64,000 bases of DNA from an uncultured delta proteobacterium (GTDB lineage: Bacteria > Desulfobacterota > Binatia > UBA9968). Under the pieces are notes generated by a model. That model did no database searches. It had not been told where the DNA came from and was given only the letters and a program-made list of their open reading frames with translations. The position numbers were made by a program, and so were the translations under genes. The stretch lies in the NCBI GenBank assembly GCA_963816145.1, contig CAWFJP010000015.1, forward strand, positions 1-64,000, read 5' to 3'. Below are positions 1-64,000 of this stretch, piece by piece (within the stretch, counting starts at the first letter, position 1; every line of letters starts with the position of its first letter).

Positions 1-3000
1 GCTGCACAAAATTTGAATCCAACTGCGACTCTATCTTTCCGAAAGACGAGTACGTGTAACGTTGCACCACCGCGCCGGATTGATTGGTCAGCTCGGTGAT
101 CGAGCTGAGCCCATCCGCGTGGTAGTAGGACGACTGGCCGCTCTTTTCCACTATGAGCGGCTCGTCGATGCCTGGCCCGTGAGTGTAACGCCCGATGATC
201 GCATTCGTTCCATCGAGCTCTAGCAAGATGTCCTCATTGTCATAGATGTACTTGGCAATCGTCGTCGTCCCGGCGATCACTTCTTTTTCGACTCGCCTTC
301 CCAAGCCATCGTAACGATATTTGACCGTGTTCGCCGGCGAGACAATCCGGACCAGCTTATTCTCCGCGTCGTATTCGTAGGTTGTTATCGCCCCGCCGGC
401 CTTTGCCGTCTTCTGAATCATGTTTCCGTTATTGTCATACTGGTAAGTAAATTTGACATCCTCCAAGAGTTCATTTGCCTGATTAAAAGCCGATGAACCG
501 TTTTGATTGGAACTGATGCGATTGCCAAGCGGGTCATAGCTGAACGTCTCCAGCGGGTTCGAGGGCAGCGGATTGACTGCCTGCGTCAACCGGTTCAGCG
601 TGTCATAGCTGTAATTGTGTGCTCCGTCTCGAGTCGTCTTTGAGGTGCGGTTCCCGACCCTATCGTAGGCATAATCAAACGAGTTAATTGTCGTCGCACC
701 CAATTGATGCGCGAGACGCGTCAGCTGTGATGCAGCGTCGTAGGTGTAGCTCGTTACCACGCCATTGGCATGGATCATCGACGTTCTTCGACCCAATGCG
801 TCGTATGTGAACGAAGTCATTTGTCCTTTGTTATTCGTGACCGACGCTAGACGATTCAATGCATCGTAGGTATACGTCGTCAGCCCGGTGGGATCGATCA
901 TCGAGGTGCGATTGCCGTTGAGGTCATAAGTGTAAATCGGGTCCAAATCGTCAGGTGTCGGCGACGCGCTGTGAGTCGCGAGCTTCGAGCTAGGCAATGG
1001 GCAACATTCATCCACAGAGGCGTTCTTAGTTTCGGAATGCGCGTTTCGAGTCGCATCATTGAAGCCGCCCGCTATTCCGGACACACTCGTATCATCGGAT
1101 GCGATCGCGATTGAAGCAAAGGGTTTGATCTTGCCCTCCGTCACCATCGCGTTGTAAAGGTTCTGCTGAGTTTTGAGGATGGCGGGTTGACGATTTACGA
1201 TCGATGGATCGGACAAGCGTCGCGTTGCAATGTCCACATGGTTCGTCATTCGAATCGAATCTGCGAGAGTCAGACGAACTGGATCATTGCTTGAAGGCTC
1301 GTTCTCAATATCTGCACGCATTACTGGCAGCTGTTCATCACTCGGTAACAACATCGCGGACTGCTGCTGAATATGAACCGTGCCGTTCTGACCATTGGGG
1401 CTACCGGCGCCGCCTACCGCGGTGGCATTGGCAAAATTGAAGCCGGCACTGTTCAGATAGTAGATCGCGACCCGACCGCCGCCACCGCCGCCGCTGACTT
1501 GAAACCCTTGAGATCCATTAGCGCTGATGGAGCCGCTCCCTGAAATTGTTCCAACATCGATCCTTATCCCGCCACCGCTGCCACCCGCGACGCTGCCCCC
1601 GGCTTGCGCTGGACCGCCATTCGCTCGTATGGCGCCATTTAGCGTTAGCGTGTTCGCCGCAATCCGAATGAGGCCGCCGCCGTTTCCCGCCGGTGCGCTG
1701 AAAGTCCCCCCGCCACTTCCGGGCTCGTTCGGATTTGTCAGATTACCGTATATTGGATTTGGCGTTCCGCCAGCCGTGGCGCCACCGAGCCCGCCGTAAC
1801 TTCCGCCGGCGCCCGACGTACTTCCCAGTTGAAATCCCAAGGTCATACCGCGCGAGCTCGGATTCCCTGGCTGCCCTGCTCCCAGAAAACCCAATCCGGT
1901 TGCATCTACGCGACTCGTTGCATCGATCGTAAGGCTATCCGTATGTAGATCGACTTTAAATGTTGCCGTTCCTGTTGTCGGAACATGTGTGAGAACCGCA
2001 TTGCCGGTCAAAGTTGTAATGTCGGCAACGACTCGATTGCCGGAAGCGAATTCACCGCCGGTGGCTATTTCCAACGTACCTGTAAGATTCAAGGTTCCGT
2101 CATATCTTGCACGAGCAGTCCGGCGCACGCGTAAATTGTTCAAAAAGACCGTGCCGCTCGTGGCGCCAAGAATCGGCGTGGAACGTGAATTTACCACGAG
2201 ATTGTTATTATCGATGATAACCTCGCCTCTCTCCCTGCCGGGTCCTTGTAAATAAATCGTTCCAGCCCCGCCGTTAGTCGCTGAGCTGCCAGCGGCACCG
2301 AATGCCGTCACATTGTCAAAGTTAAATCCAGTAGCGTTCTGATAGTAGATCGCAATGCGACCTCCGCTGCCGCCCCCTCCGCCAAATTGAAGGCCCTGAG
2401 AGCCATTCGCTGTGATCGATCCCGTGCCTGAGAGGGTTCCGATGTCCAAGCGAATCGCGCCGCCGCTTCCCCCCGATACGCTGCTACCAACGTCGGCGGC
2501 GCCACCATCGGCCCGTATCGCACCATTGAGTGTAAGTGTTTGCGCCATGACTCGGACTGCACCTCCGCCACTTCCAGCGGGGACACCGAACGTACCTCCA
2601 CCGCTTCCAGGGTCGTTCGGATTTCTAAAATCTCCATACACCGGATTCGGCGCGCCGCTGGAGGTCGTACCGCCTAATCCGCCGTAACCACCACCGGCGC
2701 CTGGCGTACTGCCCGCCTGAAAGCCCAAGGTCATTCCATTGGTGCTAGCATTGCCAAAGCGCAGCGCACCTGGAAAACCACGTCCGACCACATCGATGCG
2801 GCTTGTCGCGTCGATTGTAATAGCGTTCGCGCTAACTTCGAGCTTATTCACTACTGGAGGAGCGGGCACGAAGTGGGCAAGAAAACTGCCGCTGAGTATA
2901 TTTACCGTCGGCGCACCGATGGGCTGAGAAGTTAGAAATCCGCTGCTTCCGCTGACCTCCAGCGTACTCTCGACGTTCAACGGGCGAGTTACGCCCGACC

Positions 3001-6000
3001 GCGCCCCACGCCGAATGCGCAGATGCGTCAGTGCAACGTCTCCGGTAGCTGGTGTCAGGAGAGCGGACACAACTCCCCCAACATCCACATTGTTGTTGTC
3101 AATGATAAGTTCGCCGTTCACGCTCGATGGCCCTTGCAAGTACACCGTTCCGGCACCACCGCCGGATACACCCGGGCCTGTAGCGCCGGTGGCGGATAAA
3201 TTTGCAAAATTAAAGCCTGTCCCGTTTTGAAAATAAACTGCAATCCTTCCACCACTACCTCCGCCTCCAACCGTCCCACCACCATTGCTGCCATTGGCGG
3301 CGATCGAGCCTGTGCCAGATATCGTAGTTACATCGATCCGTATCCCTCCACCGCTTCCTCCAGATGCACTCCCGCCCACATTTACCGGTCCACCATTCGC
3401 TCGTATGGCGCCATTCAATGATAATGTTTGAACTACAATTCGAACCAGGCCGCCACCATTTCCGCCCGGTACACCAACAGCGCCGCCACCGCTCCCAGGT
3501 TCATTCGGATTTCGAAAATCGCCGTAAGCTGGGTTCGAATTGGGGCCACCGCCGCGCCCAGCGTAACTACCACCGTCAAGCGAGCCGCTTCCCTGTTGAA
3601 AACCCAATGTCATGCCATTGTTCGGAAATGGATTTCCTGGACGTCCAGCGGCCAAAAATCCCAAACCGGTCACATCGATGCGGCTCGCCGCGTCGACCGT
3701 CAATGTGCCGGTCACCGTGAGATCGAGTTTATTTAGTTTGGTTCCGGTCGTCGGTTCATGTTTGAGAATCGCACCGTTGATAAGGCTTAGATTTGAAAAC
3801 GTGTGAGAACCCGTGACGGTCAAGACTTTGCCATTGACTTGGAGAGTCTTGCCGTCAAATTGAAAATTGTTTTCGCCGATCGTCGTATCCGCATTGATTG
3901 GAACAACAGTGTCCGACTGCGCGATTTCGCTCGTCGAAAGGCTTGAAACCAAGCGATTTGCCAAATCATATTGGTTAATTACATTGGTGAGGGAATTGCT
4001 AACGGTTCGCAGGTTACCGGCGGCATCATAAACATAGGTCGTAACTTGAGAGCCGTTCTCGGTCGACGTGGGTGGTCGGGTCTTGTTAACGAGACGATTG
4101 AGCGCATCGTAGTTGAACGTAATGACCTGGCTGTTGCGATTCGTGGCGCTGATCAAGTTACCGTTGCCGTCGTAAGTAAATGTCTCCGTCAATCCCAGCG
4201 GATTGGTCGCGGCGACCAGTCGGTCCAATCCATCATACGTGAAGGTCGTAATTTGGTTCTTGGCGTCGCGGACTTGAATCAGATTGCCCTTCGGATCGTA
4301 ACCGTACTGTGTCGTCTTTAGATCGGCGTCCAGGACAGCGACAAGGCGATTCCGCGCATCGTACGTAAACTGCGTGATCCGGTTCTCGGCGTCAGTGGAT
4401 GTGGTGACATTACCGACATTGTCACTAGCGAGGCGAGTCACTTCGCCTTTCGGGTTGGTTGTAGTAAGCAAATTTCCACGCGCGTCGTAGGATAAACTCG
4501 TTGTCGTTTGGATCGGAGTCCCGACTGCGGAGGTCACGGAGGCCAACAATCCGCGCGCGTCGTAGCTCATTTGCGTGCGGTTGTTCAGCGCATCGATGAG
4601 CTCAATGGGATTCCCGTTTACATCATAATTGATCGTCGTAACGTTCCCTTTTGGATCGCGGATCGTCTCGACCTGATTGAAGTTCGGCTCGTAGGTGAAC
4701 GTCGTTGTTGCGCCAACGGGATCCGTCGAAGTAAGCAGGTTGCCTTTCGCGTCATACGTCATCGTCGTAACAGCACCATTGGGGTGCGTGATTCGAGTCG
4801 GCAGACCATTGGGGTTGCGCTGCGTTGTTGTCACTTGACCGAGTGGATCCCGCTGCGAGACGATCTGACCCAAGGAATCGAGCGTGAAAAAGGTTATATT
4901 TCCGCGGCCATCGCTAAGCGCGGCTGTTGCATTCTCACTTCGAACGATTGGGGCCGGATTCGTCGGACTGCCAAAACCAAAACCGCCGTTTGGCAGACCC
5001 TGTAGCTTGCTCGACGCAACGGCCCGAGTCTGCCCTCCCGGACGGTTCGATTGCGCGAATCGACCGGCAAAATTATAGGTGTAAGTTGTACTATTCCCAC
5101 GTTCATCGACTGTCTCGATCATCCGCCCTGTTGAATCGTAAGCGTACCTCACAAAAGTACCGTCCGAATTTGTGATGCGAGTAAGATTCCCGGCACTATC
5201 GTGTTGGAAATGGGTTTCTCTAGCGGCTGGATCGGTAATCTTTTGCAGCCTATTGTTTGTATAAGTAAGCGTCGTTACTAGGCCCACGGGATCTGTGATT
5301 GTGATCAGCCGGCCATTCCCATCATAGCCGTAAACCATTGCGTTACTGTTTCGGTCGACCACGGAAGTTTGCAGCCCTTGGCTATCAAAATTGACTCTCG
5401 TCCCATCTTTAAACGAACGGGTAAAAGTGTCGTCAGGATTGCGAATCAAAGTTGAAAAATCTCGAGCGGGGGAAACAAACACGTTGGGCCCGCCGGAAAA
5501 GAAAAGAGCGGTGCCATCTCCGGCAGTCAGGAGAACTCCACCGCCGGATTGCGGGTGAAGCTGTTGAATTTCCGTGAGAGCCCAGCCCGTACCAAACGAA
5601 CTACTTTTCCGGTTGACGACAATCGTATTGCCATTGGTGATACCGCCGATGGAAGAGTTCTGATAATTGCTAAAAACTGTGAGTTCGTACGGATAACGTC
5701 CCGTAGGAAGATTACTTGCGTCAAACTGATGGGACAGGCGCGAGTTGGAATCCGCCGTCTCAGGAAGCGTTCCCGTGTTTGTAAAAAGCTCGCCGCCTTG
5801 CTGCACCCCTCCAAGCTTGACTCTGGTCGAAAAAGTCGCCGGAACAGCGGCACGAACGCTCAGCGTTGTATCTGCTGAAATGATCGGCTTGGGATCCGCA
5901 GTTACGGAACTATAAGTCAGAGAAACACTCCTGCTTTGACCGAGTGAACGATAGGAGGGCAGCGAGTGCGTCTGGTATAGACTGCCTTCCTCCAGATTGG

Positions 6001-9000
6001 CCTCGGAGCCAACCTGAGTGCGGCACGAACCGCAGTAATTATTTCCCTGATCTCCTACGGGCGTCGGACTGGATGCGAGTGGAAAATGCCATGCACTCGC
6101 AGTCACTCCGCCTTCAACCGTGATAACGCTCAGCCCATCGGCTGATACTGCGCTCTTTCCAACAATATTGAACTTGCCAGTGTCGGGGCTCAGGGACCAA
6201 AGATTGAATTCATTCCCTGGCGGGACACCATCAGCGTTGGGGAAAGTAATCCGTGCCGGTGGGTTGAATCTAATACCCGCCGGCTGAATCGTCACTGCCA
6301 TACCAGGGCGCAATTCTTCGGGCCGGGATTCCGGACGGCCATAGTCGGGAACGGGATTAATTGAGAGGCTACCGGTGAATGGCGTGCCGTCGGCATTGAA
6401 GGCAGTACCGCCAGCGATCTCTAAAATCACGCCAGGCAAGTTGGGATTGGTCACCACGGTCTCAAAAATTGAATTGACCGGCACCTCGCTCTCGATATCC
6501 ACATCGGGCAGCGAGATCGCCGAAGTCAAATCGTTCATCACGCCATCAATGAGCTCCACCGCAACCGCGATGATCGCGAAGACGCCGAGATTGGCCTGGC
6601 GCCCGTCGACGATCAGTTGCTGGATACCTGAAGGAACTCCATTGATGTTGAAAACGCCGTTGGCGTCGGTAAGTCCCGTGTGACTGCTCGAGCGCAAGGT
6701 TGCTCGCACGTTGCTCAGCGGGATTTTCTGCAGATTTACGACTTTACCGCGAACTGCGGTGGTGCCGCCTGGCGGCGGATTGGGCACGGTGATGGTGATG
6801 GTCTCGGCGACAATTTGAGTGCCACTCTGCGCTGAGAACGTCAGCTGATGACTACCGACTTGGGTGGTGCTCGGCCGGAAAGTGAACACACCCGTGCTCG
6901 CGTTAAACGTCGCGTTAGTCATCAGCGGCAGCGGCGCAACGAATAGACTGACGGGCAGCGCAAAAGAATTCGTCCCGCTAACTGTGAAAGTCAGCGTCTC
7001 ACCGAGATTGACCGTCTTGTTGCCGATCGGGTTTAAGGCCAAACCAGCGTTGATGGTCGCCGTGGTCGGCGACATGGCGCTGGCATTAAACGAGTCGGTG
7101 ACCGTCAGAACCACCGGATAAGTACCCGGCGCGTTGTAAATGTATGTCGGACTCGCACCCGCGGCTGTACCGCCTTCGCCGAGGGTCCATGAGAACGTAA
7201 TCGGGTTGCCATCAGGATCACTGCCAGTGCCATTTAACTGGATAGGCACACCGACGTTGCCGGCGTACGGACCGCCGGCGCTGGCGGTGGGTGGACGATT
7301 GACAAGAATTACGTCGACCGAGACTGTCGCGGGCGCACTTGTGCCAACGCCATCACTTGCTGTGAACGTGAAACTGTCAGCTCCGGCATAATTACTCGCC
7401 GGAGTGTAGCTCACCGTTGCGGTGCACGTCGCGCCCTGGCCTTGCACCGTGCAGTTGGGTGTACCGATGGCGGCAAGCGTACCTTTGGCCGGTGGCGTGG
7501 CAATGTTGAACAATAGTACCTTGTGGTCGATGTCGCTGACGCTGAGCGGAATGATCACCGGGGTATTTTGATTGGTACTAACACTCTGGGCTTGGGCGAT
7601 CGGCAGGTCATTCACCGGCACCACGTCGAGGTTCGCCATCGCGACATTGCTATGATTGATACCGTCGAAGATCCGATAGATGAAATTGTCGGAGCCGTTG
7701 TAGTCGCTCTGCGGTGTGTAATTGAAAGAACCGTCGGCGTTGAGCGTGAAAGACAAAGCCCGGCGCGGACCGCTGACTAGTACCGCGGTAGAGTTGCCAA
7801 GCGGTGCCAAGGCGTCGTTGGTGAGAACACCCGGCGCAGGGACGGCGCGCGCTGAGTCTTCGTTGACCGCTTCGGTATCATTCTTGGCTACCGGAAAATT
7901 ATTCGGCGCGATCATCGCGATGGTGACCATGGCGACATTGCTGTCGGTGGTGCCGTCGTTGAGCTTGTAGGTGAAGCTATCGGTGCCGGTGAAGTTGGTC
8001 TGCGGTGTGTAGTCGAACGAGCCGTCTGGGTTGAGGGTGAAGGAGAGCGCTCGGGTCGGACCGCTGACCACTGAGGCAGTCAGGCTTATCACCGGGGTGT
8101 CGAAATCGTTGTCGTTGGCTAGGACACCTCGAACGGGAACGTTAAGTGCCGTGTCTTTCTCGGTATTGTAAAAGTCGTTGATCGCCACCGGTGCGTTGTT
8201 GGCCGCCTGAACTGCGATCGTTACTATCGCATCGTTGCTGTCGCTGGTGCCGTCGTTGGTCTTGTAGGTAAAACTGTCGCTACCGGTGAAACCAGTATTC
8301 GGCGTATAGGAAAATGAACCGTCGGCATTGAGCGTAAAGCTCGCGGCATTGGTCGGACCGGTGACCAGCATGGCGGTTAGACTGCTCACCGGGTTATCGA
8401 GATCGTTGTCGTTACCCAGGACGCCGGCGCCACCCATAGTGAGAGCAATGTTGATGTCAGTACTGTAGAAGTCGTTGGTAGCTACCGGAACGTCGTTGAC
8501 AGCGTTAATTGTGATGTTGACGGTGGCAAGGTTAGAATCCACCGTGCCGTCATTGACTTTGAAGTTAAAACTAGCAGAACCACTGAAATTGGCTGCCGGG
8601 GTGTAGGGCACTGTAGCGGTACAGTTAGTTCCTGGCGTGCCGGTGTTGTTAGGAACGGCGATACATGAGGGCGCAGCGATCGTGCCAAGGGAACCGCTGC
8701 TCGGCGCGTTGACGATGCTGAACGTCAGGCCATTGCTGTCGATGTCGGTGCCACTTAACGTGATGAGAGTCGGGTTGTCTTCGTTAGTCTGCGTGGTGCC
8801 GTTGCTGGCGACTGGCGCATCGTTGACCGGCAGGACCGTGATCGAAACCGTGGCGAGGTTGGAATCTAACGCACCGTCGTTCGCCTTGAACGTGAAACCG
8901 TCAGGACCGTTGTAGTTGGCGGCAGGGGTAAAGGTCACTGTCGCGATACAGTTGGAACCTGAGCCAATTGCGACACAGTTTGGCGCGGATACCGCGCCGA

Positions 9001-10909
9001 GTTTGCCATGGGTTGGCTGGGCAACGATACTGAAGGTCAAGCTCGCACTATCTACGTCGCTCGCGTTTAGTGTGATTACGACCGCGGTGTCTTCGTTCGT
9101 AATCACACTAAGGGCGTGTACCACCGGCGCGTCATTCACAGCGCCAACCGTGAGTGAGATCGTTGCGGTATTCGAATCCATGCCACTATCGTTGGCTTTG
9201 ATGGTAAAGCTATCTGCGCCGTTGTAATTGGCGGCTGGGGTATAAGTGACCGCTGCGCTACAACGCGAACCCGTTCCGCTCGCCACACAGTTGGGTACAG
9301 ACATCGCGCTGAGCGTTCCATTGCTCGGATCGCTGACGATGCTGAAGCTCACGCTCGCGCTGTCCACATCGCTGGCGGAGAGCGTGACGACGATTGGGGT
9401 GTCTTCGTCGGTCGACACTGAAGCACCAGTTGCCGTGGGCGGCTGATTCACACCAACGGCGGCGATGACCACAGTCGACGGTGCGCTAAGGTACTGTCCA
9501 TCGCTGACAACTAATCTGAAAGAGTATTGGCCGGCTATCTGTGGAGTGAATGAAGGCGTCGGGGTGGTGACGCCGTTGAGAGTTATCGCGCTTCCGACAG
9601 GTTCGACGACGACGGTCCACTGATACGTTAATGGCGCGCCTTCCGGATCGAAACTCTGAGTACCATTGAGGGCTACAAGCTGTCCGGTTGCCACTGTCTG
9701 ATTGGCGCCGGCGTTGCCAATAGGCGGGGCATTGGCAAACTCAAAGGCACCCGCATCGAACGCGGGCGTATGATCGGCGTTACCATCGGCAGGGCGAATA
9801 CCCTCGATGACGAAGTCGGCTTCAAAGATCGGGTTGTAGGAGGGATTGAAACCAAGCGTGCGTGGGTCCATGCCGACATCGATGGCGAGCGAGTTCGGCA
9901 TAAGGCTAAAATCATCGTCACCGGTGTTAGGCCGGTCGTCTACGCCGTCTTTGTTGCCGAATAGATTTGCCGGCACTTCGCATCCCGGCAGCGCGCCGAC
10001 TCTCGTGCCTTCATTTCCAAGCGGCGTGAAATTGCTCGAATCCGTGGCGTCGAGTACCTGAGTGGAAATCTGCCCCTGGGTGTTGCCGCAGACAAGATTG
10101 TTTAGGAGCTTGATCCCCGCCGGCTGCGGAGAGGTGGAGCTTTCCCTTCTAACGCCGAATCGGCCACCGGTGGACCCTGATGCGGTACCGTTACCGTTGA
10201 CGATATTGTTGGCGAGTGTGACGATATGGCTGCGCGCTACATCCACGCCGTTCCATTGATTGCCATAGATAGTGTTGTTGATGATGTAATGCGGCCCGCC
10301 GTCGGCGTCTATAAAACTAATACCGTTGCGCCCGTTGGCGTAAATCAAATTGTTAACGATCAACGTGCCGGGGTTGCCGCGATTGATCGTGATGCCGCCG
10401 TCGCAGGAGTTGCTGCCATTGCCAAAGATACGGTTGAGTTCGATGTGGATATCTTGATTTTGATTATTGCCACCGAGCAGCGAGATCGCTTGACCGCCGG
10501 TACCGGTAATTGTCAGGCCGCGGATGGTGATGAACTTCGACTGTTGAAATCGGATAGCGTAATTTCCCGTGCAAGCACCAGCCGCTCCGGCAAGTACAAC
10601 CTGGCCCGGATTCATCGCCGGATCGGCCTCGATGACGATCCTGTCGACCTCACTAGCTCCAGCAAAATTGTTTTTCCCGGTGATCGAGAGTTGCTCGGGA
10701 TAGGTGCCGGCTTGGATTTGGACGACGTCGCCCGCACCGGCCGAATTAATCGCGGCTTGAATCGTCGTGAAGCAAGGAGACTGACCACCGCAGCTGGGAT
10801 CGGTGCGATTGACGTGAAGGACGGTTTGAGCTTGCGCCGTGGAGAGAGCGAAACCGAAGAGAAACAACAGGAACAGGAAAAGGATAGTAAAACGTTCATG
10901 TTTAACCAT
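1..10909 (-). CDS. Giant secreted Rhs/YD-repeat protein, 3'-partial (>3636 aa): signal peptide, parallel beta-helix, PKD, tandem Ig-like (Big_9) repeats, YD repeats with Gly-rich insertion, Rhs-associated core
   Basis: ATG at 10909 after AGGAG; N-terminus MVKHERFTILFLFLLFLFGFALSTAQA|QTV (signal peptide). Same frame at the left edge reads SYYHADGLSSITELTNQSGAVVQRYTYSSFGK (Rhs core). Many YDxxGN/YDxxNRL repeats at ~5500-3950 and 940-130. Segments I translated have no stop, and the ORF track lists no terminated ORF in this frame. Confidence 0.9.
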   Translation of the reverse strand, partial: MVKHERFTILFLFLLFLFGFALSTAQAQTVLHVNRTDPSCGGQSPCFTTIQAAINSAGAGDVVQIQAGTYPEQLSITGKNNFAGASEVDRIVIEADPAMNPGQVVLAGAAGACTGNYAIRFQQSKFITIRGLTITGTGGQAISLLGGNNQNQDIHIELNRIFGNGSNSCDGGITINRGNPGTLIVNNLIYANGRNGISFIDADGGPHYIINNTIYGNQWNGVDVARSHIVTLANNIVNGNGTASGSTGGRFGVRRESSTSPQPAGIKLLNNLVCGNTQGQISTQVLDATDSSNFTPLGNEGTRVGALPGCEVPANLFGNKDGVDDRPNTGDDDFSLMPNSLAIDVGMDPRTLGFNPSYNPIFEADFVIEGIRPADGNADHTPAFDAGAFEFANAPPIGNAGANQTVATGQLVALNGTQSFDPEGAPLTYQWTVVVEPVGSAITLNGVTTPTPSFTPQIAGQYSFRLVVSDGQYLSAPSTVVIAAVGVNQPPTATGASVSTDEDTPIVVTLSASDVDSASVSFSIVSDPSNGTLSAMSVPNCVASGTGSRCSAAVTYTPAANYNGADSFTIKANDSGMDSNTATISLTVGAVNDAPVVHALSVITNEDTAVVITLNASDVDSASLTFSIVAQPTHGKLGAVSAPNCVAIGSGSNCIATVTFTPAANYNGPDGFTFKANDGALDSNLATVSITVLPVNDAPVASNGTTQTNEDNPTLITLSGTDIDSNGLTFSIVNAPSSGSLGTIAAPSCIAVPNNTGTPGTNCTATVPYTPAANFSGSASFNFKVNDGTVDSNLATVNITINAVNDVPVATNDFYSTDINIALTMGGAGVLGNDNDLDNPVSSLTAMLVTGPTNAASFTLNADGSFSYTPNTGFTGSDSFTYKTNDGTSDSNDAIVTIAVQAANNAPVAINDFYNTEKDTALNVPVRGVLANDNDFDTPVISLTASVVSGPTRALSFTLNPDGSFDYTPQTNFTGTDSFTYKLNDGTTDSNVAMVTIAMIAPNNFPVAKNDTEAVNEDSARAVPAPGVLTNDALAPLGNSTAVLVSGPRRALSFTLNADGSFNYTPQSDYNGSDNFIYRIFDGINHSNVAMANLDVVPVNDLPIAQAQSVSTNQNTPVIIPLSVSDIDHKVLLFNIATPPAKGTLAAIGTPNCTVQGQGATCTATVSYTPASNYAGADSFTFTASDGVGTSAPATVSVDVILVNRPPTASAGGPYAGNVGVPIQLNGTGSDPDGNPITFSWTLGEGGTAAGASPTYIYNAPGTYPVVLTVTDSFNASAMSPTTATINAGLALNPIGNKTVNLGETLTFTVSGTNSFALPVSLFVAPLPLMTNATFNASTGVFTFRPSTTQVGSHQLTFSAQSGTQIVAETITITVPNPPPGGTTAVRGKVVNLQKIPLSNVRATLRSSSHTGLTDANGVFNINGVPSGIQQLIVDGRQANLGVFAIIAVAVELIDGVMNDLTSAISLPDVDIESEVPVNSIFETVVTNPNLPGVILEIAGGTAFNADGTPFTGSLSINPVPDYGRPESRPEELRPGMAVTIQPAGIRFNPPARITFPNADGVPPGNEFNLWSLSPDTGKFNIVGKSAVSADGLSVITVEGGVTASAWHFPLASSPTPVGDQGNNYCGSCRTQVGSEANLEEGSLYQTHSLPSYRSLGQSRSVSLTYSSVTADPKPIISADTTLSVRAAVPATFSTRVKLGGVQQGGELFTNTGTLPETADSNSRLSHQFDASNLPTGRYPYELTVFSNYQNSSIGGITNGNTIVVNRKSSSFGTGWALTEIQQLHPQSGGGVLLTAGDGTALFFSGGPNVFVSPARDFSTLIRNPDDTFTRSFKDGTRVNFDSQGLQTSVVDRNSNAMVYGYDGNGRLITITDPVGLVTTLTYTNNRLQKITDPAARETHFQHDSAGNLTRITNSDGTFVRYAYDSTGRMIETVDERGNSTTYTYNFAGRFAQSNRPGGQTRAVASSKLQGLPNGGFGFGSPTNPAPIVRSENATAALSDGRGNITFFTLDSLGQIVSQRDPLGQVTTTQRNPNGLPTRITHPNGAVTTMTYDAKGNLLTSTDPVGATTTFTYEPNFNQVETIRDPKGNVTTINYDVNGNPIELIDALNNRTQMSYDARGLLASVTSAVGTPIQTTTSLSYDARGNLLTTTNPKGEVTRLASDNVGNVTTSTDAENRITQFTYDARNRLVAVLDADLKTTQYGYDPKGNLIQVRDAKNQITTFTYDGLDRLVAATNPLGLTETFTYDGNGNLISATNRNSQVITFNYDALNRLVNKTRPPTSTENGSQVTTYVYDAAGNLRTVSNSLTNVINQYDLANRLVSSLSTSEIAQSDTVVPINADTTIGENNFQFDGKTLQVNGKVLTVTGSHTFSNLSLINGAILKHEPTTGTKLNKLDLTVTGTLTVDAASRIDVTGLGFLAAGRPGNPFPNNGMTLGFQQGSGSLDGGSYAGRGGGPNSNPAYGDFRNPNEPGSGGGAVGVPGGNGGGLVRIVVQTLSLNGAIRANGGPVNVGGSASGGSGGGIRIDVTTISGTGSIAANGSNGGGTVGGGGSGGRIAVYFQNGTGFNFANLSATGATGPGVSGGGAGTVYLQGPSSVNGELIIDNNNVDVGGVVSALLTPATGDVALTHLRIRRGARSGVTRPLNVESTLEVSGSSGFLTSQPIGAPTVNILSGSFLAHFVPAPPVVNKLEVSANAITIDATSRIDVVGRGFPGALRFGNASTNGMTLGFQAGSTPGAGGGYGGLGGTTSSGAPNPVYGDFRNPNDPGSGGGTFGVPAGSGGGAVRVMAQTLTLNGAIRADGGAADVGSSVSGGSGGAIRLDIGTLSGTGSITANGSQGLQFGGGGGSGGRIAIYYQNATGFNFDNVTAFGAAGSSATNGGAGTIYLQGPGRERGEVIIDNNNLVVNSRSTPILGATSGTVFLNNLRVRRTARARYDGTLNLTGTLEIATGGEFASGNRVVADITTLTGNAVLTHVPTTGTATFKVDLHTDSLTIDATSRVDATGLGFLGAGQPGNPSSRGMTLGFQLGSTSGAGGSYGGLGGATAGGTPNPIYGNLTNPNEPGSGGGTFSAPAGNGGGLIRIAANTLTLNGAIRANGGPAQAGGSVAGGSGGGIRIDVGTISGSGSISANGSQGFQVSGGGGGGRVAIYYLNSAGFNFANATAVGGAGSPNGQNGTVHIQQQSAMLLPSDEQLPVMRADIENEPSSNDPVRLTLADSIRMTNHVDIATRRLSDPSIVNRQPAILKTQQNLYNAMVTEGKIKPFASIAIASDDTSVSGIAGGFNDATRNAHSETKNASVDECCPLPSSKLATHSASPTPDDLDPIYTYDLNGNRTSMIDPTGLTTYTYDALNRLASVTNNKGQMTSFTYDALGRRTSMIHANGVVTSYTYDAASQLTRLAHQLGATTINSFDYAYDRVGNRTSKTTRDGAHNYSYDTLNRLTQAVNPLPSNPLETFSYDPLGNRISSNQNGSSAFNQANELLEDVKFTYQYDNNGNMIQKTAKAGGAITTYEYDAENKLVRIVSPANTVKYRYDGLGRRVEKEVIAGTTTIAKYIYDNEDILLELDGTNAIIGRYTHGPGIDEPLIVEKSGQSSYYHADGLSSITELTNQSGAVVQRYTYSSFGKIESQLDSNFVQ
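1375..3900 (-). repeat. Three intragenic Gly-rich repeats, 888-nt (296-aa) period
   Basis: Anchor TTCGGATTT (encoding YGxxxNPN(E/D)PGSGGG) at 1728, 2616 and 3504, exactly 888 nt apart; each unit also has GGSGG(G/A)IR(I/L)D and GGR(I/V)A(V/I)Y. Confidence 0.85.
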
Positions 10910-10953
10910 CGCTGACTCCTAGTTGACTCAGCCCATCGCAGGATATTGGGCCG

Positions 10954-10983
10954 CTTATAGCCAAGCCCGACGGAAGTTGTCAA
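10954..10983 (-). promoter_or_regulatory. Sigma70-like promoter for the Rhs gene
   Basis: TTGACA-N18-TATAAG on the minus strand about 45 nt upstream of the start. Confidence 0.5.
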
Positions 10984-11104
10984 ATGAAAAACATGCGCCG
11001 TCTTGAGATGGCCCTTGTACTTTTGCTTCGATTCGGATTATTTTTGTGCTTTTGCAAAGGGCGTTCGAAAGACCTTCACTCAGATTGCAGGTATCGGAGG
11101 CGGG

Positions 11105-12214
11105 ATGTTCGACTTTCTATTTCCCAACCATCCATTCGGCGGCCATACGCTGCGGTTGGTCGCGCAAGCGCAGCAAGGCGGCGGTGATGTCTTCGACATC
11201 GCCCGGGCGATGTCGAACGTCGCGGCGGGCGACAAAGACACTTGGGAGCGCGAATGGCTGGCACTGGCTGAAAAGACCGAGGCGCGTGCCGACGCCGCAC
11301 TGGCGGCTGGCCATCACGGCACAGCCCGGCAGAATTTTTTTCACGCCAGCAACTATTACCGGATGTCGGATGTGCTCCTGACCATCGCCGAAGAATCCAA
11401 ACGGGGCGAGCGCTTCCGCAAATCCCAAGCCATGTTTCGTGCCGCGGCCAAACTCAACCCGACCAAGATCGAAGTTATTTCAGTTCGCTGCGGCGATGAA
11501 ATCTATGACGGCTATTTCTGCCACCCGGTCGTTCCCAAACCCGGCAAATGGCCGGCGGTGCTGTTTCTCGGCGGCGCCGACGCCTACGCCGAGGAAATCT
11601 ATTTCGGCGGCAAACAAATGCTCGAGCGTGGCTGGGCGATGCTGCTGGTCGACACGCCGGGACGCGGATCTTCGATGTATTTGAAAGGCATCAAGACCCG
11701 TCCCGACTACGAAGTACCGGGCAAATCTTGCATCGATTATCTAGTTTCCCGCCCGGAAGTCGATGCCAATCGCGTCGCCCTCCTCGGCATCAGCATGGCC
11801 GGTTACTACGCGCCGCGGCTGGCAGCGTTCGAGAAACGGCTCAAAGCGTTGGTCGCATGGAGCGGCTGTTACAGTATCCTCGACGATCTCTACGACTGGT
11901 GCGTGCATCTCCAGCCGGTTTGCCAAAGACTCCTGGGCGGCGTCAGCCACGAAGAAGCGCGCCGCCAACTCAAAGACTTCAGCATGGCTGGCATAGCGAA
12001 GAACATCACCTGCCCGACGCTCATCACCCACGGTGACAAGGACACGCTCATGTCAGTCGAAGGCGCCAAGCGGCTGTTCGAAGAGATCGGCGCCAAAGAC
12101 AAGACGCTCAAGATCTATGGCGAGCAAGACGGCGGCGGCCGCATCCATTGCAGCCACGACTACTGGGCGCATAACCTGCCCTATATGTTGGATTGGCTGG
12201 AGGAAAGACTTTAA
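11105..12214 (+). CDS. Alpha/beta hydrolase (FrsA / 2,6-dihydroxypseudooxynicotine hydrolase-like)
   Basis: GISMAG nucleophile motif, PAVLFLGGAD, C-terminal HCSHD; ATG 11105 follows GGAGG. Confidence 0.8.
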   Translation: MFDFLFPNHPFGGHTLRLVAQAQQGGGDVFDIARAMSNVAAGDKDTWEREWLALAEKTEARADAALAAGHHGTARQNFFHASNYYRMSDVLLTIAEESKRGERFRKSQAMFRAAAKLNPTKIEVISVRCGDEIYDGYFCHPVVPKPGKWPAVLFLGGADAYAEEIYFGGKQMLERGWAMLLVDTPGRGSSMYLKGIKTRPDYEVPGKSCIDYLVSRPEVDANRVALLGISMAGYYAPRLAAFEKRLKALVAWSGCYSILDDLYDWCVHLQPVCQRLLGGVSHEEARRQLKDFSMAGIAKNITCPTLITHGDKDTLMSVEGAKRLFEEIGAKDKTLKIYGEQDGGGRIHCSHDYWAHNLPYMLDWLEERL

Positions 12215-12215
12215 C

Positions 12216-12339
12216 CCGTTCCAGCCGTTTCAATAGTTCCAATCGTTCCAGGCCCCCTCCTATCATCCTCCCCCGCGTCGCGGGGGAGGACTGAGGTGGG
12301 GGTTGGAACGGCTGGAACCACTGGAACGATTGGAACGAG
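12216..12339. repeat. Intergenic inverted-repeat (MITE/REP-like) element
   Basis: Arms of tandem CGTTCCA / TGGAACG units flanking the inner hairpin TCCTCCCCCGCG-T-CGCGGGGGAGGA. Confidence 0.7.
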
Positions 12340-12364
12340 TTCAACACGACACGGAGGACATATC

Positions 12365-13867
12365 GTGACTACATCAACAGATCGAACCTGGGACAAAGAA
12401 GTCGACGTGCTCGTCGTCGGTTATGGCGCGGCCGGCGGGATCTCGGCGATCACCGCTCACGACGCTGGCGCCAAGGTCTTGCTAATTGAAAAAATGCCGC
12501 ACCCTGGAGGTATCTCGATCCTTTCCGGCGGCGGCGTCGCTTTCGCGCATAGCGCCGAGGGCGCATTTCAATATTTGCAACGCACCTGCAACGGCACCAC
12601 ACCCGACGACATTCTTCGCAAAATGGCCGAGGAAATGGTCGGCATGATCCCCTGGGTTACCGAGCTTGCAAAAGTCAGCGGCACCGAGCCGACCAAGACC
12701 GAGACCCGCGGCCATGGCACCTATCCGTTTCCCGGCACCAATGAGATCGACTCGATCAAGTTGAAAGACTTCCAAGCCTACGACGAATTCCCCTGGGCCA
12801 AAGGGCTGCGCGGTGGCGCGCGTTTGTTCAAAGTCGTCTACGACAACGTCAACCAGCGCAACATCGAAGTGATGTTGTCGACACCGGCTAAGGAATTAGT
12901 TCTGAATAGCGATGGCGAAGTGATCGGCATGGTGGCCGAGCATGACGGTAAGACGATACGAATCAAAGCCAGCAAGGGCGTGATTCTGTGCTGCGGCGGT
13001 TACGAAAACGACGACGCTATGAAGCTGCAATATTTCGAAGCTCAACCGGTCTATCCGGTCTATCTCGGCAACACTGGCGACGGTTTGAAGATGGCCCAAA
13101 AGGCCGGCGCCGGGCTCTGGCATATGTGGCACTTTCACGGCGGCTACGGTTTCAAATTCGCCGAGCTGCCGTTCGCCATTCGCCATGTCTGGGCCGGACC
13201 GCGGAATGAAAACCGCAAGATGATTTGGATCGCCGTCGATAAATTCGGCAAGCGTTTCATGGACGAATATCCGCCCGCGCCGCAGGACACCGGCACCCGG
13301 CCGTTAGAATACTATGATGCCGATGTCCAGGACTATCCGCGCATCCCCTGCTACCTGATCTTCGACGAAGAAGGCAGAAAACTCGGTCCCATCGGCATCC
13401 CGATCGTCAACGACGAGCGTTACGACGCCAGTTGGAGTGACGACAATCTCGCCGAGATCGACAGAGGCTGGATCAAGAAAGGCAACTCACTGGAAGATAT
13501 CGCGGGGCAAATTGACGTCAATCCCAAAGTCCTTAGGGCTACGGTGGAACGCTGGAATGATCTCTGCGCCAAAGGTCAGGACGAAGACCACAAACGGCCG
13601 CCGAAAACCATGATGCCGATCAAAAATGGCCCGTTCTACGTCATGGAAGCCTGGCCCATCGTCAACAACACCCAAGGCGGGCCCGAGCATGATGTAAACC
13701 AGCGCGTGCTCGATCCCATGAAGCGCCCGATCCCGCGCCTCTACGTTGCCGGCGAGATCAGCTCGATTTACGGCCATCTCTATCTAGAAGCGGGCAACAT
13801 CACCGAATGTTTCGTCGCGGGAAAGATAGCCGGGCAGAACGCCGCGGCGGAGCAGCCGTGGCGCTGA
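12365..13867 (+). CDS. FAD-binding flavoprotein (fumarate reductase / 3-ketosteroid dehydrogenase family)
   Basis: DVLVVGYGAAG, GVILCCGGYE, NTGDG, TQGG, IPRLYVAGE motifs; GTG 12365 after GGAGG. Confidence 0.85.
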   Translation: MTTSTDRTWDKEVDVLVVGYGAAGGISAITAHDAGAKVLLIEKMPHPGGISILSGGGVAFAHSAEGAFQYLQRTCNGTTPDDILRKMAEEMVGMIPWVTELAKVSGTEPTKTETRGHGTYPFPGTNEIDSIKLKDFQAYDEFPWAKGLRGGARLFKVVYDNVNQRNIEVMLSTPAKELVLNSDGEVIGMVAEHDGKTIRIKASKGVILCCGGYENDDAMKLQYFEAQPVYPVYLGNTGDGLKMAQKAGAGLWHMWHFHGGYGFKFAELPFAIRHVWAGPRNENRKMIWIAVDKFGKRFMDEYPPAPQDTGTRPLEYYDADVQDYPRIPCYLIFDEEGRKLGPIGIPIVNDERYDASWSDDNLAEIDRGWIKKGNSLEDIAGQIDVNPKVLRATVERWNDLCAKGQDEDHKRPPKTMMPIKNGPFYVMEAWPIVNNTQGGPEHDVNQRVLDPMKRPIPRLYVAGEISSIYGHLYLEAGNITECFVAGKIAGQNAAAEQPWR

Positions 13868-13927
13868 CCGATCAATTGCGAATAGCACAGCGCAATCATA
13901 CCACAATCGGAAATGCAAAGACCGTCC

Positions 13928-14007
13928 TCACCACGAAGGCACGAAGGATACGAAGGTTTCAGACGATTACAGTTTCGAACTTCGTGCTCTTCGTGCCTTC
14001 GTGGTGA
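13928..14007. repeat. CACGAAG-type palindromic repeat (family A), copy 1
   Basis: CACCACGAAG-(N1-2 CACGAAG)2-spacer-(CTTCGTG)3-GTG; eight copies in the window. Confidence 0.85.
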
Positions 14008-14064
14008 ACGTTCATGATATCAATAAGCCGAAAGATCCCGACCATAAGTACTGTCAGTACACTT

Positions 14065-15222
14065 CTAGAAGTAGCGCCACAGCCACCATTTTTCGAAGCC
14101 GATCTTCGCCCAGTAGATCGCTTTATTCGGTCCCCAGGTGCGCGGGTCGGTGATGCCGAAGGGCGGCCAGCTAGTGGGATAGGTGGTTCGATTTGCCGCG
14201 GCGCGTCCAGCGCCGTAGGCGAGCAGTCATATGGTGTGCAGCCAGAGGTCGACCGGCCTGCCCTTGCCGGTGATCTCGACTGCCAGGTTATGGGCCAAGA
14301 CATCGGCTTCCTGGTGCGCGACGCCGCCGGCTTTGGATGCCGGCATGTCGGCGCAATCGCCGATGGCGTAGACATTGTTCCATTTGGTTTGCAGCGTATC
14401 GTAGTCTACCCGGATGCCGGTTTCGCATTCGGCAAGGCCGCTATCGAGGAGTACCTGCGCGGGACGGTGCGGCGGCACCATGACCAGCAGATCGTAGGGA
14501 ATATTGTAATTATATAGACCCCGGACGATCTTTTTCTCTGGATCGATGGAACGGACGACGAACTCGTAGTGTTGCTCGATGCCACGCCGCTTGCTTTCGG
14601 CATCCATCCACACCACCGGATCATGCGCTTCGCCCGTCGGCTCCGCTTCGCGCGTGAAGTAGTCGATCTGAACGCGGTCGCGAATTCCCTTTTGGCGAAA
14701 ATAGCCGTCGAGCATCCACTGTGCTTCATAGGGCGCCGGCGGACATCGGTAAGGCCCGAGCGGCACGCCGACGACGACCCGGCCGCCACGAAACGACTCC
14801 AAGCTCTCGCGTAAACGCAGCGCTGATTCCATTTCCCAGGGATGCTGTGAAGCCGCGGCAAATCCAGGAACCAAATCGGGACGGGTCTGCATGCCTAACG
14901 AGGTGATCAGGTAGTCGTAGTTGAGATTTTCTTTTTCCAGCGAAACTTCCTGGCGGATCGGATCGATGCCGAGGATTTCCGACTGGATCACCCGAACATT
15001 GCGCTTCTCAAGGATCTTTAAATTACGGCTGATATCGCGCGGCTGGCGTTCGCCGATCATAATAAACAGAAACGCCGGCATGAAAATATGATTGGGCCGC
15101 CGGTCGACGAGAATCACGTCATGATCGGCGCCCAGCCTGCGCCCCAGTTGTGTCGCCGCGACCACGCCGCCGCAACCGCCGCCTAAAATAACAATCCTTT
15201 TTCGCCGCGATAAAAGTTGCAT
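14065..15222 (-). CDS. sqr: Sulfide:quinone oxidoreductase-like flavoprotein (type III-like), candidate selenoprotein with in-frame UGA at 14227-14229 (residue 332 of 385)
   Basis: IVILGGGCGG, YRCPPAPYE, NVYAIGDCA, KAGGVA motifs. After the TGA the frame continues LLAYGAGRAAANRTTYPTSWPPFGITDPRTWGPNKAIYWAKIGFEKWWLWRYF-TAG, the typical SQR C-terminal helix. Confidence 0.8.
14195..14226 (-). promoter_or_regulatory. Putative bacterial SECIS hairpin
   Basis: UGA-CUGCUC-GCC-UA-CGGCGC-UGGAC-GCGCCG-C-GGC: 6-bp GC stem plus outer 3-bp stem, apical-loop G 19 nt after the UGA. Confidence 0.7.
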
Positions 15223-15275
15223 GATGAGTTCTTTTTTATTCCGGGTACATCACGGGTTTACCATGAAGATGTCTA

Positions 15276-15346
15276 CACCACGAAGGACACGAAGATCACG
15301 AAGCTCGGAGTCTTAATTACCCGAAACATTCGCGCTCTTCGTGGTG
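15276..15346. repeat. Family A palindromic repeat, copy 2
   Basis: CACCACGAAGGACACGAAGATCACGAAG...CTTCGTGGTG. Confidence 0.8.
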
Positions 15347-15402
15347 CAAAAATCAAACTGAACGTTACACATAGTCTACGCAAAAGGCTGACGAACCTAA
15401 AC

Positions 15403-15588
15403 CTATTTGTCTTTGGCGCCGAAGCGCTGTTTGGAGCGCTGCGCCAATCCCTGGAGATTTCTCAACCGTTGCTCGCGCCAGAGTTGTTGCTCGCGCCGTC
15501 CGTCGGCGGTCAGCTCCTTGCCGAAGCCGGCGGTCGTGCGCAAAAACCAGAGGATCAACTTGTCGGAAAGATCTTTTAGCCATTCCAT
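15403..15588 (-). CDS. Small hypothetical protein (~61 aa)
   Basis: MEWLKDLSDKLILWFLRTTAGFGKEL...; co-oriented within the cluster. Confidence 0.5.
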   Translation of the reverse strand: MEWLKDLSDKLILWFLRTTAGFGKELTADGRREQQLWREQRLRNLQGLAQRSKQRFGAKDK

Positions 15589-15655
15589 ATTTTCACGAAT
15601 CTCCACAGCGCGCTTGGGCTTCGCTGATCCGAAATTGACCCAGCTGCATCTTTGC

Positions 15656-16624
15656 TTATCTTAAGAAAGTGTCTTCTTGCCGGAGCTTTTCGCCGGCCGC
15701 GAGCAGTCCTTGCGGCGACGGTCCGGACTCGCCGATGAGCCCGACCTGGCGCAAGAACTGGCCGATCTGCTCGTGATCGCGCGGGCTCACCGGCGCATAG
15801 GGCCGGCAAGGCTGGCCGATATCGACGCCGAAGTGCTTCATCGCCGACTTCATTACCGGCGGCAAACCGTAGGCGCCCCATTTCCCTGGAAACAACGCAT
15901 AGCAGCGCGCCCAGAAGCGCGCGGTCTCCAGATCGCCGGCGCGAAACGCTTTGACGATCTGCGCGCCGATGCGCGTCCCTGGCGGCGGCATGGTCGCACC
16001 CGAGCCGCCAAGCATGAGCGTCACCAACAGAGGCTGCATAGTCGTAAAATAGTGACCGCGGCCGGCCAGCTCGATCTGCTCGATCAAGCGCGAGATCTTG
16101 GTGATGTCGCGGGAGCTCTCCTTAAAGTAGCGAATGTTGTCAATTTCGCTGATTTTAACGAAGGCATCCTGCGGTGGATCGGCGCCGGGACCGGGGTTGT
16201 GATAGCAAGTGACCGGCAATGGACTCGCCGAGGCGACTTGGGTGTAGAACTCCATCAGCTCGGCGATGGTCGGCTGGCCTCCCCACGGGCGCAGCGGCAT
16301 CAAGACTTGAATGAAATCGCCGCCGACTTTAGCAGAGTACTCCGCCAGTTCGATCACCTCGCGCGGCGCCGGGCTCGAGCAGCCGAGAATCACCGGCACC
16401 CGGCCGCCGATCATCTCGGTGGCGACTTTGAGCATTTCCTTGCGCTCGTCCCGCGACAGCATGGTGTATTCCGCCGCCTCCACTGCCGCCACCGTGATCG
16501 CATCGCAGTCGGGGATGAGAAACTCTATTTCCTTTTCGAGCGCCTTGTAATCGATGCGATCGTTCACATCGAAGGGCGTCAAACAGGCGCCAATGATGCC
16601 GCTAATTTGTTTGGTCGTTGCCAT
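15656..16624 (-). CDS. DapA/N-acetylneuraminate lyase family class I aldolase, atypical
   Basis: LTPFD...IDY, CYHNP and Schiff-base FKESS; GxTGE replaced by AVEAAE. Confidence 0.8.
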   Translation of the reverse strand: MATTKQISGIIGACLTPFDVNDRIDYKALEKEIEFLIPDCDAITVAAVEAAEYTMLSRDERKEMLKVATEMIGGRVPVILGCSSPAPREVIELAEYSAKVGGDFIQVLMPLRPWGGQPTIAELMEFYTQVASASPLPVTCYHNPGPGADPPQDAFVKISEIDNIRYFKESSRDITKISRLIEQIELAGRGHYFTTMQPLLVTLMLGGSGATMPPPGTRIGAQIVKAFRAGDLETARFWARCYALFPGKWGAYGLPPVMKSAMKHFGVDIGQPCRPYAPVSPRDHEQIGQFLRQVGLIGESGPSPQGLLAAGEKLRQEDTFLR

Positions 16625-16683
16625 GGCTTGGTTCAGTTCTTCAGCTAATTGTGCGGATCGTTTATGAGGTTCAGATTCTATTG

Positions 16684-16766
16684 TTCACCACGAAGGCACG
16701 AAGGACACGAAGGTTTCGGATAAATAAATCTCCGGACTTCGTGATCTTCGTGTCCTTCGTGGTGAA
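16684..16766. repeat. Family A palindromic repeat, copy 3
   Basis: TTCACCACGAAGGCACGAAGGACACGAAG...CTTCGTGTCCTTCGTGGTGAA. Confidence 0.85.
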
Positions 16767-16796
16767 AACTCTTTTCACAGGAAACCTGCAAGCGCG

Positions 16797-17453
16797 CTAA
16801 TTTAAAACTTCCGCGATGATCCTCGCATGGCCGGCGTCGCTGCCTTTGACTCTAAGAGGCAAAGCCATGATGCGCGTGCGCTTGCCGATGACGTTGCCGA
16901 GGTTGGTGACGTTCTCGGCGATCAATACGTTATTACCCAGCAAAATCCGATGCACGGGAAAGTCGAAACCCTTGGGCCGCAGCGGCGTCGGCAGATCGAC
17001 GGTGATGCAGTCGATGCCGAACATCTTGATACCCTTTTTGACCATCCACTCGGCGGCGTCCACTGAAAGATACGGGTGCAAATTATAATCTGGACTATCG
17101 AACTTCTCGTCCCAGCCGGTATGGAGCATGAGGATATCGCCGCGATTGACTGTGACGCCCGACGCTTCCAAATCCTTAGCCGTCACTTCTTCGCCGCCGT
17201 TTTTCTTGACGCTGATCACCGCGCCGGCGCCGACGAAGGCATCCACCGGCAACTCGTCGATGGATTTACCATTGGGCATGATATGGATCGGCGCATCGAC
17301 ATGGGTACCAGCATGGCACGGCATCGACAGCTCGGTGACATTCAACGGGGCGCCCTTTTCCAAGCTCAAAAATTTCGTCACATGGACATCCGGCAGGATC
17401 GGAATCTTCGGCATGCCGTCGTAAATAACTCTCGACAGATCGATCATTTCCAT
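16797..17453 (-). CDS. Cyclase family protein (kynurenine formamidase-like)
   Basis: HAGTHVDAPIH signature, FGIDCITVD, HRILL...IAEN; ATG after AGGAG. Confidence 0.88.
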   Translation of the reverse strand: MEMIDLSRVIYDGMPKIPILPDVHVTKFLSLEKGAPLNVTELSMPCHAGTHVDAPIHIMPNGKSIDELPVDAFVGAGAVISVKKNGGEEVTAKDLEASGVTVNRGDILMLHTGWDEKFDSPDYNLHPYLSVDAAEWMVKKGIKMFGIDCITVDLPTPLRPKGFDFPVHRILLGNNVLIAENVTNLGNVIGKRTRIMALPLRVKGSDAGHARIIAEVLN

Positions 17454-17469
17454 AACTAAATCTCCTTGT

Positions 17470-18216
17470 TCATTTGCCGCCGCGCCAGCGCGCGTAAAGC
17501 GGATCCTTGTCGACGTAGGTGCGCACGATACCATCGAACGCCAGCCAAAACTGATCCAAAGTCTTCTGCACCGCGGCGCGCACGGCTATCTGTTGAGGTT
17601 CGGTCACGGCGTAACGCTCCACCGCCAGCGGTCCGACCTTCATATGCTCTTCGTCGACGCCCATGTGAAGCGTCCAGTAGCGGATGTCCTCCGACTCGCG
17701 GTTGAAACCGTAATGTTTGGTGAGCCCGTTGACGATACGGGTCATGCGCTCGCTCGCGGTTCCCTCTAGGCAAAATCCCTGGCAGGCATAAAGCTCCAAC
17801 CAAGTGCGTTGGGACATTAGTAGCTCGCGCCAGTCGAGAAAGGCCTGGGTCTCAGGCGTCGGCTCGACGCGATCGAGCTCTTGCTTGTCGGCATAACCGC
17901 AAGCCTTGGCGAAGCGGATGAACAGCGCCTTATGGCTATCGGTGCCGGTGATCTCGCCGGTGCCCTCCTCGACGACGTTTTCGATCCACATTTTTTCCAA
18001 CTCGGGGTCTTCCGGACAACGCGCCAGCATCGCGGCGATCGGTTTCGGAAACGGCTTGGGAAAAAATAAATAAAACTGTCCAACGAAGCCTTTTAACGCC
18101 GCACGGTCCAGTTTGCCTTCCTCGATCATGCCGATAACCGGATGATTTTTGGAGTGCTTGGCCCGCACTAATTGTTGAATTTCTTTAACGAACTCGCCAC
18201 TTGAAACTGCCGCCAT
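17470..18216 (-). CDS. Heme-oxygenase-like diiron (TenA/PqqC/CADD family) protein
   Basis: ENVVEE...SH, LEG, WTLHMGVDEEH ligand pattern; ATG 18216 after AGGAG. Confidence 0.8.
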   Translation of the reverse strand: MAAVSSGEFVKEIQQLVRAKHSKNHPVIGMIEEGKLDRAALKGFVGQFYLFFPKPFPKPIAAMLARCPEDPELEKMWIENVVEEGTGEITGTDSHKALFIRFAKACGYADKQELDRVEPTPETQAFLDWRELLMSQRTWLELYACQGFCLEGTASERMTRIVNGLTKHYGFNRESEDIRYWTLHMGVDEEHMKVGPLAVERYAVTEPQQIAVRAAVQKTLDQFWLAFDGIVRTYVDKDPLYARWRGGK

Positions 18217-18259
18217 GGCTACGATCTCCTTGGCCATTGATTCATCGATATCAAGTAAA

Positions 18260-18333
18260 TGCCCCCGGCGCGATTCGAACGCGCGGCCTCAGGATTAGGA
18301 ATCCTGCGCTCTATCCACCTGAGCTACGGGGGC
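18260..18333 (-). tRNA. tRNA-Arg(CCT)
   Basis: GCCCCCG acceptor stem, TAGCTCAGGTGGATAGAGC D-arm, CAGGA-TTCCTAA-TCCTG anticodon arm, GCGCG-TTCGAAT-CGCGC T-arm; CCA not encoded. Confidence 0.95.
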
Positions 18334-18348
18334 CCAAGTGTTTTCAAT

Positions 18349-18376
18349 AAGTTACATAGGACAGCGTGAGAGTCAA
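18349..18376 (-). promoter_or_regulatory. Element-supplied sigma70-like promoter for the restored tRNA, overlapping an IHF-like site
   Basis: TTGACT-N16-TAACTT about 15 nt upstream of the tRNA; TTTCAATAAGTTA resembles WATCAANNNNTTR. Confidence 0.5.
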
Positions 18377-18517
18377 CGCAACCAGTGCCCCGGAAGCGGT
18401 GAACCAGAACTGCGCATATGCTGGAGAGTTAACACGAAACAATTGATTCAAATGACACAAGCTTTTGACTGTAAACCAAAAAAACGCGGCAACGCTTTGC
18501 CAGGTAAGTGAAAAGTT

Positions 18518-18547
18518 TGGCGGAGAGGGAGGGATTTGAACCCCTCC
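18518..18547 (-). pseudogene. 3' fragment of tRNA-Ser (att remnant)
   Basis: GGAGGGGTTCAAATCCCTCCCTCTCCGCCA: T-arm, acceptor 3' strand, G discriminator, CCA; no 5' half. Confidence 0.75.
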
Positions 18548-18717
18548 GCACGTAGAGCTTTGTCCCAATTACCGTAAATCCAAACACCTTGAACATAGAC
18601 ATGCGGGTATTCATCTTGAAGGTAACCGGCAATTACGTTTCCGGTTTTCTTGTAGACGGTTCTGATTGCGGTTACCCAGTCGCTTTTGCCATAGGGATGA
18701 TAGCCGCGGCGGGAGCT

Positions 18718-18903
18718 TTATCTCAGGCGGAAGTCCTTAGCGATAAGTTCATCCGGGGTCAGCCGATACTCGGCCATGGAGGTTTCGCGGTCAATCTCAT
18801 GCTTCGACAGGTGGCGTCCGCTTATGACGCGTCGGTGATCGCCGCAGATACGGCACCGAACAAAGTCAAAGCCTTCACCCCTAGCCGTGCCCCTCGTACC
18901 CAC
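18718..18903 (-). pseudogene. Zinc-finger (MucR/Ros-like) protein fragment
   Basis: VRCRICG...ISGRHLSKH...EYRLTPDEL. Confidence 0.45.
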
Positions 18904-19679
18904 TTAGGACTCTTTCTTAATAGCGTTTAGATTCTTGGCAGAGCAGCGAACAAACCATGGAGTTGAACTGTTGCTCATTCTTTGATCGCCCGCACCATCG
19001 TCACCACGTTCTTGTTGACGGCCATGAACGGCGCTTCCCATTTCTCGTCTGGGTTGGGTAAAGCCTGCGCTTTCACATCGGTTAGGGGAGTGCGAGAAAC
19101 TTAATTTCTGATTTGTTTAGTAGATCGGACAAGCGCGAGGCGTAACCACCCTTTCCAGCTAGTGGGATAAACACCGTCCCTGTGATACGGTGCTCCGGCC
19201 ATTGCTGCCTCCTTCTACTGCTTACTGCCGTATTAGATTCAGCATCTGTTGCTATGTTGTCCGCTCCTGCGCAGTCTTCGCCAAAATTTCACGCCGCGTA
19301 AGCATGCTCTTTTCGATCAACAACTGCGCGAGCGTGTCGGTCTGGGCAAGGTTGAAGAAGTTCATGTAATTCGGATTGCAGCAAATTCCATACGAGTTTT
19401 CCGTACTTGTGAGAATTTTGTCTGAAAAAACCTCCAAATCATTTAGTAATGGATTTAGCCTACCCTACATTCCAACGACGAATCAATTAGTTACCACTCA
19501 ATCGCTAGATGGCTTGAGGTTTGCTGGAATATGCTCTTTGTGGAACCGCCCTGGTATGGAGAGTTTAGCTCACGCACGTTGGTCGGACCGAACAACACTT
19601 GTCAAACCGCGTGGGTCGATCGCGGTAGGTTATTGAAGAACATTGTCAGCCATCCGCTTGCTGAAAGGCCTTCGACGAA

Positions 19680-19925
19680 ATGGGATCACGTGTCAGAAAT
19701 ATAAATGATTCGCCAGAAATAAAATGCACTTTTTCTAGGGAGACTTTGCCCACAGAAAACTGCTGTGTTTGCGGTCGTGCAACAGGGGCGCAGATTCTTT
19801 TGACTTGTGCGCTCTTTAATAGGTGGATTTGCCGGAACTGCGCGAGCCATGTCAAAGCGCAAATTGAATGTACTCGAAGCCAAGAGGCACAGGCCTTCGC
19901 GAAAAAAATATTTCTCCGTCGCTAG
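19680..19925 (+). CDS. Small Cys-rich hypothetical protein
   Basis: CCVC...C...CRNC pattern, 81 aa. Confidence 0.35.
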   Translation: MGSRVRNINDSPEIKCTFSRETLPTENCCVCGRATGAQILLTCALFNRWICRNCASHVKAQIECTRSQEAQAFAKKIFLRR

Positions 19926-20732
19926 CTCAATTCTACAATTCCGTCATCTGATGTTGGACCAATCAGACCCACCATAGGTTATTTATTCAAAGACAAACCC
20001 GGTATCGAATGGTTCATTCTAAATCCCTACGAGTAATAGCCGCGACCGAGGTCTGAATCCACGGCTCTGGCAATTTTCATGAAGCGTGGCATCACTCTTT
20101 CTTTCCTTTAAGAGCCACGGTGAACACCCTTTAATGTGATCGGATTCTGCGCGATTCAGGATTGCAATATTTGGTGGTGTGTATGGTTTGGGGGGGGGCA
20201 ATTGTCTCTAGTTGCGACTGACAAACCATACGGGACGAATTTAGTTGTTTTATCAATACCGGTGAATGAATAAGGCTCACCGGCACTCCCGAGAAATACA
20301 GAAACCCGACCAGTGTAGGCTTTTGGCATATCCCCCTTTTTAGTCTTTGGTCCGTGTAACCATGAACTCTCTGAACGTTGCGGATCTCCACCGCGTGAGC
20401 AATCCTCACAGCCTGTCCCGCTTAATCACCTTCTGTCCAATTTCGATGGTAAGCGGAATCATCACAAGGATCACGAGCGCGCACACCCACGCCCCGAAAA
20501 AGGCGCTCACATAACCGAGTGCGGTATTTACGATCATCACAACCAACAGGAAAAGCGAAAACCTTACCCGGTACGATATACGGGCCTTCTACAGTAGGCC
20601 AAGGAGAGAAAGCTATCGGCGTCGAATCATGCTGGTGGGATTGCGCCTTGTGGATTTGTTGAAACGATCCTAGACAAGCTCATTAGCCGTGACGCGCGGT
20701 CGTGCACGACGCTCAGAAATAGCACGATATCT

Positions 20733-21008
20733 TCAGCTGGCTGGCGATATTCGCCAACGGTAATCCGAGTTCTCCTTTGCGCCAAGACCGGTTTGTCGCT
20801 CTATCCCACTTTCTTTGTGCGCGAAGTTTCCTTCTTCCTGTACCCACTCCTGGATTCGACTTTCCAGAAGGCGCCATTGACCGCCAACTTTAAATGCCGG
20901 GATTTGGCGGTGCTGGATCATGCGGTGCAGGGTTCGTTTGGATATCTTCAGTATGCTGGCAACTTCGGCCAGGGTGAGCATCTTGATCACAGTATAGTGT
21001 TTTTTCAT
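20733..21008 (-). CDS. Excisionase-like helix-turn-helix protein
   Basis: MLTLAEVASILKISKRTLHRMIQHRQIPAFKVGGQWR, classic HTH_17 pattern. Confidence 0.85.
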   Translation of the reverse strand: MKKHYTVIKMLTLAEVASILKISKRTLHRMIQHRQIPAFKVGGQWRLLESRIQEWVQEEGNFAHKESGIERQTGLGAKENSDYRWRISPAS

Positions 21009-21320
21009 TGTGACGGTACTCCTACCAAAGGTAAAAGGAGCAAGCGATATGCCACTAACCTATCGAAGATTAACCAGTAAAATGAAGAGTTCCCGCTCGA
21101 TTTGGCTGCACCAATATATTCGCATTCTGTCGGAAAATCGACAGGTCCGAACTAATGATGATAAAAGTGGCACTGGCCAATCTCCGATTGGTCAGTTCAA
21201 TGAAACAACTATAAAGGCTAGAATTTGCAGGCGATTTGTTAAGTAAAACTTTGAGCGTAAAAAACCGTTGCTTCTAACGGCTGCGAGAAAGTCTCAGTAA
21301 CGAGGTGAGTTTAAAGTTAG

Positions 21321-21403
21321 TGCGAGGAGCGGGATTTGAACCCGCACGTGATTTCTGGCACTAGCCCCTCAACTAGGGCGTCTGCCGATTCCACCACCGA
21401 CGC
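21321..21403 (-). pseudogene. Degenerate tRNA-Leu(GAG)
   Basis: GTGGTGGAATCGGCAGACGC D-arm, CTAG-TTGAGGG-GCTAG anticodon arm missing one base, long variable arm, GCGGG-TTCAAAT-CCCGC T-arm; two acceptor-stem mismatches. Confidence 0.75.
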
Positions 21404-21654
21404 AGTAGGAAAAGCCGTACGGATTTGGTGCTCTCGCTTGCGGCCACCTTCTTGTTCTGACGGAGCAGGCGACGCCGGACTGGCTGTTGGCGCCGTCTCC
21501 CGCTGTGCCAGCACTAACGGTAGGGTACCAGGTACCGCGCGCGGCTGGGCGGTGGTTACTGAAGATCGTTTGGTAAGGCATTCAGACTGTGAGCTATGGT
21601 AATGAACGCGAACCGCACTGACTGGCGGGATACCGGCTCGCTGTTTTACTAGCG

Positions 21655-22346
21655 AGACGCTATAAGCTGATTAAGGGCAATCCAGTAGACGACGCTGAGC
21701 GGCTTAATATGCCGGCTGACGAAGAAAACGATGTCGTTACGCCGGATAAGGTTTACACCAAGGATGAGTTGAAGAAACTTATCGCAGCGACCGAACCGGG
21801 AACCCTGGGGCGCGTTGCGGTCATGTTCCCTGCCCTAACCGGGATTCGCGTGGGCGAGTTGACCGGCGCAACATGGGGCGCGATAGACCCGAAGCCGGGA
21901 AATTTGGAGTCAAACTGAATATGCAGGACAACGATCCCGCCAAAGACAAAATTCTAAAGAGATCCAAACGCACAGCAGGCCGGCGCTGGTTCAAGTTGTC
22001 GGCGGCATTGCTCCAGGAGTTGCGATTGTGGAAACTTAGGTGTCCACCCAACGGGCGCGACCTAGTAGTCGTCAACGCGATAGGCAAACCGTTAAGCCGC
22101 AAGCAAGTCAGCAATATCCTCGATGAGACCATTGAGAAGGCGCAGGCGAAGCGTTTAACGCCGCGTGGCCTGCGGCGGCATACGTTCTGTTCCCTGCTTA
22201 TCGCTGACGGCATTCCTGTAACGAAAATCGCCAAGTTGGTAGGCCACAAAGACCCAAGTGTCACGTTGAAGGTCTATGCTCATTTTGTCCCGCAGGAAAC
22301 GACGACGATGGAGGATTTCGGTGGCAGCATACTCCAAGTGCAATGA
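21655..22346 (+). pseudogene. Tyrosine recombinase/integrase, 5'-truncated and frameshifted near 21895
   Basis: TGIRVGEL in one frame; TPRGLRRHTFCSLL (HxxR damaged), LVGHKDPSVTLKVYAH in another; next to the att repeat. Confidence 0.85.
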
Positions 22347-22640
22347 TGGAGATGTCTCCTCCATGTCTCCATGCTGTTAACTGTTATGAGATATTGCGAG
22401 ATTTCGGAACTAGGTAAGATATTGAATTTGTTATCAGAGAGAATCTCAGAGCAGTTGAAAACACCCGCCTTTCACTCTTAGGAATCCTGCGCTCTATCCA
22501 CCTGAGCTACGGGGGCCCATTGGTTTGGTCGCGGAGGCCCATGTTCCTTTGTCGTTCGCTCCGCTATTTGTTACCATCAATGGTGAACTCGGGTCAATCG
22601 AGACGGCGACTTTCCAGATACTGAGAATGGTTTCAGAATT

Positions 22641-22919
22641 ATGAATCGACACCAGACGCAACTAAATCGAGAAGCGCAGCTTACTGCTGCGTTTAAACTG
22701 GTGGTAATCGGCGTAATCGCTTTGACGATCTTGGCTTGTGGCACGGCCGGTCCACGGCCACTGTCGATTAAAATGTTCAACGCCGAGACCAACACTACGC
22801 TTAACTGCGAAGCCCGAGATCTCGGCATGGCCGATCGAAACATGTTAGCGAATACCGTTGAAAGCTGCGCTCGCCAGTTGGAGAGCCGTGGCTTCGTTCG
22901 CGCCAGCAGCACGCCGTAA
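22641..22919 (+). CDS. Small putative lipoprotein
   Basis: Hydrophobic stretch ending ILA-C lipobox; two further Cys. Confidence 0.65.
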   Translation: MNRHQTQLNREAQLTAAFKLVVIGVIALTILACGTAGPRPLSIKMFNAETNTTLNCEARDLGMADRNMLANTVESCARQLESRGFVRASSTP

Positions 22920-22992
22920 TTTCCCGAACATGGCTTGACGACGGGAATCCATTCCGGGTACTTTCACCTTTCACGGAATTTTAGGGGAAAAC

Positions 22993-23349
22993 ATGAACTA
23001 TCGTTTGGACCACATCGCGCTCAACTGCGCCAATCTCGACGAATCGGTCAAGTATTATGAAACCATCTTGGGCGGCAAACCGACGGCGGAACGCAAGGCC
23101 GGCGACGGTAACCGCTTCCGTTTCATCGAACTCAGCGGCTCAGCGCCGATCCAGTTGATCGAGTCGGCCAACGAGACCGGCATCAATCATTACGGCTTTG
23201 TCGCCGACGACATGGATAAAGTCGTCGCTGAGCTAAAGGCCAAGAACGCCGAAATCTTGCGCGAGATCCGTGACAAAGACGGCAAGTTGACGACGTTGTT
23301 CGTAACAGACTGCAACGGCCTCAAGATGGAAGTTAGACTGCCGCGTTGA
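22993..23349 (+). CDS. VOC/glyoxalase family protein
   Basis: LDHIALNC, GINHYGF, FVTDCNGLKME. Confidence 0.88.
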   Translation: MNYRLDHIALNCANLDESVKYYETILGGKPTAERKAGDGNRFRFIELSGSAPIQLIESANETGINHYGFVADDMDKVVAELKAKNAEILREIRDKDGKLTTLFVTDCNGLKMEVRLPR

Positions 23350-23407
23350 TGCTTCGGCACGGGTTATCCAAGCGCCGGTCGTACAGTTCTAGCCAAGTGA
23401 GTCGAAT

Positions 23408-23477
23408 AGATTTCTCGCTGCGTTCGAAATCGACAGGTCTTCAGCATCTGTTATCCCGAACAAAGCGAGGGATCTCT
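23408..23477. repeat. REP-like palindrome (family B, TGTCAT...CGAG-ATCT type); related copies at ~38145, 39899-39963, 49848-49930, 52656-52740
   Basis: AGATTTCTCGCTGCGTTCG...CGAACAAAGCGAGGGATCT inverted arms. Confidence 0.6.
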
Positions 23478-23510
23478 TCAAAATGAGCCGGCTCTTAAAC
23501 GCTAACGAAC

Positions 23511-23539
23511 TTGACAATGCCGAGGGCGAGACATAACTT
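23511..23539 (+). promoter_or_regulatory. Sigma70-like promoter for moeB
   Basis: TTGACA-N17-TAACTT followed by AGGAGG RBS. Confidence 0.55.
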
Positions 23540-23568
23540 GGACCTCTAAGGTCCATCTAGGAGGAAAT

Positions 23569-24738
23569 ATGGCCAAAAGTTTTCAAGATATCATGGCCGA
23601 GGCGCGCAAAGAGATTCCGGAAGCGTCGCCGCAGCAAGTCAATGAACTGTTGAAAAACAACGGCAAGTCGCCGGTATTGCTTGATGTTCGTGAAAGCGAC
23701 GAGTGGCGCCAGGGACACCTGGAGGGGGCCATTCCGCTGCCCCGCGGCTTTCTCGAAATCAAAGTCGAAGCGGCGATTCCCGACAAGAACACGCCGATCA
23801 TCGCCTACTGCGCCGGCGGCGTGCGCTCGCTTTTGGCCGCCAAGGTCATGCGCGAGATGGGCTATCAGAACGTCACGTCCATGGCCGGCGGTTACGGCGC
23901 CTGGAAGAACGGCGGCTTCAAATGGGTCCAGGATTTCCAATACACACCGGATCAGCTGATTCGCTATAGCCGCCATTTTCTCCTGCCGGAAGTCGGCGAA
24001 GACGGCCAGGCCAAGCTTTTACAAGCGAAAGTATTGATGGTCGGCGCCGGTGGCCTGGGCTCGCCTTCGGCTTACTATCTCGCGGCTGCTGGTGTCGGGA
24101 CGATTGGCATCATCGACAACGACGTGGTCGATGTTTCCAACTTGCAGCGGCAGATTCTCCATGCCAACGACCGGGTCGGCATGCCCAAGGTGGAGTCGGC
24201 GAAAAAGACCCTTGAAGCTTTGAATCCGGACGTGAAGGTCATTCCCTATCAGGCCAAGCTCACCTCCGAAAACATCATGGAGATCTTGAAGGATTACGAC
24301 TTCGTGATCGACGGCTGCGACAACTTTCCGACCCGCTACCTGGTCAACGACGCCTGCGTGCTCACCGGCAAGCCCAATGTCCATGGCAGCATTTTTCAGT
24401 TCGAGGGACAGGCGACGGTCTTTTATCCGGGCAAGGGCCCCTGCTACCGCTGCTTGTACCCGGAGCCGCCTCCAGCGGAGATGGCGCCGAGCTGCGCGGA
24501 AGCCGGAGTCTTGGGAGTGCTACCTGGACTGATCGGCGTGATTGAAGCGTTGGAGGCAGTAAAGCTGATTCTCGGCAAGGGCGATACCCTGGTCGGCAGG
24601 CTGCTGCATTTCAATACCCTGACGATGGAGATCAACACGCTCAAATTGCGCCGCGATCCCAACTGTCCGATGTGCGGCGACCGCCCGACCATCAAAGAAC
24701 TTATCGACTACGAGGAGTTCTGCTCCTTGCGCCACTAG
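23569..24738 (+). CDS. moeB: MoeB/ThiF adenylyltransferase with N-terminal rhodanese domain
   Basis: Rhodanese YCAGGVRS; RYSRH, GAGGLGSP, SNLQRQ, CYRC, CPMC. Confidence 0.92.
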   Translation: MAKSFQDIMAEARKEIPEASPQQVNELLKNNGKSPVLLDVRESDEWRQGHLEGAIPLPRGFLEIKVEAAIPDKNTPIIAYCAGGVRSLLAAKVMREMGYQNVTSMAGGYGAWKNGGFKWVQDFQYTPDQLIRYSRHFLLPEVGEDGQAKLLQAKVLMVGAGGLGSPSAYYLAAAGVGTIGIIDNDVVDVSNLQRQILHANDRVGMPKVESAKKTLEALNPDVKVIPYQAKLTSENIMEILKDYDFVIDGCDNFPTRYLVNDACVLTGKPNVHGSIFQFEGQATVFYPGKGPCYRCLYPEPPPAEMAPSCAEAGVLGVLPGLIGVIEALEAVKLILGKGDTLVGRLLHFNTLTMEINTLKLRRDPNCPMCGDRPTIKELIDYEEFCSLRH

Positions 24739-25564
24739 AGGGCGGCTGGTTGGTGTAAATCGAGCGGCGGCTGTTGAAGCCGCCGCTTTTTTTTGGCGTG
24801 ATGACCGGGCGGCGCTCCGGTGTTGAACGTCCCGGTTTCGCGAGTCCCACGGCGATCTTGAGAGCCATGACTTCGCTTTGATACAAAGGCCGCAGTTCGC
24901 CGATCGGTAGCGTTCCCAATTCGATCGGTCCAACCTTGACGCGAATGAGTTTCTCTACGAAATAGTTGAGCGCTTCGAACATGCGGCGCACTTCGCGCTT
25001 CTTGCCCTCGTGAACTTCGATTTCGACCCAAGCGTTTTTGCGCAGCTTCTCGATCACCCGTACTCGCGCCGGCGCGGTCATGCCGTCTTCCAAGCGGATG
25101 CCTTTACGTAAGATCTCGAAGTCGTCTTCGGTGGGGCAAGCGCTCAATTTCACCCGATACAGTTTGGGCACACCATAGCGCGGATGGGCGAGCCGCATCG
25201 CCAATTCGCCGTCGTTGGTCAGGAGCAGCAGCCCAGTGGTGTTGTAGTCCAAGCGCCCCACCGGGAAGACCCGGCGTTTTTCGCCGAGTCGGGCGATATA
25301 AGGCGTGATGTCAGGGCGATGCTGCGGATCGTTCAAGGTCGTGATCACGCCGGGCGGTTTGTGCAGCGCATAATAGAGCGGCGCGGCGGCCGATTTGATG
25401 CGCTTACCGTCGATCTTGATGCTGTCCTTGAAGGGATCGGCTTGTGAACCCAGCTTATCGACTACGGCACCGTTGACCGTGATGCGCCCTTCGACGATCC
25501 AGCGCTCCGCCTCTCGGCGCGATGCTAAACCCGCCCGGGCGATGATTTTTTGCAACCGTTCCAT
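24701..25564 (-). CDS. rluB: rRNA pseudouridine synthase (RluB/RsuA family)
   Basis: ERLQKIIARAG.ASRR S4 domain; VGRLD; next to scpAB. Confidence 0.9.
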   Translation of the reverse strand: MERLQKIIARAGLASRREAERWIVEGRITVNGAVVDKLGSQADPFKDSIKIDGKRIKSAAAPLYYALHKPPGVITTLNDPQHRPDITPYIARLGEKRRVFPVGRLDYNTTGLLLLTNDGELAMRLAHPRYGVPKLYRVKLSACPTEDDFEILRKGIRLEDGMTAPARVRVIEKLRKNAWVEIEVHEGKKREVRRMFEALNYFVEKLIRVKVGPIELGTLPIGELRPLYQSEVMALKIAVGLAKPGRSTPERRPVITPKKSGGFNSRRSIYTNQPPSSGARSRTPRSR

Positions 25565-25567
25565 GAA

Positions 25568-26152
25568 TTATTGCGCTTCCGCTTCCTCAGTCTGTTCAAG
25601 CGGGATCACGTCGCGGGAGATCTCCGGCAACGAGATCTCGTCCGTCTCCTTGAGCGTTGGCAATTCGGTTAGGTCTTTCAAATTGAACAACTGGAGAAAC
25701 TCCGCGGTCGTGCCATAGAGAAACGGTCGTCCCGGCACATCTTTGCGCGCCACCGCGCGAATCAAGTTGCGCTCCAATAGGGTCGTAATCACCCCATCGA
25801 CATCGACGCCACGAATCGATTCGATCTCGGCTTTGGTGATCGGCTGGCGGTAGGCGATGATCGCCAAGGTCTCCAGAGTCGCCCGGCCCATGCGCGCCGG
25901 CCGGCCGCCGAGAAACTTCTTAACCCAGTCAGCGTTGACCTTGGCCGTGCGCAGTTGAAAACCGCCGGCGACCTCGACCAATTGCAGACCACGGCTTGGC
26001 GCTTCGAGGTCGTTCTGCAGCTCCTGGAGCAGCGTTAAAATCGTCTCCTTATCGACCCCGTCCAAGATTTCGGCGAAACGCTGCACGGTCAGCGGTCCAT
26101 CGGCGACGAACAGCAGGCTTTCTAATATCGATTTAACTTCCTCACGTTCCAT
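25568..26152 (-). CDS. scpB: SMC-Scp complex subunit ScpB
   Basis: LETLAIIAYRQPIT, IRGV, PGRPFLYGTT. Confidence 0.95.
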   Translation of the reverse strand: MEREEVKSILESLLFVADGPLTVQRFAEILDGVDKETILTLLQELQNDLEAPSRGLQLVEVAGGFQLRTAKVNADWVKKFLGGRPARMGRATLETLAIIAYRQPITKAEIESIRGVDVDGVITTLLERNLIRAVARKDVPGRPFLYGTTAEFLQLFNLKDLTELPTLKETDEISLPEISRDVIPLEQTEEAEAQ

Positions 26153-26915
26153 AGGGCTCTTCCTCTACCTGCTCGAGCACCGCTTGCTCGCAGAGGCTGT
26201 CCATGATCGCCGCCGGTTCGATGGTGATCGGTCCGGCCATTACTTCCTGCACGATGCGAATCGCCCGGACCTTGACCAACTCCAGCATGGCGAGAAAAGT
26301 GACAATGATCTCCATGCGCGAGTTCGCCGCGGCGAAAAGGTTCTCGAACAGGACTGAGCCCTGAGCGCGCAGGACATCGAGCAGATGGGTCATCTTCTCG
26401 CGCACCGTAATCTTTTCCAGGGTCACTTCGTGAAAAGTGTCTTTGGGCAGGCGGTCGATGATGCGCTTCAACGCGACGAGCAACTCGAACACCGAGACTT
26501 CGCGAAAACCGCGCGGTCCGGCTTCTTCGACGGGCGCAGCCGAGCGGGTGAAGACATCGCGGCTCAGCACCTCGCGCTGGTCGAGATCCTGCGCCGCTTC
26601 TTTGTAGCGCTGATATTCGAGCAGCCGGCGCACCAGCTCATCGCGCGGGTCGAGGCCTTCATCCTCGTCGTCGTCGCCATCGTCGCCTGCCGGCAAGAGC
26701 ATGCGCGACTTGATGTGAATCAAAGTCGAGGCCATCACCAGGAACTCGCCGGCGACGTCCAGACTCAAAGATTGCAAGAGATCGAGAGTCGCCAGATATT
26801 GCTCGGTGATCGTCGCGATCGGGATATCGGTGATGCTGACTTCATTCTTCTTGATCAGATGAAGCAGCAGATCGAGAGGCCCCTCGAAGATTTCCAACTC
26901 GACGCGGGTGCTCAC
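26142..26915 (-). CDS. scpA: Segregation and condensation protein A
   Basis: FEGPLDLLLHLI, IKSRMLLP, FLAMLEL. Confidence 0.95.
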   Translation of the reverse strand: MSTRVELEIFEGPLDLLLHLIKKNEVSITDIPIATITEQYLATLDLLQSLSLDVAGEFLVMASTLIHIKSRMLLPAGDDGDDDEDEGLDPRDELVRRLLEYQRYKEAAQDLDQREVLSRDVFTRSAAPVEEAGPRGFREVSVFELLVALKRIIDRLPKDTFHEVTLEKITVREKMTHLLDVLRAQGSVLFENLFAAANSRMEIIVTFLAMLELVKVRAIRIVQEVMAGPITIEPAAIMDSLCEQAVLEQVEEEPYGT

Positions 26916-27889
26916 AGTCCCAAAGTCTCCCTGACTTGGCTCATGGTCTCGCTCGCTTTCTGCCGCGCTGCCTGATTGCCAGCGGTCAAAATGTCTTCGA
27001 CATCCTGCGGCCTTTGCGCCATCGCCGCGCGCTTCTCAGTGATCGGTCCCAACTGCGCCACCACATGCTTGATCATGATTCTTTTGCAGTCGAGACAGCC
27101 GATCCCCGCCGTGCGGCACCCTTGCGATACTTCGGCGATCTCGTCCGGCGTGCAATAAATTTTATGAAATTGGAACGCCGGGCACTTCTCTGGCTCGCCC
27201 GGATCGGAGCGCCGTACCCGGGCCGGATCGGTGATCATCTTGCTCAATTTCTGATCGATCTCCTTGGGCGTGTCGGAGAGCAGCACCGCATTGCCATAGC
27301 TCTTGCTCATCTTGCGGCCGTCGAGCCCGGGAAGCTTTTGCATTTCGGTGAGCAGCACCTCGGGCTCGGGAAAAATCTCCGCATAGACTTGATTGAAACG
27401 GCGCACGATCTCGCGGGTCAATTCGACATGGGGTGCCTGGTCAACGCCCACCGGCACTTTGTTGGCTTTATAAATCGTAATGTCGGCGGCCTGCAACACC
27501 GGATAGCCGAGAAAACCGTAGGTCGACAGATCCTTACCGACCAATTCCTTGATCTGATCCTTGTAGGTCGGGTTACGTTCCAGCCACGGCACCGGCACAA
27601 TCATCGAGTAGAGCAAATGCAGCTCGGCGTGTTCTTTGATCCGCGACTGGCGAAACACGACGGCCTTGGCCGGATCTAGACCGACGCTGAGCCAGTCCAT
27701 GACCATCTCGATGGTATTTTGGTTGATCCCCTGCGGCGTCGCATAGTCGGTGGTGAGCGCGTGCCAGTCGGCAACGAAAAAATAGCAGCGATACTGCTCT
27801 TGGAGCTTGAGCCAATTTGTCAGCGCCCCGAAAAAATGTCCCAGGTGAAGCCGTCCGGTGGGCCGCATGCCGCTAACGATGGTGTCCAT
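26912..27889 (-). CDS. trpS: Tryptophanyl-tRNA synthetase
   Basis: SGMRPTGRLHLGH, YPVLQAADI, KMSKS; start MDTIV after GAGGAG. Confidence 0.96.
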   Translation of the reverse strand: MDTIVSGMRPTGRLHLGHFFGALTNWLKLQEQYRCYFFVADWHALTTDYATPQGINQNTIEMVMDWLSVGLDPAKAVVFRQSRIKEHAELHLLYSMIVPVPWLERNPTYKDQIKELVGKDLSTYGFLGYPVLQAADITIYKANKVPVGVDQAPHVELTREIVRRFNQVYAEIFPEPEVLLTEMQKLPGLDGRKMSKSYGNAVLLSDTPKEIDQKLSKMITDPARVRRSDPGEPEKCPAFQFHKIYCTPDEIAEVSQGCRTAGIGCLDCKRIMIKHVVAQLGPITEKRAAMAQRPQDVEDILTAGNQAARQKASETMSQVRETLGL

Positions 27890-27900
27890 TTCTCCTCGAC

Positions 27901-28554
27901 TCAGAAAATTCCCAAATAAAGTTTCAACAAGAATTCCGTCGGCGCGTCGATGATCCGATCGATCGCCCCGGTATACAAGAGACCGATGAGCGCCAACATG
28001 CCGAAGCGCTCGATACCGGCGACTTTGGAGGACCAGGGTTCGGGCAAGAGTCCAACCAAAACCCTCCCGCCATCCAGCGGCGGCAATGGAAACAGGTTGA
28101 ACACCGCCAATGAGATATTGATCAATAAACCGCCCTGGGCCATCAAGACCAGCGGAGTTAAGAATGCAGAACTTGCTAAATCCGCCCGGCTTTGCGGCAG
28201 GAAGAGCCGCCAAACGACCACGAACCCCAGCGCCAGCAGTAAATTCATCACCGGCCCCGCCAGAGCCACCCACACCATATCGCGCTTGGGATTGCGCAGA
28301 TTGTAAAAATTCACCGGCACCGGCTTGGCATAACCGAAGACAAACGGCGAATGGGCCAGTATCAGCATTGCCGGGACCAGGATTGTACCGAACAGATCGA
28401 TATGGGCGATCGGATTGAGCGTCAAACGGCCTAAATTTTTAGCCGTCGGATCGCCCAGACGATTAGCCACCCATCCGTGGGCGACCTCATGAAATACCAC
28501 AGCTATCAGAACCGGAATCGCCCAAATGGCAATTTTCTGGATGGTGTCTTCCAA
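27901..28554 (-). CDS. Site-2 protease (M50) family protein
   Basis: HEVAH, NLFPLPPLDG. Confidence 0.92.
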   Translation of the reverse strand: MEDTIQKIAIWAIPVLIAVVFHEVAHGWVANRLGDPTAKNLGRLTLNPIAHIDLFGTILVPAMLILAHSPFVFGYAKPVPVNFYNLRNPKRDMVWVALAGPVMNLLLALGFVVVWRLFLPQSRADLASSAFLTPLVLMAQGGLLINISLAVFNLFPLPPLDGGRVLVGLLPEPWSSKVAGIERFGMLALIGLLYTGAIDRIIDAPTEFLLKLYLGIF

Positions 28555-28655
28555 TACCTTCTCGCGGGGACTCGCTCCTATAGAAATACGGTATGAATCG
28601 GGAAAACACAAGGCAGGATAATGGATTAGACCAGTGACTCAGCAGCAAAAGGATT

Positions 28656-29577
28656 TTACCCGCTGCCCTTTTCCCGCGGATGAAACTGCTGATGCACCTT
28701 TTTCAACCTCGCTCCATCCACATGGGTATAGATCTGCGTCGTCGAGATATCGGCGTGCCCGAGCATGGTTTGCACCGAGCGCAGGTCGGCGCCGCCTTCG
28801 AGTAAATGGGTGGCGAAGGAATGACGTAGGGTGTGCGGCGTTACGCGCTTGTCGATACCGGCGGTCAGAGCGTAGCGTCGGATCAGTTTCCAGAAGCCTT
28901 GGCGGCTGAGCGGCTTGCCGGAGCGGTTGGTGAAGATATACGGACTTATCTTTCCTCTTGAGCAAGCGTGGCCGGGCGTCGGTCATGAAAGCATTCAACT
29001 TTTCGCGGGCGTAGTTGCCGAACGGCACGGCGCGCACCTTCGAGCCCTTGCCTTTGACGATCACGTAGTTGCCTTGAAAATTGACTTCGTGGGTTTGCAA
29101 TCGAACCAACTCGGACACCCGTAGACCGGTAGCATAGAGCAGTTCGAACATCGCTTGATCGCGGGCGCCCAGCGGTTCGTTGGCATTAGGTTGATTGAGC
29201 AGGCTTTGGATGTCGGCAGTAGACAAGGTCTGCGGCAGTTTGCGCTGGCCCGGCGCCGGCAACAGCGCCGGCATGGGATTGTCTTTGATGAGACTCTCGG
29301 TCTGCAGGAAGCGCAGCAACCGGCGCAGCGTCACGACATGGCGGGCGATACTCTTAGCGCTGAGTCCTTTTACGCGCAGCGAGCTGACATAAGCGCGAAT
29401 GAGGCTTGCATCGACTTCGCGCCAGTCTGCCACCTTCTGTTTGATGAGATAATCGGACAAGCCCGCGAGATCTCGGCTGTAGGCGTCAAGCGTGTTTTTC
29501 GCCAGCCCCTTCTCGACGGTGAGCATCGAGAGGAACGAATCAATATACGGGCTCAGCGCGTCTTTCGTTTGTAACAT
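28656..29577 (-). CDS. xerD: Tyrosine recombinase XerD with a +1 frameshift near 28955 (assembly error or pseudogene)
   Basis: [16 protein letters not shown]; the shifted frame gives SRQGFWKLI...[40 protein letters not shown]. Confidence 0.9.
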
Positions 29578-32260
29578 CGTGCGGCGCCAGACTTCGGAAT
29601 AGATAACTTCTGACTTCTTCGAGACGCTCGGCACCGGCGATCTTCTTGCCGGAGCTGTCGGTGACATAAAACACGTCGGCGACTTGATCCACATTGGTGG
29701 AAATCTTGGCGACGTGAATCGACAATCCCAGCAGATGCAAGCTATGGGTGATGTTAAACAGCACGCCCATGCGGTCATCGGTAAAGATTTCGACGATGGA
29801 AAAATCGTCCGAGGCTTCGTTGTCGATGTTGATGACCGTCGACACCTTTGGCGCGCGTTTGAGCAGATAGAGCGACGGTTTGGCCGCCTCAACCATGCGC
29901 ACGACATCGGCCCTGCCTTCCAAGACATTGTCCAAGACGGTTTTGAATTTCGCCCATTTCGCCTCGGCCATGACCAGCTCGGGCCGGCCGCTGTGCGAAA
30001 TGCGAAACACGTCGAGAATCCGGCCGTCGCTGGCGGTGAAGATCCGCGCGTTGAGAATATTGAGACTAAGCGAAGTCAAAACTCCGGTGATCGAGGCAAA
30101 TAGACCGGGCCGGTCGTCGGTACAGATCACCACCGAACTACAGTTGCGTTCGGGGAAATGCTCGACATAGGAAAGTGCGCCTTTGCCGCGGTACTTGTCC
30201 ATCAAAACGAAATGCTTGGCAATATCGGTTTCCGGTGTCGAGAGAAAATAGCGGTCGGGCATCTTGTCGATAAAATCATCGACCCGCGCCTCGGATTGCG
30301 GCAGCGCGAGCAAGTGGCGCCGCACGCGGCCGTGGATGCGGCGTAGCACGGCGCGGACATCCTCGCGGGGTAACTCGCCCTTCTCCGCTTCTTCCAAAAG
30401 ATTGAGCGCTTTTACATAGAGCTCGCCCAAGAGCGAGGCTTTCCAAGGATTCCAAACATCGGGGCCCACCGCTTTGACATCGGCAAAGGTCAAGAGATAG
30501 AGCATCTTCAGGTTGTTCACCGTGCCCATGATTTTGGCGAACTCGAAGATGGTTCGATCATCTTCGAGATCGCGGCGAAACGCCGTATTGGTCATGAGCA
30601 AGTGATGGCGCACAAGAAATTCCACCAGCGCCCCATCGTCGGCATTGAGCTTCATGCGCCGGGCGATGGTGCGCACCAGGTTCGCGCCGATCTCCGAATG
30701 GCCGCCGCCGAACCCCTTGCCGATGTCATGAAACATCATGCCCAGGTAGAGCAGCTCGATCTTTTCGGCATCGCGTGCGACCTGGGTGAGCAGCGGCAAC
30801 GACGATACATAGCTGCCGGCGCGCAAGCGCTCGATTTCCTGGATCAACATCAGCGAATGCTCATCGACGGTGTAGGTGTGATAGGCATCGTGCAACACCA
30901 TGCACAGCAGGTGGTTAAACTCGGGAATGAACGCGCCCAGCACCCCGGCCCGGTGCATTTCCACCAGGGTTTCGTAAACCGAGTCTTTCCATTTGAGGAT
31001 CGAGAAAAAAGGCCGGTTGGCCGCTTCCGAGCGGCGAAATTCTTCGTCGATCGAGTCGAGATGGCCGCGCAAAAGCTCGCGAGTCTCATGGCTCACTTGG
31101 CAGCGATACTTTTGCGCATCGTCGAAGATGCGAATGAGATTCGCCGGATCGCTTTTGAGAACCTCTGGCTTAGTAATCGTTACATGACCCTTGGAAATGC
31201 GCACGCCCTCGCGCAACGCCCGGCCGAATATCAGCTTTTCGGTAAAACGCGGCTTGTCGCAATCGGTGACCCGGTGGACGATCAATTCCGACAAGCGGCT
31301 GATCTGCATGGCGTGCAAGTAGTACGCGCGCATGAACACTTCGACGCCGCGCAACGTTCCCTCGCTCTCAAATCCCAAGGCTTCGCTGACTTTTTCTTGC
31401 TGCTCGAAGGTCAGCTGGTCTTGATGCTTGCCGGTGGTAAAGTGCATTTCATTGCGCACGCGCATGAGAAAGTCCTGCGACTCCTTGAGAGCGGCTAAAT
31501 CCGCAGCGCTGATCACGCCGCGATTAACGAGAGTGTCTAGATCCTTGGCTTTAACTGTGGCCCGGGCGATCCAGCGGGCGGTCTGGATGTCGCGCAAGCC
31601 GCCCAAACCCTCTTTGACCTCGGGTTCGAGCAAATAGACCGAACCGCCGTAGGCCTTATGACGGGCGCTGCTCTCATCGACTTTCTCGCGCACGAAGCGG
31701 CCGATGCCTTTTTTAAGCAATTTGCTTTCAAGGATTTTACCGAATCCGCCAAACAGCTGAAAGTCACCACAGAGAAAACGCGCGTCGAGCAGTGCCGTAC
31801 GGATCTTCATGTCCGATTCGCCCAAGCGAATGCAATCAGCGATGCTACGGGTGGCATGGCCGACATCCAATCCCAAATCCCACAAGGTGTGCAGCACCCG
31901 TTCGTTGAGAGCGGCAAAAAACGGATTGACCTTGCCGCTGTGCAAAAACAACAGATCGATGTCGGAATAAGGATTGAGCTCGCCGCGGCCAAAACCGCCT
32001 TGAGCAATCAATGCCAGCCCGGCTCCCTGACCGCGAAAGCGCGGTAAGAGTTCGGCGCTCAAAGAGCTAAACAAATAGCGGATCAGGTGATCCATCACCG
32101 TCGAGTACGCCGCCGCGACTTCCATACCGCCGGCGCCTTGGCGATGGCGCTCGAACAATACGCGCCGGCCCCGGTCAAGGTAGCTCCGGCCGAGCGCCTT
32201 GAGATCGACCTCGACCTGACTATCCTGCAATAAGCCCAATGCGATGGCGACAGCATCCAT
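29540..32260 (-). CDS. glnD: [Protein-PII] uridylyltransferase
   Basis: GGFGRGELNPYSDIDL, KEGLGGLRD, HTYTVDEH, HDIGKG, two ACT domains. Confidence 0.95.
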   Translation of the reverse strand: MDAVAIALGLLQDSQVEVDLKALGRSYLDRGRRVLFERHRQGAGGMEVAAAYSTVMDHLIRYLFSSLSAELLPRFRGQGAGLALIAQGGFGRGELNPYSDIDLLFLHSGKVNPFFAALNERVLHTLWDLGLDVGHATRSIADCIRLGESDMKIRTALLDARFLCGDFQLFGGFGKILESKLLKKGIGRFVREKVDESSARHKAYGGSVYLLEPEVKEGLGGLRDIQTARWIARATVKAKDLDTLVNRGVISAADLAALKESQDFLMRVRNEMHFTTGKHQDQLTFEQQEKVSEALGFESEGTLRGVEVFMRAYYLHAMQISRLSELIVHRVTDCDKPRFTEKLIFGRALREGVRISKGHVTITKPEVLKSDPANLIRIFDDAQKYRCQVSHETRELLRGHLDSIDEEFRRSEAANRPFFSILKWKDSVYETLVEMHRAGVLGAFIPEFNHLLCMVLHDAYHTYTVDEHSLMLIQEIERLRAGSYVSSLPLLTQVARDAEKIELLYLGMMFHDIGKGFGGGHSEIGANLVRTIARRMKLNADDGALVEFLVRHHLLMTNTAFRRDLEDDRTIFEFAKIMGTVNNLKMLYLLTFADVKAVGPDVWNPWKASLLGELYVKALNLLEEAEKGELPREDVRAVLRRIHGRVRRHLLALPQSEARVDDFIDKMPDRYFLSTPETDIAKHFVLMDKYRGKGALSYVEHFPERNCSSVVICTDDRPGLFASITGVLTSLSLNILNARIFTASDGRILDVFRISHSGRPELVMAEAKWAKFKTVLDNVLEGRADVVRMVEAAKPSLYLLKRAPKVSTVINIDNEASDDFSIVEIFTDDRMGVLFNITHSLHLLGLSIHVAKISTNVDQVADVFYVTDSSGKKIAGAERLEEVRSYLFRSLAPHDVTNERRAEPVY

Positions 32261-32269
32261 AAGTGGCGA

Positions 32270-33676
32270 TTATAAAGTTTTAGCGATCATGACCGACTGA
32301 GCGTATTTCTGAATGCCTTCGAACAGCGAATTGACCATGGCGTCCTGATTGGCCTCCCGGCTCATCGCCGGTCCTTCGACGCGATGGGTGACGAAAAACA
32401 TTTCGACCAAGACGCTCGGCATGCGAGCGCCGACTAGGACATAAAAGAGCGCCTTCTTGACGCCGAGATCGCGCACCTCGCCGACCGCTTTACCCATGCC
32501 ACCGACCACCGACTGCTGCAGGCGGTGCGCCAGGGTGATCGAATCCTCGAGTTTCATGTTCTGTGTCATATCGCTCAAGATAAATTGCAGATCAGAGACG
32601 TTCTTACGCGCACTGCTATTTTCCCTGGCTGCCAAGCGCATCGCCGCTTCATCGGTCGTATTGTCCAGATAATAAGTTTCGACGCCGCGGGCATCGGCAT
32701 TAGGGCTAGCATTCATATGCAGGGAAATAAACAGATCGGCGTCTTCGGCATTGGCGAGGTAGGTGCGGTCCTCAAGAGCGATGAATCGGTCGTCTTTGCG
32801 GGTCAACACGACCTGAACGCCCATCTCGTTCCTGAGTTTGACGGCGAGTTTCTTGGCGACGCTTAAGACCAGATCTTTTTCCGTGATGCCGCCGACGCCG
32901 ATGGCCCCGGGATCTTTGCCGCCATGCCCTGGATCGATAACGATCTTGCGAATGCCCGTGGGACTTCCCATCGGAAGATTCGGTTTCTTGTCTTTGACCG
33001 TCGTACTGGACCGCGGGCTACGCTCAACCTTTGCCGGTACCTCCTTGGCGGCGCTCGACTCCGCCATCGTCTGACCCTGCAAGTCGATCACGAGCCGATA
33101 CGGATCCGGCAGAATGAACGCTTTGTGATCGATCAAGCTGGTCATGTCCAAAACCACGCGCACCACGTCGGCGCTATACTGGCCAAGGCGCACCTGGCGC
33201 AACAGGCCGTCATCCACTGGCACCGGTTCTTTTGAGGTCATCGCCAAGCGCGCCGCGGTGATATCGATATAGATGCGCGGCGGGACGCCCTTGGCGGCAT
33301 CCTCCTTCAGCCGCTTGACTTCATATTTAGCGTCTTGGGATAGATCCAACATGACCCGGGTAAAATTTTTCGACGATAAAAAACGCAAACCGGTGACTTG
33401 AACCTTGTCTGAAACCAGCGGGGTCGCGGTGTTCGGTACCACTGCGGTAGGCGCGGGGCTCTTTTCCTCCTCGGCCGGGCGGTATGGTGCGGCCGGCGTC
33501 AACCCGTCATTGTCAACGGGCTTTGGCGCACTCGATTGCCCATAACCGGGCAACGGTTCTTTTGGCATCGGATCGTTGCGTACTTGGCCCAACAGCCTGC
33601 TTTCCGGCCAGAGGATGAGCCCCGTCAGCGCTACTACCGCTATCCATCGAGTAAGACTTCGCCTTTGCATCATCAT
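32270..33676 (-). CDS. N-acetylmuramoyl-L-alanine amidase (AMIN + Amidase_3)
   Basis: IVIDPGHGGKDPGA, FISLHMNA, SVLVE; AMIN domain RVVLD...PYRLVIDL. Confidence 0.92.
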   Translation of the reverse strand: MMMQRRSLTRWIAVVALTGLILWPESRLLGQVRNDPMPKEPLPGYGQSSAPKPVDNDGLTPAAPYRPAEEEKSPAPTAVVPNTATPLVSDKVQVTGLRFLSSKNFTRVMLDLSQDAKYEVKRLKEDAAKGVPPRIYIDITAARLAMTSKEPVPVDDGLLRQVRLGQYSADVVRVVLDMTSLIDHKAFILPDPYRLVIDLQGQTMAESSAAKEVPAKVERSPRSSTTVKDKKPNLPMGSPTGIRKIVIDPGHGGKDPGAIGVGGITEKDLVLSVAKKLAVKLRNEMGVQVVLTRKDDRFIALEDRTYLANAEDADLFISLHMNASPNADARGVETYYLDNTTDEAAMRLAARENSSARKNVSDLQFILSDMTQNMKLEDSITLAHRLQQSVVGGMGKAVGEVRDLGVKKALFYVLVGARMPSVLVEMFFVTHRVEGPAMSREANQDAMVNSLFEGIQKYAQSVMIAKTL

Positions 33677-33698
33677 AGATACTCCCATTCATCTCCCA

Positions 33699-36272
33699 TC
33701 ACTTCTTGGCTTGCTCGCTCAACTCATAGAGCAGGTTCAATGCTTGGATCGGCGTCAGATTGGCGACATCGAGTTGGGTCAAACGATCGCGCAGCCGATC
33801 GCTGGCGGCATTGAACAAACCCATCTGCACCGGCAACTCGTTCTTTTCCTCGGCGCGGCGCTTACCCATGGAGCTCGGTGCCACGCTCTGGCTGTCTTCC
33901 AACTGAGCCAGTATGACCTTGGCCCGTTCGATCACCGGCGCCGGCATGCCGGCCAATCGCGCCACATGGATGCCGTAGCTGTGGCTCGCCGCGCCGGCGA
34001 CCAAGTTGCGCAGAAAAATAATTTCGCCGCGCCACTCTTTGACGGCGAAGTTGAAATTCTTGATGCGCTCATGGTTGAGCGCCAGCTCGGTCAGTTCATG
34101 ATAGTGGGTGGCGAACAGCGTGCGCGGCCGCTCGCGGCATTCGTGCAGCGACTCGGCCACCGCCCAGGCGATGGAAATACCGTCAAAGGTGCTGGTGCCG
34201 CGCCCCACTTCGTCGAGCAGGATCAAACTGCGCCGGCTGGCATGGTGCAAGATATTCGCCGTCTCCTTCATTTCGACCATAAAAGTCGACTCGCCCCGGG
34301 CCAAAGAGTCCGCCGCGCCGATGCGCGTAAAGATCCGGTCGACGATGCCGATCTGCGCTTCGGCCGCGGGTACGAAGCCGCCCATCTGCGCCATGATAAC
34401 GATCAAGGCGTTCTGGCGCATGTAGGTCGACTTACCCGCCATGTTGGGTCCGGTGAGCAACAGGATTTGCTCGGAATCCGCATCGATCTTGCAGTCGTTA
34501 GGGACAAACGCGCCGCGCCCGACCGCGTTCTCGACCACCGGATGGCGCCCTTCGCGGATATTCAAAACGGTGCTGTTATCGACGCGCGGGCGTACGAAGC
34601 GCTGCGCTTCGGCGACATCGGCCAATGCCGTGAGCACGTCCAAAATCGCCAGCGCGTTGCCCATCGCCTTGAGCGCCGGATAATGCAGCGCCGCTCGCTC
34701 GCGCACCTGGGTCAACAGATTCGCCTCGATCTTTTCCATCAGGCTTTCCGAATTGAGCACCTTGGCTTCGTATTCCTTGAGCTCGGGCGTAATATAGCGC
34801 TCACCATTGGCCAGGGTCTGCTTGCGAATGTAGTTCTCCGGTACAGATTTCAACTGGCTGTTGGTAACTTCGATGTAGTAGCCGAACACCCGGTTGTAAC
34901 GGACTTTCAGAGACGCGATACCGCTGCGCTTGCGCTCGCCGGTCTCGAACTGAGCGATCCAATCCTTGGCATGGCTGCGCATGGCGCGAATCTCGTCAAG
35001 CTCGGCGTCGAAGCCAGCGCGGATAAAACCGCCTTCTTTGAACGCAAACGGCGGGTCGTCGACGATCGCCCGTTCGATGAGACCGACGACTTCCGGCAAA
35101 TCCTTCAGACTCGCGCAAAGACCGACCAGCAACGGTGCGGCGAATCCGGCGGCCAGCTCGCGCACGGCGCTGGCCGCGGCTAGAGTTTGTTTGATCGCGA
35201 CCAAGTCTTTCGGCGTCGCGCTGCCGGACAACACGCGGCCGCTGAGCCGTTCGAGATCCTGAATTTTTGCTAAACGCAGCTTGAGTTCTTCCCGTACTGC
35301 GAAACCTTCGGCCAATTCTTGCACCGCGTCATAGCGGGCGCGAATCTCCATTTTGTCGAGCAACGGATAGAGCAGCCACTGGCGCAATCGGCGCGCCCCG
35401 ATGGCAGTTTGGCTGCGGTCGAGAATTGCCAAAAGCGAACCGCGCCGCTCCCCCTGAGCGGTGGTTAGCAGCTCCAAATTGACTCGGGTGATTTCGTCAA
35501 GAATCAAAAAGTTCGAGACCACATAGCCATGCAAATCGCGCAACAGCTTTACCGACTCGGGAATGTTAGCAGTGAGATAATTGACGATCGCCGCCGCCGC
35601 GCGAGCGCCTTGAGCAGGGATATCCGCTTCATGGCTCGGGCCAGTGGCGGTCGCATCGGCAAAGCTCTCGTCGGGCAGCGAAGTTAGATGGATCGCCGGG
35701 TATTCTTTATAAATGCGCTCGCGCAGCCGGCCATCGCGCGTCGCCAGCAAGATTTCGCTGGGCTGGACGCGGCCGAGTTCGTCGAGAAACGCCTGCTCGT
35801 CGGCGGTCTCGGTGCAGCGGAACTCGCCGGTGGTGATATCGCTCACGGCCAGGCCGTAGCTCGCTTCGCCCTGGCACACCGCGGCGAGAAAATTGTTGCC
35901 GCGAACGTCGAGGGCTTCATCCGCCGTCACTGTCCCCGGCGTGATCACCCGCACGACTTCCCGTTTGACCACGCCCTTGGCCAGCGCCGGATCTTCCACC
36001 TGCTCGCACACCGCGACTTTGTGGCCGGCTTCGAGCAGCTTTTGAATATACGGCTGCGCCGAATGATAGGGCACGCCGCACAGCGGCACCGAGCCCTCGT
36101 CGCTCTTGTTGCGCGAGGTCAGCGTGATGTCGAGAATTTTCGACGCCACATGGGCATCTTCGAAAAACATCTCGTAGAAATCGCCGAGGCGAAAAAACAA
36201 GATGGCGTCCTGGTACCGCTCCTTGATCTGGAAGTACTGTTGCATCATCGGCGTGACCTTGGTTCCGTCCAT
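33699..36272 (-). CDS. mutS: DNA mismatch repair protein MutS
   Basis: TPMMQQY, GDFYEMF, TGPNMAGKST, DEVGRGTST. Confidence 0.98.
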   Translation of the reverse strand: MDGTKVTPMMQQYFQIKERYQDAILFFRLGDFYEMFFEDAHVASKILDITLTSRNKSDEGSVPLCGVPYHSAQPYIQKLLEAGHKVAVCEQVEDPALAKGVVKREVVRVITPGTVTADEALDVRGNNFLAAVCQGEASYGLAVSDITTGEFRCTETADEQAFLDELGRVQPSEILLATRDGRLRERIYKEYPAIHLTSLPDESFADATATGPSHEADIPAQGARAAAAIVNYLTANIPESVKLLRDLHGYVVSNFLILDEITRVNLELLTTAQGERRGSLLAILDRSQTAIGARRLRQWLLYPLLDKMEIRARYDAVQELAEGFAVREELKLRLAKIQDLERLSGRVLSGSATPKDLVAIKQTLAAASAVRELAAGFAAPLLVGLCASLKDLPEVVGLIERAIVDDPPFAFKEGGFIRAGFDAELDEIRAMRSHAKDWIAQFETGERKRSGIASLKVRYNRVFGYYIEVTNSQLKSVPENYIRKQTLANGERYITPELKEYEAKVLNSESLMEKIEANLLTQVRERAALHYPALKAMGNALAILDVLTALADVAEAQRFVRPRVDNSTVLNIREGRHPVVENAVGRGAFVPNDCKIDADSEQILLLTGPNMAGKSTYMRQNALIVIMAQMGGFVPAAEAQIGIVDRIFTRIGAADSLARGESTFMVEMKETANILHHASRRSLILLDEVGRGTSTFDGISIAWAVAESLHECRERPRTLFATHYHELTELALNHERIKNFNFAVKEWRGEIIFLRNLVAGAASHSYGIHVARLAGMPAPVIERAKVILAQLEDSQSVAPSSMGKRRAEEKNELPVQMGLFNAASDRLRDRLTQLDVANLTPIQALNLLYELSEQAKK

Positions 36273-36277
36273 GGCGT

Positions 36278-36757
36278 TCAGGCCGAGCCGCTCCGTCCCG
36301 TGTCGAGCTGCCGGGTTGCCCGATTAGGCTTACTGGCGACACCGCCAAACCGCTTGACCGCGCCATCGAGTTCGCGCACCAAATTGCCGATCCCCAGCGA
36401 CAGCACAAATTGCCGCTCCATCGCATGGAGAATCTTCTGCCGGTCGCTGGTGATGACGAACAGCTCTTCGCCATCGGTGAGATAGCGCAGCGACTCGGGG
36501 GGGCGTACCGACGGGTCGGTCTGTTCTTTCAATGGCCGCAAGCAGCGGCGGATTTTCTTCAGGCTGAAACCGTAGCGCGCCAGGTCCTTGACCACCTTCA
36601 GACAAACCAGGTCGTGAAACGAATAAAGCCGCTTGGTGCCCCGGCCGCCGGCAAGTTTGATCGACGGCCGCAAAAACTTCTGCTCGTCCCAGTATTGCAA
36701 CTGGCGCAAACTGACACCGACAATGCGGCTGGCGGTCTTGCTATCGTAGGTATCCAT
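36278..36757 (-). CDS. MerR-family transcriptional regulator
   Basis: ASRIVGVSLRQLQYWDEQKFLRPS...RLYSFHDL. Confidence 0.88.
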   Translation of the reverse strand: MDTYDSKTASRIVGVSLRQLQYWDEQKFLRPSIKLAGGRGTKRLYSFHDLVCLKVVKDLARYGFSLKKIRRCLRPLKEQTDPSVRPPESLRYLTDGEELFVITSDRQKILHAMERQFVLSLGIGNLVRELDGAVKRFGGVASKPNRATRQLDTGRSGSA

Positions 36758-36775
36758 GGGCGATCGGTCAATAGA

Positions 36776-36797
36776 ATGGAAACAACAATGTTTCCAT
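36776..36797. promoter_or_regulatory. Perfect 9-bp inverted repeat, putative operator just downstream of the promoter
   Basis: ATGGAAACA-ACAA-TGTTTCCAT; minus-strand TTGACT-N17-TACTTT at 36799-36827. Confidence 0.6.
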
Positions 36798-36991
36798 AAA
36801 AGTAAACGCAAGGTAACGGGAAGTCAATCGAAAGTTGTCGGTTCGGCCTTGTTGTCGAGCTGCAGAACCTCGCGAGGGGATGTCGCAAGATAATCGAATA
36901 GACCTTTCAACACGAAGTGTTTATGAGCTTGCGCTCGTCTACAGACTTTGAAAACCGATGGATTCCCCGCCACCTGTTACTCTGCTCGAAT

Positions 36992-37069
36992 CGTCATTCC
37001 CGCGCAGGCGAGAATCCAGGTTTGTTTTCCGCCGAATTAGCCTGGATACCCGCTTCCGCGGGTATGACG
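36992..37069. repeat. GTCATTCCCGCG-type REP palindrome
   Basis: CGTCATTCCCGCGCAGGCGAGAATCCAGG...CCTGGATACCCGCTTCCGCGGGTATGACG. Confidence 0.75.
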
Positions 37070-37133
37070 GAACCCCGGGTGACCTCTTCCATTTGGCTGG
37101 AGATCATCCCCCGAACGTAATTTTTTTAAGGTG

Positions 37134-37200
37134 ACACGAAGTTCACGAAGGGCTCGGAATTCCCGATTTCCAAACTTCGTGTCCTTCGCGCCTTCGTGGT
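37134..37200. repeat. Family A palindromic repeat, copy 4 (partial)
   Basis: ACACGAAGTTCACGAAG...CTTCGTGTCCTTCGCGCCTTCGTGGT. Confidence 0.75.
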
Positions 37201-37279
37201 CAGGACGAAGTGTTATATTCATGCAATAACTGCAAGAACCTCTATTGAACGGGCGCCGCCGATATGGTGAAAAGTAGCC

Positions 37280-38086
37280 ATGCCTTTCCCCGCGAATTTA
37301 CTCGTCGGCACTTCCAGTTGGTCGAGCAGCGATTGGCTGGGATCCTTTTACCCGGCCAACCTGAAACCAGGACAGTTCATCGAGGCCTACGCGCGCAAGT
37401 TTCCCGCTGTCGAGATCGACTCCACCTACTACAGCATCCCGCCGCCACATGTGGTGGCGAGTTGGCGTGAAAAAACCCCGCCTGGATTTATTTTTGCCGC
37501 CAAGGTTCCCGGCGTGATCACGCACGAAAAGGTGCTGAAGGATTGCCAAGCCGAGTTCACGACGTTTTTGAACAACATATCGCTCCTGGGCGACCGTTTG
37601 GGGCCGCTGCTGTTGCAATTTCCCTATTTCAATCGTAACGCCTTTCCGTCGCGCCAGCCCTTCGATAACTTGCTCAAACCGTTTCTCCAAAGTCTGCCTA
37701 AGGAATTCAAGTTCGCGTTGGAAATTCGCAACAAGAATTGGCTCAGCTGGGACTTCCTCGAAATGCTGCGCGACCACCAGGTGGCGTTCGCACTGGTGGC
37801 GCAAGCGTGGATGCCGCGCATCGATACCTTGGCCAAAGCGCTCGACCTGGTCACCAGCGACTTCGCCTATGTGCGCTTCATCGGCGACCGCAAAGCGATC
37901 GAGGCCAAAACCAAACGCTGGGACAAACTGATCGAAGACAAGTCCGACGAAATGAAGATCTGGATCAGCGAACTAAAAACAATCACCGACAAGGGTGTGA
38001 AAACCTACGCCTTCTTCAACAATCACTACGCCGGTTTTGCGCCGGGATCGATCAAGCAATTCGAAGATCTGTGGCAACAGAGCTAA
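37280..38086 (+). CDS. DUF72 domain protein
   Basis: VGTSSW, VEIDSTYY, ITH, LLQFP, FNNHYAG. Confidence 0.9.
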   Translation: MPFPANLLVGTSSWSSSDWLGSFYPANLKPGQFIEAYARKFPAVEIDSTYYSIPPPHVVASWREKTPPGFIFAAKVPGVITHEKVLKDCQAEFTTFLNNISLLGDRLGPLLLQFPYFNRNAFPSRQPFDNLLKPFLQSLPKEFKFALEIRNKNWLSWDFLEMLRDHQVAFALVAQAWMPRIDTLAKALDLVTSDFAYVRFIGDRKAIEAKTKRWDKLIEDKSDEMKIWISELKTITDKGVKTYAFFNNHYAGFAPGSIKQFEDLWQQS

Positions 38087-38302
38087 TCCTGCTGCAGTTC
38101 ATTTCGACAGGTTTGCACGATGCGCTCGCAATGACGATTAAGTTTGTCATTTCGAGCAAAGCGAGAAATCTCCGCGAATCAATGCAACGGAGCACCATGA
38201 AAGCGAATCAGGATCTTAATCGTTAAAGTCTTGACGCCAATTCCCCACCGGGCGTAAGCTCCGAGTGTCGAACTAAATCAAGCAAATTATTTGGAGGATT
38301 CC

Positions 38303-39274
38303 ATGGCTGCTAATGAAAAGAATGCGCTTCACCTCGCCACCCACTCCGGCTGGTACCGATATGAACGGCGCGGCGAGAATTGGGAACAGACCGACCGAGC
38401 GCTAACGTTCTGGCAGATGAGCTGTATCCAGGTGGATCCCCATGATGCCAAACATGTCTACGCCGGCACCGAGCACTCCGGTATGTTCGTCAGCCAAGAC
38501 GGCGGCAAAGACTGGAAGCGCGCCGAACCCAACGTGCCGATTTTGGAGATGTCGGCGATGCTCGCCTTACCCGGCAAAGTTTTAGTCGGCACTCGTCCCG
38601 CCGCGCTTTATCTGCACAAAGACGGCAGTGGCTGGCAGGAAGTAAAAGGCATTCGCCAAGGCGCCTTTGGCGGTACCTTTCCTCCCAATCCGGACTTGGC
38701 ACCGCGCACCCGCGTGCTGACCACGGAGAAGGCTTCCGGCAACCGGCTCTATGCCGGCATCGAAGTCGGGGGAATTTTGGTAAGCGACGACGACGGCGTG
38801 AACTGGGTCAAGCGCAATGACGGGCTCACCGATCCCGATCTGCATCAAATTTTGTCGGCAAACAAGAAGCCTGGCCTATTGGTGGCGGCCTGCGGCGAAG
38901 GAGTCGCCCGCAGCACCGATCGCGGCAACAAATGGGAACCGGTCACCCCGGCGGGAGGCCGGACCTACGGCAATGCGCTCGCCGAAGACGACCAGGGCAA
39001 TATTTATCTCGGCATCACGCAAGATCGGCCGCGCACCTGGCTGCGCGCGGGACGCGCCAAGACGGCGATCTTCAAATCACAGGATGGCGCCAGTTGGGAG
39101 TTTCTTACCGATCAGATGAGCGGCGGCGTCATGGAGATGTGTCCGAACGCCGACGGCAACGGCGTCTTGGTTGCCACCGCCGACGGTGAAGTCGTTAACG
39201 TGGACTCCAATGGCAAGACCCGCACCTTGATTAACGGTGTGCCGTGCATCAACGCCCTGGCCTTAGGAGCATAA
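38303..39274 (+). CDS. BNR/Asp-box beta-propeller protein
   Basis: Repeated SxDxGxxW motifs. Confidence 0.8.
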   Translation: MAANEKNALHLATHSGWYRYERRGENWEQTDRALTFWQMSCIQVDPHDAKHVYAGTEHSGMFVSQDGGKDWKRAEPNVPILEMSAMLALPGKVLVGTRPAALYLHKDGSGWQEVKGIRQGAFGGTFPPNPDLAPRTRVLTTEKASGNRLYAGIEVGGILVSDDDGVNWVKRNDGLTDPDLHQILSANKKPGLLVAACGEGVARSTDRGNKWEPVTPAGGRTYGNALAEDDQGNIYLGITQDRPRTWLRAGRAKTAIFKSQDGASWEFLTDQMSGGVMEMCPNADGNGVLVATADGEVVNVDSNGKTRTLINGVPCINALALGA

Positions 39275-39322
39275 TATCCGAAACCAATCGGTTGTAGGGG
39301 CGACCGGCGGGTCGCGCTTTTT

Positions 39323-39802
39323 TTACGCCGCCGGCAGCTTCTGATACTTGCCTTTGAAAAATAGCAACGGCCGTTCGCCCTCGGCGGCGACGTTGAGAAT
39401 CTCGCCGACCACGATGGTGTGATCGCCGCCGCCATGACAGGCGGTAATCTTGCACTCCACCTGACCCAACGCGCCATCTATGAGCGCCACACCGTTGCCG
39501 CCCGCATGCCATTTCAAATCGGCGAATTTGTCGATCCCCTTGGTCGCGAAACGGCGCGAGATATCTTCCTGATCCTCACTCAAAAAGTTCACGGTAAACC
39601 CATTCCCCGGCGCAAAGCAGTTGTAGCAGGTAGCCCCCTTATCGACGCTGATGATCACCAACGGCGGATTGAGCGAGAGCGACATGAAAGCATTGGCCGT
39701 CAAACCTTGCGGCGCGCCGTCGGCATCTTTGGTCGTAATCACGGTAACACCGGTGGCGAAGTGCCCCATTACGCGGCGCAGTTCTTGAGCTTCAATGGCC
39801 AT
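39323..39802 (-). CDS. Flavin reductase (HpaC/RutF family)
   Basis: FATGVTVIT, SLSLNPP, GGDHTIVVGE. Confidence 0.92.
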   Translation of the reverse strand: MAIEAQELRRVMGHFATGVTVITTKDADGAPQGLTANAFMSLSLNPPLVIISVDKGATCYNCFAPGNGFTVNFLSEDQEDISRRFATKGIDKFADLKWHAGGNGVALIDGALGQVECKITACHGGGDHTIVVGEILNVAAEGERPLLFFKGKYQKLPAA

Positions 39803-40074
39803 TGGATCTCCAGATTTAAAAAACTTTTCCAAGTGGTAGCAGAGCCCGCCGAGGACTGTCAATCCACCCGGCGCTATAGTGGTAGCTTACATCGGAACGA
39901 TCCCTCACTTCGTTCGAGCTGACGGCTAATTTAGAATTGTCATTTCCAGCACAGCGAAAATTCTATTCGACCTACACTCGCAGGACTGGGCATGAACCCG
40001 AACCGTCAGTTGGCGCTGGTAGACGAAACGCTGCTAAAAGTGCTATCAAGAAAGCAATCAAAGGAGGTTTTTTT

Positions 40075-40638
40075 ATGGCATTACAGGAACAGAGAGCCGA
40101 CAACGCATTTGACCGCTATATCGCCGAAGTGCGCGCCGTCTGGGGTGATGGCAAGGACCCGCAGCTACCCTACAAAGTCGCCGGGCTGATGGAAAAACTT
40201 TTCGCCTCGACGAGTCCCGACGATCCCTGGATGGCCGAGATCATTCGCGACGGCAAACCATCCCGAGAGCTCTATCGCGACGCCGAGCATGGCTTCATTC
40301 AAATGGGCCATGTCCACAAACAAGGCCACGGCAACACGCCCCACGATCACGGCCCCTGCTGGGTCGTCTACGGCGCCTTTTCCGGCCTTACTGAAATCAC
40401 CAAGTACAAACGGACCGACGATGGCTCGCAACCGGGCAAATGCACGTTGGCAAAAGAGCGTCTCGATCGCCTCACTCCCGGCGCCGTGGTTCCCTACGTC
40501 AAGGGTGACATTCACTCGACCAACGCAGTTGAAGGTCCTGGCGTGGTTTTCCGCTTCTTGAGCTACGACTTGGATAAGATCGACCGCAGCCGTTACAACA
40601 TGGAAAAAGGCACGGTCATTCCGGTGCCGGCGCGGTGA
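40075..40638 (+). CDS. Cysteine dioxygenase-like cupin
   Basis: TPHDHGPCWVVYG...GDIHS; ATG after AGGAGG. Confidence 0.7.
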   Translation: MALQEQRADNAFDRYIAEVRAVWGDGKDPQLPYKVAGLMEKLFASTSPDDPWMAEIIRDGKPSRELYRDAEHGFIQMGHVHKQGHGNTPHDHGPCWVVYGAFSGLTEITKYKRTDDGSQPGKCTLAKERLDRLTPGAVVPYVKGDIHSTNAVEGPGVVFRFLSYDLDKIDRSRYNMEKGTVIPVPAR

Positions 40639-40672
40639 GATTCCGGTCTTGCGGGTTTACCGTGAGAAGATG

Positions 40673-40759
40673 TGTTCACCACGAAGGACACGAAGATCAC
40701 GAAGTTCGGAGTTTAGATGATCTGAAGCCTTCGTGTCCTTCGTGGCTTCGTGGTGAACA
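40673..40759. repeat. Family A palindromic repeat, copy 5
   Basis: TGTTCACCACGAAG...CTTCGTGGTGAACA. Confidence 0.85.
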
Positions 40760-40820
40760 AAACAAATCGCACGTGACGACAAGTATCGAGACTAACAAGC
40801 CAAAATAGCGCAATACCCCA

Positions 40821-41531
40821 ATGAGCGGCAACGACATCATCTTCGAACAGATTCGCTCTAGCGGCTGCCTATCCTACGTGTTGGGCTGCGCCCAGGAAAA
40901 GCTTTGTGTGGTCGTCGATCCCGAGATCGACAAAACCGATGACTACGCAGGTTTGGTCGATTTTTTCGGCGCAGAACTGCTCTATGTCGTCGACACGCAT
41001 ACCCATGCGGACCATAATTCCGCCTGCAAACTCATGCGCGAGCGCTACGGTGTCAAGGTGGTCATGCATCGCGCCACCGATGCGCCCTATGTCGATATCA
41101 GGGTTGAAGACGGTGAGGAAATTCGCTTCGGCAAGCAGACGCTCAAGGTGATCTACACGCCCGGCCATACGCAAGATTCCATGTGTCTGCTATTCAACGA
41201 CCGGGTTTTCACCGGCGACACCTTGCTCATCGGCGGCTGCGGCCGCACCGACCTGCCCGGCGGCAGCGCCGAGCAACAATGGGACAGCCTGCGCCGCTTG
41301 CAGGCGCTGGCGAACGAGCTCCGCGTCTATCCCGGCCACGACTACCGCGAAGCGGTATCGACCCTGGGTGATGAAAAACAAAAAAACCCACGATTGACCA
41401 TCGCCTCACGCGACGAATTCATCCAATTCATGACCTCGCGAAAACCGCCCCTACCGCGCAAAATCCAGGAAGCCTTGGAGTGGAATCGCACGCCGATCTA
41501 CCGGCAACGCGGTTTGGGCGAGGGGATTTGA
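40821..41531 (+). CDS. MBL-fold hydrolase, persulfide dioxygenase (ETHE1/PDO)-like
   Basis: CLSY, DTHTHADH, TPGHT, FTGDTLLIGGCGRTD, YPGHDY. Confidence 0.8.
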   Translation: MSGNDIIFEQIRSSGCLSYVLGCAQEKLCVVVDPEIDKTDDYAGLVDFFGAELLYVVDTHTHADHNSACKLMRERYGVKVVMHRATDAPYVDIRVEDGEEIRFGKQTLKVIYTPGHTQDSMCLLFNDRVFTGDTLLIGGCGRTDLPGGSAEQQWDSLRRLQALANELRVYPGHDYREAVSTLGDEKQKNPRLTIASRDEFIQFMTSRKPPLPRKIQEALEWNRTPIYRQRGLGEGI

Positions 41532-41657
41532 AGAATTCCAAATTCCAAATTTCAGATTCAAAATCGGACGCCCGTGATTTCGTATTTACTATTGCCTGCT
41601 ACCTAATGCCTCTTGCCTAGTCTTTCGCTTCATTGACTCCATAACCGGTGTCGTGTT

Positions 41658-43538
41658 TTGCTTGACCTTGTGAAACTAGAGCATTCAACAACACAATCTT
41701 CGAATAGTGCCATCCTCGATACCCTGCGGCGCTATTGGGGCTACAATGAGCTGCGGCCGCTGCAGGAGCAGGCGATCCGCGCTGAATTGGATCACCGCGA
41801 CTCTTTGGTCGTTATGCCCACCGGCGGCGGCAAGTCGCTGTGCTACCAGATTCCCGCGGCCGTGGCCAAGCGTACCGACATTGTCATCTCGCCGCTGATC
41901 TCGCTGATGAAAGATCAGGTCGACGGCCTGCGCGAGTGCGGCTATCCGGCCGGCGCGCTTTACAGCGGCATGCCCGCCCACGCGGTGCATGACACCGAAG
42001 CGCAATTCCTCGCCGGCCGCTATCAATTGCTCTTCGTCGCGCCGGAACGCTTGCTCATGCCGCATTTCTTGCAGTTGGCCGAGAAGATCAAGATTCATGC
42101 TTTCGCCATCGACGAGGCCCATTGCATCAGCCATTGGGGCCATGATTTTCGCCCGGAGTATCGCCGTCTGGCGGAACTAAAAAAACATTTTCCCAAAGCC
42201 AGTCTCCACGCCTACACCGCCACCGCAACGGAGCGAGTGCGCCTCGACATCGCCCAGCAGTTGAAGCTGCATAATCCCGAACTGCTGGTCGGCACTTTCG
42301 ACCGGCCCAACCTGGTCTATCGCATTGTGCCGCGCGTCGACGCCCGCGGTCAGGTGTTGGAAATATTGAAGCGCCACCGCAATCAAGCGGCGATCGTTTA
42401 TTGCATCAGCCGCAACGACACCGAATCGATGGCCAAGTTTCTCCAAACCAACAACATCCGCGCGGCCTTCTATCACGCCGGCATGGAGCCCGATCAACGG
42501 CGACGCACCCAGGAAGAGTTCACGTCGGAAGCGCTCGACGTGGTCGCTGCGACGGTCGCCTTCGGCATGGGCATCGATCGCAGTGACGTGCGCTGCGTTA
42601 TCCATGCCGCCATGCCGAAATCCATCGAGCACTACCAGCAGGAGACCGGCCGCGCCGGGCGCGACGGCTTGGAAGCCGAATGCGTGCTGCTCTACTCTGC
42701 CGCCGACGCCATGCGCTGGGATTCGCTCATCACCCGCAACGCCAGCGACGCCGAGACTGCGCCGGAAACTATAGCCGCCTCACGCCAGTTGCTCGATCAC
42801 ATGCGCCAGTTATGCAGTGGGATCCACTGCCGGCACAGAAAATTGTCGGAATACTTCGGCCAGCCCTATCCCAAGCAAAATTGCGAAGCCTGCGATGTCT
42901 GTCTCAGCGAAGTTGAGGGATTGGCCGACGGCACCGTGACGGCGCAAAAAATCCTTTCCTGCGTCGCCCGCGTCGGCGAGCGCTTTGGTGCCGCGCACAT
43001 CGTCGACGTCCTCGCTGGCGCCGACACCGAACGGGTGCGCCGCTGGGGCCACGACAAACTCAGCACCCACGGCCTGATGAAAGACACTGATCGCAAGAGC
43101 CTGACTAACATGGTGTACCAACTCATCGATAACGGCCTGTTAGAACGGACGGACGAAGAGTATCCCGTGCTGCGCCTGAACGACGCCTCGCGTGAAGTCC
43201 TAAAAGGTCAACGCAGCGTTCAGCTCGTCGAACCGAAGATTAAAGTGAAAGTGAAAAAGACCCGCTTCGACGAAAAGTCGTGGGAAAACGTCGACGAGGG
43301 ATTGTTCGAAGCGCTGCGAAGCTTGCGCAGAAAACTCGCCGACCAACGCGGCGTGCCCGCCTACGTCCTATTCAACGACGCCACCCTGCGCGACATGGCG
43401 CGCACCCGGCCAGGGTCCCTTGGTTCCTTACTGAACATCCGCGGTGTCGGTGAAAAGAAGCTTGCCGATCTCGGTGACCCGTTTCTTGAAGCGATATCGA
43501 ACTACTGCCGGGAAAAGCGATTGGAGTTGGATCTGTGA
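41658..43538 (+). CDS. recQ: ATP-dependent DNA helicase RecQ
   Basis: MPTGGGKSLCYQ, IDEAHCISHWGHDFRPEY, QETGRAGRDG, RQC and HRDC domains. Confidence 0.96.
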   Translation: MLDLVKLEHSTTQSSNSAILDTLRRYWGYNELRPLQEQAIRAELDHRDSLVVMPTGGGKSLCYQIPAAVAKRTDIVISPLISLMKDQVDGLRECGYPAGALYSGMPAHAVHDTEAQFLAGRYQLLFVAPERLLMPHFLQLAEKIKIHAFAIDEAHCISHWGHDFRPEYRRLAELKKHFPKASLHAYTATATERVRLDIAQQLKLHNPELLVGTFDRPNLVYRIVPRVDARGQVLEILKRHRNQAAIVYCISRNDTESMAKFLQTNNIRAAFYHAGMEPDQRRRTQEEFTSEALDVVAATVAFGMGIDRSDVRCVIHAAMPKSIEHYQQETGRAGRDGLEAECVLLYSAADAMRWDSLITRNASDAETAPETIAASRQLLDHMRQLCSGIHCRHRKLSEYFGQPYPKQNCEACDVCLSEVEGLADGTVTAQKILSCVARVGERFGAAHIVDVLAGADTERVRRWGHDKLSTHGLMKDTDRKSLTNMVYQLIDNGLLERTDEEYPVLRLNDASREVLKGQRSVQLVEPKIKVKVKKTRFDEKSWENVDEGLFEALRSLRRKLADQRGVPAYVLFNDATLRDMARTRPGSLGSLLNIRGVGEKKLADLGDPFLEAISNYCREKRLELDL

Positions 43539-43722
43539 GTTGTGAAAGAACCGCAAGTGGGCGAAATGACCGACCCCTGCCTAACATGACGATAAGTTAT
43601 GCGTACAAAACACGCACCTAAGCTCAGCCCCCAAAGCATATGCGATACGCCCCTTGTCGGATTTCCTCCTGGATATTTTATGTGCCCTCTGCGTTCGTTG
43701 CGGCCAAACTTCCGAATCCTGC

Positions 43723-46551
43723 TTATCCTTCATCCTTCTTGAAATAGTACGCTTCCGGCGCCGGTTTGTACGAGCGCGGCAGCCAGAGCGGACGGCGCAG
43801 ATTGTTCGGTCCCGGAGCCGGGCGGGTCTTGAGCATCCACTTCTTGTACACCTCATGCGACTTGTTGGTGTCGACGAAGACGTCCCCGTACTTGTCGTCG
43901 GGACCTGGTTTCGTCACCCGTACCTTTTGATGCCAGCAGTGCTGGCCGCTGATAAAATCGGGCTGCACCGGGAAAGTTAAATTCTGATGGACGCCGCCGT
44001 CCTGCCAAAAGATGCGTGAGGAATCGGGATCGCCGCTTTTGAACGGCTGGATGCCGTGGATCGTCCGCATCATCCATTTGCCCTCGCCCATTTGCTTCAA
44101 GTCGACCAGCGCCGTCGACCACCGCTCTCCGCCTTGATCCTCTGCCAAACGCCAGCGGCCGAGATGATGCGAGCAGGCGATGACGCCGGGCTTGATCCCT
44201 TCGGTGACCCAAACCTTATCGATGAAATAGCCAATCTCGGTGTGGACTTTCAAAAGGTCGCCGGTTTTGACGTCGAAGTTCTGCGCGTCCGTGGAATTTA
44301 ACCAGAGCGGGTTGCGATTGGAAATCTCATAGAGCCACTTGGCATTACCCGAACGCGTATGGATCAACGTCGGCAAACGGAAAGTCGGCAGGAGCAACAT
44401 CTCGCCGGCATTAATGTCGATATTGTCGGGATGGACATGGCTCTTAATGTAACCGGGGATGGCATGCTCGGGCCACTTCCAATCCTTGATCGTCTTAGAA
44501 AAGAATTCCAACTTGCGCGACGGCGTCGGAAAGCCGACCACAGCCTTGCCGTCGATTTCGACGCCCAGCGCCGCGCCATTTTTGGCGACGATTTTGGTCG
44601 TTGCATCGACCGTCGAGTCGGCGAGATCGGCGCTCTTTACCGTAGCTTCGTGGACTTTGTAAACGTTGTCTTCGATCAAAAACGCGCCGTACTTGCGCAT
44701 GTATTCGAGCGGGGTTAATCCTTGCTTGCCTGCCGCTTCCGGGAGTCCCGGCACGCTATTCTCGAACATCCAGCGATAGTAATCGTCCACCGTCATCTTT
44801 TTGCCGGGCTCGTAGGGCGATTCGAAATACTTGCGAATGCCCATGGAACCGTCGGGATCGACGCGCCAGGACAGCTCGATCCAAAATTCGTCTTCTTCCC
44901 ACACCTGGCCGATGCCGGCGGCTTCATGGGCTTCGTAGGTGGTGTTGAATTTCTTGCCCTGCTTTTCCAAAGCGACGCGCAGAACCGGCTGGCGGAAGCC
45001 GATCCAGCGCGCCGCCTGGGTCTCCTGGCTCATCACATCATGGCGCTCGGAACCATGACCCATCGGCAGAACGTAATCGGCAAACCACGCGGTCTCGCTC
45101 CAAGTCGGGGTTAGACAAGCATGACGTTCGATTTTGCTCTCGTCGGACAGCATCTCGATCCAGCTCATGCCGTCCGGGTTGGTCCACACCGGGTTGTAGA
45201 CGCGGGTAAAGTACATCGCCAATTTGCCGCGCCCTTCTTTGATGAAGTGCGGCAAGAGAAAACTCATCTCGAAAAACGCCAGCGGAAACTCTTTCGGAAT
45301 CAGCAGCTCATTCCACACCTTCGATGGCGGCGGCATCAACGGCGGCGCTGGAATGAACTTATTCGCCGCATTGGGCGCGGTGCCGCCAACGGTGCCGACG
45401 GCGCCGACCAGGACGCTGAGAAATTGCAGAGCCCGGGCGACTTGCCAGCCGCCGAGGTTGCCGGCCGCGGTGTTGCGCCAAACATGAGCGGCAAACGCCG
45501 AACCCGCTTTAGCGACCTCGTGAGCCACTGCGACGATCACACCCGGCTCGATGCCGGCCTCTTTGGCGGCGAATTCAGGGGTGTACTGGGCATAGACTTC
45601 TTTGAGCACGGCAACGAAGCTGGCAAAACTTACCTGCTTGTCCGGATGTTCTTCGCGCAAATATTCTTCCCAATTGACCCAGTGACGCACGAACTCGCGG
45701 TCGAACAGATCCTCTTGCAGGAGCACATTGCACATCGCCAGGAGCACGGCCGACTCGCTGCCGGGCCAGGTCGACATCCAATAGTCCGCCTTCGACGCGG
45801 TGTTGGAGAGCCGCGTGTCGATGACGCAAATCTTGGTGCCGGCTTCTTTGGCTTCGATAATCCGCTGGGCGTGAGGATTGAAATAGTGACCGGTCTCCAG
45901 GTGCGAGCTCAAGAGCAAAATAAAGCGCGCATTGGCATGATCGGGCGACGGCCGGTCGATGCCGGACCAGAAAGCGTAACCCGCGCGGGCGCCGGCCGAG
46001 CAAACATTAGTGTGGCTGTTATGACCGTCGATGCCCCAGGAATGCAGAATGCGTTGATGATAGAGCAGCTCGTGGCCAGGACGGCCGACATGGTACATGA
46101 TTTCGTTGCGCCGCTCTTCGTGGAGCGCCTTGCGAACCCGTCCGGCGATGTCGTCCAGCACTTCATCCCAACTGACCCGCTCCCATTTACCTTCGCCGCG
46201 TTTGCCGACCCGCTTTAGCGGATAGCGGATGCGTTCCGGATCGGTCACTTGATTGAGCGTCGCAGGCCCTTTGGCGCAATTGCGGCCGCGGCTGCCGGGA
46301 TGTTCGGGATTGCCTTCGAAGCGGCGGATCTTGTTGGTGTCCATCTCGACGACCGCGACCAGCCCGCAAGCCGCTTCGCAGTTGAAACAAATCGTCGGAA
46401 TGATCCGGCAATGCTTCTCGACCTTGCGCGGCCATTGCGCCGTGTCGTACTCAACCCAATCGTCCCATTTTTCAATTGGCGGGTAATTGACCAAGCCGTT
46501 GGGCTCCAACTTTAAGGCATCAGGATTAAGCGGCACGCGCGGTTCATTCAT
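43723..46551 (-). CDS. Molybdopterin (bis-MGD) oxidoreductase catalytic subunit, Psr/Phs-like
   Basis: CFNCEAAC...CAKG Fe-S motif, HTNVCS ligand region, IHTRS; no Tat signal. Confidence 0.88.
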   Translation of the reverse strand: MNEPRVPLNPDALKLEPNGLVNYPPIEKWDDWVEYDTAQWPRKVEKHCRIIPTICFNCEAACGLVAVVEMDTNKIRRFEGNPEHPGSRGRNCAKGPATLNQVTDPERIRYPLKRVGKRGEGKWERVSWDEVLDDIAGRVRKALHEERRNEIMYHVGRPGHELLYHQRILHSWGIDGHNSHTNVCSAGARAGYAFWSGIDRPSPDHANARFILLLSSHLETGHYFNPHAQRIIEAKEAGTKICVIDTRLSNTASKADYWMSTWPGSESAVLLAMCNVLLQEDLFDREFVRHWVNWEEYLREEHPDKQVSFASFVAVLKEVYAQYTPEFAAKEAGIEPGVIVAVAHEVAKAGSAFAAHVWRNTAAGNLGGWQVARALQFLSVLVGAVGTVGGTAPNAANKFIPAPPLMPPPSKVWNELLIPKEFPLAFFEMSFLLPHFIKEGRGKLAMYFTRVYNPVWTNPDGMSWIEMLSDESKIERHACLTPTWSETAWFADYVLPMGHGSERHDVMSQETQAARWIGFRQPVLRVALEKQGKKFNTTYEAHEAAGIGQVWEEDEFWIELSWRVDPDGSMGIRKYFESPYEPGKKMTVDDYYRWMFENSVPGLPEAAGKQGLTPLEYMRKYGAFLIEDNVYKVHEATVKSADLADSTVDATTKIVAKNGAALGVEIDGKAVVGFPTPSRKLEFFSKTIKDWKWPEHAIPGYIKSHVHPDNIDINAGEMLLLPTFRLPTLIHTRSGNAKWLYEISNRNPLWLNSTDAQNFDVKTGDLLKVHTEIGYFIDKVWVTEGIKPGVIACSHHLGRWRLAEDQGGERWSTALVDLKQMGEGKWMMRTIHGIQPFKSGDPDSSRIFWQDGGVHQNLTFPVQPDFISGQHCWHQKVRVTKPGPDDKYGDVFVDTNKSHEVYKKWMLKTRPAPGPNNLRRPLWLPRSYKPAPEAYYFKKDEG

Positions 46552-46608
46552 TATTCAAATCCTTCTGAATCAGACTTCTGAATTCTGACTGCCGACTTTT
46601 GGTTACAC

Positions 46609-48132
46609 TCAGCTCAGCGGCACAGCCTGGCCGGCTCTGACCCACAGATGCTCGTACATCCATAGTCCGAAGAGCGCCAGCAACGCAGCAGCGATATTCG
46701 GGATCAATGAACTGATCGGCCAAAGCACCAAGACGATGGGTAGAATCGTGCCGGCAATGACGACGAAGAGCCAAAACGATCTTTTCAGCGGCCCGCGCAC
46801 AAGCATCTCGCCGGCGCGCACGGCGTCTTCTGCGCCATGCTTCATAAACAACTCGCCGAAGATCATTGCCAAGCTCAGACATAGCGAGATCACCAGCAAA
46901 TGGCCGAGCCAGCTGAATAGCGGCAGCGTGACACCGAGCACGCTCCCGATGAGCGTCAACGTCGCCGCGCCGGCGGCGATCGCTTGGATGAGCAAATGCC
47001 AGAACAACAATGGACTTTGCCAAAAATCCCGGCCGCGCGCCTGGGCGAAAAGAAAAGCCGAATAACCCGCCGAGGCGACGGCAAAAGTCGCGGTCGCCCA
47101 GACCAACAAGGGATGGATGCCGTTGCCTGTGAGCATGAGCGCTAGCCATACCGACAAGAGAATGCCGAAGATCGTCAAGACATAACCGCCCAGCACCAGC
47201 CAGGAGTTGAGGTTGGGCTTGGTGAGAATGTAAAAGAAACGGCCGGGCTTTTTCAGATCGAGCACTAATAGCAACATCGTCGCGGCGAGAAAGCTCAACG
47301 AGACGATCGGACCCACCAGACTCAACACACCGGCATCTTGCTCGAAGCCCATGTTCAGAAACAACGCCGACAGCAACAGCACGCCGGCGGAAATCGATTT
47401 GGTCCACAAATAGGACGCGATCTTTTTGCCCCAAGGGGTCTCATGCGGTACGTCATAAACTTCCCGCGCCGCCCCAGGGGTGGATCGCTCGCTGTGCGGC
47501 ACGCGCAGAGCATACAGATCCTCGCCCGGATCTTTGTCGGCCCAGAAATAGTTATCCTGCGGCTCCATCATGGTAGGATTCAGCAGATCGCCGTCAACGC
47601 CGGCATAGAAAAGTTTCGGCTTGGTGCCCTTCTCGGCTTTGCGCACGCTGACTTTCTCCATGGCGATACGCTTGCTGATGGTGCTGTTGGCATCGTCGAG
47701 GTCGCCGGAAAGAATCGCCTGGGTCGGACAGACGACTTCGCAGGCGGGCTTGTAGCCCATCTCGACCCGCGAAGCATCGAAGTTACACTTGGCCGCGGTG
47801 TTGCGATCGGGATCGATGTAGAGCGCGTCGTACGGGCACGCCTGCATGCAGGATTTGCAGCCGATGCAGCGCTCGTTATCGAAGTCGACGATGCCGTCCG
47901 GACGGCGAAACAACGCCACTGTCGGACAGATCTCGATACAAGGCGCATCGTCGCAGTGATTGCAGCGCAGCACCGCGAAATGGCGCCGGGTGTCGGGATA
48001 AACTCCCTTCTCGACATACTTGACCCAAGTACGATTCACGCCCACCGGGATGTTATGTTCTTCTTTACAGGCCACCGTGCAGGCGTGGCAGCCGATGCAG
48101 CGATGCTGATCGATAAGAAATCCGTAGCGCAT
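46609..48132 (-). CDS. Fused 4Fe-4S dicluster (NrfC/PsrB) and NrfD/PsrC membrane anchor
   Basis: CIGCHAC, CNHC, CIGCKSC, CNFD (one Cys replaced by Asp); PWG...YLWTKS, DLKKPGRF and multiple TM helices. Confidence 0.88.
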   Translation of the reverse strand: MRYGFLIDQHRCIGCHACTVACKEEHNIPVGVNRTWVKYVEKGVYPDTRRHFAVLRCNHCDDAPCIEICPTVALFRRPDGIVDFDNERCIGCKSCMQACPYDALYIDPDRNTAAKCNFDASRVEMGYKPACEVVCPTQAILSGDLDDANSTISKRIAMEKVSVRKAEKGTKPKLFYAGVDGDLLNPTMMEPQDNYFWADKDPGEDLYALRVPHSERSTPGAAREVYDVPHETPWGKKIASYLWTKSISAGVLLLSALFLNMGFEQDAGVLSLVGPIVSLSFLAATMLLLVLDLKKPGRFFYILTKPNLNSWLVLGGYVLTIFGILLSVWLALMLTGNGIHPLLVWATATFAVASAGYSAFLFAQARGRDFWQSPLLFWHLLIQAIAAGAATLTLIGSVLGVTLPLFSWLGHLLVISLCLSLAMIFGELFMKHGAEDAVRAGEMLVRGPLKRSFWLFVVIAGTILPIVLVLWPISSLIPNIAAALLALFGLWMYEHLWVRAGQAVPLS

Positions 48133-48248
48133 TACAAACCTTTCCGATCAACTAACTTAACAATCTGATTGCGAAGTTAAAGTTTCGACTCTGATAGCAG
48201 GAATGTTCAGGCTGGGTCAATTGAATGGTGAAGAATTCTTCCGAAAGG

Positions 48249-48332
48249 ATTCACCACAAAGTCGCGAAGCGCACGAAGTTGGGAATATTATTTATCCAAA
48301 CCCTTCGTGTCCTTCGTGCCTTCGTGGTGAAT
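48249..48332. repeat. Family A palindromic repeat, copy 6
   Basis: ATTCACCAC...CTTCGTGGTGAAT. Confidence 0.8.
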
Positions 48333-48343
48333 GGAAATTCGCG

Positions 48344-49792
48344 TTAGACTTTTCGCGTCGAAAATGCCGGCGGGATGATTTGTTCGACGCTGCGGCCGTT
48401 CCAATCGCGCGCCGGCCAAGCATCCCAGGCGCGCTTGGCCCCGGCCTCGGCCTGAGCGAAGAGTTCGTCGTCGTTGATGCGCGTCGAGCGGCCATTGTCG
48501 ACGACCACTTCGCCGTCGACCATTACCATCTCGACATCGGCGCCGCTGCCGTACTCGACCAGTGCGTTGATCGGATCGCGCGTTGGACCGTAACGGGTGG
48601 TGCGCAGATTGACGATCACCAGATCTGCCTTGGTGCCGACTGCGAGCCGGCCCAGATCGGAGCGCCCGAGCGCATCAGCACCGCCGATGGTCGCCGCGTT
48701 GAAGACCGCCGCGGCACGGGCGCCGGACGCTTTGCGATCGACCAGCCGGGAAATCAGCGAGGCGTAGCGCATCTCGGAAACGATATCGAGCGGATAAGTA
48801 TCTGTCCCCAAACCGATGCGCACGCCTGCTTCCAGATAGCGGTCGAACGACTCCATGGCAAACGCCATCTTCGCGCACTTGTGCGGGCAGTGGCCGACGG
48901 TGGCGCCGGTCTCGGCGAGTATCTTCATCTCATCTCCGAGTGGATAATCGACCCGGGAATGACCGCCGGTGATCGCCATATGACCGAGCGTCGTGCGCGG
49001 GCCGAGAATGCCGACATCGGCCAGATACTCAGCCACCGGCTTACGATACTTGTTGAGGATTTCTAGGAACTCGCGAAAGTTGCCGCCGGCATGGATATGC
49101 AGCGGCACGTCCAACTCTTTGGCCGCGGCGACCGACTCTTTCAACAACGACGGCTCGCAGGTTTCCGCCTGGGCCGGATTCAAGATCCCTTGCAAGCGGC
49201 CGTTATGGGCGCCGTGAAACTTCTTGATGAAATCGACGGCGAGTTTGAGCCCTGGCCTGCCCTTGTCCGGCCGCTCTTCATAGTAGTGGCGCCCTTCGGC
49301 GTCGGTGAAAATATCATGGCTGCGAAACGGCGGACTGAAGAACACCCGCCCGCCGGTCTGGCCAACGATGGCGACATAATCGTCAAGAGCGCCCGGACCG
49401 CCACCGGGATCGAGAACCGTTGTCGCGCCGTTTCTTAACGCGCTGTAGAGCGCGTATTTGCGCCCGAGAGCCACCGCCGGCGGCGCTGGTGGTTCGATCT
49501 TTTCCTTCAACGGCGCACCAAAAACGAACCAATTGGCGGCAAGATAATCTTTCTTGGTGATATCGGTAAGGAGATAATCGCCGACGTTGAGCTGGGAATG
49601 AACATGCAGATTGACGAACCCAGGACAAACAAGTTTGCCTCTGGCATCGATCACACGATCCACCGGCTGCGACCTGTCCGCGCCCACCGACTTGATGGCA
49701 TTACCATCGATAACCACCGAACCGTTGGGGATAATTTCATGGCTAGTGCCGGACCAGCCGACGACAACGCCGCCGTCGATGCGAATGCTCAT
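48344..49792 (-). CDS. Amidohydrolase (chlorohydrolase/deaminase-like)
   Basis: PGFVNLHVH, HIHAG, GLGTD, ADLV. Confidence 0.88.
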   Translation of the reverse strand: MSIRIDGGVVVGWSGTSHEIIPNGSVVIDGNAIKSVGADRSQPVDRVIDARGKLVCPGFVNLHVHSQLNVGDYLLTDITKKDYLAANWFVFGAPLKEKIEPPAPPAVALGRKYALYSALRNGATTVLDPGGGPGALDDYVAIVGQTGGRVFFSPPFRSHDIFTDAEGRHYYEERPDKGRPGLKLAVDFIKKFHGAHNGRLQGILNPAQAETCEPSLLKESVAAAKELDVPLHIHAGGNFREFLEILNKYRKPVAEYLADVGILGPRTTLGHMAITGGHSRVDYPLGDEMKILAETGATVGHCPHKCAKMAFAMESFDRYLEAGVRIGLGTDTYPLDIVSEMRYASLISRLVDRKASGARAAAVFNAATIGGADALGRSDLGRLAVGTKADLVIVNLRTTRYGPTRDPINALVEYGSGADVEMVMVDGEVVVDNGRSTRINDDELFAQAEAGAKRAWDAWPARDWNGRSVEQIIPPAFSTRKV

Positions 49793-50014
49793 ACTGATTC
49801 CTTCTCGGGAGTTTTTACATCCTCCCCCGCTGAGACTGTATCGCCACTGTCATTCCGAGGCGAAGCCGAGGAATCCCTTCTTCGTACGTGGCTGAAAGCA
49901 CGAGATCCCTCGCTGCGGTCGGGATGACAGATGTGGGACATTTGCGCATTGCGACACAGACTCCCTGGGAGAGTACCAAGGCGAGGCGAATGCACTTATT
50001 GCCGCGCACTCCAT

Positions 50015-50719
50015 CTATAGCGCCGGCGTATCATCTTCCTTGCCGTGCAGTGCATACCAGTAAATATTGTTCATATAACGCCAACGCCGAATGGTGGCGT
50101 CCTCTACCTGCTTGATCGCCGCAGCTTGCAACTCCGGCGTAGTGCAGTATTTCTCGACAATAGCGAAACCCTTCGACCCATGGATTTCGTCAGCGTAAAT
50201 ATGTTCTTCGAAAAAGCGGATATCGCGCGCCTTCGGTTTATGGCCATAATGTTGGTGCAGCGCGGGCACGATTTTTTTGCAAATATCGAGGAACTGCGAC
50301 TCCAAGCCGATGAACATGCCGGCCAACGCGACCGGCCAGGGGCGCTGGTACACCATGCGCCAACCCCAGCATTGCAGCGCATCGGTGCCGCCCAGAACGA
50401 TGGATGACTCGACGCTGTCTCGCTCCACGCCGCAGGCACCGACAAAGTCCTTGAGCATGTCGAGATGGCGATCGTCGGGATTCTCCTCATCGCCGAGATT
50501 CTCGAACAAATAGTTTTTCACGTCGCGCTCTTCGATCTGCGACCCTTGGTAGGCGAGCCAGTTGAGAAACTGCGCAACAAAATGAAAGTGCTGGGTGCAA
50601 TAGAAAGCCATCTGCTCTTTGGTCAGCTTGCCCTGCGCCCAAAGCTCGAAAAACGGATGATTCTTGCTGTGCTTCCGGTCGCGGGCAGCGACCAATCGAT
50701 CGTGAAAAGAGTTGCTCAT
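50015..50719 (-). CDS. CADD-like heme-oxygenase-like diiron protein
   Basis: ENLGDEENPDDRH, LESQ, FFEEHIYADEIH. Confidence 0.82.
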   Translation of the reverse strand: MSNSFHDRLVAARDRKHSKNHPFFELWAQGKLTKEQMAFYCTQHFHFVAQFLNWLAYQGSQIEERDVKNYLFENLGDEENPDDRHLDMLKDFVGACGVERDSVESSIVLGGTDALQCWGWRMVYQRPWPVALAGMFIGLESQFLDICKKIVPALHQHYGHKPKARDIRFFEEHIYADEIHGSKGFAIVEKYCTTPELQAAAIKQVEDATIRRWRYMNNIYWYALHGKEDDTPAL

Positions 50720-50852
50720 ATCTCACCTCCAACGAATCCCGGCTGCGAAAAGTCGTCGATCGTCGTTTAGCGCTGCTGGAAATAACGACGCCGGCCGAAT
50801 ATCCGCATGCGATACCCGGCCGGCGTCGACTTTTGACAATTCCTTGCGGGCT

Positions 50853-52589
50853 CTATCCTTCGCCGCGCTCCACCGTCTGCTCGACGGTTCTGAGCCGGAC
50901 ATCGATCAACGCGGGTTGGCCCGCGGCTACCGCCCGCAGGCCGCGTTCGACCGCTTTGCGCACATCGCCGGGCTCCTCGACTTTTTCGCCGTACCCGTCC
51001 CAGGCCTTCATCATCTGCGAGTATTCCGGACAGGGCGTGATGTGCAAACCGGAAAAGTTTCCCGATTTCACCGCCCATCCTCCTGGGTAATATTTGGGGA
51101 TTCCTGATTTTTGCGATAGGTAGCCTTGGTTGTTGAACATGATGGTCAGGAACGGCAGGTTATGCTCCTGGGCCGCGCCGAAGGCCGCCGGCGCCGGATC
51201 GTAGTTGAACGAGCCGTCGCCGATCAAACAAATCACCGGACGTTTCGGATTGGCCGCTTTCACTCCCAGCGCGGTCGCCAGTCCGGTGCCGAGGCCGCCG
51301 ATGCAACCGTTGAAAAATGATCCGGGTGTCAGATTATCCAGGTAACGGTGCACCGCCAACCGGTGCGTGATGGTCTCTTCGACCACCATGGCATCCTTGG
51401 GCAGCACTTGGCTGATCTCATGAGCGACCCAGCGGGTGTCCATCGGCTTTTGACTGCCGAGGGCGATCGCTTCGTCGCGCCATTTTTTGCGGCGCACGTC
51501 GTTTTTGGCTTTGAGATCTTCGGCCCGGCGCGTCCGCGCCGGATCGCCCTTGGAAACTTTCTTCTTCAAAGCCGCGAGCAAATGCTCCAGCGACGACTCG
51601 ATCTCGCCGGTGAGGCAAAGGTCGCACTGATAGCCGTAATATGGGATCTCGGCGCGCAACGGATTTTCATCGAGCATGGCGACCTTGGCGCCCTTGGCCG
51701 GCGTAATTGACGCCGGATGCCACGGCGCAATCACCGAGGCCAAAAAGATTACATCGGCGCCCTGAGCTATTTCTTTAACGTCATAGCCGCTGTGCAAGGC
51801 ATGGGTGCGCGGAATATTGATCACGCCAGTGCTGCGCGTCTCCACCACCGGGCAGCCGAGCAGTTCGGCGATCTCGACCAGCAGATTGACGCTCTTCATC
51901 GTCTTGCCGGCGTCTTCGGCGACAATCACCGGATTCTGCGCGCCGGCGAGCAGATTGGCGAGCTCTTCAATGCCTTGGGGATCGGCGGTGGCCAAGGGCG
52001 AGCTGCCGAGATCGGACGGGACATCCTTGGTCATGGTGTCGAACATATATTCCATCGGCATCGACACGAACACCGGCCCGCGCGGTCCGGCCATAGCTAA
52101 GCGGCAGGCGCGCTGCACGGTGGACGGCACGATCGCTTTGGTATTGACGCCGAAACTCCATTTGACCGTGTGATCGACCAGCTTGGCTGGCCCGCCCATG
52201 TCACCTAGATGCCCCTGCCATTGACCGCCGACATCCGGTCCCTCATCTTCGCCGAAACCGATCGACTCGCCGGCGAACACGACCATCGGCACCTGCTCGT
52301 GCAACGCTGCGCGCATCGCCATGGTTGCATGGAGCGCGCCGACCGTAGTGTGAATCACCACCGCCGGCAGTTTGCCGGTCGATTTGGCGTAACCGCTGGC
52401 CATGCCGACGGCGATCTCCTCATGGCGCGTGCTGTAGTATTGCGGCATCCCTTCCACGCCCGGCTCCGCCAGCGCTTCCCACAGCGGCGACCATTCCGAG
52501 CCTGGCGACGCGAAAATTTTCTCGACGCCCATCTTTCCCAGGACGCGCAGCATCGACTGCGCACCGGTCAATCCTTTGGTTTGAATCAT
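50853..52589 (-). CDS. Thiamine pyrophosphate-dependent enzyme
   Basis: RHEEIAVGMA, GDGSF...NNQGY TPP motif. Confidence 0.9.
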   Translation of the reverse strand: MIQTKGLTGAQSMLRVLGKMGVEKIFASPGSEWSPLWEALAEPGVEGMPQYYSTRHEEIAVGMASGYAKSTGKLPAVVIHTTVGALHATMAMRAALHEQVPMVVFAGESIGFGEDEGPDVGGQWQGHLGDMGGPAKLVDHTVKWSFGVNTKAIVPSTVQRACRLAMAGPRGPVFVSMPMEYMFDTMTKDVPSDLGSSPLATADPQGIEELANLLAGAQNPVIVAEDAGKTMKSVNLLVEIAELLGCPVVETRSTGVINIPRTHALHSGYDVKEIAQGADVIFLASVIAPWHPASITPAKGAKVAMLDENPLRAEIPYYGYQCDLCLTGEIESSLEHLLAALKKKVSKGDPARTRRAEDLKAKNDVRRKKWRDEAIALGSQKPMDTRWVAHEISQVLPKDAMVVEETITHRLAVHRYLDNLTPGSFFNGCIGGLGTGLATALGVKAANPKRPVICLIGDGSFNYDPAPAAFGAAQEHNLPFLTIMFNNQGYLSQKSGIPKYYPGGWAVKSGNFSGLHITPCPEYSQMMKAWDGYGEKVEEPGDVRKAVERGLRAVAAGQPALIDVRLRTVEQTVERGEG

Positions 52590-52747
52590 GTTCGACTCCT
52601 CTCAAAATTTACGGTTGTTGCTAAGCGGGCACTATGCGAATCGTGCCTTTTTCTATGTCACCCTCGGGCGCTGAAAGCAACGAGGAATCCGACTCGCCGC
52701 GCCGCGGCCAACCGCGATTCCTCGTTTGCTGGAGAATGACCGTTCGA

Positions 52748-53764
52748 TTAAATGTTGTAAAAACGCTTGGCGTTATTGAGCAACAGATCTTTTTTCACGT
52801 CGAGCGAAATGTCGTCACGATTCCACAGGATCGTCGCCGACTCCGGCCAGCTCATGTCCCAGTGCGGATAATCGGAAGCGTACATGAGCGTCTTCGAGCC
52901 GATCTCCTTGGTCACATAGCCGATCATTTTCTCTTCCGGTTCGCAGCCGTAGTAGCTGTTCTCACTGTACAAATACTCACTGGGTTTTTTCTTGCACAGT
53001 GGCGCCTCGACTTTGCCGCGCTTTTCCCACTCCTCATCCATACGCTCGGCCCAGTACGGCAGCCAGCCGCAACCGACCTCGAGATAACCGATGCGCAGCT
53101 TGGGAAACATCTCCGGAATCCCGCCGAATACCATCGCCGTCAACTGGCGGAGGATTGGGAATGGATGCCCGCAAGTATGCAAGCTGATAAACTGGTCGAA
53201 CACCTCGCTGCCCGGCTCGTCGCCGCCGAACGCATGGATCGAGATCGGCGTGTTGAGCCGCTGCGCCTCCTCGTAAAGCGGATAATATTCCGGACTGCCG
53301 AGATTCTTACGGTGCGCCTGGGCAACCAACATCCCGCCGCACAGCCCCAGCTTGGTGACCGCGCGAGTCAACTCCCGGGTGCATTCGGCGGGATCGTTCA
53401 CCGGCAGATTCGCCACGGCTTTGAGACGCGGCGAAGCCTTGCAGTAGTCGGAGATAAAATCATTATAGGCGCGGCAGAGCGCCACTTGGAACTTGCTGTC
53501 CCGCACCCGGCCAACGCCGAGACCGCTGGTCGGAAACATCACCGCGGTGTCGATCTGCTGCAAATCCATGGCGGCCAAACGGTCTTCGACTTTGGCGCCG
53601 GACTGCCCCAGAGTGCCGCCCAGATTGCGGTCGTAATGCTCGCTCGGAATAAACGACGCTTTCTGGCTGCGGTAGGGTTCAGGCAAATAGTTCCTGATGT
53701 CGTTATCGAAATCGCGCGCGTGGGCGTCCGAATCTAACACTTTAACTGCTTCGCGTAACTCCAT
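52748..53764 (-). CDS. Amidohydrolase_2 family protein
   Basis: DSDAH, YASDYPHWD. Confidence 0.88.
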   Translation of the reverse strand: MELREAVKVLDSDAHARDFDNDIRNYLPEPYRSQKASFIPSEHYDRNLGGTLGQSGAKVEDRLAAMDLQQIDTAVMFPTSGLGVGRVRDSKFQVALCRAYNDFISDYCKASPRLKAVANLPVNDPAECTRELTRAVTKLGLCGGMLVAQAHRKNLGSPEYYPLYEEAQRLNTPISIHAFGGDEPGSEVFDQFISLHTCGHPFPILRQLTAMVFGGIPEMFPKLRIGYLEVGCGWLPYWAERMDEEWEKRGKVEAPLCKKKPSEYLYSENSYYGCEPEEKMIGYVTKEIGSKTLMYASDYPHWDMSWPESATILWNRDDISLDVKKDLLLNNAKRFYNI

Positions 53765-53955
53765 AGTTCCTCCTCAAATGTCGCTCCAAGGGCGGCGCGC
53801 AAATGGCCTTCCCGCACAAATTTCCGTTCCCCTTCGACAGCTGAGCATGCAGGTGGGGGGCCTTCATTCTCTTGCCCCCATCTGCGCTTCCCAATCGAGC
53901 GGGAAAAACCCACAGATCAGGAGTTAGATAGCACAACCCAAAACCTAAACGCTAA

Positions 53956-55092
53956 CTACGCCGCCACCGGCAGGGACGCCGGCACCTTCAGGTTGTAGAG
54001 CTTTTCGCAATTGGTAAACAGCAATTTGCGCCGAACCTCCGGCTTCACATCGACCATGTCGCGATCGATGACCTGCCGGGAATTGGGCCAGGTCGAGTTC
54101 TGGTGCGGGTAGTCATTGGACCACATGCAGTTGTCAGACCCCCACCAGGAAAACATCTTGCCACCGACATGATCATTGAAGAACGTCGAAAAGACCTGGC
54201 CGTAAAAATATTCGCTCGGCAGCTTGTCGATGGGCAACTTCTGAGCATGGCGATGACGCTTGAAACCCTTGTCGCACTGGCCGATCCAAAACGGCATCCA
54301 GCCCACTTCGTTTTCCACCGAGACGATTTTGAGCTTGGGATAACGGTCGAGCACGCCGGTAAAAATAATATCGAACAGCGCCGATTCGATTTCGCGGGTT
54401 TGCTCGACGCCGATGCGGCAACGGTGGATGCCCTGAGCGGTCTGTCGATTCATGCTATCGCCGAAGCCGGTGAGGATATGCAGGTGCACTGGCATCTCGT
54501 TGGCCGCCGATGCGGCCCAGAAACGCTCGTAATGATCCGACGTGAACGGCAGCCTGGCGTCGGGCACCTGCCAGATCATCGTGCCGACCATGCCGGCTTT
54601 TTTGCAGCGCTCCATCTCGGCGATGGCATGATCGATGTTATACATCGAAATGAGTCCGATACCGTAGAGGCGATCGGGCACTTTACTGCAGTAGTCGATC
54701 ATCCAGTCGTTGAAAGTCCTAAACAGCGCCTCCTGAAAGGCAGCATCCTCGATACAGTAGAGTCCCAAGCCCAAGCTTGGATATAGCACTTCGGCGCACA
54801 CTCCGTCGGTGGCCATGTCCGCCTTGCGCGCGATCGGATCCCAACCGCCCGGTCTCGCGAGTTTGAAGCCCTCTTTGCGAAAGCGTTCGCGGTCTTCGGC
54901 TTTGTTGCCAGCCATGAACAACGCGCCAACGGCTTGCTCTTGCACTCCAGGCGCGCCAAACATCCAAGCGTCGCGCTTTTCGTCGAAGTAAATTTTCGGC
55001 GCGCGCTCTTGCAAAGACGCCGGCATGCCCTTTTCCCAGAGATCCGGCGGCTCGATAACATGAGAGTCCGACGAAATAATTAGTTCTTCCAT
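53956..55092 (-). CDS. Amidohydrolase_2 family protein
   Basis: SSDSHVIEP, WSNDYPH. Confidence 0.88.
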   Translation of the reverse strand: MEELIISSDSHVIEPPDLWEKGMPASLQERAPKIYFDEKRDAWMFGAPGVQEQAVGALFMAGNKAEDRERFRKEGFKLARPGGWDPIARKADMATDGVCAEVLYPSLGLGLYCIEDAAFQEALFRTFNDWMIDYCSKVPDRLYGIGLISMYNIDHAIAEMERCKKAGMVGTMIWQVPDARLPFTSDHYERFWAASAANEMPVHLHILTGFGDSMNRQTAQGIHRCRIGVEQTREIESALFDIIFTGVLDRYPKLKIVSVENEVGWMPFWIGQCDKGFKRHRHAQKLPIDKLPSEYFYGQVFSTFFNDHVGGKMFSWWGSDNCMWSNDYPHQNSTWPNSRQVIDRDMVDVKPEVRRKLLFTNCEKLYNLKVPASLPVAA

Positions 55093-55139
55093 GGCTCCTC
55101 CTTAAGCATCCTTAATCAAACATTATATCGATGAAACTA

Positions 55140-56132
55140 CTATCTTTTACCCCAGATTTGATCCCAAAAGCCACTCTTTTCCATGTCATTTAGAAACCGC
55201 GTATCGGTTAGTTCCTGCGGTTTGACCTTCTTGGCCCGCTCGTCGGTCTGCGCCACTTCATCGAGGATCGCTTGAAACGCCTCGGCTTTCAGCGCCAGCC
55301 GCGGCTCCATTACCTTGATCTCGGCGTTGTAGGCCGCTTCAATAATTGCCCGGTCGTTGATGCGCAACTGTTTGCCCAGAACTTTATAGACGAATTCGCG
55401 GTCGGTATGCATGACCTTCGATGCCTCGCCCATGGCGCGCATGTACTGCGCCATCACCTGAGGTCTCCGGGCAATGGTCGAACGCTTGGTGACAAATGAC
55501 GTGGCGGCATAGGGGATCTTAAGATCGGGCCCATAAATGACGTAGTGATAACCCCGGGTCAGGGCTTGCACGTCGGTCGGCGGGGTTAGGCAAGCCACCT
55601 CGACGCCGCCCGCTAGCAAAGCTGTGAGCGATTCCGGATCGCCGCCGGATTGCAGGAAAGTGTAATCGCGATTGGGCTCCATGTTATGACGGCGCAACGC
55701 TTGAATCGTAAAGTAATGCGAGTTGCTGCCGATGCGGCTCACTGCGATCCGTTTGCCCTTCAAGTCTTCGGGCCGTTTCAAATTGCCGCCGGCGATGATG
55801 TTCTGCGTCATCAAATTCTTGGCGCTGCCGACGTAAGCGATTTCCGTTGAGCCGCGCACGAAGGCGATGACGTTGCCGACGCCGCCGGTCATGGTCATGT
55901 CGGGGTCGCCGCCGAGCAGCGCGGCGGTGACGATGCTCGATGAGGCGATGAAAACCAGACTATGATCGAGATTGTATTTCTTGAAGAACCCGGCCTCCTC
56001 GGCGATCCAAGGCAAGGCCTGAGCCATCACCCTTGCCGAATAAATAGTGGTAAACTTCTCCGCCGCGCGGGAATTAGCCGGCGCCAGCATGGTCAAGCCA
56101 AACGCAACCAATAACAGCGGGCGTCGAATCAT
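55140..56132 (-). CDS. NitT/TauT-type ABC substrate-binding protein 1
   Basis: Signal peptide; DLKGKRIAVSRIGS. Confidence 0.85.
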   Translation of the reverse strand: MIRRPLLLVAFGLTMLAPANSRAAEKFTTIYSARVMAQALPWIAEEAGFFKKYNLDHSLVFIASSSIVTAALLGGDPDMTMTGGVGNVIAFVRGSTEIAYVGSAKNLMTQNIIAGGNLKRPEDLKGKRIAVSRIGSNSHYFTIQALRRHNMEPNRDYTFLQSGGDPESLTALLAGGVEVACLTPPTDVQALTRGYHYVIYGPDLKIPYAATSFVTKRSTIARRPQVMAQYMRAMGEASKVMHTDREFVYKVLGKQLRINDRAIIEAAYNAEIKVMEPRLALKAEAFQAILDEVAQTDERAKKVKPQELTDTRFLNDMEKSGFWDQIWGKR

Positions 56133-57127
56133 TTTTTGCTCCAAAGTTGATCCATAAAACCGCTCTTCTGCATCTCATCCAAGTACCGCGTGTCGACCAT
56201 TTCTTGCGGTTTGACATTCTTTGCCCGGGCATCGGTGGCCGTGAGTTCGTCCAAAATCGCCTGCAGAGAATCCAACTTCAAGGCGAGTCTTGGCTCCAAC
56301 GCTTTGATTTCCGCGTTGTAGGCAGAATCCAGGACGCTACGATCCGTTAAACGCAGATACTTACCCAAGACTTTGTAGAAAAACTCGCGATCGGTATGGA
56401 CGATTTTCGACGCCTCCGCCATGGCGCGCATGAAATTGGCGACCATGGCCGGCCGTTTGGCGATCACCGAACGCTTGGTGACAAACGCAGTCGCGGTGTA
56501 AGGTATTTTCAAATCGGGACCGTAGACCACGTAGTGATAACCCTTTGCGATGGCTTGGGCGTCGGTCGGCGGCGTCAAGTTGGCCACTTCGAGGGAGCCG
56601 CTCAACAGGGCGGCGAGCGCTTCAGGGTCGCCGCCGGTCTGCAGAAAACTGTAGTCGCGATTGGGTTCCATGTTATACCGGCGCAGCGCTTGTACGGTAA
56701 AATAATGTGAATTTCCGCCGATACGGCTGACGCCGATCCGTTTACCTTTGAGGTCCTCCGGTTTTTTGATGTTGCCGCCGGCAACCAACGTCTGGGTCAT
56801 GACATTTTTCACCCCGCCGATGAAAACCACATCGGTGGAACCTTTCACATATGCCGCGACATTGCCAATTCCGCCGGTGACCGTCATCTCGGTATCGCCG
56901 CCGAGCAGCGCTGCGGTGACGATGCTTGATGAGGAAATAAATACCAGATTGAAATCCAAATTATATTTCTTGAACAGCCCTGCTTCCTGAGCCACCCAAG
57001 GAAACGATTGCGACATCACCCGCGCCGAATGTACGCCGACAAGCTTGTCCGGCGCGGCGGCAGCGAAGCTTTGCTCTGTAGACAGCAAAATCAGCAAAAA
57101 CACTGCGAGTTTCTTAACGTTGTCCAT
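56129..57127 (-). CDS. NitT/TauT-type ABC substrate-binding protein 2
   Basis: Close paralog of SBP1; DLKGKRIGVSRIGG. Confidence 0.85.
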   Translation of the reverse strand: MDNVKKLAVFLLILLSTEQSFAAAAPDKLVGVHSARVMSQSFPWVAQEAGLFKKYNLDFNLVFISSSSIVTAALLGGDTEMTVTGGIGNVAAYVKGSTDVVFIGGVKNVMTQTLVAGGNIKKPEDLKGKRIGVSRIGGNSHYFTVQALRRYNMEPNRDYSFLQTGGDPEALAALLSGSLEVANLTPPTDAQAIAKGYHYVVYGPDLKIPYTATAFVTKRSVIAKRPAMVANFMRAMAEASKIVHTDREFFYKVLGKYLRLTDRSVLDSAYNAEIKALEPRLALKLDSLQAILDELTATDARAKNVKPQEMVDTRYLDEMQKSGFMDQLWSKK

Positions 57128-57894
57128 AAAGCTCCTTTATAAAACCGCTATCTTCTAACTCTTTAATGAACCGGTTGTCAAAGAACTCTTTGGGGTCCGC
57201 CGTTGCCGCTTTGGGATGGTCGGCTACGCTCAGAACCGCCCGAATATTTTCTATAGAGAAATTTTACATCCTGACCGGGGGCCAAATGATTGTGCCGCAG
57301 TACCGCAATCATGCCATGGTCCGCGGACGCGCCCTTGGTCATGACGCCGACTACTTTGCCCTTGAGACTCGAAATGTCTCTTACGTCGGCGCGGGCGTAG
57401 ACGGAAAAACCATAGGTCGGTACGATCAAAGCGATGTAGACCAGATCGGCACCGCTCAACACCGCGTTCACCACCGCCCCGCCGGTGGTTGCCATGTCGA
57501 TATCCCCAGCGACCAGCGTCTGGGTCAGCCGGGCATCGCCGGATATGTAAATGTTCTGGAGATCGAAACCGTATTTACGATCGAGCTTGGCCTCCGACAT
57601 CACCCAAAGCGGCAACTGCGCCCCGCTCGGCTGCGGATAGCCGACGCGAATCGTAATCGGCGCCGTAGCGGCAAAACACTCCTGTGGCGATGAAGGCATG
57701 ATAAGAGCCGATACCAAGATGACCAAAATAACTAAGGAAACCGAATCGGGATCGAATGAAAAAGAGTTTTCACCACGAAGGTCACGAAGAACACGAAGGA
57801 TTCGGATAATAATTTTTTCGAACTTCGTACCCTTCGTGTACTTCGTGGTAAGAAAGTTTCTTTCCACTCGGCAAAATCCCTTACCGCCGCCCAT
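57114..57894 (-). pseudogene. ABC substrate-binding protein 3 with internal deletion and frameshift near 57253
   Basis: After PGQDVKFLY the sequence jumps, in another frame, to ENIRAVLSVADHPKA...ELYGQR*; the middle segment present in SBP4 is missing. Confidence 0.8.
57769..57849. repeat. Family A palindromic repeat, copy 7 (in frame in the SBP3 N-terminus)
   Basis: Encodes TTKYTKGTK...LRVLRDLRGE on the minus strand. Confidence 0.85.
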
Positions 57895-59023
57895 AGAGCT
57901 CATTGATAAAGCCACTATCTTCGACCTCCTTCAACAAACGGTTGTCGAAAAAATCTTTCGGATCAGCGCCCGCCGCCTTCGGGTGATCCGCGACGGCGAG
58001 GATCGATCGCACTTGTTCCTCAGTGGTGTAAGGGACCTTCGGATAGATGCCGCGATAGGCCTGGTAGGCTTCTTCCAGGATGGCGCCGTCGCTGGTCGCG
58101 AGATACTTGGCCAATGCCCGCTTGCTGATATCGCCATCTTCATTGACGACTTTGATCGCCGCAACGTAGCCGCGCAGGAACGCCTTCATGCGATCGGGTT
58201 GTTGGCGTAAAAAAGCTCGATGGGCGACGATGCCCAATTGAATGTAGGGAATTTTCAACTGCATAAAATTGACCAATTCTCTGTAGCCCATGCGCCGCGC
58301 CATCAACGTGGTCGGCGCGGAAATTGTCGTCGCCGACACGATGCCGCGGTCCAAGGCGGCCAAACCCTCCCGCACCCCGCCGAGGTACAACACTTTGACA
58401 TCCTGCCCCGAGCGCAGATTGTATTGACGCAAGAGTGCCGTCAGGCCATGGTCCGTCGACGCGCCTTTGGTCATCAACCCGACGACTTTGCCTCTGAGGG
58501 AAGGCACATCCTTGACATCGTTGCGCACGTAGAGAGAGAACCCATACGTCGGCACGCTCGCCGCAACATAGGTGAGATCGGCGCCGCTCAACACCGCGTT
58601 GATCACCGCCCCGCCGGTGGCCGCCAATTCGATGTCGCCGGAGACCAGCGTCTGCGTCAATCGCGCGCCGCCGGAGATGTAAATATTCTGCAGATCGACA
58701 CCGTATTTCCGGTCAAGTTTGCTTTCCGCCATGACCCAGATCGGCAACATCGCCCCGGAAGGCTGGGGATAGCCGATGCGAATATTGTTAGCCGACGCGG
58801 CGAAACTCTCCCGCGCCGATATATGCATGAGCAGCAGCGCCAAACTTACGAGCGTGCCCAGCACGACGCGCTTGCGAGGAAATGCAAAGCAGTATTCACC
58901 ACGAAGGACACGAAGAGCACGAAGTTCGGAATTATAATTATCCGAAACCTTCGTGTTCTTCGTGCTCTTCGTGGTGAGATCCAATGTCCCTACCACTCGA
59001 TAAAGCCGATTACCGCCGTCCAT
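57881..59023 (-). CDS. NitT/TauT-type ABC substrate-binding protein 4 (start uncertain)
   Basis: IRIGYPQPSGA, LRGKVVGLMTKGAS; ATG 59023 after AGGAG overlaps the upstream stop. Confidence 0.8.
   Translation of the reverse strand: MDGGNRLYRVVGTLDLTTKSTKNTKVSDNYNSELRALRVLRGEYCFAFPRKRVVLGTLVSLALLLMHISARESFAASANNIRIGYPQPSGAMLPIWVMAESKLDRKYGVDLQNIYISGGARLTQTLVSGDIELAATGGAVINAVLSGADLTYVAASVPTYGFSLYVRNDVKDVPSLRGKVVGLMTKGASTDHGLTALLRQYNLRSGQDVKVLYLGGVREGLAALDRGIVSATTISAPTTLMARRMGYRELVNFMQLKIPYIQLGIVAHRAFLRQQPDRMKAFLRGYVAAIKVVNEDGDISKRALAKYLATSDGAILEEAYQAYRGIYPKVPYTTEEQVRSILAVADHPKAAGADPKDFFDNRLLKEVEDSGFINELYGRR
58895..58977. repeat. Family A palindromic repeat, copy 8 (in frame in the SBP4 N-terminus)
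   Basis: Encodes TTKSTKNTK...LRALRVLRGE on the minus strand. Confidence 0.85.
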
Positions 59024-60003
59024 AGAGCTCCTGGACAAAGCCGCTGTCTTCGATTTCTTTGAGAAACCTTGTCTCGAAAAAGTCTTTTGCATTGGCCCCA
59101 GCCGCTTTGGGATGTTCAGAGAGGACCAGGCTCGACTTGATCTGATCTTCGGTGACGTAGGGCACCCGTGGAAAGATACCCCGGAAAGTTTGATAGGCCT
59201 CATCCAGGATGGCGCTATCGGTGGTTACGAGATAGCGGCTGAGGGCGCGTTTACTGGTGCCGGCGTCTTCGTTGGCGATTTTGATGGCGGCGATGTAGGC
59301 GCGCAGATAGGCCTTGATCCGTTCCGGCTGCTGGCGCGCAAACGCCCGCCGCGTGGCGACGCCGCTGTGCATGTACGGCAACCCAAGGGTGGCGATATTC
59401 ACCAGTTCTTTTTGCCCCAGGCGGCGCGCTGCCAGCGTCGTCGGCGAGGACAACACCCCTGCCGCGGCGATGCCGTGCTCGATGGCCGCCAGCACTTCAC
59501 GCACACCGCCGAGATAGATGAACTTCACGTCTTTGCCCGGCTGCAGATTGTGTCGCTGCATGCAGAGCAATCACCGCATGCTCCGACGACGCGCCCTTGC
59601 TCATGATGCCGACGATTTTGCCTTGCAGGCTGGCGATGTCCTTCACTTCGGGCCGGGCGTAGAAGGAAAAACCGTAGGTCGGCACGCCAACCGCGATCGC
59701 CACCAAATCGCCGCCGCCCAGGACAGTATTGACGACGGCACCGCCGATGCTGGCGAGATCGATATCGCCGGCAACCATCGCTTGATTCATGCGCGCGGCG
59801 CCCGAGATGAAAATGTTCTGCACCGGCACGCCGTACTTTTGGTCGAGCTTGGCTTCGGTGACCAGCCAAAGCGGCAGCATCGCGCCGGACGGTTGTGGAT
59901 AACCGACGCGAATTGTCGCGGACGCAGCCAATAGTGCCGCCTCCGATCCAACCACGAGCATCAACACAAGCACGATGAATGTGACGCAAAGTTTTCGCTT
60001 CAT
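59010..60003 (-). pseudogene. ABC substrate-binding protein 5, frameshifted near 59562
   Basis: GCT CTG C ATG CAG: halves in two frames (SSEHAVIAL / MQRHNLQPGKDVKF); may be a sequencing error. Confidence 0.8.
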
Positions 60004-60025
60004 CTTCGACAGGGAGCCGGATGGA

Positions 60026-61051
60026 TCACGACCGGAACCGTTCCCGCCAGCGCGGAATCGCGTCCGGATTAACCACAGTGTCGGGCACTTTGCCACCGAG
60101 AATCGTCAAGATACTCTGCGCCGCCATCGTCTGTCCGGCCTCGGCGGAGCCAGGATTGGCGCCGATGTTGTGCGGCGTCAGGATCAGTTTGAACGGATCG
60201 ACTTTAAGCAGGTCGCTGTCTTTGGGCAGCGGTTCCTGTTCGAAGACATCGAGCGCCGCGCCGGCGATGACCTTTTCGTTCAGGGCATGAATCAGTTCTG
60301 CTTCCTTGATCGCCGGGCCGCGCGACGTATTGATGATAAATGCCGTCGGTTTCATCATTTTGAGTTCGCGCATGCCGATCATGCCGCGGGTTTCGCGGGT
60401 CAGCACGACATGGATCGTCACTGCGTCGGAGCTTTTAAGCAATTCGTCCAAGCCGACCATCCTGATCCCGAGCGACGCCACGGTTTCCTGTTTGACGTAG
60501 GGATCGTAGCCCAGCACTTTCATGCCCCAAGCATCAAGCCGTTTGGCGACCGCCTGGCCAATACGGCCGACGCCGATAATGCCGACCGTCTGGCCGAGCA
60601 TCAGCGTGCCACGGTTTTCCAGCTCCTTCCATCCGCCGTTGCGGATAACCGCTTCGTTGAGCCTGAGCCTTTTGAACAACGCGACCATCAGACCCATGGT
60701 CGCTTCGGCCACACCGAGATAATTTTCCAAGGTCGGGCTGTTGCAGCACAAAATGCCCAGGTCCGTCGCGGCGTCGACATCGACGGTCTCGATGCCGATG
60801 CTCGATTTCACCACAGCTTGTAGATCCGGACAGGAATCCATCACGTCGCCGCCAATAAAATCGCGACCGGAAGGATAAATAATCGAGCTGTCACCGACCA
60901 AGTTGATCAATTCTTTGCGCTCGTAGCGAAAGTGGCGAAAATCATCCTGCGGCTTGCCCAACACCAGCTCGCAGCCGGCTTCGCGCAGCGTGTTTTCGAC
61001 GATCTTGATGCGCATCGGCCCGGTTATGCAGACTTTGCGTTTGGCGGCCAT
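60026..61051 (-). CDS. D-2-hydroxyacid dehydrogenase family protein
   Basis: GIIGVGRIG, INTSRG, LDVFEQEP, TPHNIG. Confidence 0.9.
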   Translation of the reverse strand: MAAKRKVCITGPMRIKIVENTLREAGCELVLGKPQDDFRHFRYERKELINLVGDSSIIYPSGRDFIGGDVMDSCPDLQAVVKSSIGIETVDVDAATDLGILCCNSPTLENYLGVAEATMGLMVALFKRLRLNEAVIRNGGWKELENRGTLMLGQTVGIIGVGRIGQAVAKRLDAWGMKVLGYDPYVKQETVASLGIRMVGLDELLKSSDAVTIHVVLTRETRGMIGMRELKMMKPTAFIINTSRGPAIKEAELIHALNEKVIAGAALDVFEQEPLPKDSDLLKVDPFKLILTPHNIGANPGSAEAGQTMAAQSILTILGGKVPDTVVNPDAIPRWRERFRS

Positions 61052-61062
61052 CGTTCACCTCT

Positions 61063-62082
61063 TTACAAGTTGTAGAGCTTTTTCGCCGACTCGGCGAACA
61101 GCCACTTCTTCGCTTCATCGTTCAAATCCTTGCGCCGGCTTAGATGCTGGATATTCTCCGGGAATTCAGTGTCCCAGTGCGGAAAGTCGGAGGCATAATA
61201 AATATTGCGCTGGGACAATATCTCGGCGGTCGCGCCGATTAACGGTTCATAGTCTTCGGCGTGAAAATAGATGCGCCCATCCTTGAGATACTCGATGGGC
61301 TTTTTCTTGCACATCGGCGCCTCCACTTCGCCGCGGATCTCCCACTCCTCGCTCATGCGGCCGAACCAGTATGGCGCCCAACTGCACCCCGCCTCCATGA
61401 AGGCCACACGCAGTTTCGGGAAGCGGTCAAAGACGCCGCGAAACATCAGACTCGTGCAATGCATCATCTGCGCAAACGAATGCGACAAGGTATGCACTTC
61501 GATGAACTGGTCGAACATATCGCCAGCGAAGTAATGGGGCCCGCGCACGGTGGCGTGGACGCCGACCATGCAATCGAGCTTCTCCGCTTCCTCGTAGATC
61601 GGCCAGTAGCTTTCATGGCCGAGCGGCATTCGCAGCCCAACCGCCGGCAGCATCAAGCCGACCAGTTTCAATTCACTGACCGCTCGGCGCAGCTCTTTAA
61701 CCGCCTCGGGCACGTCTTGAAACGATACCAAGGCGACGCATTTCAAACGCGGGCTAATTTTTTGAAACTCTTCCGAACAGAAATTGTTCCATGCCTGGGA
61801 GTACTGCACCGCGACATCGGGTTCGCGAATCCAGCCGACGCTCAGGCCGTTGGTCGGATAAAGCACCGCCGTCGAAACGCCGCCGCGGTCCATGGCGTCA
61901 AGCCAACTTTTGGCATCGCCGGCGCGGCTGCCGAGTTTGCCGCTGAGCGAACGGTCCCAACTATCTCCCGGCGTCAGCGATGACACGCGCTTGACATATT
62001 TTTCCGGCATGTACTTTTTGAGCTGCGCGTCGCTCTCGGTGATGTGTCCATCAGCATCGATGACTTCGAATTGACTGGCCAT
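61063..62082 (-). CDS. Amidohydrolase_2 family protein
   Basis: IDADGH, YASDFPHWD; ATG after GGAGG. Confidence 0.88.
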   Translation of the reverse strand: MASQFEVIDADGHITESDAQLKKYMPEKYVKRVSSLTPGDSWDRSLSGKLGSRAGDAKSWLDAMDRGGVSTAVLYPTNGLSVGWIREPDVAVQYSQAWNNFCSEEFQKISPRLKCVALVSFQDVPEAVKELRRAVSELKLVGLMLPAVGLRMPLGHESYWPIYEEAEKLDCMVGVHATVRGPHYFAGDMFDQFIEVHTLSHSFAQMMHCTSLMFRGVFDRFPKLRVAFMEAGCSWAPYWFGRMSEEWEIRGEVEAPMCKKKPIEYLKDGRIYFHAEDYEPLIGATAEILSQRNIYYASDFPHWDTEFPENIQHLSRRKDLNDEAKKWLFAESAKKLYNL

Positions 62083-62224
62083 ACTTAATTCCTCCCTCGG
62101 GCTTGATGGTTCGTCGTACGCCTCATCACCTCGCGCTGTCAAGAGAAGCCCAACGCAACCCTTGGATTGCCGGCCGATAAGAATTTTCTTGAGTTGAACG
62201 GCGCATTGATGATACCAAGCGATT

Positions 62225-62599
62225 GTGAAGGAGACCCATAGCCGCCCTCTTCGTCTGTTCCTGACGATAGTCATTTGGCTTTGGGCCGGCGGCTCATCCA
62301 GTCTCGCCCTCGCCACCATCAACGTCTCCTATCCAGGTCCGGCACCGTTTTATATACCGGTCGCGGTGGCGATCCACCAGGGGTTCTTCAGCGAGCAAAA
62401 TTTAGCTGTAGAATTGATCGTCACCCGGGCCGAGGTCGATCGCGCGGCGCTGAGCAGTGGCGATATTGCTCTTACCTTGCGCATCGGTTCGACGATCCTG
62501 TCCGCCGCCCGCGGCCTGCCAATACGGAAGGATGGCACGCTAAAAGACGCGGGGCTCAAATATCGTAATTATTCGATTTCAGCTTGTTGCAGCAGCTAG
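62225..62599 (+). pseudogene. Truncated ABC substrate-binding protein
   Basis: Signal peptide and VAIHQGFFSEQNL...AARGLPIR, after which homology is lost. Confidence 0.65.
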
Positions 62600-62674
62600 T
62601 CAAAGACGGACGCTAATTGTATTGCAAGCTTTTCGCGGTCAAGTCGTCTAAGCTACGATTGGAGCGAGGAATAT

Positions 62675-62959
62675 ATGAAAAAAGCCTGTTACCTGACGCT
62701 GCTCCTCACCTGGACCCTCTGGACCCGGACGATATCGCAGACGTCAGACAATTGGTCCGCCGCACCCGGCTTGGCGTCACAAGACAAATGTCTAGCCAGC
62801 GTTAAAGAAAAGCTCGACATGTGGAAGCAGTTTAAGGATGCCAAGTTCGACAAGAACACCGTCATCTTCACCGACAACAATTCCTCCATGAGCTACGTCT
62901 GCCTCCCCGACGGTGAAGATCCGCGCAAACCGGCGAAAGCGCCGAAGCCGGCGAAGTAG
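62675..62959 (+). CDS. Small secreted hypothetical protein
   Basis: GAGGA RBS; hydrophobic N-terminus; Cys pair, C-terminal CLPDGEDPR. Confidence 0.65.
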   Translation: MKKACYLTLLLTWTLWTRTISQTSDNWSAAPGLASQDKCLASVKEKLDMWKQFKDAKFDKNTVIFTDNNSSMSYVCLPDGEDPRKPAKAPKPAK

Positions 62960-63404
62960 TTTTAGCTTCGTAGAATTAGATGCCGAACAGCTTTAGGGTG
63001 AGAAAAAGTCTAGCAAAATCTCTGTGATCCAATATCCCAGAAAATGATCGATACCGATCAGTAGGATTGCCTACTGACTTGAGCGAAAACGGGCAAGTTG
63101 AAATCGACGCAAAACCTTAGGGTGGAAACGATACGCCCAGCGGTGATTGGCCATGAAGTCGCGCCAGATTTCCGCGCGCAAATTGGCCAATTCCGATTCG
63201 GTTCAAGCGAGATTGTAGCCCGGCAACCAGTTGATGCTGCGCCGTATTCTCCAATAGCCGCATGAGCTCGGAGTTTGTTTTGTCAGAGCCCGATTCGGGC
63301 GATGCCAAATCGTCGCCAGATAATCCCGGATTCCGCAGTAGAGAAATCAAGGGGACTGAGTGTGGGAGGAATCCGGGTTAAACGCAACATGTTAAATAAC
63401 ATTT

Positions 63405-64000
63405 TTACTCTTTGACCCCCGCCTGCCCGCCGAGCGCACGAGCGCACAACGCCGCGCTGACGACCAGTGCGACGATGATGACAGCCACCACCGTGGCTTT
63501 CTCGAACTCCGCGCCAGCGGCGAAGTCAAGCATCAGCAACGACAACGTGCGCGACCTGCCTGACCCGAGCAGCACCACCGTACTGATATCGCGCGCCGCC
63601 GAGATAAACCCGACCAGCGCGACCGTAATCATCGCCGGCATGATCAAGGGCAAAATGACGCGGCGGAAAGTATCGAACCATGTGGCGCCACAAACTTTCG
63701 AAGCTTCTTCCAAATCGGTGCCCAATTGAATTAACACGCTTTTGATCATCTGCGCGCCGAAGGGCATGCTCTTAATGACCATGGCGATCATCAAGATGTA
63801 AATCGTGCCGTAGATCGGCAAAAATATCTTGGTCTGGAGGAACGTCCAGAGCAGCGCCACTCCCAACAGGATTCCCGGCACCGACCAGGGCAGCCAAGAG
63901 AGAAAGTCGAGCAGGCCACGGCCGCTATAACGGGTCTTGACCACGACATAGGCGATCAACGAATAGAAGAACACTCCCACCAACCCGGAACCGAAACCAA
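63405..64000 (-). CDS. ABC transporter permease (FbpB-like), 5'-partial
   Basis: LPWSVPGILLG, DLEEASKVCGA EAA loop. Confidence 0.88.
   Translation of the reverse strand, partial: GFGSGLVGVFFYSLIAYVVVKTRYSGRGLLDFLSWLPWSVPGILLGVALLWTFLQTKIFLPIYGTIYILMIAMVIKSMPFGAQMIKSVLIQLGTDLEEASKVCGATWFDTFRRVILPLIMPAMITVALVGFISAARDISTVVLLGSGRSRTLSLLMLDFAAGAEFEKATVVAVIIVALVVSAALCARALGGQAGVKE

What the first reader, a model, noticed from the sequence alone, without database searches (positions are those of the whole stretch)
14065..15222. Candidate selenocysteine-containing sulfide:quinone oxidoreductase hidden behind an in-frame UGA
Seen: the ORF track ends the protein at ...LWLHTI-TGA (14227-14229), but the frame stays open for 53 more codons ending YWAKIGFEKWWLWRYF-TAG. 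Directly 3' of the UGA is a GC-rich hairpin (CGGCGC-UGGAC-GCGCCG, outer GCC/GGC) with a loop G 19 nt from the UGA. Established: SQRs use a Cys pair, one in CPxxxYE (here YRCPPAPYE) and one near the C-terminus in a C-x-x-x-x-G-x-G context upstream of a KxxFE amphipathic membrane helix; bacterial SECIS elements lie just 3' of the UGA with a G early in the apical loop. Here U-L-L-A-Y-G-A-G occupies the second Cys position. Inference: a 385-aa SQR with a Cys/Sec redox pair (selenylsulfide chemistry) for sulfide or selenide oxidation, which standard annotation would truncate. I am not aware of a characterised Sec-SQR but cannot check the literature here.
Basis: partly seen in the sequence, partly recalled or inferred. 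Interest (0 to 1): 0.92.

Follow-up and report, generated by a model that had tools for sequence, protein, structure and literature searches.

The report
Selenocysteine sulfide:quinone reductase in Binatia
This gene encodes a full-length sulfide:quinone-reductase-type enzyme whose second catalytic cysteine is replaced by selenocysteine (a read-through TGA), a form already predicted in other bacteria but here found in a separate, soil-abundant lineage that databases routinely cut short.

Summary

- **The gene:** window 15222..14065 (minus strand) has an in-frame TGA at codon 332 and 53 further codons.
- **Conservation:** the TGA is present in 29/29 orthologues read codon by codon, in 104/104 genome matches covering residue 332 across the order, and in 80/80 metagenome loci. 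The tail is under purifying selection (dN/dS 0.06-0.23).
- **Catalytic position:** the TGA aligns with the second catalytic Cys of SQRs (human Cys379). Cys160 is conserved.
- **SECIS candidate:** a hairpin starts 11 nt after the UGA. Its synonymous sites are frozen, and it has the same geometry as the hairpins in three GrdB selenoprotein genes of this genome.
- **Sec machinery:** selA, selB, selD and tRNA-Sec are all present.

The idea is not new. Sec forms of this enzyme were predicted in 2025 and NCBI curates them as NF049943 (motif HxxU). This clade, however, scores far below that model and is phylogenetically separate (AU p 7e-66), so Sec arose or was lost at this site at least twice. Public databases truncate it almost everywhere at 331 aa.

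No Sec-SQR biochemistry turned up in my searches. A conserved, unannotated ~61-aa gene sits immediately upstream.

The parts
14065..15222 (-). Full Sec-SQR coding sequence: 385 codons plus the TAG stop. Standard calling stops at codon 331.
   Evidence: Pfam Pyr_redox_2 + FCSD_central. SQR fold, TM 0.83-0.85 to solved SQRs.
14227..14229 (-). UGA codon 332, read as selenocysteine. It sits at the position of the second catalytic Cys.
   Evidence: Aligns with Cys in human SQOR ...YTSCPLVTG and with Cys in all Cys homologues. TGA in 29/29, 104/104, 5/5 and 80/80.
14199..14215 (-). Candidate SECIS: 6-bp stem C-GGCGC/GCGCC-G with a 5-nt loop UGGAC (14205-14209). The stem starts 11 nt after the UGA.
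   Evidence: Stem third-codon positions are lower in entropy than all 64 other fourfold columns. 162/162 cells paired, variants all G.U. 77/78 metagenome loci fully paired. Same geometry as three GrdB-family genes of this genome. The Cys form P0031 has EPGK in place of GAGR.
14743..14745 (-). Cys160 codon (TGT) in YRCPPAPYE, the first redox-active cysteine.
   Evidence: Invariant column in the 41-sequence alignment. Aligns with human ...PVKCAGAPQ.
15166..15186 (-). N-terminal dinucleotide (FAD) binding motif L-G-G-G-C-G-G, residues 13-19.
   Evidence: Pfam Pyr_redox_2 and NAD_binding_8 matches at residues 9-43. G14, G16, G18 and G19 are invariant.
14071..14124 (-). C-terminal Trp-rich helix, residues 367-384 (...IYWAKIGFEKWWLWRYF). 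Presumed monotopic membrane anchor.
   Evidence: Predicted helix 367-384. Conserved in all orthologues. The membrane role is inferred from SQRs.
15403..15588 (-). Unannotated small gene (61 aa, MEWLKDLSDKLILWFL...) immediately upstream, on the same strand.
   Evidence: tblastn hit in 114/114 loci at 46-93% identity. ORF of 59-67 aa in 113/114. Median 23 nt before the SQR start. dN/dS 0.07-0.10. Two-helix model, pLDDT 84. No Pfam family.
13927..14008 (-). REP-like long palindrome about 60 nt after the stop codon, between the convergent genes. Possible terminator.
   Evidence: 20-bp perfect stem, -52.9 kcal/mol, z -4.6. The motif occurs 7 times in the window against 0.7 expected.
15656..16624 (-). 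Upstream DHDPS-family gene, syntenic with the SQR throughout the clade.
   Evidence: Pfam DHDPS 1.6e-31. Present upstream in 29/29 genome loci and in 71/71 metagenome or named loci with more than 600 nt of flank.

Best explanation
The gene encodes a 385-residue monotopic flavoprotein of the sulfide:quinone oxidoreductase (SQR) fold. UGA codon 332 is decoded as selenocysteine. SelB bound to Sec-tRNA(Sec) is recruited by a short hairpin that begins 11 nt after the UGA and is itself part of the coding sequence (G-A-G-R-A). Sec332 takes the place of the second redox-active cysteine, the acceptor-facing Cys379 of human SQOR, and pairs with Cys160. The likely chemistry is the SQR cycle with a mixed S/Se bridge: sulfide attacks the Cys160-S(-S)-Se-Sec332 bridge, electrons pass through FAD to a membrane quinone, and the sulfane sulfur leaves from the Sec side. 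Shown here: the conserved TGA, a tail translated under selection, the Cys/Sec correspondence, the conserved hairpin, the Sec machinery and the SQR fold. Inferred: actual Se incorporation, the substrate, the S/Se bridge and membrane binding. My odds are about 0.95 that it is a selenoprotein and about 0.65 that its physiological reaction is sulfide:quinone oxidoreduction.
For: TGA at codon 332 in an invariant HTI-U-LL context in 29/29 orthologues from 5 genera and 3 families. Across the order, 106/123 genomes have the gene, and all 104 matches covering residue 332 contain an in-frame TGA (hand count of 113 rows). All 5 named MAG loci and 80/80 metagenome loci have it. Tail dN/dS is 0.062-0.231 with dS 0.53-2.0. 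7 of 28 orthologues use TGA as the real stop at codon 386, so TGA is not generally a sense codon. The UGA aligns with catalytic Cys in human SQOR and in Cys homologues. Hairpin: frozen synonymous sites, 100% pairing with only G.U variants, and the GAGR residues replaced by EPGK in the one Cys form. The identical geometry (spacer 11, stem 6, loop N-G-G-N-N) is found in three GrdB-family selenoprotein genes of the same genome, a geometry found at 66 of 235,523 TGAs. selA at 616 bits, selB at 417, selD at 380 with its own TGA, and tRNA-Sec at 74 bits. selA found in 110/123 genomes of the order, and in 97 of the 106 that carry the gene. AF2 model with pLDDT 87.7; best structural matches are solved SQRs. 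Best family hit is NF049943, 'type III SQR, selenoprotein subtype', which has the same HxxU motif (PMC13188914).
Against: No protein-level or 75Se evidence. No compensatory (both-sided) covariation in the stem, and the shuffle control equals the observed value. Single-sequence folding is not better than shuffles (z -0.45 to -1.13). No Rfam family matches the hairpin. The score against NF049943 is 250.5 bits against a cut-off of 525. 9 of the 106 genomes with the gene showed no selA; they are MAGs, 60-96% complete. A few copies carry extra stops or frameshifts: G019/L042, G020, G383, G387, G393 and L073. The neighbourhood holds no recognisable sulfur-metabolism gene. Metatranscriptome contigs cover only parts upstream of the TGA.
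Confidence: 0.87

Rival explanations
1. It is a selenoprotein of the SQR fold, but its physiological substrate is not sulfide. It might oxidise hydrogen selenide, or act on persulfides, polysulfides or a thiol cofactor, or serve a pathway shared with the syntenic DHDPS-family, cyclase and small-ORF genes.
For: No sulfur-oxidation genes nearby; the conserved neighbours are a DHDPS-family gene, a cyclase and a novel 61-aa gene. It is only 20-24% identical to characterised SQRs. It is below the cut-off of the only SQR-specific NCBIfam model. SQRs are promiscuous and also turn over selenide (PMC12589024 passages; PDB 3sz0 title). A weaker hit is to TIGR03169, an oxidoreductase family fused to SelD.
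Against: Both catalytic positions, the FAD motif, the FCSD_central domain and the C-terminal helix are those of SQRs. The top 15 structural matches are SQRs. It is the only SQR-like gene found in this genome with the NF049943 model.
Confidence: 0.25
2. The UGA is read through, but by something other than Sec-tRNA: near-cognate Trp or Cys insertion, or a lineage-specific reassignment of TGA.
For: Incorporation of Se was not measured. 9 genomes with the gene showed no selA.
Against: TGA is the true stop of this very gene in 7/28 orthologues. A complete Sec system is present. The hairpin has the geometry of the GrdB SECIS elements. The site aligns with a catalytic Cys, the classic Cys/Sec pair. 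At least 11 candidate selenoprotein genes show the same pattern.
Confidence: 0.03
3. Translation stops at the TGA. The 331-aa product is the protein, or the gene is decaying, and the downstream frame is open by chance or history.
For: This is how nearly all database entries are called: 118 of the 120 best hits are 331 aa. A few copies are disrupted.
Against: Tail dN/dS is 0.06-0.23 at dS up to 2. The tail is exactly 53 codons in 28/28 and 77/78 loci. A truncated product would lack the second catalytic residue and the C-terminal helix.
Confidence: 0.02
4. The TGA is a sequencing or assembly error for TGC/TGT.
For: None found.
Against: An independent wetland run has one contig spanning 14000-15300 with 7 differences, none at 14227-14229. 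TGA is present in over a hundred independent assemblies.
Confidence: 0.005

Closest known systems
[quoted passage not shown]
   Same: Same fold family. Sec is in the same alignment column (HTI-U here, HAT-U there), with the same HxxU motif and the same conserved first Cys in CPxAPxE. Both are computational predictions without biochemistry.
   Different: About 32-34% identity. 250 bits against a cut-off of 525, no better than a Cys homologue at 241 bits. Separated by 100/100 branches; a single Sec clade is rejected, p-AU 7e-66. 53 rather than about 94 residues follow the Sec. A different hairpin-encoding peptide. A different lineage: an order labelled Binatia, from soil and wetland. The upstream small gene was not found there.
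Human SQOR (type II; PDB 6oi5, 8dhk) and bacterial type I SQRs (3hyv, 3sz0)
   Same: Overall fold, TM 0.83-0.85. FAD site. The two catalytic positions: Cys201/Cys379 in human correspond to Cys160/Sec332. A C-terminal membrane helix.
   Different: 20-24% identity. Sulfur, not selenium, at the second position. Human SQOR has a Cys-S-S-S-Cys trisulfide (PMC12589024); whether a Se analogue forms here is unknown.
Characterised type III SQRs (Caldivirga maquilingensis; Methylacidiphilum fumariolicum SolV; cable-bacteria class III)
   Same: Two canonical catalytic cysteines at comparable positions (Cys159/Cys339 in cable bacteria, PMC13047784 passage). No signal peptide.
   Different: I could not align against these sequences because none was available to the tools. 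Type III membership of this clade therefore rests only on the name of its best NCBIfam hit.
Mammalian thioredoxin reductase (recalled, not tested here)
   Same: A pyridine-nucleotide-disulfide-oxidoreductase-superfamily flavoprotein that uses a Cys/Sec redox pair.
   Different: There the Sec lies in a C-terminal GCUG extension and the SECIS is in the eukaryotic 3' UTR. Here Sec replaces a core active-site Cys and the SECIS is within the coding sequence.

Membership tests
Bacterial selenoprotein gene (SelB/SECIS-decoded UGA) | In-frame UGA conserved among orthologues, with the downstream frame under purifying selection | tested here: met
   29/29, 104/104, 5/5 and 80/80. Tail dN/dS 0.06-0.23.
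Bacterial selenoprotein gene (SelB/SECIS-decoded UGA) | UGA aligns with Cys in homologues (Cys/Sec pair) | tested here: met
   Human SQOR; P0031 at 71% identity; 10 Cys forms in alignment A3.
Bacterial selenoprotein gene (SelB/SECIS-decoded UGA) | Stem-loop just 3' of the UGA with G in the apical loop (the bSECIS model criteria are recalled, not read) | tested here: met
   Present and conserved. Same geometry as three GrdB genes in this genome. Caveats: no compensatory covariation, energy not distinctive, no Rfam hit.
Bacterial selenoprotein gene (SelB/SECIS-decoded UGA) | selA, selB, selD and tRNA-Sec in the genome | tested here: met
   All four above their cut-offs, clustered on contig C30.
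Bacterial selenoprotein gene (SelB/SECIS-decoded UGA) | Selenium in the protein | not testable with these tools
   Needs 75Se labelling or mass spectrometry.
Sulfide:quinone oxidoreductase (SQR) family | Two-Rossmann FAD fold of SQR/FCSD with the FCSD central domain | tested here: met
   Pfam PF07992 and PF21706. AF2 model and Foldseek, top hits SQRs at TM 0.83-0.85.
Sulfide:quinone oxidoreductase (SQR) family | Two redox-active residues at the conserved positions | tested here: met
   Cys160 is invariant. Position 332 is Sec or Cys in all 41 aligned sequences; it corresponds to human Cys201/Cys379.
Sulfide:quinone oxidoreductase (SQR) family | C-terminal amphipathic helix for monotopic membrane binding | tested here: inconclusive
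   A conserved Trp-rich helix is predicted at 367-384. Membrane binding itself was not tested.
Sulfide:quinone oxidoreductase (SQR) family | Sulfide-dependent quinone reduction | not testable with these tools
   Needs an enzyme assay.
NCBIfam NF049943 (SQR_III_seleno) | HMM score at or above the curated cut-off of 525 bits | tested here: not met
   250.5 bits and 244.6 bits on DNA. True members score 655-673.
NCBIfam NF049943 (SQR_III_seleno) | Sec in an HxxU motif at the second catalytic position | tested here: met
   HTIU against HATU in the same column. Motif as listed in PMC13188914.
NCBIfam NF049943 (SQR_III_seleno) | Forms one clade with the family's members | tested here: not met
   Tree with 100/100 separating branches. 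AU test rejects, dlnL 401.5, p 7e-66.
Type III SQR (Marcia et al. 2010 classification) | Class-specific sequence fingerprints, or placement with reference type III sequences | not tested

The most novel reading that the evidence does not exclude
Selenocysteine was installed, or retained against Cys, at the same catalytic position of SQR independently in two distant lineages. In this one it is fixed across a whole order of abundant soil and wetland bacteria, encoded together with a clade-specific 61-aa two-helix protein that may be a subunit or anchor. The enzyme would run a mixed Cys-S-(S)-Se-Sec cofactor that gives high-affinity or oxidation-resistant sulfide (or selenide) oxidation in oxic soils. 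It would be a natural, convergent experiment on why enzymes choose Se over S, hidden because every pipeline truncates the gene.
Probability: 0.25. Interest if true: 0.75.

Novelty: new member of a known kind. Interest (0 to 1): 0.55.

Why it matters
**Annotation.** Hundreds of database clusters of this enzyme are cut at residue 331, losing a catalytic residue and the membrane helix. 118 of the 120 best hits are 331 aa, and P0031 is the only full-length protein among the 120 listed. NCBI's selenoprotein model does not reach this clade, so a new model or a lowered cut-off would fix a systematic error in soil and wetland metagenomes.

**Biology.** Two separate Cys/Sec switches at one catalytic site of SQR give matched natural pairs for asking what selenium buys in persulfide chemistry. 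No Sec-SQR seems to have been assayed.

**Ecology.** The gene is near-universal in an uncultured order (106/123 genomes). These genomes also carry selA (110/123), although none of the formate dehydrogenase homologues of this genome has a TGA. So these bacteria need selenium for sulfide handling and for a set of redox proteins.

Tried and rejected
- **Tail-only database search** (residues 322-385): no hit, not even P0031, which shares the tail. I treat this as a limit of the word index, not as absence.
- **Rfam:** nothing on the hairpin or on the leader.
- **Single-sequence folding** of the hairpin and of the selD site: not better than shuffles, so thermodynamics is not used as support. By eye, selD may have a 4-bp GGUC/GACC stem with a CGGGU loop, but RNAfold prefers another fold, so I make no claim.
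- **Covariation**: perfect pairing but no double changes, and the shuffle control is equal. This is not proof of structure.
- **Position of the Cys form P0031:** the AU test cannot say whether it lies outside or inside the Sec clade (p 0.44). Its own contig was not retrieved (best 76%), so loss of the hairpin is inferred from its protein sequence only.
- **RNA runs:** metatranscriptome contigs cover 14274-14432, 14893-15043, 15084-15234 and 15116-15294, but not the TGA or the tail. The tool warns that DNA can be present in such libraries, so no claim of expression is made.
- **First de novo selenoprotein scan**: its 0.35 threshold missed the SQR's own tail (0.32). The relaxed scan with a hairpin filter is not exhaustive, since it misses selD, and 13 of its 22 other candidates had no family hit, close to the roughly 15 chance hits expected.
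- **Literature search:** too loose; none of the 15 papers listed mentions Binatia. Searches returned 0 papers. PMC5421297 was an irrelevant reference-list hit.
- **Type assignment by fingerprints:** not possible, because Marcia et al. 2010 was seen only as a citation.
- **Supplements:** closed. Table S2 of PMC12013277 may list Sec positions or further organisms that bear on how far the known family was already traced.
Full report
**Observation.** On the minus strand, an ATG at 15222 opens a frame that reaches TGA at 14229-14227 after 331 codons (…LWLHTI). The frame then stays open for 53 more codons to TAG at 14067-14065 (…YWAKIGFEKWWLWRYF). Eleven nucleotides after the UGA begins a 6-bp stem, C-GGCGC/GCGCC-G, with loop UGGAC (14215-14199).

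**What the protein is.** The read-through product (385 aa) matches Pfam Pyr_redox_2 and FCSD_central. [quoted passage not shown] Against solved structures by sequence, the best hits are:
- human SQOR (9e-31);
- Acidianus SQR (1.7e-26);
- flavocytochrome c sulfide dehydrogenases;
- Aquifex and Acidithiobacillus SQRs.

In the human alignment, residue 332 falls on the Cys of …YTSCPLVTG and Cys160 on …PVKCAGAP. By offset these are Cys379 and Cys201, the pair that carries the catalytic trisulfide, Cys379 being the one that faces the acceptor groove (PMC12589024, passages read). An AlphaFold2 model built on 41 sequences is confident (pLDDT 87.7, pTM 0.87). It puts residue 332 in a β-hairpin and ends in a helix at 367-384. 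Foldseek ranks solved SQRs first (TM 0.83-0.85), then FCSD, then NDH-2.

**Is the UGA read?**
- In 41 relatives' genomes, 35 have the gene. I read 29 orthologues codon by codon (67-92% identical, 5 genera, 3 families). All 29 have TGA at codon 332 in HTI-U-LL, and the 28 complete ones all end at codon 386, with TAG 11 times, TAA 10 times and TGA 7 times. So TGA is still a stop in these organisms, and its meaning depends on context.
- Downstream of the TGA, dN/dS is 0.062-0.231 with dS 0.53-2.0, similar to the upstream part.
- Across the whole order, 106 of 123 genomes have a match (53 of 58 high-quality genomes, 26 of 27 genera). Of the 113 match rows, 104 cover residue 332 and all 104 contain an in-frame TGA. 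The other 9 are fragments that end before it. No Cys form was found there (my hand count; the TGA position was verified codon by codon only in the 29).
- Five named MAG loci and 80 of 80 metagenome loci show the same pattern.
- An independent wetland run holds a contig that spans the whole gene with 7 differences, none at the TGA.

Exceptions: a few copies are frameshifted or carry an additional stop (G019/L042, G020, G383, G387, G393, L073). These may be MAG errors or occasional pseudogenes.

**The hairpin.**
- *Energy.* By energy alone it is unremarkable in this GC-rich coding context (z -0.83), and Rfam has no match.
- *Frozen synonymous sites.* The three fourfold-degenerate third positions that lie in the stem (codons 337, 340, 341) have entropies of 0.22, 0.00 and 0.37 bits. 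That is lower than every one of the 64 other invariant fourfold columns of the gene, whose mean is 1.41. The neighbouring loop and flank third positions vary freely, except codon 339 at 0.44.
- *Pairing.* All 162 of 162 cells pair. The only changes are to G·U, and there are no double compensatory changes, so covariation proper gives no support. In the metagenome set, 77 of 78 examined stems pair fully.
- *The Cys form.* The single Cys-containing relative (P0031, 71% identical) has E-P-G-K where all Sec forms have the hairpin-encoding G-A-G-R.
- *Internal control.* A de novo scan of this genome looked for TGA codons with coding signal on both sides and a following hairpin. It returned 23 sites. 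Besides the SQR, 9 of the other 22 hit protein families across the TGA:
  - three GrdB-family 'selenoprotein B' paralogues (TIGR01918, 438-469 bits);
  - an AhpD-like peroxidase-related protein;
  - a SelL-related redox protein;
  - a CMD-family protein;
  - a YciW-related protein;
  - a GST-like protein;
  - a rhodanese/ion-channel protein.

  The three GrdB genes have exactly the SQR's geometry: an 11-nt spacer, a 6-bp stem and a 5-nt loop with GG at loop positions 2-3. Genome-wide, that geometry follows only 66 of 235,523 TGA trinucleotides.

I recall that the minimal E. coli fdhF SECIS also sits 11 nt from its UGA, and that bacterial SECIS models ask for a G early in the apical loop. I did not check these in a paper.

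**Sec machinery.** selA (616 bits), selB (417 bits) and selD (380 bits, itself with …KAAG-U-AAK…) lie side by side on contig C30, with tRNA-Sec (74 bits) 10 kb away. In the order, selA is found above its cut-off in 110 of 123 genomes and in 27 of 27 genera. 97 of the 106 genomes that carry the gene show selA; the 9 that do not are MAGs of 60-96% completeness (my cross-tabulation).

**Known or new?** The concept is in print. [quoted passage not shown] Ours reads H-T-I-U.

I located true NF049943 members in another family of the same phylum. They score 655-673 bits; four have a TGA and one is a Cys paralogue. Their TGA is in the same alignment column as ours. Our clade, however, scores no better against that model than an ordinary Cys homologue (245-250 against 241 bits). 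It is 32-34% identical to those members and has 53 rather than about 94 residues after the Sec.

In a maximum-likelihood tree of 41 sequences, the two Sec groups sit in different deep clades (100/100), each with closer Cys relatives. A single Sec clade is rejected (ΔlnL 401.5, p-AU 7e-66). So at least two Cys/Sec switches occurred at this site. The direction is not determined, and the tree is unrooted.

The lone Cys form P0031 is the only full-length protein among its 120 best relatives. The nearest ones are 329-330-aa truncations, and the five I fetched end in …HTI. This suggests a reversion, but its placement is unresolved (p 0.44).

**Literature on Sec-SQR.** Searches for selenocysteine or selenoprotein together with sulfide quinone (reductase) found no biochemical study of a Sec-SQR. 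'Binatia' with 'selenocysteine' and 'Binatota' with 'sulfide quinone' returned no paper. These searches cover only the held open-access library.

**Annotation consequence.** Of the 120 best database relatives of the read-through protein, 118 are 331 aa, one is 327 aa and one (P0031) is 385 aa. They are named 'sulfide:quinone oxidoreductase' or 'FAD/NAD(P)-binding oxidoreductase', with labels such as Candidatus Binatia bacterium. Other labels seen are Acidoferrales/Acidiferrales, Zixibacteria and Deltaproteobacteria; I did not verify those bin labels. The stretch occurs nearly identically in soil and wetland runs: 14 DNA runs hold at least 0.81 of its sampled words.

**Mechanism proposed.**
- *Shown:* a conserved, context-dependent UGA at a catalytic Cys position; a translated tail; a conserved SECIS-like hairpin of the organism's own type; a complete Sec system; an SQR fold with the FAD motif, Cys160 and a C-terminal helix.
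- *Inferred:* SelB-mediated Sec insertion. A Cys160/Sec332 redox centre, possibly bridged by sulfane sulfur as in human SQOR, in which sulfide reduces FAD and then quinone, with Sec as the better nucleophile and leaving group on the acceptor side. Monotopic membrane binding on the cytoplasmic face, since the Rossmann fold starts at residue 8 and no signal peptide is evident.
- *Uncertain:* the substrate. The neighbourhood lacks sulfur genes, and SQRs also oxidise selenide.

**Surroundings.** The gene is preceded, on the same strand, by a cyclase-family gene, a DHDPS-family gene (present in 29/29 and 71/71 loci) and a previously uncalled small gene at 15403-15588. That small gene:
- is 61 aa;
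- gives a hit in 114/114 loci at 46-93% identity, with an ORF of 59-67 aa in 113 of them;
- ends a median of 23 nt before the SQR start;
- has dN/dS 0.07-0.10;
- is predicted as a two-helix hairpin (pLDDT 84, pTM 0.42);
- has no Pfam family;
- was not found upstream of the Cys relatives or the NF049943 loci.

In the window, a REP-like element is inserted between it and the SQR, and another lies after the stop codon.

**Verdict.** This is a real selenoprotein gene (about 0.95) and very probably an SQR-type enzyme (about 0.65 for sulfide:quinone activity). It is not a new kind of thing, but it is a separate, order-wide, environmentally common and systematically mis-annotated Sec lineage, with an independent Cys/Sec history. 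Interest 0.55. Claims that include unpublished genomes (G005, G376, G379, G393) are the counts. They hold without them (28/28; 99/99).

Noticed in passing
window 15403-15588 (-): An unannotated conserved small gene (61 aa, MEWLKDLSDKLILWFL...) lies directly upstream of the Sec-SQR. It gives a hit in 114/114 loci of the clade, has dN/dS about 0.07-0.10, is predicted as a two-helix hairpin and has no Pfam family. It was not found next to the Cys relatives or the NF049943 genes. It may be a subunit, anchor or assembly factor.
   Followed up: partly
window 15656-18237 (-): A conserved gene string lies upstream of the SQR: an iron-containing redox enzyme (TenA/PqqC-like, 255 aa), a cyclase (245 aa) and a DHDPS-family protein (322 aa). 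The DHDPS gene is syntenic in 29/29 and 71/71 loci, and the cyclase where the flank allows. Any functional link to the SQR is unknown.
   Followed up: partly
window 13927-14008, 15240-15300, 16689-16703 and elsewhere: REP-like palindromic elements are built from CACGAAGG-type units (7 motif matches in the window against 0.7 expected). The one after the SQR stop folds into a 20-bp perfect stem (z -4.6). One is inserted between the small ORF and the SQR start in this genome only, widening that gap to 180 nt against a median of 23.
   Followed up: partly
G000 contigs C8:46580-47998, C27:56059-57384, C31:463136-464425 (loci L085-L087): There are three paralogous GrdB-family 'selenoprotein B' genes with in-frame TGA (ILTS[TA]-U-G) in a 7.8-Mb soil-type genome. 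All score below the cut-offs of the glycine, sarcosine and betaine reductase equivalog models, so their substrates are unknown.
   Followed up: partly
G000 loci L084, L088, L089, L090, L096, L101: Further candidate selenoprotein genes: a rhodanese domain fused to an ion-channel domain (…CAGPT-U-P…), a YciW-related protein (C-E-Y-U), an AhpD-like peroxidase-related protein (C-S-Y-U), a GST-like protein (…YT-U-PYAHR…), a CMD-family protein (C-D-P-U) and a SelL-related protein (U-L-P-C). With SelD and the SQR that makes at least 11 candidates. The scan is not exhaustive.
   Followed up: partly
G000, 10 loci including window 45382-46395 (-): All 10 formate-dehydrogenase-alpha-like matches in this genome lack an in-frame TGA. 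The commonest bacterial selenoprotein is therefore not a selenoprotein here, even though the Sec system is kept.
   Followed up: no
G000:C30:562492-576851: selA, selB and a Sec-containing selD form one cluster, with tRNA-Sec about 10 kb downstream.
   Followed up: no
L073; genomes G019, G020, G383, G387, G393: A minority of copies of the Sec-SQR gene carry an extra stop (for example at a conserved Gln codon in L073) or a frameshift. These may be assembly errors in MAGs or occasional pseudogenisation. G331, a 100%-complete genome of the same family, showed neither the gene nor selA.
   Followed up: no
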